A stretch of 46,435 bases of DNA, taken from positions 1 to 46,435 of the forward strand of contig JAGXIB010000086.1 of NCBI GenBank assembly GCA_024635865.1. Direction: 5' to 3'. The notes below the pieces were generated by a model. The model saw only the letters and a list, made by a program, of their open reading frames with translations, searched no databases and had not been told where the DNA came from. This DNA comes from Flavobacteriales bacterium. Its GTDB lineage: Bacteria; Bacteroidota; Bacteroidia; Flavobacteriales_D; Parvicellaceae. This document shows, one piece after another, positions 1 to 46,435 of the stretch (its first letter is position 1; the number at the start of each line of letters is the position of its first letter). The position numbers and the translations under genes were made by a program.

Positions 1-287
1 CATACTGTATTTAGAACATCTGCTACATCAAAAGCTTGCACTTCTGCACCTAATTTAGAATAGAAAACCATGTGCAAGAGTAAGTCTCCAATCTCTCCTT
101 TTATTTCTTCTAAATCTTTTTCAAGAATTGCATCTGTTAACTCATAAGTTTCTTCTATGGTTAAGTAACTTAAACTTTCAAAGGTTTGTTTTTTATCCCA
201 AGGACATTTGGCTCTTAACTCATCCATTATGGTTAGTAGTCGCTCAAATGCTTTTAGTTTTTCTTGAATAGAATTGTTTGCTTGCAT
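1..287 (-). CDS. mazG: Nucleoside triphosphate pyrophosphohydrolase MazG, N-terminal part (gene runs off the window start)
   Basis: Absent from the ORF track because it has no stop in the window. Reverse-strand ATG at 287..285 opens MQANNSIQEKLKAFERLLTIMDELRAKCPWDKKQTFESLSYLTIEETYELTDAILEKDLEEIKGEIGDLLLHMVFYSKLGAE... This carries the MazG EETYE and E..GDLL metal-binding helices. Confidence 0.8.
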   Translation of the reverse strand, partial: MQANNSIQEKLKAFERLLTIMDELRAKCPWDKKQTFESLSYLTIEETYELTDAILEKDLEEIKGEIGDLLLHMVFYSKLGAEVQAFDVADVLNTV

Positions 288-306
288 GGCACAAAAATAG
301 TTAAAC

Positions 307-341
307 AAAAAAGCCTCAACAAAGATTGTTGAGGCTTTTAA
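307..341 (-). terminator. Rho-independent terminator hairpin downstream of the 360..1001 gene (usable in both directions)
   Basis: Perfect 10-bp stem aagcctcaac (311-320) / gttgaggctt (328-337) with a 7-nt loop. A-run on one side and T-run on the other give a U-tract on either strand. Confidence 0.7.
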
Positions 342-359
342 ATATTTTTTTTATAAAAA

Positions 360-1001
360 CTATATTTTATCAAAAATAGTTAATAATGCGTAAATCATTC
401 CTGGTAAAAAAAACAATAAAGTTAAGATTAGAGCTATTACTGTTTTAGTTACATCCCAATCTGTATAGATTCCAACTGCAACGAAAGGAATTATTATTGC
501 TAAGATGATTAATAATATCATCATATCATCGCTTGTGTTCGATGAAGTATTTGATGAAGTATTTAAAATACTTTCATTTTTTAAAGCAGAAGTTACTTTC
601 TCTACTTTATTTTCTATTGCTTCAACTACTTTATTTTTTTCTTTAGTAGTATTCTTATTTGTAGAAACTTCTTTAACTGAACTTTCTTTTATCGCTAATA
701 CTTCCTTAATAGTTTCTTTAACAACTGTCTTATTTTTAGAAATTTTAGAAGTAGTTTCTTTTTCATTAACGATTTTCGTATCGTTCTGAATAGCATTATT
801 TAAAACTAAAACTTCTTGATTTTTATCTCCTTTTACTTTAATGTTATTCTTTCCTGTTTTATGAAAGCCTTTATTGTACTTTCTTTTTTGTAAAAAACCA
901 TTACTCACAACACTTTCTGAAGTGCTACACGATGAAAAGACCATAGCAAAAACATAAATAAATGCTAAGAAAATTGAGAACTTTGAGATTACTTGTTTCA
1001 T
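360..1001 (-). CDS. Membrane protein: lipoprotein-like signal, Lys/Glu/Thr/Asn-rich low-complexity linker, C-terminal YqaE/Pmp3-like two-helix domain
   Basis: N-terminus FAMVFSSCSTSE looks like a lipobox. The C-terminal ~55 aa (MMILLIILAIIIPFVAVGIYTDWDVTKTVIALILTLLFFLPGMIYALLTIF) resemble UPF0057/Pmp3 proteolipids. Confidence 0.6.
   Translation of the reverse strand: MKQVISKFSIFLAFIYVFAMVFSSCSTSESVVSNGFLQKRKYNKGFHKTGKNNIKVKGDKNQEVLVLNNAIQNDTKIVNEKETTSKISKNKTVVKETIKEVLAIKESSVKEVSTNKNTTKEKNKVVEAIENKVEKVTSALKNESILNTSSNTSSNTSDDMMILLIILAIIIPFVAVGIYTDWDVTKTVIALILTLLFFLPGMIYALLTIFDKI
541..564. repeat. Perfect 12-nt tandem duplication (gatgaagtattt x2) inside the 360..1001 CDS
   Basis: Positions 541-552 and 553-564 are identical. 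The repeat is in frame and encodes the NTSS-NTSS repeat of the linker. Confidence 0.9.
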
Positions 1002-1058
1002 TGTTTTGAATTATAATTATTGTTAAGCAGACAAAATTAATGAAATCTTTGATTAATG

Positions 1059-3329
1059 CTAATCTTTAAAGACTTCTGTTGTCAACACTAACCTTTTAAT
1101 TTTTGGGAAAGAATTAGCAAATATAGTTGCAGATTTTACTTGCTTACCTTCTAGTTGCTTAGTATCTATAGTAATGCTAACTACTCCACTCTCACCTGGT
1201 AATATTTTTTCTTTATCTATAGAAATTTTAGTACAACCACAAGCAGCTTCTAACCCCACTATATCCATAGGAGCATTACCTGTATTTTTAATTATAAAAT
1301 CGTGTTTAAGAACCTCACCTTGTTTCGTTTTACCAAAATCATATGTTCCAGTTCCCATAGAAAGTTCTGCATAGTCTCCTTCTTTCTCTAAAAAGGTAAC
1401 AGATTGTATTTCTATTTTACGTTCCAAAGCAGCATTTTTACTATACACAGAGTTTCTCTGATCATCAAAATTATCACTAACATTTGAACTTGCTGTATAT
1501 TCTCCAAAAGGTATTTTTACAAACGATAGGAACCCTCCATCTTTAGAAGTGTTATTTAAATAAGGTATAAATTCTCCGTTATTGTATTCGCTTAAATAAT
1601 TAATTAAACTAGAAATTCTTCGCTTAGTCAGGTTTACATTATATTCTGTTTTTGCTAAAGGACTAGCAAACCCCTTAATCGTTAATTCTATTTTCTGTCC
1701 TTTTTTTAATTCAAGGAGTAAAAGCTTAGTAAAAAGGTTTAAATCAGACACTCCTTTATCTATGTATTGCTTAAATAAATCGTCTATGTCTAATGCAGCG
1801 TCTAATGCTTCTTCATCTTTTAAACCCTTAGCATATTCTGCTTTATACTTAGGATGTAAATCAATATAAGAATCATAGATAGTCAAATAATTTAGGTCAA
1901 CTGTGGTATCCATACTTCTGGGACCTGGCCTGTCATTATGAAAATATAAAGTTACAGGTAAGTATTTATTCAAATCTTCTAAGGTTACAATCTCTCGTTC
2001 TTCCGATACCTTTTCTTCATTAGAGATGGTCACTTCATAAATATCATTACAACAAGTTGGTCCTTTTTTGAATAGGCTCCCTAATCGATTAGAAGTTAGG
2101 AATCCATTTCGTTTATCATTCTTCTCAGGGTATATGGTATAATATAAATCATTCCACTGCGTATTAACAGGAGCTAATAAATTTTCTGGGTCCTGTAAGT
2201 TTTCAGGTCTTCCTGAAGATTTGAAAACATCAAAACCTCCTTTCCCAAAATGCCAAGTAGAGCTAAAATATAAAGCATTGTCTACTGTATCATAAAAAGG
2301 AGTGACCTCATTATCAATTGAATTAACCAAACTTCCTGCATTAACTGGTTTAGAATAAGTTCCTCCGTCTAAAATCTTAGTATACCAAATATCTAATTGT
2401 CCTATTCCACCTTTTCTATTCGAAACAAAAAATAAATAGTCTTGACCTTCTATCTTACAGTAATTGGGCTGAGTTGTAGTTGCTCCAGATTCATTAACTC
2501 GTTCAGGAAGCTCTTTTGGAGCTGACCATGTCCCCTCAACTAACTTTGACGTCACTAATTTACAGTTATTTAAACTATCACATTGTGTATAGTATAACAA
2601 TCCTTCTTCTGAGTTAAAGCTGCTATTAGCATTATGATATTGTTCATTATTGATTAAAGCATTTATTAGCTCTGATTGCTTTACACTACTATCTGTTAAT
2701 TCCCCTTTGTAATGTTTTACTCTATATTTAGCATCTTTAACTTCTAATTCTTCCGAAAGGTTATTTGCTCTTAAGCTATTAAAATAGAGATCACTGTTAA
2801 CTATTGTAGCTCCAAATTCAGAATCTGTTGTATTTATGGTTGGACCAATATTCTTTACTGTAAAATGATCTGTAGAGTCATATTTTATTCGTTTAGCATA
2901 GTTACAAGATAATATTTCCTGTTTTGCTTTTAAATACTCGTATCCATTTTTATCTCTAATGTATTTTGATTTTACTTTTTTCCAAGTTTTATAAGCTTCC
3001 TTATATTCAGCGTTATATTTAAGCATTGTTGCCAACCAAAAAGCAGCATCTTTATATATTCTTCCTCCTTTATCTTTGTCCCATACTTTTTCATAATAAT
3101 ATGCCGCTTTAGGATAATTATTATACCTTCTTAATGCGTCTGCATATTTATACAAGACTTCTATTTTAGAAGAATCTTCTTTCAAGGCTCGTTCATAATA
3201 AATAGAAGCACCATAAAAATCTCCTGCCTTAGCATTTACATCTGCATAATCAATTAATTGTTTATAGCTTTGCCCATAGCCTATAAACATTGACCAAACT
3301 AGTGTTATTGAAATAGAGACTCCTTTCAT
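1059..3329 (-). CDS. Multidomain envelope protein: TPR repeats, TolB/PD40-like beta-propeller repeats, OmpA-like segment, C-terminal DUF1573 domain
   Basis: N-terminal TPR-like AxxYYEKAL repeats. The middle has PD40-like blocks (FFVSNRKGGIGQLDIWY, ALYFSSTWHFGKGGFDVF, GFLTSNRLGS). IELTIKGFASPLAKTEYNVNLTKRRISSLINYL is OmpA-like. The C-terminus HDFIIKNTGNAPMDIVGLEAACGCTKI...PGESGVVSITIDT is the DUF1573 pattern with its CGCT motif. Confidence 0.7.
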   Translation of the reverse strand: MKGVSISITLVWSMFIGYGQSYKQLIDYADVNAKAGDFYGASIYYERALKEDSSKIEVLYKYADALRRYNNYPKAAYYYEKVWDKDKGGRIYKDAAFWLATMLKYNAEYKEAYKTWKKVKSKYIRDKNGYEYLKAKQEILSCNYAKRIKYDSTDHFTVKNIGPTINTTDSEFGATIVNSDLYFNSLRANNLSEELEVKDAKYRVKHYKGELTDSSVKQSELINALINNEQYHNANSSFNSEEGLLYYTQCDSLNNCKLVTSKLVEGTWSAPKELPERVNESGATTTQPNYCKIEGQDYLFFVSNRKGGIGQLDIWYTKILDGGTYSKPVNAGSLVNSIDNEVTPFYDTVDNALYFSSTWHFGKGGFDVFKSSGRPENLQDPENLLAPVNTQWNDLYYTIYPEKNDKRNGFLTSNRLGSLFKKGPTCCNDIYEVTISNEEKVSEEREIVTLEDLNKYLPVTLYFHNDRPGPRSMDTTVDLNYLTIYDSYIDLHPKYKAEYAKGLKDEEALDAALDIDDLFKQYIDKGVSDLNLFTKLLLLELKKGQKIELTIKGFASPLAKTEYNVNLTKRRISSLINYLSEYNNGEFIPYLNNTSKDGGFLSFVKIPFGEYTASSNVSDNFDDQRNSVYSKNAALERKIEIQSVTFLEKEGDYAELSMGTGTYDFGKTKQGEVLKHDFIIKNTGNAPMDIVGLEAACGCTKISIDKEKILPGESGVVSITIDTKQLEGKQVKSATIFANSFPKIKRLVLTTEVFKD

Positions 3330-3862
3330 TAATTTAGGAGGGCTTTAATATTAGTCATTACTTTTACTGAAAGTTCTTCACACATTTCATTAAAAATTGT
3401 TTTATCAAATTCAGGAATACTTTCTTTATTTATCATATCAAATAAAACGGTATCCAAATATGGAGTTTTAAAATAATAGTCAATTCTAACAGTTGCGACA
3501 TTTACAACTGGACCACTAACTTCAATCTTAAACTCTTTAAAAGTTAATTCTTTTACGTTTAGAGCATAACTACAATTCTTATCTGTTATGCTTATTTTAT
3601 CTTCCTTCAGTAACTTCTCTAAAGATGTATTAAAATGGCTTTTTAAAAAGTTGGGTTGTTCATTCACTAATATCTTAATGTCCTCATCATTAGAAATATT
3701 AAAAACAGAATAGCCTAAAGGAAAACAAATTGACTTTGGAAAATTAATTGGAAATCTTGAGTTAGGCTTTGCTTTATTTTTATCTTTTTCTATAGAAGAA
3801 CCAGTTGTTGAACAGGAGATACAAAAACCTATAATAAGGAAGTAAATATAATTTTTCATCAT
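3329..3862 (-). CDS. Hypothetical lipoprotein, translationally coupled to the TPR/PD40 gene
   Basis: Signal plus lipobox IGFCISCSTTG. Its stop TAA overlaps the downstream ATG by 1 nt (TAATG at 3327-3331). I recognise no family. Confidence 0.6.
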   Translation of the reverse strand: MMKNYIYFLIIGFCISCSTTGSSIEKDKNKAKPNSRFPINFPKSICFPLGYSVFNISNDEDIKILVNEQPNFLKSHFNTSLEKLLKEDKISITDKNCSYALNVKELTFKEFKIEVSGPVVNVATVRIDYYFKTPYLDTVLFDMINKESIPEFDKTIFNEMCEELSVKVMTNIKALLN

Positions 3863-3911
3863 TATACCAAATATACTAGATTTACACTAAATAGCTTTAC
3901 CTAAAAGACAT

Positions 3912-3943
3912 AAAAAAAGCGACACTATGATTAGTGTCGCTTT
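3912..3943 (-). terminator. Rho-independent terminator after the cyclophilin gene
   Basis: Stem gcgacact (3919-3926) / agtgtcgc (3933-3940) with a 6-nt loop. It is followed on the minus strand by a T7 run (plus-strand A-run 3912-3918). Confidence 0.75.
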
Positions 3944-3966
3944 AATATCATTCGTTTCAATGCTAA

Positions 3967-4398
3967 TTAAACCATTTCAATGCTATTAATTTTATCTCCT
4001 TCACGTATATCGTCTATTACATCTAGACCTTCTACCACTTTTCCAAAACAAGTATGATTTCTATCTAAGTGAGAAGTATTGGTTCTGCTGTGACAGATAA
4101 AAAATTGAGAACCTCCAGAATTTCTTCCAGCATGAGCCATTGACAAAACTCCTCTATCATGGTATTGGTTCTCTCCATCTAATTCACAATCGATAGTATA
4201 ACCTGGCCCACCAGATCCTGTTCCATCAGGACACCCTCCTTGTATAACAAAGTCTGGTAATACCCTATGAAAATTTAATCCATTGTAATATCCTTTTTCT
4301 ATTAATGTAACGAAGTTCTCTACTGTTTTTGGAGCATCTTTCTCGTAGAACTCTACTGTCATATCTCCTTTTCCTGTATGTATAATTGCTTTTTTCAT
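3967..4398 (-). CDS. Peptidyl-prolyl cis-trans isomerase, cyclophilin type
   Basis: FHRVLPDFVIQGGCP, GTGSGGPGY and SGGSQFFICH are cyclophilin signatures. Confidence 0.92.
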   Translation of the reverse strand: MKKAIIHTGKGDMTVEFYEKDAPKTVENFVTLIEKGYYNGLNFHRVLPDFVIQGGCPDGTGSGGPGYTIDCELDGENQYHDRGVLSMAHAGRNSGGSQFFICHSRTNTSHLDRNHTCFGKVVEGLDVIDDIREGDKINSIEMV

Positions 4399-4404
4399 CT
4401 AATT

Positions 4405-4734
4405 TTATTTTTGTTTAAAAGGTTCTTCAGCTTGCAAAGGTAAGAAGTTTTTACCTATTCCTAAGAATTTATAGGGCTCTTGTTTATCCAAATTAACTTC
4501 GTAAAGCGTAAATAAGTAATAATTTTCTTTACTGGTTAAATCTTGTGTTAGCTTACTTCCAACTTCTACAGCTAAATCGCCTAAAATACTTTTTAGTTTT
4601 GAAGCCTCTTTTTCACTTCCTTTAATTCGGCTAGCAATATAGTTTTCACGATAAATTGTAAACTCTTCCTCTGTTGGATTGGTAAAATATAACGCTATTC
4701 CTATGATGATTAATAATATTAATAATTTCTTCAT
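4405..4734 (-). CDS. Small membrane-anchored protein (DUF4359-like)
   Basis: N-terminal TM helix KKLLILLIIIGIALYF. The NYYLFTLYEV...FLGIGKNF pattern is remembered from DUF4359. Sits 6 nt upstream of the cyclophilin gene. Confidence 0.5.
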   Translation of the reverse strand: MKKLLILLIIIGIALYFTNPTEEEFTIYRENYIASRIKGSEKEASKLKSILGDLAVEVGSKLTQDLTSKENYYLFTLYEVNLDKQEPYKFLGIGKNFLPLQAEEPFKQK

Positions 4735-4922
4735 GAAATGTTTTTGTTAAATATCCTTAAGAAACAAAATTAAAAAAAATGTAAGTAATAATAACACACC
4801 TTTGGTTTTTAGATCTAATGTTTATTAACACTTCTAGTAGGTAATGAACATAGATATAATCCCCTTATCTTTTTCCCAATTATATTTTGTTTCTTTGTAT
4901 AAATAAATAATTAGAATTTAAA

Positions 4923-5579
4923 ATGAAACACCTTATAGCTCCTTCTCTATTGGCTGCAGATTTCGGAAATTTACAAGCTGAATGTGAAATGATCAATAAT
5001 AGTGATGCAGATTGGTTTCACCTAGATATTATGGATGGAATGTTTGTTCCAAATATTTCATTTGGAATGCCAGTAATTAAAGCCATTAATAAACATACTT
5101 TAAAACCTTTAGATGTACATTTAATGATTGAAAATCCTGATCGTTATATTAAAGACTTTAAAGAGGCTGGAGCAAATATTCTAACTGTACATTATGAAGC
5201 CTGCCCCCATTTACATAGAACGCTTCAAGCTATTAAAGCTGAAGGAATGAAAACTGGAGTGGCTTTAAACCCTCACACCTCTATTGATTTATTAGAACCA
5301 ATCTTGGAAGATATCGACTTAGTTTGTATCATGAGTGTTAATCCTGGTTTTGGAGGACAATCTTTCATTGAAGGAACATACAGAAAAGTAGCTAAATTAA
5401 AAGAGTTAATCACAAAATATAACTTAGACACTAAGATTGAAATTGATGGTGGAGTGACCTCCGAAAATGCAAAAATGCTCCTAGAGGCAGGAGCTGATGT
5501 TTTAGTTGCTGGAAGTTTTGTTTTTAAATCAAAAAACCCAACTCAAACAATTAAAGAGTTAAAAGAAATTATTTTATAA
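4923..5579 (+). CDS. rpe: Ribulose-phosphate 3-epimerase
   Basis: PSLLAADF, HLDIMDGMFVPN, MSVNPGFGGQSF and IEIDGGV are canonical Rpe motifs. Confidence 0.95.
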   Translation: MKHLIAPSLLAADFGNLQAECEMINNSDADWFHLDIMDGMFVPNISFGMPVIKAINKHTLKPLDVHLMIENPDRYIKDFKEAGANILTVHYEACPHLHRTLQAIKAEGMKTGVALNPHTSIDLLEPILEDIDLVCIMSVNPGFGGQSFIEGTYRKVAKLKELITKYNLDTKIEIDGGVTSENAKMLLEAGADVLVAGSFVFKSKNPTQTIKELKEIIL

Positions 5580-5591
5580 TAATAGATAAAC

Positions 5592-6101
5592 ATGATTACA
5601 ATCATTGCAGGAACAAATAGACCTGGTAGTAACTCTGAAAAGATTGCTAATTTTTACAACAAATACACACCTGAAGAGAGTCAAGTTCTTTGTCTAAAAG
5701 ATTTACCTAGAGATTTTGTTTTTACTGACACTTATGGAGAAGGTTCTACAGAATTCAATAAAATTGTTAATGATAAAATTGTTAATGCTGATAAGTTTAT
5801 ATTTATTATCCCTGAATACAATGGAGGATTTCCGGGTATTTTAAAAGCTTTTATTGACGCTGTGCATCCAAAGAATTTCCATAACAAGAAAGCAGCATTG
5901 GTTGGTTTATCTTCTGGTCATACAGGTGCCTTAAGACCATTAGACCAATTTTCAGATATTTTGCACTATTTAAAAGTTGAAGTATTATCTGCTAAACCAA
6001 AATTATCTGGAGTAGAACTACTGATAAAAGAAGATCAATTGATAGATGAAAGGGCTTTAAGTTTATTAAATGATCAAATTGATCGATTTTCTAAATTTTA
6101 G
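5592..6101 (+). CDS. NAD(P)H-dependent FMN reductase-family oxidoreductase
   Basis: Flavodoxin-like IIAGTNRPGSNS and IIPEYNGGFPGILKAFID motifs typical of the FMN_red family. Confidence 0.75.
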   Translation: MITIIAGTNRPGSNSEKIANFYNKYTPEESQVLCLKDLPRDFVFTDTYGEGSTEFNKIVNDKIVNADKFIFIIPEYNGGFPGILKAFIDAVHPKNFHNKKAALVGLSSGHTGALRPLDQFSDILHYLKVEVLSAKPKLSGVELLIKEDQLIDERALSLLNDQIDRFSKF

Positions 6102-6270
6102 TTTTAAGCATGACCTTTTTTAAAAGATAATAAGGTCGAGCTAGAAGTTGATCCTGAGCAAAGTCGAAGCGATTTATCTTTTTTCACATTCTCCTCTTGT
6201 AGAAATTGATTCTAATAACGCTAAAAAAAGAATGCCACTTCTATCTCTCATGCAATAATAAAAATAATAA

Positions 6271-6843
6271 ATGTACAAAGGAAAAGAACCCATAAAAGGA
6301 ATAAAGGATACACGTATCTTAGACTTTTGGCAATGGACTTATTCCGACATCTTAATTAATAAAAATAGGGATGATTTAAGTTTATTTCTAATTGCAAAAG
6401 CGTTGGAATTAACTAACATGCCCCGAATAGATTGGCAAGGGTGTGAACTCCGTTATAGAAAGAAAAAAATTGCAGTAAAGACTTCAGGTTATATACAAAG
6501 TTGGAAACAGACTAAACCAAAACGAGTATTGTACGACATTGCCCCTAAAAAAGGAATAGATGCTAAACAAAGTAATTCTATGACGTTTAGAAACCGAGAA
6601 GCTGAACTCTATATTTTTGCCTTATCTACCGAAAAAGATGTAGCAAAAATGGATATTCTAAACCTAGAACAATGGCGTTTTTATATTGTACGAACTACTG
6701 TACTGGATGATGAATTTGAAACAAAAAAGAAAATAGGAATCCGTGCACTTAATAAATTAGCAACTCCAATTCATCATAGCCGACTAAAAGAACAAATTGA
6801 TATCCTAATTGATTTAGAGTTAACAGAGCGGATGGTGCTGTGA
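6271..6843 (+). CDS. Hypothetical protein, possibly a degenerate PD-(D/E)xK nuclease-fold protein
   Basis: The pattern FLIAKAL...W.GCEL...KKIAVKTSGYIQSW...AELYIFAL...LNLEQWRFYIV resembles an uncharacterised family remembered as YDL...IEVKSS.YLQSW...ADVYVFCLL...LDQWEFYVL. The usual acidic residues are replaced here. Confidence 0.4.
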   Translation: MYKGKEPIKGIKDTRILDFWQWTYSDILINKNRDDLSLFLIAKALELTNMPRIDWQGCELRYRKKKIAVKTSGYIQSWKQTKPKRVLYDIAPKKGIDAKQSNSMTFRNREAELYIFALSTEKDVAKMDILNLEQWRFYIVRTTVLDDEFETKKKIGIRALNKLATPIHHSRLKEQIDILIDLELTERMVL

Positions 6844-6861
6844 TATGTTCATTTAAAGTAG

Positions 6862-7842
6862 TTAGAAGAAAAAATCAACCTCCTCATCCAATTTAAATCC
6901 ATTCAAAAAAGACTTAATATCTATTCGTTTTTTACCTGGTAATTGAATCGATATAATAGAAACATTGCCCTCTTTACAGCCAACATTTAAAAAGGTTTTG
7001 TTATCAGTTTTTATTTTTCCAACAGCCAATTGCTCTACCGCGACCTCTACTCCATCAACTAGTTTAACTTTTTCTGTTATTCTAGTTTCAAAAACTTTGG
7101 CTACTACTTGTTTACCCTTAAATGTAAAATTAGACCAAGCTACAGGATATGGACTTAATCCTCGTACTAAATCATGCACTTCTTGAGCTGATTTATTCCA
7201 ATCTATTTGACAGGTTTCTTTAAAAATCTTCGGAGCAGGTTTTTCATCCCCTTTTATCAATTCGTTTTGTGGAATTCCATTTCCTTCTCCTACTTCTATT
7301 TTATCCAACGTTCCAACTAATGTTTTTGCTCCAACGATCATTAATTCGTCATGTAATTCTCCAGCAGTTGTATTTTCTCCAATAGGTAACTTAGCAATGT
7401 CTATAACTTCGCCAGTATCTATTTCTTTTTCGATAAAAAAAGTAGAAGCTCCTGTTTCTTTATCCCCATTAATTATGGCCCAATTTAAAGGAGCAGCTCC
7501 TCTATAATTTGGTAGAATAGATCCGTGTAAATTAATGGTCCCTTTTGGAGGCATAGCCCAAACAACTTCTGGTAACATTCTAAAGGCAACCACAACAAAT
7601 AAATCTGCGTTCAATGCTTTTAATTCTAAAAGAAACTCTTCGTTTTTAAATTTCTCGGGTTGCAATAAAGTCAAGTTGTTTTCTAAAGCATATGTTTTTA
7701 CTGGTGAGACAGAAACTTTCTGACCCCTACCCGATTTTTTGTCAATATTAGTAACAACACCTACTACTTCATGCTTACTTTTATTAATCGCATCTAAACT
7801 TGCAACAGCAAAATCTGGGGTTCCCATAAAAACTACTTTCAT
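6862..7842 (-). CDS. fmt: Methionyl-tRNA formyltransferase
   Basis: MKVVFMGTPDFAV and HGSILPNYRGAAPLNWAI. I placed the start at the internal ATG (7842..7840), which aligns with the Fmt N-terminus. The track ORF extends 10 codons further upstream to 7872. Confidence 0.92.
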   Translation of the reverse strand: MKVVFMGTPDFAVASLDAINKSKHEVVGVVTNIDKKSGRGQKVSVSPVKTYALENNLTLLQPEKFKNEEFLLELKALNADLFVVVAFRMLPEVVWAMPPKGTINLHGSILPNYRGAAPLNWAIINGDKETGASTFFIEKEIDTGEVIDIAKLPIGENTTAGELHDELMIVGAKTLVGTLDKIEVGEGNGIPQNELIKGDEKPAPKIFKETCQIDWNKSAQEVHDLVRGLSPYPVAWSNFTFKGKQVVAKVFETRITEKVKLVDGVEVAVEQLAVGKIKTDNKTFLNVGCKEGNVSIISIQLPGKKRIDIKSFLNGFKLDEEVDFFF

Positions 7843-8101
7843 ACCTCTATTCTTAATTAATTGATACTTCAAAAGTAAGATTTTATCTAGGAAGTAATTG
7901 AAAGTCTACTAAATATTTTAAACTTTCTCATTTATTCCTTAGACTAATAAACCGAATTATTTTGAGGTCTTTTTCTTGATTAAACGAAAGAAATAAGCCC
8001 AGGTAAAAGTCACCCCATGAAATTATATGGCCTAAAAAATAAAAAGGGATACAAAACTATATCTATTGAGTATCTTTGCATTTTTAATAATTAAAAATAT
8101 C

Positions 8102-8650
8102 ATGAAGTTAGCTCCCTTTTTCATCCTAGTTCTACTATCTGTTTTTGTCTTTTCTTGTATTGAAGAATTACCAACAAAACCTGAGAAAAGAATGACTATA
8201 GAATCTATTCTGGAAGAATACCAACTATGTAATGAAGATGAATCCTCTTCTTTTTGTAAAACTTTTACTGCAAGAGCTATTTGTGAATACAATGGAGTTG
8301 ATGATTTAAAAGTTAATAATGAATTTGTTGATTATCATGATATCCATAATATTATTATCAAAGACAATACTTGGAAAAATTTAGGATTAGCCAACTCCCA
8401 AGAAGCCCTTGACAACTCTCAGTTAATGGCAAATAAGGGATTTCCAGTTGTTGCAATTGACACTCAGGATAAGCATAAATTTAGTGTCTTAATTCTACAA
8501 GGAGAACAAGCTAAATCCAGAAAATGGAATTTAAATGTCCCAAAATGCGCTGCTTTCTTCCCGACTAATTATAAACGCTCTTTTATAAACAAGACCATGA
8601 ATTATGCTTGGAAGAGCCCAGAAGGGATTCAGTTGTGGGTAAGGAAATAA
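8102..8650 (+). CDS. Hypothetical lipoprotein
   Basis: From ATG 8102 the protein reads MKLAPFFILVLLSVFVFSCIEE, a signal plus lipobox. The track ORF begins 12 codons earlier. No recognisable family. Confidence 0.55.
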   Translation: MKLAPFFILVLLSVFVFSCIEELPTKPEKRMTIESILEEYQLCNEDESSSFCKTFTARAICEYNGVDDLKVNNEFVDYHDIHNIIIKDNTWKNLGLANSQEALDNSQLMANKGFPVVAIDTQDKHKFSVLILQGEQAKSRKWNLNVPKCAAFFPTNYKRSFINKTMNYAWKSPEGIQLWVRK

Positions 8651-8722
8651 AACTCCTCGAAATCACTCATAACATTTCATATTGAAAAAACACTCGAAGT
8701 AACTTACTTAATAATAAACACT

Positions 8723-9466
8723 ATGAAACTTGGATTAATTGGTCAACCATTAAAACATTCGTTTTCAAAACAATATTTTAATGACAAATTTGAGCAGGAA
8801 GAAATTATAGGTTACTCCTACGAAAACTTCGAACTCAAAAATATCGAAGAAATTAAAACCCTAGTCATAGAGCAAAAGTTAAACGGGTTTAATGTTACCA
8901 TTCCATACAAACAGTCTATCATTCCCTATTTAGACAAACTAGACGAAACAGCGCAAGAGATTGGGGCAGTCAACACTGTAAAAGTCATTTGGTCAGGAAA
9001 CGAATATCAACTTATTGGTTACAATACCGACGCTTTTGGATTTCATCAATTAATAAAGCCTTACTTTAAATCCAGGCATGAGCGTATCTTGATTTTAGGA
9101 ACTGGTGGAGCTTCTAAAGCGGTTGCTCACTTATTACAAAAGCAATATGGAGCTTCTGTTTTATACGCCTCTAGAAAACCTACAAAAGGAAATATTATTA
9201 ATTGGGAAGACGTTAATGATAATGTTATTCATTTTCATAAAATGATAGTAAACACAACTCCTTTAGGGACTTTCCCTAACATAGAAGAAACACCAAATAT
9301 TCCTTTGGCTAAAGTAACCAACGAACATTTATTTGTTGATTTAGTCTACAATCCACAGGAAACAAAATTCTTAAAAAATGGTAAAGAAAATGGTGCAGTA
9401 ATTTTAAATGGTTTAACCATGCTGCATCAACAAGCTGAAATGGCTTGGAGAATATGGCATGCTTAA
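8723..9466 (+). CDS. aroE: Shikimate dehydrogenase
   Basis: GLIGQPLKHSFS, FNVTIPYK, GAVNT and LGTGGASKAV. Confidence 0.9.
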   Translation: MKLGLIGQPLKHSFSKQYFNDKFEQEEIIGYSYENFELKNIEEIKTLVIEQKLNGFNVTIPYKQSIIPYLDKLDETAQEIGAVNTVKVIWSGNEYQLIGYNTDAFGFHQLIKPYFKSRHERILILGTGGASKAVAHLLQKQYGASVLYASRKPTKGNIINWEDVNDNVIHFHKMIVNTTPLGTFPNIEETPNIPLAKVTNEHLFVDLVYNPQETKFLKNGKENGAVILNGLTMLHQQAEMAWRIWHA

Positions 9467-10395
9467 TTAAGCCTTGCTCTTCTCTCAAATTCTGCAAGAA
9501 TCAATTCAAAAGTTGGAATTTTAACTTCTAGTTGCGTCCCTAAATCAACAATGTATTTAGTTAACGATTTGTATTTTGTTTTTTTATTTTGTTGATAATC
9601 ACGCTGCATAGAAGTTGTCGTCTCATAAGGTAAAGACTCCATTTTAAGTACGGTATCTTCTATTATCGATTCGGAAAGCATAATAGAATTTGCATCAGCA
9701 ACAGACTTAAATTCATTTAGTAACTGAATCAGTAAGTTTTCGTACTTTTTATTTTCAAATATTTGTCCAGTTGTACATTCTAAATAACTCGTCAAGCTTG
9801 CCAAGCTAGAAATAAACAAATACTTTCCCCAAACAAATTCTAAAATATTTGGCGCATACTTAGCATTAATACCTGCTACTAAAAATAGCTGATGTAATTT
9901 ACTTAATCGTTTATCTTCTGTCTCAGAACCAAAATACAAAACTCCTTCACCTGCTACTCTTTTAACCACTCCTCTCTCAACTATCTTAGATATTATAAAG
10001 ACACAACCATCTAACACCAAATTATTTGGAAAAAAACCTTCTACTTTTCCTTTAGCATCTACTCCATTTAATAATGGTAAAATTATAGTATCATTATTAA
10101 TTACAGCGCTATAATTGGTTATTGACTCTTCTAAATCATAACTCTTAACTGTAATAATTAGAACATCTAAGATTCCTATCGAATTAGCATTACTTGTTAC
10201 TAAATCAGGAAATACTATTTGTTCAGTTTCAGGTGTAATTAACTTCAGACCTTTTTCTTTTATTACTTTTTCAGTTTCAGGTCTAGTAATAAAAATAATT
10301 TCAACGCTCTCAGAACCTATGTATTTTGAGGCTAATAAACCACCAAAATAACCTCCAACTCCACCTATTCCTAAAATTCCGATTCTAGTTTTCAT
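9463..10395 (-). CDS. panE: 2-dehydropantoate 2-reductase (ApbA/PanE family)
   Basis: N-terminal Rossmann ILGIGGVGGYFGG. Length and the C-terminal ..TSMQRD.. match the ketopantoate reductase family. Confidence 0.75.
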   Translation of the reverse strand: MKTRIGILGIGGVGGYFGGLLASKYIGSESVEIIFITRPETEKVIKEKGLKLITPETEQIVFPDLVTSNANSIGILDVLIITVKSYDLEESITNYSAVINNDTIILPLLNGVDAKGKVEGFFPNNLVLDGCVFIISKIVERGVVKRVAGEGVLYFGSETEDKRLSKLHQLFLVAGINAKYAPNILEFVWGKYLFISSLASLTSYLECTTGQIFENKKYENLLIQLLNEFKSVADANSIMLSESIIEDTVLKMESLPYETTTSMQRDYQQNKKTKYKSLTKYIVDLGTQLEVKIPTFELILAEFERRARLN

Positions 10396-11320
10396 TAGAA
10401 AAAAAATATTTTACACTCTCTGTAGCTTTATTATTTGAAAACCTGTACTCAGTAACAAACTTTTTATCGTAGCTATATTTTCGTTGAAAAATCAAAACCT
10501 CGTTCCCTTTAAATAGTTCTTTACATTTTAAAACATTACCATATTTATCTAAAGAATATTTTTTTATAGATTCATTTTTATTAAAATCATAATACTTAAT
10601 TTCTATAAATTCAGTATTATAATTTATAACTCTTCTTTTTATAACCTCTTTAGTTGTAAGAAAATCATAATCAACTAATTCGTTTCCCTCTAGACCATAT
10701 AAATCTGTACCTGAAAGGTCATAAATTAATTTGTTCGTATTAATAATTCGATTTAAACTATCATAGCCAAAAACTTCCTTAAAAACAATAGAGTCATCAT
10801 AAGCATATACCTGATATTTTATTAATTGATTTAATGAGTTGTACATCTTGCTCCATACTTTTTCACAATCATTATCAACACAAGCTATTAAAAGCGTATC
10901 CATACCTAACTCATTAATATAAGTTTCATGATATGAATCTATTTCATAACATTCATATTTTCTTTTAATTATTTTTTTATTACTATCATAAACATTTCTA
11001 ACCCATTCTGATAGCTTATAATCTCTATATAAGTCATATTCAAAATCACTTTTATATACAGTTTTCTCAATATATCTATAAGTTCTAACAAGTTTATCAG
11101 AATTGATTAATCTTCTTTCATTGTCATAACTAAATGAGTATACAATATATGGTGATATACTATCAACTTTGAACTCTTCTAATTTCCTAAATTCTACTCT
11201 TAATAGTTTTCCTAATCCATTAATATCTTCTATTGTAGACTCAACCTTTTTAGGATAGTATTCTTGAGAAAAGAAACCTAAACAAACAATAAGAAAAATA
11301 AAAACTGTAGTTATTTTCAT
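10385..11320 (-). CDS. Secreted protein with degenerate YD/RHS-like repeats
   Basis: Signal peptide MKITTVFIFLIVCLGFFSQ. It has recurring Y-D blocks: SFSYDNERRLINS, VFGYDSLNRIINT, YSLDKYGNVLKC, KYSYDKKFVTEY. Confidence 0.5.
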   Translation of the reverse strand: MKITTVFIFLIVCLGFFSQEYYPKKVESTIEDINGLGKLLRVEFRKLEEFKVDSISPYIVYSFSYDNERRLINSDKLVRTYRYIEKTVYKSDFEYDLYRDYKLSEWVRNVYDSNKKIIKRKYECYEIDSYHETYINELGMDTLLIACVDNDCEKVWSKMYNSLNQLIKYQVYAYDDSIVFKEVFGYDSLNRIINTNKLIYDLSGTDLYGLEGNELVDYDFLTTKEVIKRRVINYNTEFIEIKYYDFNKNESIKKYSLDKYGNVLKCKELFKGNEVLIFQRKYSYDKKFVTEYRFSNNKATESVKYFFSNEN

Positions 11321-11643
11321 TAAATAGCAGCAATTACCCCTTCTAGATTAATGAAAATCTTATAAAAAATAAAACTTAACACTAACATAATAGCAATCAG
11401 TCTTATGGAAGACCATTTTTGAGCATTTGCTGTTTGGCGGTGAGCATGATTTCGTTCATAACTCATTCTCATATTTAGAGCCTCATCAGAAACAGATTTC
11501 TTTTCTAATTCTAGCTCCTTTGCTATTCTAGCTTTACGATCTTCCATTCGCTCTTTATCTGCATCATAATACATGGGCATATAATCAAATTGCCTAGCAT
11601 TATTTAATTTAAAGAACTTAGATTTTAGAATTGGAGATTTCAT
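11320..11643 (-). CDS. Small conserved C-terminally anchored membrane protein
   Basis: The FDYMPMYYDADKE motif and a single C-terminal TM (IRLIAIMLVLSFIFYKIF) resemble a small protein family common in Flavobacteriia. Its stop overlaps the next start by 1 nt. Confidence 0.55.
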   Translation of the reverse strand: MKSPILKSKFFKLNNARQFDYMPMYYDADKERMEDRKARIAKELELEKKSVSDEALNMRMSYERNHAHRQTANAQKWSSIRLIAIMLVLSFIFYKIFINLEGVIAAI

Positions 11644-11800
11644 AGCTGTAATAATTTAAGTTACTAGCAAATATAATCAATTATCTAGGAAACTAAAAGA
11701 GCCATTAAACAAACGGTTCATATCCTCTATTTTAAGGAGATTTAACTCCAAGTTTAAAAGCTATTAAATTATCAAATAGAAATTGTATCTTTGTTACTTT

Positions 11801-12139
11801 ATGGCAACAATCAGACAAGAAAAAATAGCAGAATTAATACAACAAGAATTAAGTATTATTTTTCAAAAGGAAGCAAGAAACATTTGTTTAGGGGCGATGG
11901 TAAGTACTACTATAGTTAGAGTAGCTCCAGATTTATCGACTGCTAAAGTCTATTTAAGCATCTTTGGAAATAAAAACAAAGAAGCTGTATTACAAAGCAT
12001 TAAAGACAATAAATCTAAAGTAAAACATGCATTAAGTCAAGTTATAAAAATGCAGTTAAGAAAAACTCCTGATTTAAGTTTCTACTTAGATGACTCCTTA
12101 GATTACGCTATGGAAATCGAGAGTTTATTAAAAAAATAA
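11801..12139 (+). CDS. rbfA: Ribosome-binding factor A
   Basis: MATIRQEKIAELIQQELS..., VRVAPDLSTAKVY and LRKTPDLSFYLD. ATG at 11801 is preferred over the TTG at 11783 used by the track. Confidence 0.88.
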   Translation: MATIRQEKIAELIQQELSIIFQKEARNICLGAMVSTTIVRVAPDLSTAKVYLSIFGNKNKEAVLQSIKDNKSKVKHALSQVIKMQLRKTPDLSFYLDDSLDYAMEIESLLKK

Positions 12140-12142
12140 GTC

Positions 12143-12913
12143 ATGAAAAAGATTTTCAAGTTTGCTCTAAACACTATTCCTAGACCTTTATTAATTCGTT
12201 TGAGTTATGTTTTTAAGATCTTTGCCCCTGTAGTTTTAAAAGGAGATAATGTAGAATGTCCCGTTTGTGAAAAGAGTTTCAAAAAGTTCTTGCCTTATGG
12301 CTATAATGATCACCAAAGAGAAAATGTACTATGCCCATATGATCTAACACTGGAGAGACATCGTTTAATGTGGGTTTACCTTAAAACAAAATCTAACTTT
12401 TTCACCGACGATCTAAAAGTGATGCATATAGCACCTGAACAGTGTTTTTATAAAACATTTAGAAAACAAAAAAATATTGACTATACAACAGGAGACTTAG
12501 AGTCTCCATTAGCAGATCTCCATTTTGATTTACATAAAATACCTCTTGAAGATAATCAATATGACGTGATTTTTTGTAATCATGTAATGGAACATGTTGA
12601 GAATGATTTACAGTGTCTGAAAGAATTGTTGCGCATCATGAAACCAGGAGGTTGGGGTGTTTTCCAAGTTCCAATTGATACGACAAGAGATACAACATAC
12701 GAAGATGCTTCAATTACTGATCCTAAAGAAAGAGAGAAGCACTTTTGGCAATACGACCATGTTCGCCTATATGGGACTAATTATCCTGATGTTCTGCGTT
12801 CTGCTGGTTTTGAAGTAGAAGAATACGACTATAGAAAAGAGCTTGATGAAGAAACGTATAACAGATATCGTTTTCATGAAGGAGAAATGTTATATATTGT
12901 CCGTAAAAAATAA
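12143..12913 (+). CDS. Class I SAM-dependent methyltransferase with N-terminal Cys pair
   Basis: VIFCNHVMEHVENDLQCLKELLRIMKPGGWGVFQVP is the Methyltransf_11-type C-terminal half. There is an upstream CPVCEKSF motif. Confidence 0.7.
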   Translation: MKKIFKFALNTIPRPLLIRLSYVFKIFAPVVLKGDNVECPVCEKSFKKFLPYGYNDHQRENVLCPYDLTLERHRLMWVYLKTKSNFFTDDLKVMHIAPEQCFYKTFRKQKNIDYTTGDLESPLADLHFDLHKIPLEDNQYDVIFCNHVMEHVENDLQCLKELLRIMKPGGWGVFQVPIDTTRDTTYEDASITDPKEREKHFWQYDHVRLYGTNYPDVLRSAGFEVEEYDYRKELDEETYNRYRFHEGEMLYIVRKK

Positions 12914-13338
12914 TGAAAGAACAGGTTTTCAATATTAAAAATATTGATGCGCTAGAGCAAGTTTCTATAGCAATTAAAAACCTTTGTAATACACAAAAAA
13001 TATTTATTGTCGACGGAGAAATGGGAGCTGGAAAAACAACACTAATTTCTAATACCTGCCAATTACTTAACATACAAGACAAACCATCCAGTCCAACTTA
13101 TAGCATTTTAAACACTTACTTTTCTAAAGAATTTGGAGAAATAAATCATTTTGATTTTTATCGACTAAAAGATGAAAACGAAGCCATAGAAAGCGGTTTA
13201 GACGAACCTCTTTATAATGGCAGCATCTGTTTTGTTGAATGGGCTGAAAAAATCGAGAACCTTTTACCCGAAATTTACGTAAAGGTTGCAATAGAAACCT
13301 TACCGAACAATCATAGACTAATAACCATTACATCATGA
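12913..13338 (+). CDS. tsaE: tRNA threonylcarbamoyladenosine biosynthesis ATPase TsaE
   Basis: P-loop GEMGAGKTTL, SPTYSI, HFDFYRL and EWAE. TAATG overlap with the upstream gene. Confidence 0.88.
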   Translation: MKEQVFNIKNIDALEQVSIAIKNLCNTQKIFIVDGEMGAGKTTLISNTCQLLNIQDKPSSPTYSILNTYFSKEFGEINHFDFYRLKDENEAIESGLDEPLYNGSICFVEWAEKIENLLPEIYVKVAIETLPNNHRLITITS

Positions 13339-14555
13339 TAACATCTGGAGATGCATTAAAATCGTTAGCTAGAGAAGCTGCCCTTTTGCCACAAGAAGAA
13401 ATGCTTGAAATAGGCAAAAAAAAGCAAAGCCTTTTTATAGGAATCCCTAGAGAAACTGAATTTCAAGAACATAGAGTTGCTCTAGTTCCAGAAGCTGTTT
13501 CGTTAATTGTGAATAACGGTCATCGAGTTTTAATAGAAAGTAACGCAGGTAAACATGCTAACTTTTCGGATAGAGACTATAGCGAGGCAGGGGCAGAAAT
13601 TGCTTACTCGACTCAACAAGTTTACGAAGCTGATATCATATTAAAGATTACTCCTCCTTCTCTAGTAGAGATAGAGATGATGAAGCATAAACAAACCTTA
13701 TTTTCTGCATTACAGTTAACCGTACAACCTGCTAATATTTTACGTAAGTTAATGGAAAAGAAAATTACTGCCATTGCTTGGGATTATGTAAAAGACGAGG
13801 AGGATATATTCCCAATTATTCGTTCTATGGGAGAAATTGCCGGAACTACCTCTATTCTAATCGCTGGGGAATTACTGAGTAATATAAATGAAGGTAAAGG
13901 TCTAATGTTGGGTGGTGTTGCAGGAATAACACCTACTGAAGTTGTCATTATTGGAGCAGGAACAGTTGGTCAATTTGCTGCAAGAAGTGCATTAGCATTA
14001 GGTGCTTCTGTAAAAGTATTTGATAGTTCTGTTTATCGTTTAAGAAGACTTCAAAGAGATTTAGGTCAAAGTGTGTTTACTTCAGTTATACAACCAAAAG
14101 TACTATCAAAAGCATTAATGAGAGCAGATGTTGCCATTGGGGCAATGAGAGCATCTTATGGAAGAACCCCTTGTGTTGTTTCTGAAGAAATGGTGGAAGA
14201 GATGAAACAAGGATCTGTAATTATTGATATAAGTATCGACCAAGGAGGGTGCTTTGAAACCTCTAAAGTCACCACTCATGAGAAGCCTACTTTTACAGTA
14301 CATGGAATCACGCATTATTGTGTGCCAAATGTTGCCTCTCGGGTTTCTAGAACTGCTTCTTATGCATTGAGTAATATTTTTGCACCATTAGTATTAAACA
14401 TTGCTGATGGCGGAGGTTGCGAAAAATTAATTCGAATGAATAAAGGGTTTCGACATGGGGTATATATTTATAATGGGACGCTGACTTCTTCTTATTTAGG
14501 AGAAACATTTACCCTCCCTTATAAAGATTTAGACTTATTAATAAGTGCTTTTTAA
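13335..14555 (+). CDS. ald: Alanine dehydrogenase / PNT-family NAD-binding dehydrogenase
   Basis: IGIPRETEFQEHRVALVPE and the Rossmann motif VVIIGAGTVGQFAA. ATGA overlap with tsaE. The exact substrate is not certain. Confidence 0.7.
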   Translation: MITSGDALKSLAREAALLPQEEMLEIGKKKQSLFIGIPRETEFQEHRVALVPEAVSLIVNNGHRVLIESNAGKHANFSDRDYSEAGAEIAYSTQQVYEADIILKITPPSLVEIEMMKHKQTLFSALQLTVQPANILRKLMEKKITAIAWDYVKDEEDIFPIIRSMGEIAGTTSILIAGELLSNINEGKGLMLGGVAGITPTEVVIIGAGTVGQFAARSALALGASVKVFDSSVYRLRRLQRDLGQSVFTSVIQPKVLSKALMRADVAIGAMRASYGRTPCVVSEEMVEEMKQGSVIIDISIDQGGCFETSKVTTHEKPTFTVHGITHYCVPNVASRVSRTASYALSNIFAPLVLNIADGGGCEKLIRMNKGFRHGVYIYNGTLTSSYLGETFTLPYKDLDLLISAF

Positions 14556-14564
14556 GACCTCTAA

Positions 14565-15062
14565 TTATTTCAAAACAATCTTACACATGATTTCTTGAGG
14601 GAAGAAATAATCTAATCCTTTTTTAAATCCTATGATTTCTGCTTCAATCGGTAGAAGCTCTAAAAGTAAAAATTTACTGCTAACGAGTTCAATTTGTTTC
14701 TTAGTGTCTCTACATTCAACTGTAACGGTATAGTCTTTTTGAGATTTAAATATATTGAATTTTCTTCCATGTTTTAAAACCTTTGCAGAAACAAGTTCTC
14801 CGTTTATAAACAACTGTTTTCTTAACTGAATCTTAGATACTGCATTTCTAGATACAATAAAGCCAAAAACACCTATTAACAACAAAAATAACCCAGGGTA
14901 AAATAGTTGAAAAGCAAAAGAAGACAATAAAAACAAAGCAGCCCCTCCTATTGTTAAAAATAAGCCAAAAAACAGATTAAGCTCTAATCCTTTCTTAAAA
15001 TTAGGACGATCATTACTTAAAGACCTAGGAACAGCTTTTTCTATTGTAATTTCTTTTACCAT
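14565..15062 (-). CDS. Hypothetical membrane protein (two TM helices, DUF3592-like C-terminal part)
   Basis: Two hydrophobic helices (LFFGLFLTIGGAALFLLSSFAF and GLFLLLIGVFGFIV) followed by a soluble beta-rich tail. Confidence 0.5.
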   Translation of the reverse strand: MVKEITIEKAVPRSLSNDRPNFKKGLELNLFFGLFLTIGGAALFLLSSFAFQLFYPGLFLLLIGVFGFIVSRNAVSKIQLRKQLFINGELVSAKVLKHGRKFNIFKSQKDYTVTVECRDTKKQIELVSSKFLLLELLPIEAEIIGFKKGLDYFFPQEIMCKIVLK

Positions 15063-15147
15063 GTTAATTCATTATCTTAATACAAAATTAAGTGAATAAA
15101 CATTAGCATCAATATTTTTGTTTAATTTTATATTTAGATCTTATTTT

Positions 15148-15525
15148 ATGAAAAAAGTAATCAATTACAAAAACGCCCCTGCTCCAATTGGACCATATAG
15201 TCAAGCTATTTTAAAAAATGGCACTTTATATGCCAGTGGACAAATCGCTATCAACCCATCAACAAACGAACTTGTTTTAGATTCTATTGAAATGGAGACA
15301 GAACAAGTAATGGAAAATGTAAAAAGTGTTCTAGAAGCAGCTGACATGAACTTCTCCAACCTAGTTAAATGCTCTATTTTCTTAAGTGATATGGCAAACT
15401 TTGATGCTGTAAATAAAGTTTATGCTGCTTATTTTACTGATTTGCCTCCTGCAAGAGAAACAGTAGCAGTTTTAGGATTACCTAAGAATGTTAATGTCGA
15501 AATTAGTTTTATTGCGGTGGTATAA
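15148..15525 (+). CDS. ridA: RidA/YjgF-family reactive intermediate deaminase
   Basis: APAPIGPYSQAI, SGQIA and PARETVAVLGLP. ATG at 15148 (MKKVINYK) is preferred over the longer track ORF. Confidence 0.9.
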   Translation: MKKVINYKNAPAPIGPYSQAILKNGTLYASGQIAINPSTNELVLDSIEMETEQVMENVKSVLEAADMNFSNLVKCSIFLSDMANFDAVNKVYAAYFTDLPPARETVAVLGLPKNVNVEISFIAVV

Positions 15526-15531
15526 CTCCTG

Positions 15532-17424
15532 TTATTTTACTTTATCTAACTGACTATACTCTGAATTATTACTTACAAATTCAGGCACTAATTGCTTCAT
15601 TTGTTTTACAATAGAATAGTTTTCTTGTTTGTCATAGTCCTTTATTAACTCAGAAATTTGATTAGAGACAGTTTCAAAGTCATACTCTTTAACCTTTCCA
15701 ATCATAATCTTCTTATGATGAGTAGGCAATGTTGTTTCTTCCTGATTCAATAACTCTTCATATAGCTTTTCGCCAGGTCTAAGTCCTGTTATTTTAATTT
15801 GAATATCTACGCCCTCTTTTAAGCCAGAAAGTTGAATCATTTTCTTAGCTAAATCAATGATCTTAACACTTTCTCCCATATCAAAAACAAAAACTTCTCC
15901 TCCCTTCCCCATACTTCCAGCTTCTAAAACCAACTGACAAGCTTCAGGAATAGTCATGAAATAACGAGTAACTTTTTCATCAGTAACTGTTAAAGGGCCT
16001 CCATTTTCGAGCTGTTTTTTAAATAAAGGAATCACACTTCCGTTACTTCCTAGTACATTCCCAAAACGCGTCGTAATGTATTGTGTCTTGGAATGTTTAT
16101 TTAGCGCTTGTATATAAATCTCGGCGATACGCTTAGAAGCCCCCATAATATTAGTAGGATTGACTGCTTTATCAGTAGAAATCATTACAAAAGTAGCAAC
16201 ATTAAACTCATTAGCCATGTCAGCTAAGACTTTACTACCATTCACATTAACTTTAATCGCTTCAGAAGGGTTATTTTCCATAAGCGGAACATGCTTATAA
16301 GCTGCAGCATGAAAAACTACTTGAGGACGATAGGTTTTAAAAGTATTACGCATTCTAACCTCACTGGAAACATCAGCTATAACTATCGTTTTTTCGATGT
16401 TATGTTTACGATCTTTTAATTCTATTTCTAAATCATAAATAGGACTTTCAGCTTGGTCGAGTAAAATTAATTGTTTGGGATTAAACGTTAACAATTGTCG
16501 AGCCATTTCACTTCCAATAGAACCTGCAGCTCCAGTAATTAGGACCACTTTACCGCTTACCTGAGCTTCTATGTTTTCAGTACTTAACGCTATCTCTTCT
16601 CTTCCCAATAAATCTTCAATTTTTACTTTCTTAATCTGTCCTGAGGAAAACTGTCCATTTATCCAGTTCTCAATGGGAGGAACAGATAATACTTCTATAT
16701 CTAATTCCAAGCAAGTGTCTATCAATTTTCTAGAATTAGAAGCATTCGGATGTTTTATTGCAATAATAACAATATCAATTTTATTCTTTTCAGCCCATTT
16801 CTCAATATTCTTTCTAGACTTTATGGGAGTCCTTTCTAATAATTTACCCTTTAACTTTGGATTTTCATCAATGAAACCAATCACATTATAGATAATATTG
16901 GTGTCTCGCTCTAAAGTACGCTTGGTAATTAGCCCCATCTCTCCAGCTCCATAAATAATGACATTCTTAGTGGCTCCTCTCGACTTTTGAACTTCTATGT
17001 AGAGTAACTTCACTATAACTCTAGAGGTGATTAATAAAAAAATAGTTGCTAAATAGTCAACAAAAATAATGGATAAAGGCAAGAAGTAAGTTTGATCAAA
17101 ATAATAGTATCGAATAGGAACTAAACCAAATAAAACAAGGCTACCAATCGTAACTACTAAAAAAATACGTTTAGCATCTTGAGTACTTGTATACCGTATT
17201 ATACCTGCATAAGTTTTCCCTATAATAAATGACAAGGCTTTTACCAAGATATAAACTGGTAAAGCAAACCTTAAAATCATCCATTCTTTTTCTAATGATG
17301 CTGCATCAATGTTAACAAAATCAAAACGAATAAGGTAAGCGATTGCAAGAGCAGTCAGACTTAAGAAAATATCTATCAAAAAGATAATCCAACGTGGCGT
17401 GTGTGTTTTTGGTATGATGTTCAT
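15532..17424 (-). CDS. Membrane-bound polysaccharide biosynthesis NDP-sugar 4,6-dehydratase/epimerase (CapD/WbpM/PglF family)
   Basis: Four N-terminal TM helices, then VLITGAAGSIGSE, FHAAAYKHVPLME and STDKAVNPTNIMGASKR. Confidence 0.88.
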   Translation of the reverse strand: MNIIPKTHTPRWIIFLIDIFLSLTALAIAYLIRFDFVNIDAASLEKEWMILRFALPVYILVKALSFIIGKTYAGIIRYTSTQDAKRIFLVVTIGSLVLFGLVPIRYYYFDQTYFLPLSIIFVDYLATIFLLITSRVIVKLLYIEVQKSRGATKNVIIYGAGEMGLITKRTLERDTNIIYNVIGFIDENPKLKGKLLERTPIKSRKNIEKWAEKNKIDIVIIAIKHPNASNSRKLIDTCLELDIEVLSVPPIENWINGQFSSGQIKKVKIEDLLGREEIALSTENIEAQVSGKVVLITGAAGSIGSEMARQLLTFNPKQLILLDQAESPIYDLEIELKDRKHNIEKTIVIADVSSEVRMRNTFKTYRPQVVFHAAAYKHVPLMENNPSEAIKVNVNGSKVLADMANEFNVATFVMISTDKAVNPTNIMGASKRIAEIYIQALNKHSKTQYITTRFGNVLGSNGSVIPLFKKQLENGGPLTVTDEKVTRYFMTIPEACQLVLEAGSMGKGGEVFVFDMGESVKIIDLAKKMIQLSGLKEGVDIQIKITGLRPGEKLYEELLNQEETTLPTHHKKIMIGKVKEYDFETVSNQISELIKDYDKQENYSIVKQMKQLVPEFVSNNSEYSQLDKVK

Positions 17425-17449
17425 TTATGCCAAAGTTAGCTTTATGGAA

Positions 17450-18016
17450 CTATATCTTATAAAAATTCTCAATTATTTTTAATCCTTCAGTAGTCAAAAT
17501 AGATTCAGGATGAAACTGAACACCATAAATCGGGAGTGTTTTATGTCTTAATCCCATAATTACTTCTCCATCTGTCATGCTTGTTATCGTAATCTCTTTG
17601 GAAATTTTTTTTTCATCCAACACCCAAGAATGATAACGACCGACGAGTGTTTCGTTAGGAATGTTTCTATAAATCAAATCTTTTTCTACGAAGTTAAGCT
17701 TAGTTGCAACGCCATGCTTTACTTCATCTAACAGTCTTAGAGAACACCCAAAAAACTCTCCTATGGCCTGATGCCCTAGACAAACTCCAAGTATCTTTTT
17801 AGTTTGATGATACCTTTCAATTACTTTTAACAATAAACCAGCATCAGAGGGTAAACCAGGACCAGGAGATAAAACAATTACATCAAATTGATCAATAAAA
17901 CCTAATTCAAACGCATCATTCCTTACAACAAGAGGTTCTACTCCGGTAGCAAGATGAATATACCTCACTAAATTATAGGTAAAAGAATCGTAATTGTCGA
18001 TTACTATTGTTTTCAA
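17450..18016 (-). CDS. pabA: Glutamine amidotransferase component of anthranilate/aminodeoxychorismate synthase
   Basis: IDNYDSFTYNL, GVCLGHQAI and GVQFHPES. The start codon is TTG; the only in-frame upstream codons before a TAA are CTT ATT. Confidence 0.88.
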   Translation of the reverse strand: MKTIVIDNYDSFTYNLVRYIHLATGVEPLVVRNDAFELGFIDQFDVIVLSPGPGLPSDAGLLLKVIERYHQTKKILGVCLGHQAIGEFFGCSLRLLDEVKHGVATKLNFVEKDLIYRNIPNETLVGRYHSWVLDEKKISKEITITSMTDGEVIMGLRHKTLPIYGVQFHPESILTTEGLKIIENFYKI

Positions 18017-18114
18017 AATAAGTTAAGATTAGACCAGCAAAAATAAAGAATAATCTGAATTTGTTCTCTTCAATTTGTATTATCTTTGATATTCAAACTA
18101 TATAAAAAACAATA

Positions 18115-19227
18115 TTGAATTTCAAAAACAAAATAAAATCCCTCGACTGGGAATCAGTAGAAAAAAGTATTTACAGTAAAACTTCTGAAGATGTAGAGCA
18201 TGCATTAAAAGAAAACAAAAGGTCTTTGGAAGACTTTAAAGCTTTGATTTCTCCAGCTGCTGAGCCTTATTTAGAAGAAATGGCTCAATTAAGTAATCGT
18301 TTGACTCAAGAACGATTTGGAAAAACTGTACAGTTCTATATTCCACTATACTTATCTAATGAGTGTCAAAACATATGCACTTATTGTGGCTTTAGCTTAG
18401 ATATTAAAATTGCTAGAAAAACACTTACTGATGAAGAGATTCTAGAAGAAGTTAAAGTCATTAAATCTTATGGTTATGATCACGTATTAATTGTAACAGG
18501 TGAAGCTAATAAAACCGTAGGAGTCGATTATTTTAAGAATGCAGTTCGACTAATTAAACCTTACTTTTCTAACATTGCAATTGAAGTGCAGCCATTAGAT
18601 GAAGAGGAGTATAGAGATTTAATTGAAGAAGGCATCAATGCTGTATTAGTTTATCAGGAAACTTACCATAAAGAAAATTATAAGATTCATCATCCTAAGG
18701 GGAAAAAATCTAATTTTGAATATCGATTAGACACACATGACCGTTTAGGACGTGCTGAAATTCATAAAATGGGACTTGGCGTATTAATTGGATTAGAAGA
18801 TTGGAGAACAGATAGTTTTTATTGTGCCACACACTTAGATTACCTTGAAAAAAAATATTGGAAAACGAAATATGCAATCTCTTTCCCAAGACTTAGGCCA
18901 TGTGCTGGAGGTGCGGAGTTAAAATCTGTAATGACCGATAAAGAGTTAATACAACTAATTTGTGCTTACAGAATATTTAACCAAGAAATAGAACTTTCTA
19001 TGTCTACCAGAGAATCTAAATCTTTTAGAGAAAACTGTGTTAAATTTGGAATCACCTCTATTAGTGCAGATGCTAAAACAGATCCAGGGGGATATGCTAA
19101 CCCTAAAGTAAACCTCGAACAATTTGAAATAAATGATAAAAGACCTACAAGCGAGTTTATAAAAGCCATTGAAGCCCAAGGTTATGAACCCGTATTTAAA
19201 GATTGGGATCAAAGTTTACAAGAGTAA
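18115..19227 (+). CDS. thiH: 2-iminoacetate synthase ThiH (radical SAM tyrosine lyase)
   Basis: Matches my memory of E. coli ThiH along its length: LDWESV, YIPLYLSNECQNICTYCGFS, VQPL, YQETYH, HPKGKK, FPRLRP, STRES, DPGGY. The start is TTG; no ATG lies near the N-terminus. Confidence 0.9.
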   Translation: MNFKNKIKSLDWESVEKSIYSKTSEDVEHALKENKRSLEDFKALISPAAEPYLEEMAQLSNRLTQERFGKTVQFYIPLYLSNECQNICTYCGFSLDIKIARKTLTDEEILEEVKVIKSYGYDHVLIVTGEANKTVGVDYFKNAVRLIKPYFSNIAIEVQPLDEEEYRDLIEEGINAVLVYQETYHKENYKIHHPKGKKSNFEYRLDTHDRLGRAEIHKMGLGVLIGLEDWRTDSFYCATHLDYLEKKYWKTKYAISFPRLRPCAGGAELKSVMTDKELIQLICAYRIFNQEIELSMSTRESKSFRENCVKFGITSISADAKTDPGGYANPKVNLEQFEINDKRPTSEFIKAIEAQGYEPVFKDWDQSLQE

Positions 19228-19292
19228 GGGATAATAAATTTCTTTAAAACAGTTCAATTTATTAACTTCGCTCACTTTATTACCTAAAAATT

Positions 19293-20639
19293 ATGTTTGA
19301 AAATTTATCCGACAAGTTCGACAGAGCCTTTAAAGTATTAAAAGGACAAGGACAAATAACAGAAATTAACGTTGCTGAAACACTTAAAGAAGTACGTAGA
19401 GCATTGCTTGATGCCGATGTCAACTTTAAAACAGCAAAAGATTTCACGAATAGAGTTAAAGAAAAAGCTTTAGGAGAAAATGTATTAACTTCTATTTCTC
19501 CTAATCAGTTAATGATTAAAATTACCCATTCTGAGTTGAAAGACTTGATGGGAGGAACTTCTGAAGAGGTTGAAACGAAAGGCTCGCCTGGGATCATCTT
19601 AATGTCTGGTTTACAAGGGTCAGGAAAGACTACTTTCTCTGGAAAATTAGCAAATTACTTAAAAACAAAGAAAAATTTAAAGCCCCTATTAGTTGCCTGT
19701 GATGTTTATCGTCCAGCTGCTATAGATCAACTAGAAGTAGTTGGTGAACAAATTGGTGTCGAAGTATTTTCTGATCGTGAAAACAAAAAACCAGAAAGTA
19801 TTGCTCAAAAAGGTATTGATTATGCTAAAAGTAACGGTTTTAACGTTGTAATAATAGATACTGCAGGTCGTTTAGCTGTTGATGAGCAGATGATGGAAGA
19901 AATAGCCCTTGTAAAAAGAACTATTAATCCAACTGAAACCTTATTTGTTGTTGATGCAATGACTGGTCAAGATGCGGTGAATACAGCTAAAGCATTTAAT
20001 GATCGAATAAACTTTGATGGCGTTGTTTTAACCAAATTAGATGGTGATACTCGTGGTGGAGCAGCAATATCTATTAAATCTGTAGTAAATAAGCCCATAA
20101 AATTTATAGGAACTGGAGAAAAAATGGAGGCAATTGATGTTTTCCATCCAGAACGTATGGCAGACCGTATCCTTGGTATGGGAGATGTGGTTTCTTTAGT
20201 AGAAAGAGCACAAGAGCAGTTTGATGAAGAGGAAGCAAAAAGAATTCATAAAAAAATTCAAAAAAACACCTTTGATTTTAATGACTTCTACAACCAGATC
20301 CAACAAATCAAAAAAATGGGAAACATGAAAGATTTGGTTGGTATGATTCCTGGAATGAGAAAAGCAATGAAGGATGTAGAGGTAGAAGACGATGCTTTTA
20401 AACCAATAGAAGCAATCATTAGCTCTATGACTCCTAAAGAAAAAAGTAACCCTAAAATTATTACTACTAGTCGTAGAAATCGTATTGCAAAAGGAAGTGG
20501 AACATCACTACAAGATGTAAATAAATTGATGAAACAATTTGAAGACACTCGTAAAATGATGAAAATGATGAGTAACAAAAAGAATATGGCTACAATGATG
20601 AAACAGTTTAAAGGTATGGATGGAAAGATGCCGATGTAA
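19293..20639 (+). CDS. ffh: Signal recognition particle protein Ffh
   Basis: GLQGSGKTTF, DTAGRL, TKLDGDTRGGAA and a Met-rich C-terminal M domain. Confidence 0.96.
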   Translation: MFENLSDKFDRAFKVLKGQGQITEINVAETLKEVRRALLDADVNFKTAKDFTNRVKEKALGENVLTSISPNQLMIKITHSELKDLMGGTSEEVETKGSPGIILMSGLQGSGKTTFSGKLANYLKTKKNLKPLLVACDVYRPAAIDQLEVVGEQIGVEVFSDRENKKPESIAQKGIDYAKSNGFNVVIIDTAGRLAVDEQMMEEIALVKRTINPTETLFVVDAMTGQDAVNTAKAFNDRINFDGVVLTKLDGDTRGGAAISIKSVVNKPIKFIGTGEKMEAIDVFHPERMADRILGMGDVVSLVERAQEQFDEEEAKRIHKKIQKNTFDFNDFYNQIQQIKKMGNMKDLVGMIPGMRKAMKDVEVEDDAFKPIEAIISSMTPKEKSNPKIITTSRRNRIAKGSGTSLQDVNKLMKQFEDTRKMMKMMSNKKNMATMMKQFKGMDGKMPM

Positions 20640-20668
20640 TCTTATTTATTCATTAAGAAAAAATAAAA

Positions 20669-20698
20669 AGAGCACCTTATTTTATAGGGTGCTTTTTT
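20669..20698 (+). terminator. Rho-independent terminator after ffh
   Basis: Stem agcacc / ggtgct around an 11-nt loop, followed by TTTTTT (20693-20698). Confidence 0.6.
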
Positions 20699-20797
20699 AC
20701 TTAAAAAGCTTTTATCAACATTCTTTGTATTAAACATAAAATAGCTTTTAAATCATGGTAAATTTTAGTATTTTCGTGACAAATAAAATCAAACCAG

Positions 20798-21865
20798 ATG
20801 GCAACTGATAACATGCAATTAGAAATTACCAAAATAGACCAATCAAGAATTAATTCAGTAGATTGGGATAATTTACCTTTTGGTAAAGTATTTTCTGATC
20901 ACATGTTAATTATGGACTACAAAGACGGAGCATGGCAAAAACCTTCTATTGAACCTTTTGAAAATCTTTCTTTAACACCAGCTACATCTGTTTTGCATTA
21001 TGGTCAAACCATTTTTGAAGGAATGAAAGCCTATAAGAATAAAGAAGGGGAAGTTTTCTTGTTTAGACCTAAGCAAAATGCTAAACGCTTCAATCAGTCT
21101 GCTACTAGAATGTGTATGCCTGAAATACCTGAAGATGTATTTGTTGATTTCATTAAAACGTTAGTTGACATAGATCGTATGTGGATTCCTGAAAAAGAAG
21201 GATACTCCATGTACATCAGACCATTTATGATTGCAACTGATCCATATGTTGGAATTAGACCTTCCTCTACCTACAAGTTCATGATTTTCACATGTCCTGT
21301 CGGATCATATTATACAGAGCCTGTTCGCGTTAAAATAGAAACAGAGTATACTAGAGCTGCACATGGAGGAACTGGAGCTGCAAAAGCTGGAGGTAATTAC
21401 GCTGCATCTTTGTACCCTGCTAAATTAGCTCAAGAACAAGGTTACCAACAATTAATCTGGACAGATGCTCAAGAGCATAAATACATAGAGGAAGCTGGTA
21501 CTATGAATGTTGTTTTTCAAATTGGCAATAGAATTATTACTCCTAAATCAAGTGATACCATTTTAGATGGAGTGACTCGAAAAAGTGTCATTGAGATTGC
21601 TAGAGATTGGGGATACGAAATAGAAGAAAGAAAAGTTACGGTTGAAGAAATTATTACTGCGATCAAAAACAATGAGCTAGTCGATGCTTTTGGAGCTGGA
21701 ACAGCTGCTACTATCGCTCCAATTCAAACAATTAATTTTGAAGGTGTTGATTATGAACTACCGGAGGTTTCATCGAGAGATTTCTCTAACAAAGTCCTAG
21801 AATATTTAAACCTTTATAAACATGGTAAAACTGAAGATAAATTTAATTGGATTGTGAAATTTTAA
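20798..21865 (+). CDS. ilvE: Branched-chain amino acid aminotransferase
   Basis: Fold-type IV aminotransferase motifs YGQTIFEGMKAY, GGTGAAKAGGNYAAS and GVTR. Confidence 0.92.
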   Translation: MATDNMQLEITKIDQSRINSVDWDNLPFGKVFSDHMLIMDYKDGAWQKPSIEPFENLSLTPATSVLHYGQTIFEGMKAYKNKEGEVFLFRPKQNAKRFNQSATRMCMPEIPEDVFVDFIKTLVDIDRMWIPEKEGYSMYIRPFMIATDPYVGIRPSSTYKFMIFTCPVGSYYTEPVRVKIETEYTRAAHGGTGAAKAGGNYAASLYPAKLAQEQGYQQLIWTDAQEHKYIEEAGTMNVVFQIGNRIITPKSSDTILDGVTRKSVIEIARDWGYEIEERKVTVEEIITAIKNNELVDAFGAGTAATIAPIQTINFEGVDYELPEVSSRDFSNKVLEYLNLYKHGKTEDKFNWIVKF

Positions 21866-21920
21866 ATTTAACAACACTTCATTTAAACAGATAGTCATAA
21901 TTAACTAAAATTATAAAATT

Positions 21921-23087
21921 ATGAAAATCAGACATGTACTGATTGTTATTTTAAGTTTTTGTATAATAACAATTGTAGCTTTAGCTTTTAGCATAGGTAG
22001 AGAAGCTGGTATAAAGCATGGTGTTGAAAATGCTGAAAAAATAAGGGCTAAAAAACAAAAGGGAAAACAACTAACAACAGATTCTATTACTCCTAAGTAT
22101 GTCAAAGCGATTACTATAAAAAATGAAATTCACCCTATTGAACTAAAGGGATATGGTAAGGTAATTTCTGCAACATCAATTAACATTTCTACTGAAGTAC
22201 AAGGAATACTTTCTTCTTCAATTTACATAAAAAAAGGAACACATTTCCAAAAAGGTCAAGTTTTATTTACAATCAAAAATAATGACGTTAAGTTAGGACT
22301 ACAAAGTAAGAAAAGCTCATTCTTAACTCAACTATCCGCTATTCTACCAGACTTAAATATAGACTACCCTGAAAGTTTTGATCAATGGAAACTATTTTTT
22401 GAAAAAATAGACGTTCAAAAACCACTTCCACCACTACCCAATTTTAAATCAACAAAAGAAAAAAGCTTCATTATTTCTAGAAATATTTTGAGCCAATATT
22501 ACAGTATTCAAAGTGATGAGGCGAGGTTAAAAAAATATACAATAACTGCGCCTTTTTCTGGCAGTATCATTGAAGCCTATACTGATGAAGGAGCAAATGT
22601 ATCTCCAGGAATGTCTGTAATTAAAATATTAAGAGAAGGTAAATTAGAAATCGAAATACCTATCCTTGCTAATAATCTTTCCTTAATTAACAAAGGACAA
22701 GAAGTTCAACTTAAGCATAATAATGATAACGTTATTTTTGGAAAAATTAGTAGGATAGGAAATTATGTAAACCCTACCACTCAAACAATTCCAGTTTTTG
22801 TTGATATTATGTCAGGTAAAAATAATTTATACAATGGCATGTACTTAGAATCTACTATTAATTGTAATTCTTTATTAAGAGCTGCAAAAATACCAAGAAC
22901 TGCTATTTTTGATGATGAAAAGGTTTTTTCAATTACTAATAATAATGAATTGAAAGAGATTAATATTGAAATCTCTACTTACCAAGATAAATTTGTTTTA
23001 GTAACAGGATTAAAAGACGGGATGAAGATTGTATCCGAAGCAATTGTAAATGCTAAAGACGGTACCACAGTAGCAATACTTAATTAA
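21921..23087 (+). CDS. RND efflux periplasmic adaptor (membrane fusion protein, HlyD family)
   Basis: N-terminal TM anchor, barrel-sandwich/lipoyl-like segments (APFSGSIIEAYTDEGANVSPG). It lies 15 nt upstream of the RND permease. Confidence 0.8.
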   Translation: MKIRHVLIVILSFCIITIVALAFSIGREAGIKHGVENAEKIRAKKQKGKQLTTDSITPKYVKAITIKNEIHPIELKGYGKVISATSINISTEVQGILSSSIYIKKGTHFQKGQVLFTIKNNDVKLGLQSKKSSFLTQLSAILPDLNIDYPESFDQWKLFFEKIDVQKPLPPLPNFKSTKEKSFIISRNILSQYYSIQSDEARLKKYTITAPFSGSIIEAYTDEGANVSPGMSVIKILREGKLEIEIPILANNLSLINKGQEVQLKHNNDNVIFGKISRIGNYVNPTTQTIPVFVDIMSGKNNLYNGMYLESTINCNSLLRAAKIPRTAIFDDEKVFSITNNNELKEINIEISTYQDKFVLVTGLKDGMKIVSEAIVNAKDGTTVAILN

Positions 23088-23102
23088 TAATAAGTTGAAG
23101 CA

Positions 23103-26100
23103 ATGAGAAATTTCATTTCATTTTTTGTAAAGTACCCTATTTGGTCTAATGCAATTATAGTAACTACAGCATTAGCGGGGATATTGAGCATCTTTACCAT
23201 GAACCATTCTTTTTTTCCCGAGTTAAATCCTAACATGATTTTTGTAACGGTTGTTTACCCTGGGGCTTCTCCTGAAGAAATTGAAGAGGGAATTGCAACG
23301 AAAATCGAAGAGTCTCTTACTGGTATTGAAGGAGTAAAAGAAACGAGCTCTACTTCTTCTGAAAATATTTGCAATGTCAATATTGAAGCAATTGAAGGAA
23401 CGGATTTAAATATTTTATTACAAGAGGTTAAAAATGCAGTTGATGGTATAATTTCTATGCCAGAAGGAGCAGAACGACCTATTGTCGTTTCTCAAAAATC
23501 ACGAGGAATGGGAAGCATGGGTGGACTCGTAGGTTACCTTACTTTAAAAGGACCCAATGATCTATATCTTTTAAAAGAAATGTCCGATAAGATTGAACGA
23601 GACTTTTTAGCTTCAAAAGAAATGTCTCAAATTACTGTTTTTGGTTATGCTCCGCAAATAATCGCAATAGATGTAAGGGCTGATGATCTTTTAAAATATA
23701 ATTTAACCTTCGATGAAATAAGTCAGAAAGTACAAACTAGCAACATAGATATTTCTGGAGGGACTATTAAATCAAACGATGAAGAGCTTTATATTCGTTC
23801 ACTTAATAAATCTACTGATGCAAAAGAAATTGAAAAAATAGTAATAAAAGCTTCTCCCACTGGTGAGTTAATTCGATTAAAAGACATTGCAGATGTAAAG
23901 TTTGAATTTTCTGATATTGCAATAGAAAATTATGTTGATGGTCAACGGAGTGTCTCATTTGTCATAAAGAAACTTCCCTCAGAAGATTTACATGGTATTT
24001 CAGTTTTTGTAGATAACTATATCTCTGAGTTTAACAAAAAAAATAAAGGTTATGAAATGCAAACGCTTTTTATGTTCTCCGAATTATTAGATCAGAGAAT
24101 CAATATGCTAACCAATAACCTATTAATCGGCTTATTGCTTGTTTGCATTGTATTAGGATTATTTTTAAGTTTAAGACTTTCCATTTGGGTAGCTTTTGGA
24201 ATTCCATTTTCATTCTTAGGAATGTTCTTTTTAGGATCCCTATATGGTATGACTATCAATATGATCTCGTTGTTCGGGATGATTTTAGTTGTTGGTATTT
24301 TGGTTGATGATGGAATTGTAATTGCTGAAAATATATTTTCTCATTATGAAAGAGGAAAAACACCTGTACAAGCTGCAATAGATGGGACAATGGAAGTCCT
24401 AAGTTCTGTATTTACTTCTATTTTGACCACAATTGTCGCTTTTGGTTTTCTTTTATTTGTTGGAGGACAAATGGAAATGATGGAAGAAATGGCATTTAGT
24501 GTTATCGCTTGTCTTGCTTTTTCTATGATAGAAGCTTTCTTAATTCTTCCAGCCCACCTTTCCAGCAAAAAAGTGCTGAATCCTACTAATGTTAATTGGT
24601 ATAATAATATTAGGAAATCTATAGAAGGTGGAATATCAAAACTGACTAACTCCTACACTAAATTATCTTATAAGATGATTAAGCACTATAGATGGTTTGT
24701 ATATACACCAATAATATTTATTGGAATGATTATAATCCTTATGTATTCTGGATACATAAAAGGAGCCTTCTTCCCTGCTATCCCATTCGATGACATCTCT
24801 ATAGATATTGCTTTTAAACCCGGAGATCGAGAAAATAAAACAAAGTCTTTTATCTCTTATCTAAACGATGTTGTGGATGATTATAATGAGGATTTAATCG
24901 CTGAGTTTGATGATACTTTAATAAAATATGTCTCTGCTAATATTGGACAAGCACAAAGAATAAGCGAAACGGGAAGTCATGCAGGCTCCATCCGTGTATC
25001 GGTGAAAGAAAATGATTTTATTTCAACAGTTGAGATTTCTAAAGAAATTAAGAATAGAATTAATGCAGACTCTTTAAAAAAACTAGAGAAATTCACCATT
25101 GGAGGAGACACTCCTTTTGGAAAAGACATTTCAATTTCATTACAGAGTGTAAATTCTAAAGAGTTAAAAAGTGCAATAGCTTGGGTTAAGTCAGAAATAG
25201 AAGCTATGCCAGAAGTCTTAGATTTAACTGACAACTCTGGGATTGGGAATAGAGAAATAAACTTAAAGTTAAAACCTAAAGCCTTCTTATTAGGTTTAAA
25301 CGAAGCGACAATATTAGGCCAAATTAGACAAGGGTTTTACGGAAAAGAAATTCAAAGAGTCATTATTGGAAGGGATGAAGTTAAGATTTGGGCACGTTTT
25401 CCCGAACAAGACAGAAATTCTATAGGAGATTTAGATAATTTAAGAATTAAAACACAGCAAGGATTAGAAATTCCACTTTCAGAATTAGCGACTTATGAAA
25501 TCTCAAGAGGTAAAGTAGCGATAAGGCACATTAATGGGAACAAGGAAGTTCGTATTATTGGGAGTCTTTATGATAGTGAATTATCCTCAGATGTCAATAC
25601 TAAGATAAAGAAAGACTTGTTAGACGTTTTAAAAGATAAATTCCCCGACGTTTCCTATTCTGTGAAAGGGCAAGCAGAAAAAGCTCAAGAATCTATTCAA
25701 AGTTTATTAATTTCATTCGTATTAGCGATCTTATTAATACTAATCATTTTATCGTTAAACTTCTCTTCCTTCTATCAAGCTAGAATTATATTAATGGTCA
25801 TTCCTGTAGGAATCTTTAGTGCACTCTTGGGACATGGAATTAAAGGAATCCCATTTTCAATTTTTAGTTTCTTAGGAGTAATTGGTTTAGTTGGAATATT
25901 GGTAAATGATGCTGTAGTAATGCTTGACCAATTTAACCGAAACTTAAAAGAGAAAATGCCTATTGAAGTAGCGGCTGTAGAAGCAGGTAGAGCTAGGTTT
26001 AGACCGATTATTTTAACTTCTATCACTACTGTTGCAGGTTTACTTCCCTTAATTTACTTCGAGACTAGTTTCCAAGCTAAGTTTTTAATCCCAATGGGCG

Positions 26101-26291
26101 TATCTATTGCCTTTGGTGTTTTATTTGGAACAATGGCCTTAATTTTGTTCTACCCTTCCTTAATCTTGTATTTTAACGACATCAGGAGAGCAAGGTTTTG
26201 GTTGTGGAGAGGAGGGGAAACGGCTCCAACCAAATTGGAAGTAGAGCCCAACACTAAAATAGCTAAACGAATAGCTGAAATGAATGAATAA
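23103..26291 (+). CDS. RND efflux permease (AcrB/AcrD/AcrF superfamily)
   Basis: 1062 aa with the internally duplicated 1+5 TM pattern. The N-terminus (FFVKYPIWSNAIIVTTALAGILS...PELNPNMIFVTVVYPGASPEEIE) and GILVDDGIVIAENI / GILVNDAVVMLD are typical. Confidence 0.92.
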   Translation: MRNFISFFVKYPIWSNAIIVTTALAGILSIFTMNHSFFPELNPNMIFVTVVYPGASPEEIEEGIATKIEESLTGIEGVKETSSTSSENICNVNIEAIEGTDLNILLQEVKNAVDGIISMPEGAERPIVVSQKSRGMGSMGGLVGYLTLKGPNDLYLLKEMSDKIERDFLASKEMSQITVFGYAPQIIAIDVRADDLLKYNLTFDEISQKVQTSNIDISGGTIKSNDEELYIRSLNKSTDAKEIEKIVIKASPTGELIRLKDIADVKFEFSDIAIENYVDGQRSVSFVIKKLPSEDLHGISVFVDNYISEFNKKNKGYEMQTLFMFSELLDQRINMLTNNLLIGLLLVCIVLGLFLSLRLSIWVAFGIPFSFLGMFFLGSLYGMTINMISLFGMILVVGILVDDGIVIAENIFSHYERGKTPVQAAIDGTMEVLSSVFTSILTTIVAFGFLLFVGGQMEMMEEMAFSVIACLAFSMIEAFLILPAHLSSKKVLNPTNVNWYNNIRKSIEGGISKLTNSYTKLSYKMIKHYRWFVYTPIIFIGMIIILMYSGYIKGAFFPAIPFDDISIDIAFKPGDRENKTKSFISYLNDVVDDYNEDLIAEFDDTLIKYVSANIGQAQRISETGSHAGSIRVSVKENDFISTVEISKEIKNRINADSLKKLEKFTIGGDTPFGKDISISLQSVNSKELKSAIAWVKSEIEAMPEVLDLTDNSGIGNREINLKLKPKAFLLGLNEATILGQIRQGFYGKEIQRVIIGRDEVKIWARFPEQDRNSIGDLDNLRIKTQQGLEIPLSELATYEISRGKVAIRHINGNKEVRIIGSLYDSELSSDVNTKIKKDLLDVLKDKFPDVSYSVKGQAEKAQESIQSLLISFVLAILLILIILSLNFSSFYQARIILMVIPVGIFSALLGHGIKGIPFSIFSFLGVIGLVGILVNDAVVMLDQFNRNLKEKMPIEVAAVEAGRARFRPIILTSITTVAGLLPLIYFETSFQAKFLIPMGVSIAFGVLFGTMALILFYPSLILYFNDIRRARFWLWRGGETAPTKLEVEPNTKIAKRIAEMNE

Positions 26292-26329
26292 TTTTAATAT
26301 TCATCATAAATTAGAAATATAAATTCTTT

Positions 26330-26989
26330 ATGACTAAACTTTTATTAACCATAATTCTAGGATTATTTGCTTTTGTTAATCTAGCTCAAGATACGCTTAC
26401 CGCTAAAGAAATGCAAATGGTAAAAGAAGAAATGGCTAGAACTCAAATACAGGAATTAAAAGGAGGAGTTTTATTGGTACAACTAAAAACTAAACAAAAT
26501 ACAATAGGTGCCTATAATACAAAAGGTTTAAGGGAAAAAGCTGATGAAGTTAAAGAGCTACAAGCGTTAGACAACATGAGCATCATAAAAGGATTTAAAG
26601 AATACTTTAATTTTTGTCCGGTATACTTTTACTACTCATCAGATAAAGAACACTTAAAAAACAAAGAATTTAGCTCTATTAAATTCCTAGACGACAGCCT
26701 TACTCCTATTTCATTAAACATTAGTTTAGATACAGTAAATTACTTCATTTCTGGCATTTCAAAAAGCAACTTTAACAATACAACTTTAAACAATATTTAT
26801 AATTACGAAAGGAAGTATGAAAGAGGGATTAAGTTCGATGCCTTTATTATTAAGAATAAAGACTTTCAACAACTTTCAGCTCCTTTTCCTTACTACGCAA
26901 AAACTCACACAGCAGTTAAAATTAATGATAAGAAAAGATGGGAATCGATTAAAAAGCTAAACGCTAGATTACATAATTTTTATCGCTAA
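26330..26989 (+). CDS. Hypothetical secreted protein
   Basis: Signal peptide LLLTIILGLFAFVNLAQD. No family recognised. Sits 38 nt downstream of the RND permease. Confidence 0.55.
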   Translation: MTKLLLTIILGLFAFVNLAQDTLTAKEMQMVKEEMARTQIQELKGGVLLVQLKTKQNTIGAYNTKGLREKADEVKELQALDNMSIIKGFKEYFNFCPVYFYYSSDKEHLKNKEFSSIKFLDDSLTPISLNISLDTVNYFISGISKSNFNNTTLNNIYNYERKYERGIKFDAFIIKNKDFQQLSAPFPYYAKTHTAVKINDKKRWESIKKLNARLHNFYR

Positions 26990-27002
26990 AAGTTACTATT
27001 AT

Positions 27003-28148
27003 CTAGTCAGGGTCTGAAAACCTAGAATCAGTAACGAACTCCTCATCTGTTAACGTCAATAAAAAAGCTTTTAAGTCCGCTCTATCTTGTGGATTTAATT
27101 GAACACCTCCTGTACTAACATTTTTCATTAGAGGATCAATGGTACTTGAATATTGCAAACCAATACTGTAATGATTAATTACCTCATCTATAGTTTGAAA
27201 ACGACCATCATGCATATAAGGTGCTGTATATAATAAGTTCCTTAATGATGGCGTTTTAAATTTACCATTGTCTGAAGGATTCCCAGTCACCGCTCCTCTA
27301 CCTAAGTCAGAAAAACTAGCATCTAATCCATTGTTATGATAAAGATTATCTGTCCATAAAGGGTTATAAGGATCTCCATGGCAATGAAAACAATCTCCAC
27401 CAGACTCATCCATAAAAATATTATATCCACTTAATTCAGAAGGATTCAACGTTAAGTGCCCTTTTAAATATTTATCAAATTTTGAATTCCCTGAGATTAA
27501 AGTACGTTCAAATTGAGCCAATGCTTTTACGACTAAATTAGAGTCTATCACATTCGTTCCAAAAGCTCTTTCAAATAATTCAGGATACTTATCATCGGCT
27601 TGTAACTCACTAACAGCACTACCCCATGTGTTATGCATTTCTATCGGGTTAGTTACAGGTTCAAAAGCTTGACCTTCTAGCCCAATTGATCTTCCATCCC
27701 AAAAAAATTGGTATCCATAATCCCAAGCCATATTCATAAGCGGCATTGAGTTTCTATTACCAGCTATTCCATCAATACCAACACTAAAGGTAGCATCATC
27801 TGTAAATGCATTTTCTTGTTTATGACAGCTAGCACAGCTAATTGTATTGTTTGCAGATAGTTTTTCTTCATAAAATAATTTTCTTCCTAAAGCTATACCT
27901 TCATTTGTTAAAGGATTATCATTTGGAATACTTGGAGCAGGTAAATATTGGCTAATAGTATATGGAGCTTCTAGCGTATAGGGTGTTGGAGCTGGAATTA
28001 CCTCATACTCACAAGTCCCATCATCTTTTTCTGCATTAACATCATAGTTTAACGCAGTAACATCTGTACATCCTTTAGGTTTTCTACAACTAGAATTAAA
28101 AAGACTAATTGATAACAATAAAGAAACTAATATTAAATTATAATTCAT
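27003..28148 (-). CDS. Di-haem cytochrome c peroxidase-family lipoprotein (MauG/MbnH-like)
   Basis: Lipobox LFNSSC. Two haem c sites, CASCH and CFHCH. PSLRNLLYTAPYMHDGRF is the CCP/MauG signature. Adjacent to the MbnP-like gene. Confidence 0.88.
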   Translation of the reverse strand: MNYNLILVSLLLSISLFNSSCRKPKGCTDVTALNYDVNAEKDDGTCEYEVIPAPTPYTLEAPYTISQYLPAPSIPNDNPLTNEGIALGRKLFYEEKLSANNTISCASCHKQENAFTDDATFSVGIDGIAGNRNSMPLMNMAWDYGYQFFWDGRSIGLEGQAFEPVTNPIEMHNTWGSAVSELQADDKYPELFERAFGTNVIDSNLVVKALAQFERTLISGNSKFDKYLKGHLTLNPSELSGYNIFMDESGGDCFHCHGDPYNPLWTDNLYHNNGLDASFSDLGRGAVTGNPSDNGKFKTPSLRNLLYTAPYMHDGRFQTIDEVINHYSIGLQYSSTIDPLMKNVSTGGVQLNPQDRADLKAFLLTLTDEEFVTDSRFSDPD

Positions 28149-28162
28149 ATTAACAAAAATAG

Positions 28163-28198
28163 AAAAAAACCTAGCCTTTAGTTAAACTAGGCCTTTTT
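28163..28198 (-). terminator. Intra-cluster hairpin plus U-tract between the MbnP-like and peroxidase genes (possible attenuator or partial terminator)
   Basis: The minus-strand RNA reads aaaaaggccuag-uuuaacuaaagg-cuagguuuuuuu. The core stem is ccuag/cuagg, extendable by two G-U and several A-U pairs, and the 3' side runs into U7. The stem is weak. Confidence 0.3.
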
Positions 28199-28221
28199 GA
28201 TAATTAAAATTACAGACTAAA

Positions 28222-29085
28222 TTACTGAACAATCGAACCTAAACTAAATACAGAACGACCATTAGCATTCATCATTTTCTGAACAGTATAATTTGGCATC
28301 AACATATCGTGTAATGCATCTAAATCCCATTGATTTGGATTTTTAAACCATTCGGATAAATCCATGTTTAAATTAATAGAAGCGTCATTAGACAATGTAA
28401 ATGATTGATTTAACTTCACATAAAAATGATTTGCTTCGTGATTACCATTGTTAGAAGCTGTTCCATTATGAAAAGCAAAAGCAGTAGTATCTGTGTTCGA
28501 ATCAATGAATTTACCTTCTAACTTCATGAAGTGATATCCTCCTCCAATCATGGCTGGCCAAGACCAACTTGCGACATTTAAGTCAGCATAAGTTCCACTT
28601 GTATTATCTGCTTCGTCAAATCCCCATGTAAATCCAACGCCAGTATAACCTCCTATTGGAACATGCATTTCTGTTGGAAAAGAATAAGCAAAAGAATTCG
28701 TATTGTCAAAATCGACAAAATTATAACCTTCTACTACTATACTATCTCCATCTGCTTTATAAAGTACAAAATCAGATATTAAATATTGTAATTTAGTGAT
28801 ACTGTGCGTCGTTCCTTTATCGTTAAGATACTTTAAATCGTCAAAATCGGCTGGCATAACTGAAGAACCTCCATAATTATGCTCCATTTTCATCATGACA
28901 TGGACTCCATTATGATCGCCATGACCTGTTATTGTATCAAATTCACAAGTGCCGTCATCTTTTTTTGCGTTAGCATCATAGTTTGTTGCATCAGCATCTG
29001 TACACCCTTTCTTTTTACAAGATGTAGTTCCAAAAGCAAGTGATAAACCTATTATTCCTGCTATTATTATTTTTGTATTTTTCAT
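28222..29085 (-). CDS. MbnP-like lipoprotein (putative kynurenine-dependent copper-binding protein family)
   Basis: Lipobox AFGTTSC. ITKLQYLISDFVLYKADGDS, VPIGGYTGVGFTWGFDEADN, SWSWPAMIGGGYHFMKLEGKF and FAFHNGTA match my recollection of MbnP-family proteins. It sits directly upstream of a MauG/MbnH-like peroxidase. Confidence 0.6.
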   Translation of the reverse strand: MKNTKIIIAGIIGLSLAFGTTSCKKKGCTDADATNYDANAKKDDGTCEFDTITGHGDHNGVHVMMKMEHNYGGSSVMPADFDDLKYLNDKGTTHSITKLQYLISDFVLYKADGDSIVVEGYNFVDFDNTNSFAYSFPTEMHVPIGGYTGVGFTWGFDEADNTSGTYADLNVASWSWPAMIGGGYHFMKLEGKFIDSNTDTTAFAFHNGTASNNGNHEANHFYVKLNQSFTLSNDASINLNMDLSEWFKNPNQWDLDALHDMLMPNYTVQKMMNANGRSVFSLGSIVQ

Positions 29086-29102
29086 TTTTTTATTTTTTTA
29101 TT

Positions 29103-29987
29103 TTAAAAGTTATAATTCAAACCAACTGTTGTTCTGTTGGTTGTAAAAAGTTGTTTTTCTCCATTTAAATTAGAAGAAAACACTTTTTGGTACTGAGCAT
29201 TAATACTCCAATTATCCTTATATAATTTAAGACCTAAATTCCCGAAAAAGGTTGTCCCCCCAGAGTCATTAATTATTGAATATTCATAATCTTTTTCAAA
29301 ATTTTCTACATAAACACCTGTAAAAGGCATTATAAGTAAATTCTTGGTAGATTTCATATAAAATATGTTCCCATTGAAGTTTAATGTATTTCCATATCTA
29401 AAGTTCTCATTATTATAAGTATTAAACTTAACATTCAAATTGGAAGAAAACCCAAGACTCTTGTACCTTAAAGAATAAGTGGAAATAAAAATAAAATCCC
29501 AGCTACCTGAGCCTGGTTGTATATCTAAATTAGGCTTTCCATAGGCATAAGACTTATTAATACTTCCTAAAGGAATTTTAACTCCTCCTCCTAAAGTAAA
29601 ACGATGTATCACTTTCTCCGAAGAATCCGCTGTTTCTTTCGTGTTATATACTTGATAGGTTTGCATCAGTATAGGATCTGCTATTCCTTTGACTCTATAC
29701 TTTGCTAAGCCATCAATCTTTTGAGTATTATCAACAACGGGGAAAGTAACCATCGTTTTCCACTTCTCTCTCCAATAAAATGTTCCTCTTAATTCGTAAG
29801 TACGATAAAGGTCTTCTATTTTTTTATTCAAGAAGTCACTCGTTTCTACTCCTCCATGCTTTAAGTAAATTTGACCTAACTCATTATATGTTCCAGACAT
29901 ATAACGCGTATGACGATAGAACCCTATTGAGTTTCTATAATCGTTTGGTGAAATATTAAAAAAAACATTGCAATTATTCACATGCAA
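29103..29987 (-). CDS. Outer-membrane beta-barrel protein body (~294 aa), apparently separated from its signal peptide by a frameshift
   Basis: Alternating hydrophobic strands throughout and a C-terminal ...TTVGLNYNF with terminal Phe. The track ORF starts at a TTG with no signal peptide. A signal-peptide mini-ORF lies just upstream in another frame. Confidence 0.6.
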   Translation of the reverse strand: MHVNNCNVFFNISPNDYRNSIGFYRHTRYMSGTYNELGQIYLKHGGVETSDFLNKKIEDLYRTYELRGTFYWREKWKTMVTFPVVDNTQKIDGLAKYRVKGIADPILMQTYQVYNTKETADSSEKVIHRFTLGGGVKIPLGSINKSYAYGKPNLDIQPGSGSWDFIFISTYSLRYKSLGFSSNLNVKFNTYNNENFRYGNTLNFNGNIFYMKSTKNLLIMPFTGVYVENFEKDYEYSIINDSGGTTFFGNLGLKLYKDNWSINAQYQKVFSSNLNGEKQLFTTNRTTVGLNYNF

Positions 29988-30036
29988 AAGACGAAACAGA
30001 TTGAATAATGAATAAAATTATTATTATTTTTTTCAT
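29974..30036 (-). other. Orphan 20-codon signal-peptide ORF (MKKIIIILFIIQSVSSFACE*) overlapping the 5' end of the barrel ORF in a different frame
   Basis: ATG at 30036..30034 and stop TAA at 29976..29974. The barrel frame is open from 30017 downward and is offset by +1. Confidence 0.7.
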
Positions 30037-30121
30037 TTTCTTAATTCATAAAGCAGTGCTAAACCACTTTAAATAAACAATTGTTTTAGTACATCTAAAA
30101 CTTAATATTCGTTTATAATCA

Positions 30122-30511
30122 TTAAGCTACACGAGGTGGTTTGAAGACGATAGAAAGAAAATCTTTTGTTAATCTTAAGTCTTTAGCATACAATCTAAGT
30201 TTATTCTGATTAGGAAATAAACTCATATCCAGTTGATTCAGCTGTTGAAATGAAAAAATAGATATTGCAGAAACATATACTTCTTCTGAAGTACAATTCT
30301 CATTTTCTGTACTACTTAATTTTAATTCTTTTGCTAAATGACAAGTACCGTTACAATTTAACTCAGGAAGCTCTTTATTCTCACAATACTTTTCTGTATA
30401 ATTCTCTTGATCTACCACATAGTTAACTAATATCACAGACTGAATAATTACCGACAAAAATAATGATGCGATAAAAAATGAAATGACAATATAGTTATAC
30501 TTAGTATTCAT
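30122..30511 (-). CDS. Small single-pass membrane protein with a Cys-rich motif (uncharacterised family)
   Basis: One TM helix (YIVISFFIASLFLSVIIQSVILV), then YCENKELPELNCNGTCHLAKEL (C43, C53, C57, plus C73). The C-terminus is ...IVFKPPRVA. It is the first gene of the minus-strand cluster. Confidence 0.6.
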   Translation of the reverse strand: MNTKYNYIVISFFIASLFLSVIIQSVILVNYVVDQENYTEKYCENKELPELNCNGTCHLAKELKLSSTENENCTSEEVYVSAISIFSFQQLNQLDMSLFPNQNKLRLYAKDLRLTKDFLSIVFKPPRVA

Positions 30512-30598
30512 TATTCATACAAATATAATTCACTATTGACTAAAAAAAACTGATATTAGTCAGATATATTGAGAAATAAGCTGAAAAAAGGCTGTAAT

Positions 30599-31561
30599 TT
30601 ATTCTTTTCTAATCGTCGACTCTTTTAGAAAAGAAATAACATTTCTCTCCATTCTCTCCAACGCATTCTCAGAATTACTTTTTACAAACTTCTCACCAGA
30701 AACTTTTTCATACAGTTCTATATAGCGTTCAGATACAGAGTTTACAAATTCCTCTGTCATTTCTGGTATTTTTTGACCTTCTTTTCCTTGGAATCCATTT
30801 TCCATCAACCACTCCCTAACAAACTCTTTTGATAATTGTTTTTGAGGTTCATTTTTAGCTAAGCGCTCTTCATAACCATCGGCATAGAAATATCGAGAAG
30901 AATCGGGGGTGTGAATTTCATCTATTAAATAAATCTTTCCATCTTTTTTACCAAACTCATATTTAGTATCAACTAAAATAAGGCCTTGCTCTGCTGCTAT
31001 TTCTGTTCCTCTCTTAAAAACAGCTTTTGTAAACTGCTCTAGCAATAAATAATCTTCCTCGCTTACAATCCCTTTTTTTAAGATTTCCTCTCTAGAAATA
31101 TCTTCGTCATGCGCTCCCATTTCAGCTTTAGTTGAAGGAGTTATAATTGGTTCGGGAAACTTTTGATGCTCTTTCATCCCTTCCGGTAAGGGAACTCCGC
31201 ACAATTCTCTATCTCCCGATTTATAAGTACGCCATGCATGACCAGTTAAATAACCTCTAATCACCATTTCTACTTTAAATGGTTCGCAAAAATGACCAAC
31301 AGTGATATTTGCATCTGGAACAGCAATACTCCAATTTGGGACAATGTCTTCTGTCGCTTTTAAAAACTTTGCAGCTAATTGATTTAACACTTGTCCTTTA
31401 TAAGGAATACCTTTTGGTAAAACAACATCAAAAGCAGAGATACGATCACTTACAGACATGACTAGCAAATCATTATTAATATTGTATACGTCTCTTACTT
31501 TTCCTTTATAAACATCGACTTGATTGGGGAATTTAAAATCTGTTTTTACAATTGCTTCCAT
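30599..31561 (-). CDS. purC: Phosphoribosylaminoimidazole-succinocarboxamide synthase (long form)
   Basis: [26 protein letters not shown] and [10 protein letters not shown]. Confidence 0.93.
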
Positions 31562-32562
31562 TATAATTTTTCTTTAGCTTTTCTTAGTTCTTTAACTTTC
31601 TCATCATTCTTTTTGAATGCTTTGATTACATGCTTCACTAATCGATGCCTAACAACATCTTGTTCGTCTAATTCTATTACAGCGATTCCTTTTACGCCAT
31701 TAAGAATAGTTGAAGCTATTTTTAAACCAGATTTTTGATTATAAGGTAAATCGACTTGTGTAGGATCTCCAGTAACAACAAACTTAGCAGACTCTCCCAT
31801 TCTAGTCAAAAACATTTTTATTTGGCTCTCAGTAGCATTTTGCCCTTCATCTAGAATCACAAAAGCTTTGTCTAATGTTCTTCCTCTCATATAAGCTAAA
31901 GGAGCAATTTGAATGATATTGTTCTCCATGTATTCCTCTAGTTTCTCAGGAGTAATCATATCCCTTAAAGCATCATACAATGGTTGCAAATAGGGATCTA
32001 GTTTATCTTTTAAATCTCCGGGAAGAAAACCTAAATTCTCTCCTGCCTCTACTGCTGGACGAGTTAAAATTATCTTTCTAACTTCTTTATTTTTTAATGC
32101 CCGAACTGCTAAAGCGACAGCGGTATATGTTTTTCCAGAACCCGCTGGACCAACAGCAAATAGCATATCGTTATCGTCTATAGCTGCCACCATTTTTCTT
32201 TGATTTGGAGTTCTAGCAGTCACTTTTAAACCTTTATTTCCAAAGACTAAAACAGTGTTTTTTTCTAAATCATCTTCATGAACTTTACTTTTAGCATTTA
32301 GAGTATTCTCAATATTACTTTGAGTTATATTGTTGTAGCGTTCAAAATGCTTAATAATTAAGACTATTGACTCTTCAAATAGTTTTGTATCTTCTTCATT
32401 TCCTAAAACTTTTAAAAAATTACCTCTATGAATAATTTTAAGTCGTGAAAAATGAGCTTGTAGTTGCTTTAAGTGAGCATTATTAGACCCAAATAAATCG
32501 ACGGGGTTAATTGCCCCTATTTCTATTATTTTTTCGTGCAATATTTTATGTTTTAAAGTCAA
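31561..32562 (-). CDS. phoH: PhoH-family ATPase
   Basis: Walker [14 protein letters not shown], Walker [10 protein letters not shown] and TGDPTQVDL. There is no ATG near the N-terminus; the track start is TTG (32562) and a second TTG lies 7 codons in. TAATG-type 1-nt overlap with purC. Confidence 0.9.
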
Positions 32563-32737
32563 TAAAAGTCTATATATTTGACTTATTATTGTTGTAATCT
32601 ACAATTGTTTAAATTATTTCATCTCAAAATTAACCAACCGTTTTTATTTTACACTAAATAACTTGTTTTTATTTAAAGATATTTAGTAATTTGAACCAAC
32701 TGTTGAAAAGTTAAAACTAAAGGACCAGTATCAATCT

Positions 32738-33553
32738 ATGAAAATCATAACACTAACTACCGATATGGGATTAAAAGACTACTATGTAGCCGCTGTTAAA
32801 GGCGCCATAATTAGTCAGTTAGAAGATGTTCAAATTATTGATATTAGTCATCAGATTTCTCCTTTCGACATAGCGCAAGCTTCTTTTGTTGTTAAAAACT
32901 GTTTTAATGAATTTCCAAAAGGAACCATTCATATTATTGGTGTAAATCCATTTGTGAATAACGAGATAAAACATGTATTGATAGAATATAATGGTCACTA
33001 TTTTATTGGAGCTGATAATGGTATTTTTTCTTTACTATTTACAAGACAACCAGATAAAATATTTGAACTTAATATATTTGAAGAAACCTACAACAAGTCT
33101 TTCCCTACTAAAAATGTTTTTGTAAAAGCTGCATGTCACATTGCTAGAGGAGGAACTCCAGAAGTGATAGGTAAACAAATAGATGAAGTTCAAAAAAGAC
33201 AACTATTTAGAGCCACAGCAGAAAGTAATGTCATTAAAGGAACAGTTATTTACATAGATTCTTATGGAAATGTAATTACTAACATTTCTAGAAGTTTATT
33301 TTATGAAGTTAAACAAGATAGAAGTTTTAAAATTTACTTAACACGTGCTGGGTATACAATTTCTAAAATAAGAAAAAATTACAACGAAGTTCCTGATGGT
33401 GAAAAAGTAGCGTTATTTAGTAGCTCTGAGTACCTAGAGATTGCTATAAACAGAGGAGTTGAAGGTTCTGGAGGAGGAGCGAACAAACTATTTGGATTAA
33501 AAATTAATGATACCATTACTATTGAATTCGAAGACAGTAAAATAGAACCATAA
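32738..33553 (+). CDS. SAM hydrolase / SAM hydroxide adenosyltransferase family protein (DUF62, fluorinase-chlorinase superfamily)
   Basis: ITLTTDMGLKDYYVAAVKGAI, GADNGIFS, IDSYGNVITNI and EIAINRG are typical of the DUF62 family. Confidence 0.8.
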   Translation: MKIITLTTDMGLKDYYVAAVKGAIISQLEDVQIIDISHQISPFDIAQASFVVKNCFNEFPKGTIHIIGVNPFVNNEIKHVLIEYNGHYFIGADNGIFSLLFTRQPDKIFELNIFEETYNKSFPTKNVFVKAACHIARGGTPEVIGKQIDEVQKRQLFRATAESNVIKGTVIYIDSYGNVITNISRSLFYEVKQDRSFKIYLTRAGYTISKIRKNYNEVPDGEKVALFSSSEYLEIAINRGVEGSGGGANKLFGLKINDTITIEFEDSKIEP

Positions 33554-33575
33554 GTTTTCCAAAAGCCACAAGAAT

Positions 33576-34352
33576 ATGAAACGTATTCACTTATTTGAAA
33601 TTGAAGATTTTCCTTGGTTTCCAAATTGGACTAGAATTAGACTAACAAGATTAGTTGCCTTAATGCATAGGTTGGTAAATACTGAAGATAAATTAATTTC
33701 AATACTCCGTCCACTCTTACAAGAAAGTAATCAAAAGCAAATAATTGACTTATGCTCTGGTAGTGGAGGCCCAATGATTAATGTTCTTGCAAAACTTAAG
33801 AAAGAAGAAGAGTTTAACAATCTAACACTTACGCTTACCGATCTTTACCCTAACCTGAAAATGGTAAAGAAATATAAGAAATCTGGCAGTATTAATTACA
33901 GTTCTATCTCTCTCGATGTTACCAAATCAGATAATAAGCACATTGGTTTAAAAACAATGATCTCTAGTTTCCATCATATGAAACCAGAAGACGCAAGAAA
34001 AATTTTAGCTACTGCTAAACAAAATAAAGATACTATTTGTATTTATGAAATTAGTGACAATCGATTTCCTTTAATTGCGAATATTTTCACCTTCTTTTTT
34101 AACTTCTTCAATTGTTTTTTTATTACCCCTTTTGTTCGTCCTATGTCTTGGCAACAACTCGTTTTTACATACCTCATTCCTATCCTTCCTTTAGGTTTTG
34201 CTTGGGACGGAGCTGTTTCTAATGCTAGGACCTATACTCTAAGTGACTTGGATGAATTATTAGAGGGATTAATTGAGGATGATTACTCTTGGGAAAAAGG
34301 AATTATTGAGGGTAAAATACCTAGCATCTATTTAATCGGGAAACCTGTTTAA
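33576..34352 (+). CDS. Methyltransferase-fold protein with an internal hydrophobic hairpin
   Basis: N-terminal HLFEIEDFPWFP, SAM motif I IIDLCSGSGGP and SSFHHMKPEDARKIL. A hydrophobic stretch follows (LIANIFTFFFNFFNCFFITPF...LVFTYLIPILPLGFAW). Confidence 0.6.
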   Translation: MKRIHLFEIEDFPWFPNWTRIRLTRLVALMHRLVNTEDKLISILRPLLQESNQKQIIDLCSGSGGPMINVLAKLKKEEEFNNLTLTLTDLYPNLKMVKKYKKSGSINYSSISLDVTKSDNKHIGLKTMISSFHHMKPEDARKILATAKQNKDTICIYEISDNRFPLIANIFTFFFNFFNCFFITPFVRPMSWQQLVFTYLIPILPLGFAWDGAVSNARTYTLSDLDELLEGLIEDDYSWEKGIIEGKIPSIYLIGKPV

Positions 34353-34455
34353 GCACCGTTAACTTTTTAAGGAAGACCACTTCTGTATTACATCACTATT
34401 TCATAATAAATTTTAATGAAAATGATTACTTTTGTTCTTTAAAACCAGATAAAGA

Positions 34456-35532
34456 ATGACTTTAAAATATAGCTACATAATTATACTTTCATTTATTTTC
34501 CTTCAATGTAAGAGTAACGACTCTAACGCTAAAAAAATATTAGAAGCAGAAGCAACTAAAAACACCATCGAAGTTGATGAATCTAATTCTTTAAAGGCAA
34601 TAGAACAACAAATCATTGATAATCCTGAAAGTCCTAATGGCTATACCAAACGGTCATATTACTATGCAAAACAAGGTGATTTAAAAAGAGCTATTGATGA
34701 TATTAATAGAGCCTTACTCATAACTCCTAAAACGGCTTCACTAAATTTTACAAAAGCTGAATTGCTGTTTAACCAAGCAGGAAAAAATAGGAATGCTTTA
34801 CTATATGATCAATCAGAAATATACCTAGACCAGACTATAAAATTAGACTCAACATATGTTGATGCTTATATTTTAAAAGCTAAAATTAAAATTGGAAAAA
34901 AAGATGCTGAAGGAGCAATTGGAAATCTAAGTGAGGCTCTTAAAGTTTCCCCTACTCTTTCTGAACCATATTCTTTAAAAGGTTTTGTATACCAACGCTT
35001 AGGAAATAAAAGGTTAGCTCAATCATCTTACCAAACAGCACTAGAGATGGATGCCAATAATTATGATGCTAATATTGGTTTAGGCCATATCTATTACTTA
35101 GATACAAATGCTAATGGCCTTATCTATTTTGATGCGGCATCAATTCTAGCTCCTAATTCTGTTGAGCCATACAGGAACAAAGGATTATTACTAAGAAATT
35201 TGGGAAGGTATGAGGAAGCTCAAACCTCTTTTAAACAGGTTTTAGCAATAGACTCTAGCTTTGCAGAAGCTTATTATAACATAGGGGTCTGTTATATCGA
35301 TTCTTATAATGATGGTTTTGAAAAAGCAATTAAAGACTCAATTATTAACCAATCTATTGTTAACTTTCAAAAAGCAGTAGATTATAATCCAAATTATGTA
35401 CTTGCTCTTTATAATTTAGGATATAGTTACGAGTTTAAAGGAAACAAAAAGAAAGCCTTAGAATTCTATAAAAGAGCTATTGATATTGAACCTGATTTTG
35501 AATTGGTAAATGAAGCTTTACGTCGTTTCTAA
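34456..35532 (+). CDS. TPR-repeat lipoprotein
   Basis: Signal/lipobox ILSFIFLQCKS. There are at least 6 TPR-like units (e.g. AEAYYNIGVCY, ALYNLGYSYEFKGNKKKALEFYKRAIDIEPDF). Confidence 0.8.
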   Translation: MTLKYSYIIILSFIFLQCKSNDSNAKKILEAEATKNTIEVDESNSLKAIEQQIIDNPESPNGYTKRSYYYAKQGDLKRAIDDINRALLITPKTASLNFTKAELLFNQAGKNRNALLYDQSEIYLDQTIKLDSTYVDAYILKAKIKIGKKDAEGAIGNLSEALKVSPTLSEPYSLKGFVYQRLGNKRLAQSSYQTALEMDANNYDANIGLGHIYYLDTNANGLIYFDAASILAPNSVEPYRNKGLLLRNLGRYEEAQTSFKQVLAIDSSFAEAYYNIGVCYIDSYNDGFEKAIKDSIINQSIVNFQKAVDYNPNYVLALYNLGYSYEFKGNKKKALEFYKRAIDIEPDFELVNEALRRF

Positions 35533-35547
35533 AATTGGCTGAATCAA

Positions 35548-36642
35548 ATGGGAAATAATTTTCCAACTCAAAAAATAATTCATGTAGACATGGATGCCTT
35601 TTATGCATCTGTAGAACAATTAGATCATCCAGAATTAAGAGGAAAGCCTATTGCTGTTGGAGGTGGAGGAGAAAGAGGTGTTGTAGCTGCAGCTAGTTAT
35701 GAAGCTAGGAAGTTTAACGTAAAATCTGCTTTATCTGGAAAAATAGCCAAAGAACGTTGCCCACATCTTATTTTTGTAAAACCAAGATTTGAACGTTATA
35801 AAGAAATCTCTACCATTATTCGATCTATCTTTTATGAATATACTGATTTGGTTGAACCTTTGTCATTAGACGAAGCCTTTTTAGATGTTACCGAAAATAA
35901 AATAAATAATCCTTCCGCTTCTTTGATTGCCCAAGAAATTAGAACTAAAATATTTGAAAAAACTGGATTAAGTGCATCTGCAGGAATATCGGTCAATAAG
36001 TTTATAGCAAAAGTAGCTTCAGACATTAACAAACCCAATGGACAGAAAACAATTAAACCTAACGAAGTTCTATCTTTTTTGGAAGAACTTCCAATTGCTA
36101 AATTCTTTGGAGTAGGAAAAGTTACGGCTCAAAAAATGTATAAACTTGGTATTTTTAAAGGTCTTGATTTAAAGCGAAAAACAAAAGAAGAATTAACTCA
36201 TCATTTTGGTAAATCTGGAGGGCACTATTATAAAATTGTAAGAGGCATTCAAACTAGTAAAGTTACCCCAAACCGACTTAGGAAATCAATAGCAGCTGAG
36301 CGAACTTTTAGCGATGACATTTCTAACTATTCTGAGATTCTCGAAAAACTAGAGAACATTGCTGAAGAGCTAGAGCGAAGAATGATAAAGAACAAAACGA
36401 AAGGAAAAACCATTACACTCAAAATAAAGTACAACGATTTTACAGTTCAAACAAGAAGTAAAACAATAGAAAACTATCTCTCTCTAAAAAAAGATTTCTT
36501 TGCTATTATTATAACTCTTCTTAAACAAGACCCTATCCAAAAACCTGTTCGTTTACTTGGTCTTTCTTTTAGTAATTTAGACAATCAAAAAGACATTGAA
36601 AAATGGATTCAATTAAAGTTTGAGTTTGAGAAAAGAAACTGA
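35548..36642 (+). CDS. dinB: DNA polymerase IV (Y-family)
   Basis: IIHVDMDAFYASVEQ, SLDEAFLDVT, SAGISVNKFIAKVASD and FGVGKVT. Confidence 0.94.
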   Translation: MGNNFPTQKIIHVDMDAFYASVEQLDHPELRGKPIAVGGGGERGVVAAASYEARKFNVKSALSGKIAKERCPHLIFVKPRFERYKEISTIIRSIFYEYTDLVEPLSLDEAFLDVTENKINNPSASLIAQEIRTKIFEKTGLSASAGISVNKFIAKVASDINKPNGQKTIKPNEVLSFLEELPIAKFFGVGKVTAQKMYKLGIFKGLDLKRKTKEELTHHFGKSGGHYYKIVRGIQTSKVTPNRLRKSIAAERTFSDDISNYSEILEKLENIAEELERRMIKNKTKGKTITLKIKYNDFTVQTRSKTIENYLSLKKDFFAIIITLLKQDPIQKPVRLLGLSFSNLDNQKDIEKWIQLKFEFEKRN

Positions 36643-36692
36643 GCATTCTATTTTAAGAAAAGGGGTTTGAAGGAATTAAATATCTAAGAAAC

Positions 36693-38462
36693 TTAGTTAT
36701 TAACTCCCTCTACCAATTGTTTTAAATATAGCTCAGAGTAAAACGCTCCATTTTTGATTAGTTCTTCATGACTTCCCTGTTCCACTAGTTTTCCATTGTC
36801 AAACAACATAATAATATCAGCTTCAATTAATGTAGAAATACGATGGCCTATCAAAACAGCAGTCTTTCCATCCATAATTTTAGAAAGATTACTTAATATT
36901 TCCTCTTCAGTTTGAGTATCTACCGCAGATAAACAGTCATCAAAAATCATGTAATCTGGAGACTTAATTATCGCTCTAGCAATAGAGAGTCGTTGCTTCT
37001 GACCTCCAGACAAAGTCACTCCCTTCTCTCCTATCTGAGTTTCAAATCCATTTTCAAAAGCTACAATATTATCATAAACATCTGCATCTTTAGCTGCTTG
37101 AAAAACAAGATCCTCTTCAACTGTACTTTTTTTTAAACCAAAAGAAATATTATTTGCTACAGAATCGGAAAATAAAAACACCTCTTGAGGGACATAACCG
37201 AAAGCAGTTCTTAAAGCGGCTAAACTATAAGACTTAATATTAATCCCATTAATCAAAATTTCTCCTTCTGTAACATCATATAGACGACACAATAAATTAG
37301 CAATAGTTGACTTTCCACAACCTGTTTTTCCGGTAATACCAACTGTTTTTCCTTCTGGAATAATGAAACTCACATGATCTAATGCTAAAATTCCACTTGC
37401 AGGGTATTTAAAACTTACATTGTTAAATTCTATGTCCCCTTTAATTTCTGTTATCGGATTTTCAGCAGAGACAATTTTACTATCAAGCTCTAAAAATTCA
37501 TTCAATCTTGTTTGAGAAGCGGCGGCTCTTTGAACTAGAGAAGTGACCCATCCAACAGATGCAAAAGGCCAAGTCAACATATTTACATACAAAATAAATT
37601 GCACAATAATGCCTGAGGTAATGGTACCATCAATAGCTTTTAATCCACCAATATAAATTGTAATGATCGTACTGAGGCCAATCAGCAGAATAATTACTGG
37701 CATAAAGAAGGCATTAGTTTTTGCCAAACTTAAATTAGCAATTTGATAATTGTACGTTTCCTCTTCAAACTCATCTACAAAGTGCTTACTTCTATTGTAT
37801 GCTTTTAAGACTCTAATTCCTGAAATTTTTTCTTGGACAAAAGAAGATAACCGAGATTGTGATTTTTGAACTTCCTCACTTTTTCTATTAATAACACTAC
37901 TCACCTTATAAACTAAAAAAGACATAATAGGAAGAGGTACTAATACATAGAGTGTTAACTCTACATTAATTCGAAGCATAACAGTAATCACCATTACAAA
38001 TAGCACAACTAAGTTAATGGTATACATAATTGCAGGCCCCAAATACATCCGAACCCTACTCACATCTTCACTAATTCTATTCATGATATCTCCTGTTTTA
38101 TTTTTCTTATAAAAAGATAAATCCAACGATTGATATTTATTATAAATTTCATTCTTTAAGTCATATTCAATTAACCTAGACATAATAATGATCGTCTGAC
38201 GGGTAAAAAACAGAAAAACTCCTTTCATAAAAGAAAGTAATACGTATATTCCAGCTAAATAGAGGGCAAGGTTTGTAATGTTATTATCCCCTTTATTTTG
38301 ATCACTAGTTTTAGCATAACCCATTATTTGATCTGTAGCTTCTCTAACCAATTCTGGCATATAAACTCCAAATAGATTAGACGCTATAATAAAAACTGAG
38401 CCCAATAGTAATCTCCATTTGTACTTTATTAAATATTTATTTAGGTAAAATAATGACTTCAC
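36693..38462 (-). CDS. ABC transporter, fused permease/ATPase (MsbA-like exporter)
   Basis: Six TM helices, then Walker A GKTGCGKST, signature LSGGQKQRLSIARA and Walker B MIFDDCLSAVD. GTG start. Confidence 0.9.
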   Translation of the reverse strand: MKSLFYLNKYLIKYKWRLLLGSVFIIASNLFGVYMPELVREATDQIMGYAKTSDQNKGDNNITNLALYLAGIYVLLSFMKGVFLFFTRQTIIIMSRLIEYDLKNEIYNKYQSLDLSFYKKNKTGDIMNRISEDVSRVRMYLGPAIMYTINLVVLFVMVITVMLRINVELTLYVLVPLPIMSFLVYKVSSVINRKSEEVQKSQSRLSSFVQEKISGIRVLKAYNRSKHFVDEFEEETYNYQIANLSLAKTNAFFMPVIILLIGLSTIITIYIGGLKAIDGTITSGIIVQFILYVNMLTWPFASVGWVTSLVQRAAASQTRLNEFLELDSKIVSAENPITEIKGDIEFNNVSFKYPASGILALDHVSFIIPEGKTVGITGKTGCGKSTIANLLCRLYDVTEGEILINGINIKSYSLAALRTAFGYVPQEVFLFSDSVANNISFGLKKSTVEEDLVFQAAKDADVYDNIVAFENGFETQIGEKGVTLSGGQKQRLSIARAIIKSPDYMIFDDCLSAVDTQTEEEILSNLSKIMDGKTAVLIGHRISTLIEADIIMLFDNGKLVEQGSHEELIKNGAFYSELYLKQLVEGVNN

Positions 38463-38554
38463 TTGCTCTTTGTTTATGTTTCACACTGAAAATCAGTGAC
38501 TAAAAAGATTATATTTTTTTAACGAATTTGCTGAGCTACTTATTTACTTTATGT

Positions 38555-38562
38555 TATTTTTG
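38555..38562 (+). promoter_or_regulatory. Candidate Bacteroidota -7 box (TATTTTTG = TAnnTTTG) upstream of the dehydrogenase gene
   Basis: Exact match to TAnnTTTG, 59 nt upstream of ATG 38621. An upstream TTTG (38527-38530) is 24 nt away, which is longer than the ~19-nt optimum I recall. Confidence 0.3.
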
Positions 38563-38620
38563 TAGATAAGTAGTTAGACGATGCAAAAATAGTTAACATT
38601 CTTACAAATCAATAATAAAA

Positions 38621-39715
38621 ATGGAAGTTAAAAATATTTCTGATGTCCAAAACGATGAATTAGGAGTTTTGGGACAAATGACAAATATGGGACATGAGCA
38701 AGTTTTATTTTGTCAAGATAAACAAGCTGGGTTAAAAGCAATAATAGCTGTTCATAATACAGTTTGTGGTCCTGCACTTGGAGGAACAAGAATGTGGAAT
38801 TATACTTCTGAAGCTGAAGCACTAAAAGATGTTTTAAGACTTTCTAGAGGAATGACTTATAAAAATGCCATTTCTGGATTAAACTTAGGAGGTGGTAAAG
38901 CTGTAATTATTGGTGACTCTAGAAAACAAAAATCAGAAGCTTTATTTAGAAGGTTCGGTCAATTTGTAGATAGTTTAGCTGGGAAATATATTACAGCTGA
39001 AGATGTCGGTATTTCTCCTCAAGATATGACTTGGGTTAACATGGAAACAAATCATGTTTCAGGATTACCCGGTAAAAGTGGAGATCCATCTCCTGTAACT
39101 GCTTTTGGAGTTTATATGGGAATGAAAGCTTCTGCTAAAATTCAATTTGGTTCTGACTCATTGAAGGGAAAGAAAATTGCTGTTCAAGGAGTTGGTCATG
39201 TTGGGGAATATTTAGTACAACACCTACAAAAAGAAGGTGCAGAAATATACATTTCAGACATTCACGAAGATACACTTAAACATGTAGCCTCTACTTATGG
39301 AGCAACTGCTGTTGGATTAGATGAAATCTATGATATAGACATGGATGTTTATGCTCCTTGTGCATTAGGAGCTACTATAAACGATTCTACTTTAGCCCGT
39401 TTAAAGTGCAGTATTATTGCTGGAGCTGCAAACAATCAACTAGAGAACGAATTCAAACATGGAGAGGCAGTAAGAGAAAAAGGAATTATTTACGCTCCTG
39501 ATTTCTTAATTAATGCTGGTGGAGTTATGAATTGCTACGGAGAAGTATACAATATTCCTAATGATAGAATTATGACCATGGCTGAAGACATTTACAATAC
39601 TACTCTAGGGATTATCAATAAATCTAGGGATGAAGGAATACCAACCTATTTAGCTGCGAATAGAATGGCTGAGGAAAGAATAAAACAATTAGCACACATA
39701 AAACAATACTTCTAA
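38621..39715 (+). CDS. Leucine/valine/phenylalanine dehydrogenase (Glu/Leu/Phe/Val dehydrogenase family)
   Basis: GPALGGTRMW, GLNLGGGKAVI (catalytic Lys) and the Rossmann motif VQGVGHVG. Confidence 0.88.
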   Translation: MEVKNISDVQNDELGVLGQMTNMGHEQVLFCQDKQAGLKAIIAVHNTVCGPALGGTRMWNYTSEAEALKDVLRLSRGMTYKNAISGLNLGGGKAVIIGDSRKQKSEALFRRFGQFVDSLAGKYITAEDVGISPQDMTWVNMETNHVSGLPGKSGDPSPVTAFGVYMGMKASAKIQFGSDSLKGKKIAVQGVGHVGEYLVQHLQKEGAEIYISDIHEDTLKHVASTYGATAVGLDEIYDIDMDVYAPCALGATINDSTLARLKCSIIAGAANNQLENEFKHGEAVREKGIIYAPDFLINAGGVMNCYGEVYNIPNDRIMTMAEDIYNTTLGIINKSRDEGIPTYLAANRMAEERIKQLAHIKQYF

Positions 39716-39740
39716 AACGTTAGAAGTCAAAAAAATAAAT

Positions 39741-40688
39741 ATGCTTAATAGAAGACATTTAAGAATAAAAGTATTGCAAACTCTTTATGCTTTTTCACAA
39801 TCTCAAAATACCAACTTGGTTGCTGGAGAAAAAGAATTACTGCATGGAGTAGATAGAATGTACGATTTGTATATTTATTATTTAACCATGTTCGACAGCT
39901 TTACTCATTTTGCTGAACTTAGAATTGAAGAAGCTAAAAGAAAAAAATTTACGAAAGAAGAGGATTTAAACCCAAATTTAAAGTTCGTAAACAATCGTTT
40001 TATTGCCTTATTAAAAGAAAATAAAGCCATAAAAGATGCTTCTATCAATACAAAAATTAATTGGAGCGGAGATGTTGAACAGGATGTTCTAGTAAAACTT
40101 TATAATTCGTTTATTAAAAATGAAATTTATATCGAATACATGGAGTCTAAAGAGCAGTCTTTTGAAGAAGACAAAAAGTTCATCATTAAATTATTTAAAA
40201 AAGAGATTTGTAATTTTGAATTACTAATCCATTACTTTGAAGAAAAGAGTATCTATTGGCAAGATGATATCGACTTAGTTTGCTCTATGGTAATTAAAAC
40301 GTTAAAAACTTTTAAATCTCCAGAAGATACAGAAAAAGCTATTCTTCCATTGTATAAAGATGATGAAGAAGATTTTATCAAAAAACTATTCAGGAAAGCA
40401 TTAGACAATCTCACTGATAATTATGCTATTATTGCGGAGCATACCCGTAATTGGGAGTCGGATAGAATTGCATTAATGGACCGACTATTAATGAACTTAG
40501 CCATTACTGAAGCCCAGGTTTTTCCATACATCCCCACAAATGTTACTTTAAACGAATACATAGAGATTTCTAAATTCTATAGCACTCCTAAAAGCAATAG
40601 CTTTATCAATGGTATTTTAGATAAGATTTTTTCTGACATGCAAAAAGAGGGTACGATCAAAAAGGTTGGAAGAGGATTAATTAAATAA
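39741..40688 (+). CDS. nusB: Transcription antitermination factor NusB (long Bacteroidota form)
   Basis: RRHLRIKVLQTLYAF at the N-terminus. The C-terminal NusB core reads WESDRIALMDRLLMNLAITE...INEYIEISKFYSTPKSNSFINGILDKI. Confidence 0.88.
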   Translation: MLNRRHLRIKVLQTLYAFSQSQNTNLVAGEKELLHGVDRMYDLYIYYLTMFDSFTHFAELRIEEAKRKKFTKEEDLNPNLKFVNNRFIALLKENKAIKDASINTKINWSGDVEQDVLVKLYNSFIKNEIYIEYMESKEQSFEEDKKFIIKLFKKEICNFELLIHYFEEKSIYWQDDIDLVCSMVIKTLKTFKSPEDTEKAILPLYKDDEEDFIKKLFRKALDNLTDNYAIIAEHTRNWESDRIALMDRLLMNLAITEAQVFPYIPTNVTLNEYIEISKFYSTPKSNSFINGILDKIFSDMQKEGTIKKVGRGLIK

Positions 40689-40692
40689 GCTA

Positions 40693-41838
40693 ATGATTAT
40701 GGGAACTTCTTTAAAATCATTTTTAATCATATTTTCACTACTTTTTTCGTTTCACTCATGTAAACCTAAAGGGTGTACCGATAGTAATGCTTCAAACTAC
40801 GACAGCAAAGCAAAAAAGGATGATGGATCTTGCCTTCTTGAACAAACGACAGGAAGTTCTGTTCTTTCACCAATAAGTGACTCATCAACTATATTAGGCT
40901 ACAACCTCTTAGAGAAGTTACCTGGGATATGGAATGGTCCTGTAACTTCACCAACTCCATTAGGCAGTTACCCTGAATGGATTGTTGATTTTAGACCAAT
41001 TTCAGCTTCACAAGTTTCTGCGAAGAATGAATTAGACTCTATAAATGATATTTTTATGAGTTTTTTTACTGTAAAGCATAATAATGAATACAAAATAGCA
41101 TTTAGAAACGGAGGTGGTTTTGCTGGGTCTGTTCGCAATGCCTATCAAGTCTTAGAAAGTTTTAATGAAACTCCATCAGCATCCTATTATAAATTTGTAG
41201 ATCCAGAAGCTGGGGAAAACAGAGTTTATACAGACATTACTTTTAAACAAGACAGCTTAATCATGCATGTTTTTACTAATCAATTCAATACATTATCAAC
41301 AGCTGTTACGCACATGAAGTGGAACGCAAAATTAAAAGACTTGACTTCTACTCAAAATGCTATTAACTTATTTAATTACCCTAAAAAAGAAATGACTAAA
41401 GACTTTACAACTACTTTTGATGGGCAAACAGATGCTGTTTTTTATTCTACCTCTTCTGACCCATATCCAGAAAGCGAACAACCTTATTTGGGTAACTCTA
41501 CCATAAACATAACAATTACCAATCCTACCAATATAAACCCTAGTAATAAAGTCCTTGTTATTCTTACTACTCAACCTTTATTTAATAACTTTACATTTCT
41601 TACTGCTAATTTAAAATATAGATCTCGCTATGTTTTTGTTGATGCAAAGGTTAATACTAGTTTTAACTTTAACTATATGCATCCGGGAACATATTACGTA
41701 AACACAATATATGACAACAATGGAGATTATAGTTTTTCAAGTGGTGATTACATGAACAGTAATGTTGATGTGCCATTAACATTGACCAATAAAGGAACTA
41801 CAAATACAAACGTAACAATAGATTTTCAAATCCCTTAA
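40693..41838 (+). CDS. Two-domain lipoprotein: Cys-bracketed N-terminal module, lipocalin-like domain (GIWNG) and C-terminal beta-sandwich-like domain
   Basis: Lipobox FSFHSC, followed by KPKGCTDSNASNYDSKAKKDDGSC. LPGIWNGPVTSP resembles the lipocalin GxW start. The C-terminus contains HPGTYYVNTIYDNNGDYSFSSGDY. Confidence 0.6.
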   Translation: MIMGTSLKSFLIIFSLLFSFHSCKPKGCTDSNASNYDSKAKKDDGSCLLEQTTGSSVLSPISDSSTILGYNLLEKLPGIWNGPVTSPTPLGSYPEWIVDFRPISASQVSAKNELDSINDIFMSFFTVKHNNEYKIAFRNGGGFAGSVRNAYQVLESFNETPSASYYKFVDPEAGENRVYTDITFKQDSLIMHVFTNQFNTLSTAVTHMKWNAKLKDLTSTQNAINLFNYPKKEMTKDFTTTFDGQTDAVFYSTSSDPYPESEQPYLGNSTINITITNPTNINPSNKVLVILTTQPLFNNFTFLTANLKYRSRYVFVDAKVNTSFNFNYMHPGTYYVNTIYDNNGDYSFSSGDYMNSNVDVPLTLTNKGTTNTNVTIDFQIP

Positions 41839-41847
41839 TTTAATAAC

Positions 41848-42285
41848 ATGATAAAAATAGTTATACTTACTCTTCTGACTTCTACACTTCTAACCAACTG
41901 TAGGTTAACAGACAAGAACGAAAACAGACCTGTTACTTCTGACATGATTAGTCCAGATCCAGAAAATGCTCCTGTTATGACTTTTGAAAGTGAAGTCTAT
42001 GAGTTTGAAGATATGGCGGTAGGTTCTACCATCAAACACTCTTTTAAATTTGAAAATACTGGTAAATCTGCTTTATTATTGTTCGATGTAAAAGCCTCTT
42101 GTGGTTGTACCGTTTTAAAAGGTTGGCCTAAAGAGCCAGTTGCTCCTGGAGAAACTGCAGAAATTCCATTTGAATTTACTCCAAACGTAACTGGTAAAAA
42201 TGAAAAAACAGTTTCAATCGTAGCTAATACTATCCCATCTACCAAAAAACTATCTATAAAAGGTATGGTAGTAGGACAAAACTAA
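41848..42285 (+). CDS. DUF1573 domain lipoprotein
   Basis: HSFKFENTGKSALLLFDVKASCGCTVLKGWPKEPVAPGETAEIPFEFTP is the DUF1573 pattern with its CGCT motif. The N-terminal signal has a Cys (LLTNC). Confidence 0.8.
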   Translation: MIKIVILTLLTSTLLTNCRLTDKNENRPVTSDMISPDPENAPVMTFESEVYEFEDMAVGSTIKHSFKFENTGKSALLLFDVKASCGCTVLKGWPKEPVAPGETAEIPFEFTPNVTGKNEKTVSIVANTIPSTKKLSIKGMVVGQN

Positions 42286-42317
42286 AATTTAAAATCTAAA
42301 AAATTAAAACAAACAAA

Positions 42318-42629
42318 ATGAACTTAACTTTATTACAAGCAGCAGGAGGAAACGGAGGAATGTTAAACATTATAATGATCGTTGCGATGTTTGTGGTTTT
42401 CTATTTCTTTATGATTAGACCACAACAAAAGAAGAAAAAAGAATTAGAAAAATATATTTCTGAAATTAAACAAGGAGATGCAATTATCACTTTGGGTGGA
42501 ATACACGGAAAAGTAACTACAGTAAATGACACTACAGTTGTTATTGCTTGTGAAGGCGGATCTAAATTCAAAGTAGAAAAAAGCGCAATTGTTTCTGACG
42601 CTTCAGCGATCATGAATACATCAAAATAA
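42318..42629 (+). CDS. yajC: Preprotein translocase subunit YajC
   Basis: A single TM helix, then FYFFMIRPQQKKKKE and GDAIITLGGIHGKV. Confidence 0.9.
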   Translation: MNLTLLQAAGGNGGMLNIIMIVAMFVVFYFFMIRPQQKKKKELEKYISEIKQGDAIITLGGIHGKVTTVNDTTVVIACEGGSKFKVEKSAIVSDASAIMNTSK

Positions 42630-42630
42630 A

Positions 42631-43215
42631 ATGATTAAAATTGGGCTAACTGGAGGAATTGGAAGTGGAAAAACTACTGTGGCTTCTATTTTCAGTTCTT
42701 TTGGAATTCCTATCTATGATTCTGACTTACGCGCTAAGTACTTAATGAATCATAATGACGAATTAATCGAATCGATTAAAGAGCTACTTGGAGAAGATGC
42801 ATACACAGGGAAACAATTAAATAAAGAATATGTTTCTAGTCAAGTATTTACTAATCCTGAAGTACTTCAGCAACTCAATCAATTAGTACATCCAAAGGTT
42901 GCTCAAGATTTTAACAACTGGTGTCATGAACACAAAAATGAACCTTTTGTAATAAAAGAAGCTGCTATTTTGATAGAAAGTAAAGCTTATCTTTCGCTTG
43001 ATATAATAATTGTAGTAAACGCACCTTTAGTCGTTCGAATTAATAGAGTGATGCAACGAGACAATGCAGAATTGGAAGCTGTTAGGGCACGTATGAATAA
43101 TCAAATTAGTGAAAGCGAACGAAATTCTTATGCTGATTATATTATAAATAATGATGGGAAATCTTCTTTGATTGAACAGGTCAAAAAAGTGATTGAGGAA
43201 TTAAAAAACACCTAA
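42631..43215 (+). CDS. coaE: Dephospho-CoA kinase
   Basis: IGLTGGIGSGKTTVA, DSD and VHP. Confidence 0.92.
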   Translation: MIKIGLTGGIGSGKTTVASIFSSFGIPIYDSDLRAKYLMNHNDELIESIKELLGEDAYTGKQLNKEYVSSQVFTNPEVLQQLNQLVHPKVAQDFNNWCHEHKNEPFVIKEAAILIESKAYLSLDIIIVVNAPLVVRINRVMQRDNAELEAVRARMNNQISESERNSYADYIINNDGKSSLIEQVKKVIEELKNT

Positions 43216-43227
43216 TCATTTATTTTT

Positions 43228-43467
43228 TTAAAGACACTCCACCACCTTAATTTTAATTTTAAAGGCGTCGTTTTTGCGTAAGCTAAGATTGTAACCTGCA
43301 ACTTCTATGGCAATAGGATCTCCTAAAGGAGCAGTAGCTAATAAACGAACTTCCTCCCCTACTACACAACCCATTTCCATCAGACGAAAAGATAATTTCC
43401 CTCCTTCTATTTCTTGTATAATCCCGATTTCATTTTTCTTAATCTCAGATAAAGGTTTATTGCTCAT
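43228..43467 (-). CDS. feoA: FeoA-domain protein (stand-alone)
   Basis: 79 aa, GIIQEIEGG..SFRLMEMGCVVGEEVRLLATAPLGDPIAIEVAGYNLSLRKNDA is the FeoA SH3-like pattern. Confidence 0.85.
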   Translation of the reverse strand: MSNKPLSEIKKNEIGIIQEIEGGKLSFRLMEMGCVVGEEVRLLATAPLGDPIAIEVAGYNLSLRKNDAFKIKIKVVECL

Positions 43468-43575
43468 ATTAGGTTGAGTTTTGGTATTGATAATCGAAAC
43501 TCTAAGTTAGTCAATTTTAACAAACTCGCATATGAATTAAAGTCACATTTGCTATCACTAGCAAATTATAATTGG

Positions 43576-43583
43576 TATTTTTG
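43576..43583 (+). promoter_or_regulatory. Candidate -7 box (TATTTTTG) upstream of ccsBA
   Basis: Exact TAnnTTTG match 22 nt upstream of ATG 43605. An upstream TTTG at 43547-43550 is 25 nt away, which is longer than optimal. Confidence 0.3.
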
Positions 43584-43604
43584 TATTCTGAAATTAAAGA
43601 GATA

Positions 43605-46435
43605 ATGGATAAGTTAATCAATATACTAGTATCAAGTAGAATGATGTCGTTTTTATTGCTTGCATTTGCTGCTGCTATAGGAATAGGAACATTTGTAGAG
43701 AACAGCTATGATACCATAACAGCTCGTTTGGTTATCTATAATGCGAACTGGTTCACTTTAATTATGATCTTGCTGATAATTAACTTTATTGGTAACATTA
43801 AACGCTACCGATTATTAAGAATGGAGAAATTAAGTATCTTAATGATTCACATTGGATTTATTGTCACCTTAGTTGGAGCAGGCGTCACTCGTTTTATTGG
43901 TTTTGAAGGAATAATGCCCATAAAAGAACTAGAAGATTCTAACTTAATGTACAGTTCGGAACCTTACCTTCAAGTTTATGTAACCGATGAGGTAAAACAA
44001 TATAAATCTGATCAACAGCTATTCTTTTCTGAATTATTCAGTGATTCAGATCGTCCATTTTACAGTAACTACTTCACTATTCCTGTAGACTTTCCTAACA
44101 AAGGGCATTTTGATCTTACTTATAAAGATTACATTAAAAATGCTGAAGAAACGATGCTAGAAGACCAAGAAAATGGCAAGAATCTTTTGGAAATCGTAGT
44201 AGCAGGTAAAAACGGAAGAGAAACTTACTACTTAGAAGATGGTGAAATAAAAAAAATAGGAACAGTCTCTATTGCCTACAATAACAATACAGAACCAACT
44301 GCTATAAAAATAAATGATTTAGCAGAACAGTTAACGATATTGACTCCCTACATGATTCAACGAACAGCTATGCCTCAAATGTCTGTTGATACTTTATATT
44401 CGGATACCGTTCAGGAATTTAAGCCTATGCACCTTCACAATGTTTTAGGAACTCAATTTGTGTTTAAAAAACAATACATAAAAGCCATTAAAAAATTAGA
44501 ACAAAGTAAAGACGACAAAGCAGGAAACTTGGATGCGCTCTTACTTACATTAAACTATAATGGAGTAGAAAAAGAGATTACAATTATGGGAGGACCAGGA
44601 AGGACTCCTAATTTTGTAAAATTTGAAGAAAATGGTCTTTTATTTAATATTGCTTATGGGGCAAAGCCTATCTTCTTACCATTTTCTATCTATTTAAACG
44701 ACTTTATTTTAGATCGATACCCAGGATCGAATAGTCCATCTTCTTATAAAAGTATAGTCACATTAAATGATTCGACTGCTAATATTCATAAAGAGCAAGA
44801 AATTTTCATGAATAACGTAATGGATTATAAAGGATATCGCTTCTTCCAATCTTCTTATGAACCAGACGAGTCGGGAACTATTCTTTCTGTAAATAATGAC
44901 TATTGGGGAACATTGATTACCTATATTGGATATACGATATTGGCAATTAGTTTTATGTTTACCTTGTTTAATAAAACTTCTCGTTTTGTAGAGTTAAGAA
45001 AAAAAATGGGAAAAATAAGAAAGAAGAGAAAGTCTGCAGCTTTAAGTTTACTATTTGCTCTAATTACTTTAACTAGTTTTTCTCAAACTGAAAATGTAAA
45101 TGTAATCCCAATAGAAAAAGCGAATGAATTTGGAGAATTACTTGTTCAGACACGAGAAGGAAGAATTCAACCCGTTCATACCTTGGCGTATGACATATTA
45201 CATAAAATATCTAAACAAAATAACGTAAGAGCAGAAGGTAAATCATACACTGCCATGCAAGTTTATTTAGACCTACACATACATCCAAGATTTTGGGCGC
45301 ACCAACCGCTAATAAATGTTAGAGCCAATACAGGGGTAAGAGAATTACTAGGGATAGAAGGGTCAAGAGCTCGTTTAATTGACTTTTATAATGAAGAAAA
45401 TCAATACAAAATTCTAAACGAGATAATGAAAAGCTCTAGAAAAAAACCAGCTGAGCAATCGGTCTTTGATAAAGAATTAATCAAAGTAGACGAGCGTTTT
45501 AACATCGCTATGCTAGCCATTGAATCTGGATTTTTAAATGTTTTTCCAATTAAAGGAGATGAGAACAATAAATGGTTAAACCCTAAAGATTCTTTAGCTT
45601 ATGAAATGATTGTAGACCCTACAGTTCCATTTCTTTCCTACCCTCTTCTAATGAATATGTATTTAGATTCTTTACCAAATTCAATTAATCAAAACAACTA
45701 CAAAACGACTGACGGAATACTAAAGCAATTGAAGAAATTTCAAAATGAGGCAGCCGACCCTTCTATTATCCCTTCTGAGACTGCTGTTTCTTTAGAAATG
45801 TATTATAATGACAAAGATATTTTCGGGAATTTAAAATATGGATATCTTATTGTAGGAACTCTTTTACTTTTATTTGGAATGATTGATAATCTTTCAAGCA
45901 AAACAAAATTATGGGCTACTTACTTAAATTATGTACTTGCATCGATTTTAATATTTTTATTTCTCTATCATACTTTTGGAATGGGAATGAGGTGGTATTT
46001 AACTGGTCACGCTCCTTGGAGTAATGGTTATGAAGCATTAGTCTTAATTGCTTGGGGAGGATTGTTTGCTGGAATGTTCTTTGTTCGTTCATCTAAAGTG
46101 ATCTTAGCTGCAACAGCATGGTTGGCCTTCTTTGTCTTAATGACAGCAGGACATAGTAACTTTGACCCCCAATTAACCGACTTACAGCCAGTATTAAAAT
46201 CGTATTGGTTAAACATACACGTTGCTTGTATAACGATTAGTTATGGTTTCTTTGGTCTAGGGTTTATTCTTGGATTAATCAACATGATTGTTTACTTACT
46301 AAAGAATTCTAATAATCAAAAACGTTATAAATTAAACATTTCAGAACTAACTTATACGAGCGAAATGACGCTTACTACTGGTTTAGTATTAGCAACTATC
46401 GGAACCTTTTTAGGAGGTGTTTGGGCCAACGAATC
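43605..46435 (+). CDS. ccsBA: Cytochrome c biogenesis System II fusion protein CcsB(ResB)-CcsA, 5' 943 codons (runs off the window end)
   Basis: Absent from the ORF track. I translated 43605 to 46435 by hand and found no stop. The ResB-like part has LNDFILDRYPGSNSPSSYKSIVTL...YKGYRFFQSSYEPDESG. The CcsA-like part has HAPWSNGYEALVLIAWG and ends inside the Trp-rich WWD motif (GGVWANE...). Confidence 0.9.
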   Translation, partial: MDKLINILVSSRMMSFLLLAFAAAIGIGTFVENSYDTITARLVIYNANWFTLIMILLIINFIGNIKRYRLLRMEKLSILMIHIGFIVTLVGAGVTRFIGFEGIMPIKELEDSNLMYSSEPYLQVYVTDEVKQYKSDQQLFFSELFSDSDRPFYSNYFTIPVDFPNKGHFDLTYKDYIKNAEETMLEDQENGKNLLEIVVAGKNGRETYYLEDGEIKKIGTVSIAYNNNTEPTAIKINDLAEQLTILTPYMIQRTAMPQMSVDTLYSDTVQEFKPMHLHNVLGTQFVFKKQYIKAIKKLEQSKDDKAGNLDALLLTLNYNGVEKEITIMGGPGRTPNFVKFEENGLLFNIAYGAKPIFLPFSIYLNDFILDRYPGSNSPSSYKSIVTLNDSTANIHKEQEIFMNNVMDYKGYRFFQSSYEPDESGTILSVNNDYWGTLITYIGYTILAISFMFTLFNKTSRFVELRKKMGKIRKKRKSAALSLLFALITLTSFSQTENVNVIPIEKANEFGELLVQTREGRIQPVHTLAYDILHKISKQNNVRAEGKSYTAMQVYLDLHIHPRFWAHQPLINVRANTGVRELLGIEGSRARLIDFYNEENQYKILNEIMKSSRKKPAEQSVFDKELIKVDERFNIAMLAIESGFLNVFPIKGDENNKWLNPKDSLAYEMIVDPTVPFLSYPLLMNMYLDSLPNSINQNNYKTTDGILKQLKKFQNEAADPSIIPSETAVSLEMYYNDKDIFGNLKYGYLIVGTLLLLFGMIDNLSSKTKLWATYLNYVLASILIFLFLYHTFGMGMRWYLTGHAPWSNGYEALVLIAWGGLFAGMFFVRSSKVILAATAWLAFFVLMTAGHSNFDPQLTDLQPVLKSYWLNIHVACITISYGFFGLGFILGLINMIVYLLKNSNNQKRYKLNISELTYTSEMTLTTGLVLATIGTFLGGVWANE

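Follow-up and report, generated by a model that had tools for sequence, protein, structure and literature searches.

CruR (Bp2923, DUF2946) of Bordetella pertussis and CutF of Rhodobacter capsulatus are copper-sensing arrest peptides encoded by upstream ORFs (uORFs), and MbnPH-like genes are on record behind CruR-type leaders (PMC9426467). CutF-like proteins are reported to be abundant in Bacteroidota (PMC9973294), and a survey of RAPP/RGPP uORFs reported no copper-related ones in this phylum (PMC12992588). In Methylosinus trichosporium OB3b, the adjacent genes for MbnP and MbnH (PDB 7L6G and 6E1C) provide a kynurenine-dependent Cu(I) site, and MbnT and other TonB-dependent copper receptors occur next to such pairs. 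The characterised outer-membrane channels of the COG4313 type are linked to hydrophobic substrates, not metals (PMC4493636).

The locus compared here with these systems lies in a contig of a Flavobacteriales bacterium (JAGXIB010000086.1; the whole 46,435-nt stretch analysed is called the window). Its four genes and the candidate signals around them are as follows.

30520..30527, minus strand: candidate promoter TATATTTG, 9 nt before the leader ATG, fitting the Bacteroidota -7 consensus TAnnTTTG
30511-30122, minus strand: leader ORF of 129 aa, first gene of the cluster
30101-30083, minus strand: palindrome/hairpin GTTTTAG-N5-CTAAAAC followed by a T-rich tract, within the 85-nt spacer
29103..30036, minus strand: barrel gene, predicted COG4313/FapF type (ORF as read 29987-29103, 294 aa from TTG)
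29085-28222, minus strand: MbnP-family lipoprotein of 287 aa (Pfam MbnP match)
28163..28198, minus strand: terminator-like hairpin between mbnP and mbnH (gap of 73 nt), with 15 pairs and a T-run (pattern match)
28161-28154, minus strand: TATTTTTG, just after the terminator-like hairpin (pattern match)
28148-27003, minus strand: MbnH-like di-haem MauG-type enzyme of 381 aa, predicted lipoprotein (CCP_MauG match)

The layout given by an earlier, sequence-only reading of this DNA was reproduced: the four minus-strand genes are present with gaps of 134, 17, and 73 nt by ORF coordinates, purC lies upstream (NF009251, 486 bits), and a convergent 219-aa ORF lies downstream. The motifs quoted there were all found as well (CENKELPELNCNGTCH, ITKLQYLISDFVLYKADGDS, SWSWPAMIGGGYHFMKLEGKF, FAFHNGTA, ...VGLNYNF, CASCH, CFHCH, and PSLRN..APYMHDG). 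The TAnnTTTG motif was absent from the leader-barrel spacer and occurred 78 times in the window against 74 expected; because it is not enriched overall, TATATTTG is a weak promoter candidate.

The barrel gene had been misread in one respect, since a frameshift and a signal peptide were missed. Barrel homologues are 309-318 aa long, mostly 310, with the N-terminus MKKIIIILFIIQSVSSFACDNCNVF. The 294-aa ORF from TTG was rejected as the full gene; it is N-terminally truncated by the frameshift, and the true start is the ATG at 30036, from which the signal peptide is encoded in a different frame ending ...FACE*. DNA alignment placed an extra A near 29978 (GAT to GAAT) that is not found in the relatives L088, L095, L096, and L097. 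Because the ATG is at 30036 and the frame is broken by the extra A, the leader-barrel gap is really 85 nt (30037..30121). The 1-nt insertion could mean that the system is decaying in this genome, the barrel being cut off from its signal peptide and reduced to a pseudogene. The lack of the extra A in the four relatives and the stop that the signal-peptide frame meets two codons later would fit such decay. However, this is a single indel, the rest of the barrel ORF is intact and 92% identical to P0001, the other three genes are intact, and the contig comes from a metagenome or single-cell assembly, where single-base indel errors are common. Decay is therefore rather improbable.

The leader carries an N-terminal TM segment (~ residues 9-27), the Cys motif C43-x9-C53-N-G-T-C57-H58 (nt 30385-30338), and the C-terminal sequence F123-K-P125-P126, 3 residues ahead of the stop (PP codons 30139-30134). 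Pfam and NCBIfam searches of the leader gave no match, and across its family similarity to DUF2946 (PF11162) was undetectable, no member matching DUF2946 or any NCBIfam model. Among the 83 family members, C-x9-C-x-G-x-C was present in 82, the TM segment in 80, and a PP 2-5 residues ahead of the stop in 78, within the motif (I/V)-F-x-P-P, where the residue before PP is H, R, Q, K, or P. The spacing from Cys motif to PP was 64-74 residues in these members (median 68) and fixed at 64-75 in the family overall, and the linker was poorly conserved. An independent set of 149 leader representatives showed both motifs in 148, with a median spacing of 67. In the relatives, the leader gene was first in the cluster every time; the spacer to the next gene had a median of 116 nt, and the median gaps elsewhere were 10 nt from barrel to mbnP and -23 nt from mbnH to barrel.

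These features are shared in large part with CruR and CutF, which likewise combine an export signal or N-in/C-out TM segment with a Cys metal-binding motif, a C-terminal Pro-Pro ~3 residues before the stop, fixed motif-to-PP spacing, and a long downstream spacer, and which stand first in copper operons that can hold TonB-dependent receptors and MbnPH-like genes. The leader family differs in having C-x9-C-x-G-x-C-H instead of CXXC or CxxxC, no PF11162 match, a Cys-to-PP spacing of ~67 residues rather than ~45, and Bacteroidota as hosts. Its putative arrest motif, (I/V)-F-x-P-P, also departs from the RAPP or PPP of CruR and CutF and from RGPP. Judged by this anatomy, the leader does not resemble a stable membrane partner and looks like the copper-responsive arrest-peptide leader ORFs; by analogy, we propose that it is a CruR/CutF-like copper-sensing arrest peptide. 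In the nascent chain, the TM segment would insert N-in/C-out, the C-x9-C-x-G-x-C-H motif would bind copper, the presumed ligand, and (I/V)-F-x-P-P would stall the ribosome three codons ahead of the stop. Copper binding would alter the duration of the stall and so set the transcription or translation of the genes past the long spacer, the direction of this regulation being likewise presumed.

The same small protein might instead be a stable, membrane-anchored periplasmic component for copper binding or thiol redox, for example handing copper over between channel or receptor and MbnP, or to an inner-membrane importer, and not a regulatory leader. It has a TM anchor, its invariant Cys/His motif would lie on the periplasmic side, it is found with every kind of outer-membrane partner, and 129 aa would make a long leader peptide. 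On the other hand, conservation outside the Cys motif and the last residues is poor while length is fixed, and the AF2 model contains only a structured N-terminal helix and no folded domain (pLDDT 46.5, from a shallow alignment). Moreover, the PP 2-5 residues from the stop is invariant, the gene is always first with a long spacer behind it, and CruR and CutF, which are of similar size, were undetectable as stable proteins (PMC9426467, PMC9973294). A stable component is thus unlikely, although it deserves consideration, and the Cys-rich protein probably does not serve as a structural partner.

The spacer RNA was also analysed. The stem of the hairpin was conserved in L095, L096, and L097 and its loop was variable; taken as a whole, the spacer had no significant fold energy (z = -0.64), and its RNA structure was not clearly stronger than that of control intergenic regions.

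Conservation was scored for 64 leader genes, all from genomes of distinct species and each followed by 4.5 kb or more of sequence. The loci carried barrel, MbnP, and MbnH (34), barrel and MbnP (11), MbnP and MbnH (7), or none of the three (10); the ~310-aa barrel is in the cluster of the window and in 46 of the 64 relatives. The flanking genes varied between loci, and the co-conservation of the four genes holds in differing genomic surroundings. Behind the leader stood barrel, MbnP, and MbnH, or a YtkA-like gene and a TonB-dependent receptor with or without MbnP and MbnH, or a TonB-dependent receptor alone; the YtkA-like version with both MbnP and MbnH was found in Winogradskyella, Myroides, and others. 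The YtkA-like partners are lipoproteins paired with TonB-dependent receptors in relatives, and SCO1/SenC adjoins a leader paralogue and also lies near a distant barrel homologue. No TonB-dependent receptor is present in the window cluster, and the gene maps drawn for relatives showed none adjoining the barrel.

The sequence-only reading had assigned the position of the TonB-dependent transporter to the barrel and the Cys-rich protein together. For the barrel this idea survives, since its alternation with YtkA-like genes plus a TonB-dependent receptor in similar operons fits a barrel in the transporter position. The Cys-rich protein, in contrast, does not replace the receptor, because in several genomes its relatives immediately precede TonB-dependent receptor genes. 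The barrel shares with MbnT and the other TonB-dependent copper receptors its place as the outer-membrane component beside an MbnP/MbnH pair; unlike MbnT-type receptors, it lacks both a plug domain and a TonB box, from which passive transport would follow.

The neighbouring genes also bear on whether the operon, rather than taking up copper, copes with an excess of it through sequestration or detoxification in the periplasm, or serves another metal, with the leader as a high-metal switch like CutF for CutO. In favour of this, copper induces the targets of CutF-type leaders, a link to Ni/Co is on record for some CutF-like clusters (PMC9973294), and the tight Cu(I) binding by MbnP (PMC11951088) would also suit sequestration. 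However, the partners in relatives are of the import or assembly type (TonB-dependent receptors, YtkA-like, SCO1), the clusters examined held no efflux pumps or multicopper oxidases, and Cu(I) is the metal suggested by the Cys and Met/His-rich motifs. A role in copper excess or with another metal is accordingly unlikely, and most likely the cluster, conserved across many Bacteroidota, handles copper.

The AlphaFold model of the barrel had 12 strands (pLDDT 85.3), and Foldseek matched it to FapF (E = 2e-11) and Pput2725 (4RL8; E = 6e-9). A Pfam search gave no PF13557 match for the window barrel, and distant homologues carry this domain. These matches bear out the expected outer-membrane barrel of the PF13557/COG4313 kind and, by the model, the protein is predicted to be a COG4313/FapF-type 12-stranded outer-membrane channel. 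It is similar in size to Pput2725 (4RL8) and FapF (5O65), with TM-scores of 0.6-0.7 and, like them, a segment before strand 1. It differs from them by the conserved CxxC (CDNC) with which the mature protein is marked at its N-terminus and by its place in a copper-type operon rather than a context of aromatic/lipid catabolism or amyloid export. The C-terminus ends in ...NYNF. CxxC occurred in 37 of 56 homologues and Met/His-rich loops, such as MDMHMLAGHNHMMNG, in 19 of the 56, a sister subtype whose members carry Cys/His motifs as well. Copper or a small copper complex would cross the outer membrane through this barrel without TonB, and the N-terminal CxxC segment may bind metal, either as a plug or to hand it over.

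The 287-aa protein belongs to the MbnP family, as had been supposed, and scores 107.7 bits for PF20243 (cutoff 27). NCBIfam searches of the window protein gave no match, including TIGR04052, whose four-Cys signature is absent, and phmmer did not link it to 7L6G. The family profile was needed for this link: built from 73 cluster MbnPs, it had 7L6G as its top match (E = 0.011), with WxW aligned on WNW and the His of FxxHxG on the MbnP His, so that WxW and the downstream His are shared with OB3b. W174, the first Trp of W174-S-W176, was invariant in 73/73, and H206 was present here and in 56/73 relatives. Met at -2 from the Trp, found in the OB3b protein and 43/73 relatives, is missing from the window MbnP, which instead has the clade-specific residues H185 and M187. 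After the lipobox Cys, its N-terminus contains a CTDxxAxNYDxxAxKDDGTC module.

The 381-aa protein was confirmed in the di-haem CCP/MauG/MbnH family (PF03150, 189 bits). Its closest structure was 6E1C (MbnH; 196.8 bits vs 149 for the best canonical peroxidase), and its best NCBIfam model was MbnH TIGR04039, at 260.5 bits, below the curated cutoff of 362.85. It contains CASCH (105), FWDGR (149), CFHCH (253), PSLRN (300), and HDG (313), with two CxxCH motifs and an inter-haem Trp motif. Tyr327, +12 from HDG, lies at the E-haem ligand position, where Tyr was found in 31/49 homologues; the E haem of MauG-type enzymes has His-Tyr ligation (PMC11892367). The pair thus resembles that of OB3b in gene adjacency, in the nearest structures, and in this Tyr. 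It differs in that MbnP and MbnH are each predicted to be lipoproteins and carry an additional Cys-bounded module at the N-terminus, in the MbnH score under the TIGR04039 cutoff, and in the absence of a methanobactin operon and MbnT. MbnH would use H2O2 to oxidise Trp174 of MbnP, presumably to kynurenine, which the Cu(I)-capturing site of the MbnP lipoprotein would need.

Uptake of a hydrophobic or organic substrate by the barrel, with MbnH/MbnP performing peroxide-dependent oxidation and no metal capture, would agree with the closest structures (COG4313 Pput2725 and FapF), with the implication of COG4313 channels in hydrophobic-molecule uptake (PMC4493636), and with the lack of Met at -2 in the window MbnP. 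The conserved CxxC and Met/His-rich loops of the barrels, the invariant first Trp of WxW with His206, the copper chaperones among the neighbours, and the conserved leader Cys motif argue against it, making it very unlikely.

The sequence-only reading had held the locus to be uncharacterised, which is true experimentally; MbnPH-like genes behind CruR-type leaders and CutF-like proteins in Bacteroidota had already been reported. Taken together, it is reasonably probable that the locus is a Bacteroidota copper-homeostasis operon, most likely for acquisition, in which leader, barrel, MbnP, and MbnH have the roles proposed above. In function and regulation, the locus would represent a Bacteroidota version, itself uncharacterised, of copper-homeostasis modules that are already known.

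The four consecutive minus-strand genes described in the sequence-only reading were recovered when the open reading frames of the window were read, with every coordinate, gap and motif as it had them. The contig was taken whole (46,435 bp) from an uncultured source, and its closest relatives are metagenome-assembled genomes (MAGs) of Flavobacteriales. The genes are, in order of transcription:

30511–30122 (−), leader, a 129-aa Cys-rich ORF with a transmembrane (TM) anchor
30036–29103 (−), barrel, a predicted 12-stranded outer-membrane protein, frameshifted in this contig
29085–28222 (−), MbnP, a 287-aa lipoprotein
28148–27003 (−), MbnH, a 381-aa di-haem enzyme

Homologues of the barrel are 309–318 aa long (mostly 310) and carry a signal peptide followed by ACDNCN. 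In the window, this signal peptide is encoded from the ATG at 30036 but in a different frame from the barrel, since an additional A near 29978 (GAT to GAAT) shifts the reading. The additional A is missing from four related contigs and is thus not conserved; it reflects either an error of assembly or a lesion specific to the strain that would make the gene a pseudogene. Once the true barrel start at 30036 is used, the leader–barrel spacer is 85 nt. Upstream of the cluster lie purC and then PhoH, and downstream a convergent 219-aa ORF. Further out lie housekeeping genes (ilvE, ffh and thiH) and an RND pump, which was not counted with the system because it is of the multidrug type and not CusA/CzcA. 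An Rfam scan of the entire window gave no RNA family. The convergent ORF encodes a secreted protein of 212–219 aa that directly follows mbnH in the window (26330–26989, +) and in the related loci L088 (3063–3722) and L002 (11470–12108). It had no family match and was conserved in the closest relatives only, and it is probably a matter of local synteny and not part of the system.

The 287-aa protein had been placed in the MbnP family, and Pfam supported the placement: PF20243 matched residues 63–255 with 107.7 bits, far above its gathering threshold of 27. The NCBIfam model TIGR04052, which describes the proteobacterial four-Cys MbnP, gave no match at E ≤ 1; in the window protein, Cys residues are confined to the lipobox and to two positions of an N-terminal module, and the body is Cys-free. 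A phmmer search of PDB sequences with the window protein found nothing relevant, and a profile of 73 cluster MbnPs had MbnP itself (7L6G) as its top PDB match, with a marginal E = 0.011. The profile alignment paired WxW of the family with WNW of 7L6G, and the His of the family FxxHxG with the MbnP His in the WMVHVG stretch. The WxW of the window protein is W174-S-W176, with W174 invariant in 73/73 cluster homologues; the His is H206, present in 56 of the 73. A Met stands two residues before the Trp in 43/73 relatives and in OB3b, and an Ala in the window protein. An inserted PA(M/G)(I/L)GGGYH(F/Y)M segment with His185 and Met187 was conserved in the clade of the window only. As summarised in a review, co-expression with MbnH turns Trp174, which opens the conserved WxW of MbnP, into kynurenine by oxidation, and the copper ligands are a His, a Met, solvent and the kynurenine (PMC11951088). 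The divergent lipoprotein clade to which the window MbnP belongs appears to be undescribed in the literature searched.

The 381-aa protein matched CCP_MauG (PF03150) with 189 bits and contains two CxxCH motifs (CASCH at 105 and CFHCH at 253) with the inter-haem Trp motif FWDGR, confirming its membership of the di-haem CCP/MauG/MbnH family. Its best solved relative was MbnH (6E1C, 196.8 bits), compared with 149 for the best peroxidase. The best NCBIfam model was also that of MbnH (TIGR04039), with 260.5 bits, under the curated cutoff of 362.85, and the MauG model scored 176.7. MauG-type enzymes ligate the E-haem through His-Tyr, whereas canonical peroxidases use His-Met (PMC11892367). Tyr327, twelve residues past HDG, aligned with a Tyr of 6E1C, which would place the window enzyme in the His-Tyr class as judged by alignment. 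In 8/49 cluster di-haem enzymes (for example, those of L011, L015, L016 and L020), a Lys replaces the Tyr at this axial-ligand position (...FK(S/T)N), which suggests a further putative ligation variant in the MauG/MbnH superfamily.

MbnP and MbnH are both predicted lipoproteins, and in both the lipobox Cys is followed by a Cys-bounded module, CTDxxAxNYDxxAxKDDG(S/T)C. The module was found at three places in the window:

29004–28945, in MbnP
28070–28011, in MbnH
40774–40833, in an unrelated 381-aa lipoprotein (40693–41838)

Some related loci also have it in their MbnP, MbnH and YtkA-like proteins. Because the unrelated lipoprotein carries the same module, it is a feature of the lineage, and it looks like a lineage-specific N-terminal module of lipoproteins.

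No family match was obtained for the leader in Pfam or NCBIfam, either with the window protein or with 83 leader proteins. An NCBI name, "HYC_CC_PP family protein", was considered and dropped, being unconfirmed and not found in the literature searched. The anatomy of the leader was nevertheless uniform. An N-terminal hydrophobic segment was present in 80/83 leaders and C-x9-C-x-G-x-C in 82, of which 71 have it as CNGKCH. After a weakly conserved linker, the proteins end in the consensus (I/V)-F-(H/R/Q/K/P)-P-P-x-(V/A)-stop, with PP 2–5 residues from the stop in 78/83 (at 125–126 in the 129-aa window protein). The distance from Cys to PP was 64–74 residues (median 68, 77 leaders). When 1.84 billion representatives in a 50%-identity library were searched, 5,669 members of the family came up at E ≤ 1e-3; among the best 149 of these, 148 had both motifs, and the spacing was 64–75 residues in 147/148 (median 67). 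The AlphaFold (AF2) model of the leader contained an N-terminal helix only (pLDDT 46.5) and was too poor to serve for a fold search.

To determine the company that the leader keeps, a family-alignment scan with one genome per species was performed. It yielded 328 confirmed leader relatives, of which the best 80 loci were kept, and the four families were mapped in these with locally built, iterated HMMs. Among the best 80 of the 328, the loci with trustworthy titles were from Bacteroidota, and the leader headed its same-strand run in every case. These runs sorted into six types.

Same-strand runs headed by the leader
Type A: leader, barrel, MbnP, MbnH (the arrangement of the window)
Type B: leader, MbnP, MbnH, barrel (Flavobacteriaceae, Hymenobacter)
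Type C: longer, adding T9SS-secreted BNR/sortilin proteins and small proteins resembling cytochrome c, and with a pair of MbnP paralogues
Type D: leader, YtkA-like lipoprotein, TonB-dependent receptor (TBDT), (leader), MbnP, MbnH
Type E: leader and TonB-dependent receptor only
Type F: leader, YtkA-like lipoprotein, TonB-dependent receptor

Partners were scored for the 64 leader genes followed by 4.5 kb of sequence or more. Barrel, MbnP and MbnH occurred together behind 34 of them, barrel and MbnP behind 11, MbnP and MbnH behind 7, and none of the three behind 10. Taken with the run types, these counts indicate that the barrel and the YtkA-like lipoprotein plus receptor alternate behind the same leader. 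The earlier proposal that a barrel occupies the transporter position was thus supported; its other half, that the small Cys-rich protein also stands in for the TonB-dependent receptor, was not, since the leader itself lies outside this alternation. The median spacer from leader to next gene was 116 nt, and the median gaps were 10 nt from barrel to mbnP and −23 nt from mbnH to barrel. Neither efflux pumps nor multicopper oxidases were found in the mapped clusters (best 80 of 328 loci).

Several loci showed additional features. The longer operons (L011, L012, L015, L016, L018, L020 and L025, at ~12.4–17.3 kb of each locus) encode a 125-aa and, in some loci, a 131-aa protein with weak cytochrome-c-like matches, together with a ~800-aa BNR/sortilin protein and a ~170-aa protein that both carry T9SS C-terminal sorting domains. 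They also have a second MbnP paralogue, the first copy being without the conserved His. A divergent leader paralogue (CKGxCY, ...FHPP) is divergently transcribed in L016 and L033 (8221–8598 and 8239–8616, −), where it adjoins SCO1/SenC and precedes an AraC-type regulator and proteins with cytochrome-c domains. In L024, L032, L037, L040 and L052 (Hymenobacter and others), leader, MbnP and barrel are followed by a 116–152-aa protein in a same-strand run without MbnH, raising the question of which oxidant would serve MbnP there. In L029, L031, L049 and L060, the Bacteroidota-type cluster lies in MAGs whose titles give 'Candidatus Planktophila lacus', 'Actinomyces viscosus' and 'Candidatus Kuenenia stuttgartiensis'; mislabelling or contamination of the bins is the most likely explanation.

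Sequence searches linked the barrel to relatives of ~310–320 aa and, more distantly, to ~350-aa proteins with PF13557; the window protein itself gave no match to the PF13557 profile at E ≤ 1. An AF2 model was built on P0001, a homologue 92% identical to the window protein (pLDDT 85.3, pTM 0.80). The best PDB matches of this model in Foldseek were FapF (E = 2e-11) and the COG4313 channel Pput2725 (4RL8; E = 6e-9, TM 0.60/0.68), both with TM-scores of 0.6–0.7, and the model points to a 12-stranded fold like that of Pput2725. A CxxC at the mature N-terminus (ACDxC[GN]C) was present in 37/56 cluster-associated barrels, and a C...CHC motif takes its place in ~18. Loops with at least six Met/His per 15 residues were found in 19/56 (for example, MDMHMLAGHNHMMNG and HDHDHSH). 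CxxC/CHC and Met/His-rich motifs are typical Cu(I)-binding sequences, as in Ctr1, CusF, PcoC and CopB. A second barrel subtype of ~350 aa (L005, L011, L015, L016, L018–L021, L025, L027, L028, L031, L033, L049 and L051) has C..(C)HC in place of the N-terminal CxxC, and its Met/His loops (MDMHMLAGHNHMMNG, HDHDHSHADGH) look like Cu(I)-binding Mets motifs in sequence.

RNA-level signals at the locus were weak overall. A TAnnTTTG box lies 9 nt 5′ of the leader ATG and none within the leader–barrel spacer; across the window, TAnnTTTG and sigma-70 promoter scans were both at chance level. The spacer contains a palindrome, GTTTTAG-N5-CTAAAAC (30101–30083, −), followed by a T-rich tract. In the immediate clade (L095 2975, L096 4340, L097 2006), the stem is kept and the loop varies, and the leaders of these close relatives are only 57% identical; the palindrome could form a hairpin in the RNA or serve as an operator bound by a protein. 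Folding of the window spacer gave z = −0.64. The leader-to-next-gene spacers of 73 loci had a mean z of −2.18, compared with −2.05 in 70 control same-strand spacers, so spacer folding is not a distinguishing feature of the family. A hairpin with a T-tail as a general attenuator was rejected, as its perfect form occurred in 27/73 spacers against 23.5 expected from shuffles. One further element was found in the gap between mbnP and mbnH:

28198–28154 (−), terminator-like hairpin of 15 pairs with a T-run, then directly TATTTTTG; a pattern match only

TATTTTTG sits 6 nt upstream of the mbnH ATG, and the two elements might allow MbnP and MbnH to be expressed independently of each other in amount.

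The leader was then compared with the copper-sensing arrest-peptide leaders CruR of Bordetella pertussis and CutF of Rhodobacter capsulatus. In CruR, copper is sensed by the nascent chain, which relieves the arrest and leads to Rho-dependent termination; long intergenic regions follow CruR, and its operons include TonB-dependent transporters, PCuAC, Sco, YcnI, CopC and "MbnPH-like genes" (PMC9426467). CutF combines a signal peptide with CxxxC and with PPP at its C-terminus, and senses periplasmic copper co-translationally. The window leader and its relatives show the CruR/CutF-like pattern of a putative metal motif at a fixed distance from PP in the first gene of an operon. In DUF2946 proteins, which are mostly proteobacterial according to Roy et al., the CXXC-to-RAPP spacing is conserved to one or two residues (PMC9426467). 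The leader has the same anatomy as these proteins but differs in metal motif, arrest-like motif and spacing. A PF11162 match, the sole formal membership test available, was absent from the window leader at E ≤ 1 and from all of 83 family members at E ≤ 0.01. A survey of RAPP/RGPP uORFs found the copper-related ones to be absent from Bacteroidota (PMC12992588). Using iterative searches and operational filters, Ozturk et al. collected 5,334 CutF-like proteins, 19% of them from Bacteroidota (40% after normalisation); the filters were <150 aa, a signal peptide, PP in the last 15 residues and a same-strand gene within 1000 nt (PMC9973294). The window leader passes all four, with its TM anchor taken for the signal peptide. 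On this basis, the leader of Bacteroidota is best regarded as a putative functional analogue of CruR/CutF, and is possibly a very distant relative.

With family assignments, gene co-conservation, leader anatomy and barrel fold established, a sequence of events can be proposed. Copper would be bound by the Cys/His motif of the leader, the ribosome would stall at F-x-P-P, and stalling would control the downstream genes. Copper would be conducted by the barrel, Trp174 of MbnP would be converted to kynurenine by MbnH, and MbnP would then bind Cu(I). We favour a role of the operon in uptake, because the alternative partners are of the import or assembly type (TBDT, YtkA-like, SCO1) and the mapped clusters are without efflux pumps or multicopper oxidases. 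Our full reading, put forward tentatively and with more doubt than confidence, is that Bacteroidota may have their own, sequence-unrelated copper-sensing arrest peptide (TM anchor, C-x9-C-x-G-x-C-H, ~67-residue spacer, (I/V)-F-x-P-P) that gates TonB-independent copper uptake, from a COG4313-type channel with a CxxC plug to a kynurenine-dependent MbnP lipoprotein. If true, the arrest motif would be new, and the channel would be the first of the COG4313 kind to transport a metal.

The building blocks are all of known kinds, namely MbnP/MbnH in copper contexts other than methanobactin, CruR/CutF-type leaders and COG4313 barrels, and CutF-like proteins in Bacteroidota have already been noted by bulk bioinformatics. 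Two elements appear to be undescribed in the literature searched: a COG4313-type barrel, bearing CxxC or Met/His motifs, that takes the position held by the TonB-dependent receptor in sister operons, and a distinct leader family with F-x-P-P and ~67-residue spacing. To our knowledge, copper acquisition by Gram-negative bacteria is poorly understood, and the data come almost entirely from Proteobacteria. Bacteroidota are unlike the model organisms in translation initiation and regulation. The cluster is widespread, as reflected in the thousands of leader representatives in the 50%-identity library and the hundreds of confirmed relatives at one genome per species, and experiments are feasible because several carriers are in culture (Parvicella tangerina, Winogradskyella, Algibacter, Lacinutrix and Hymenobacter). 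It offers three testable ideas, namely a kynurenine-copper protein beyond methanotrophs, a small TonB-independent barrel in the place of the TonB-dependent copper receptor of sister operons, and a candidate arrest peptide of Bacteroidota whose motif is not RAPP, and it is relevant to the marine and freshwater Bacteroidota that rely on copper enzymes.
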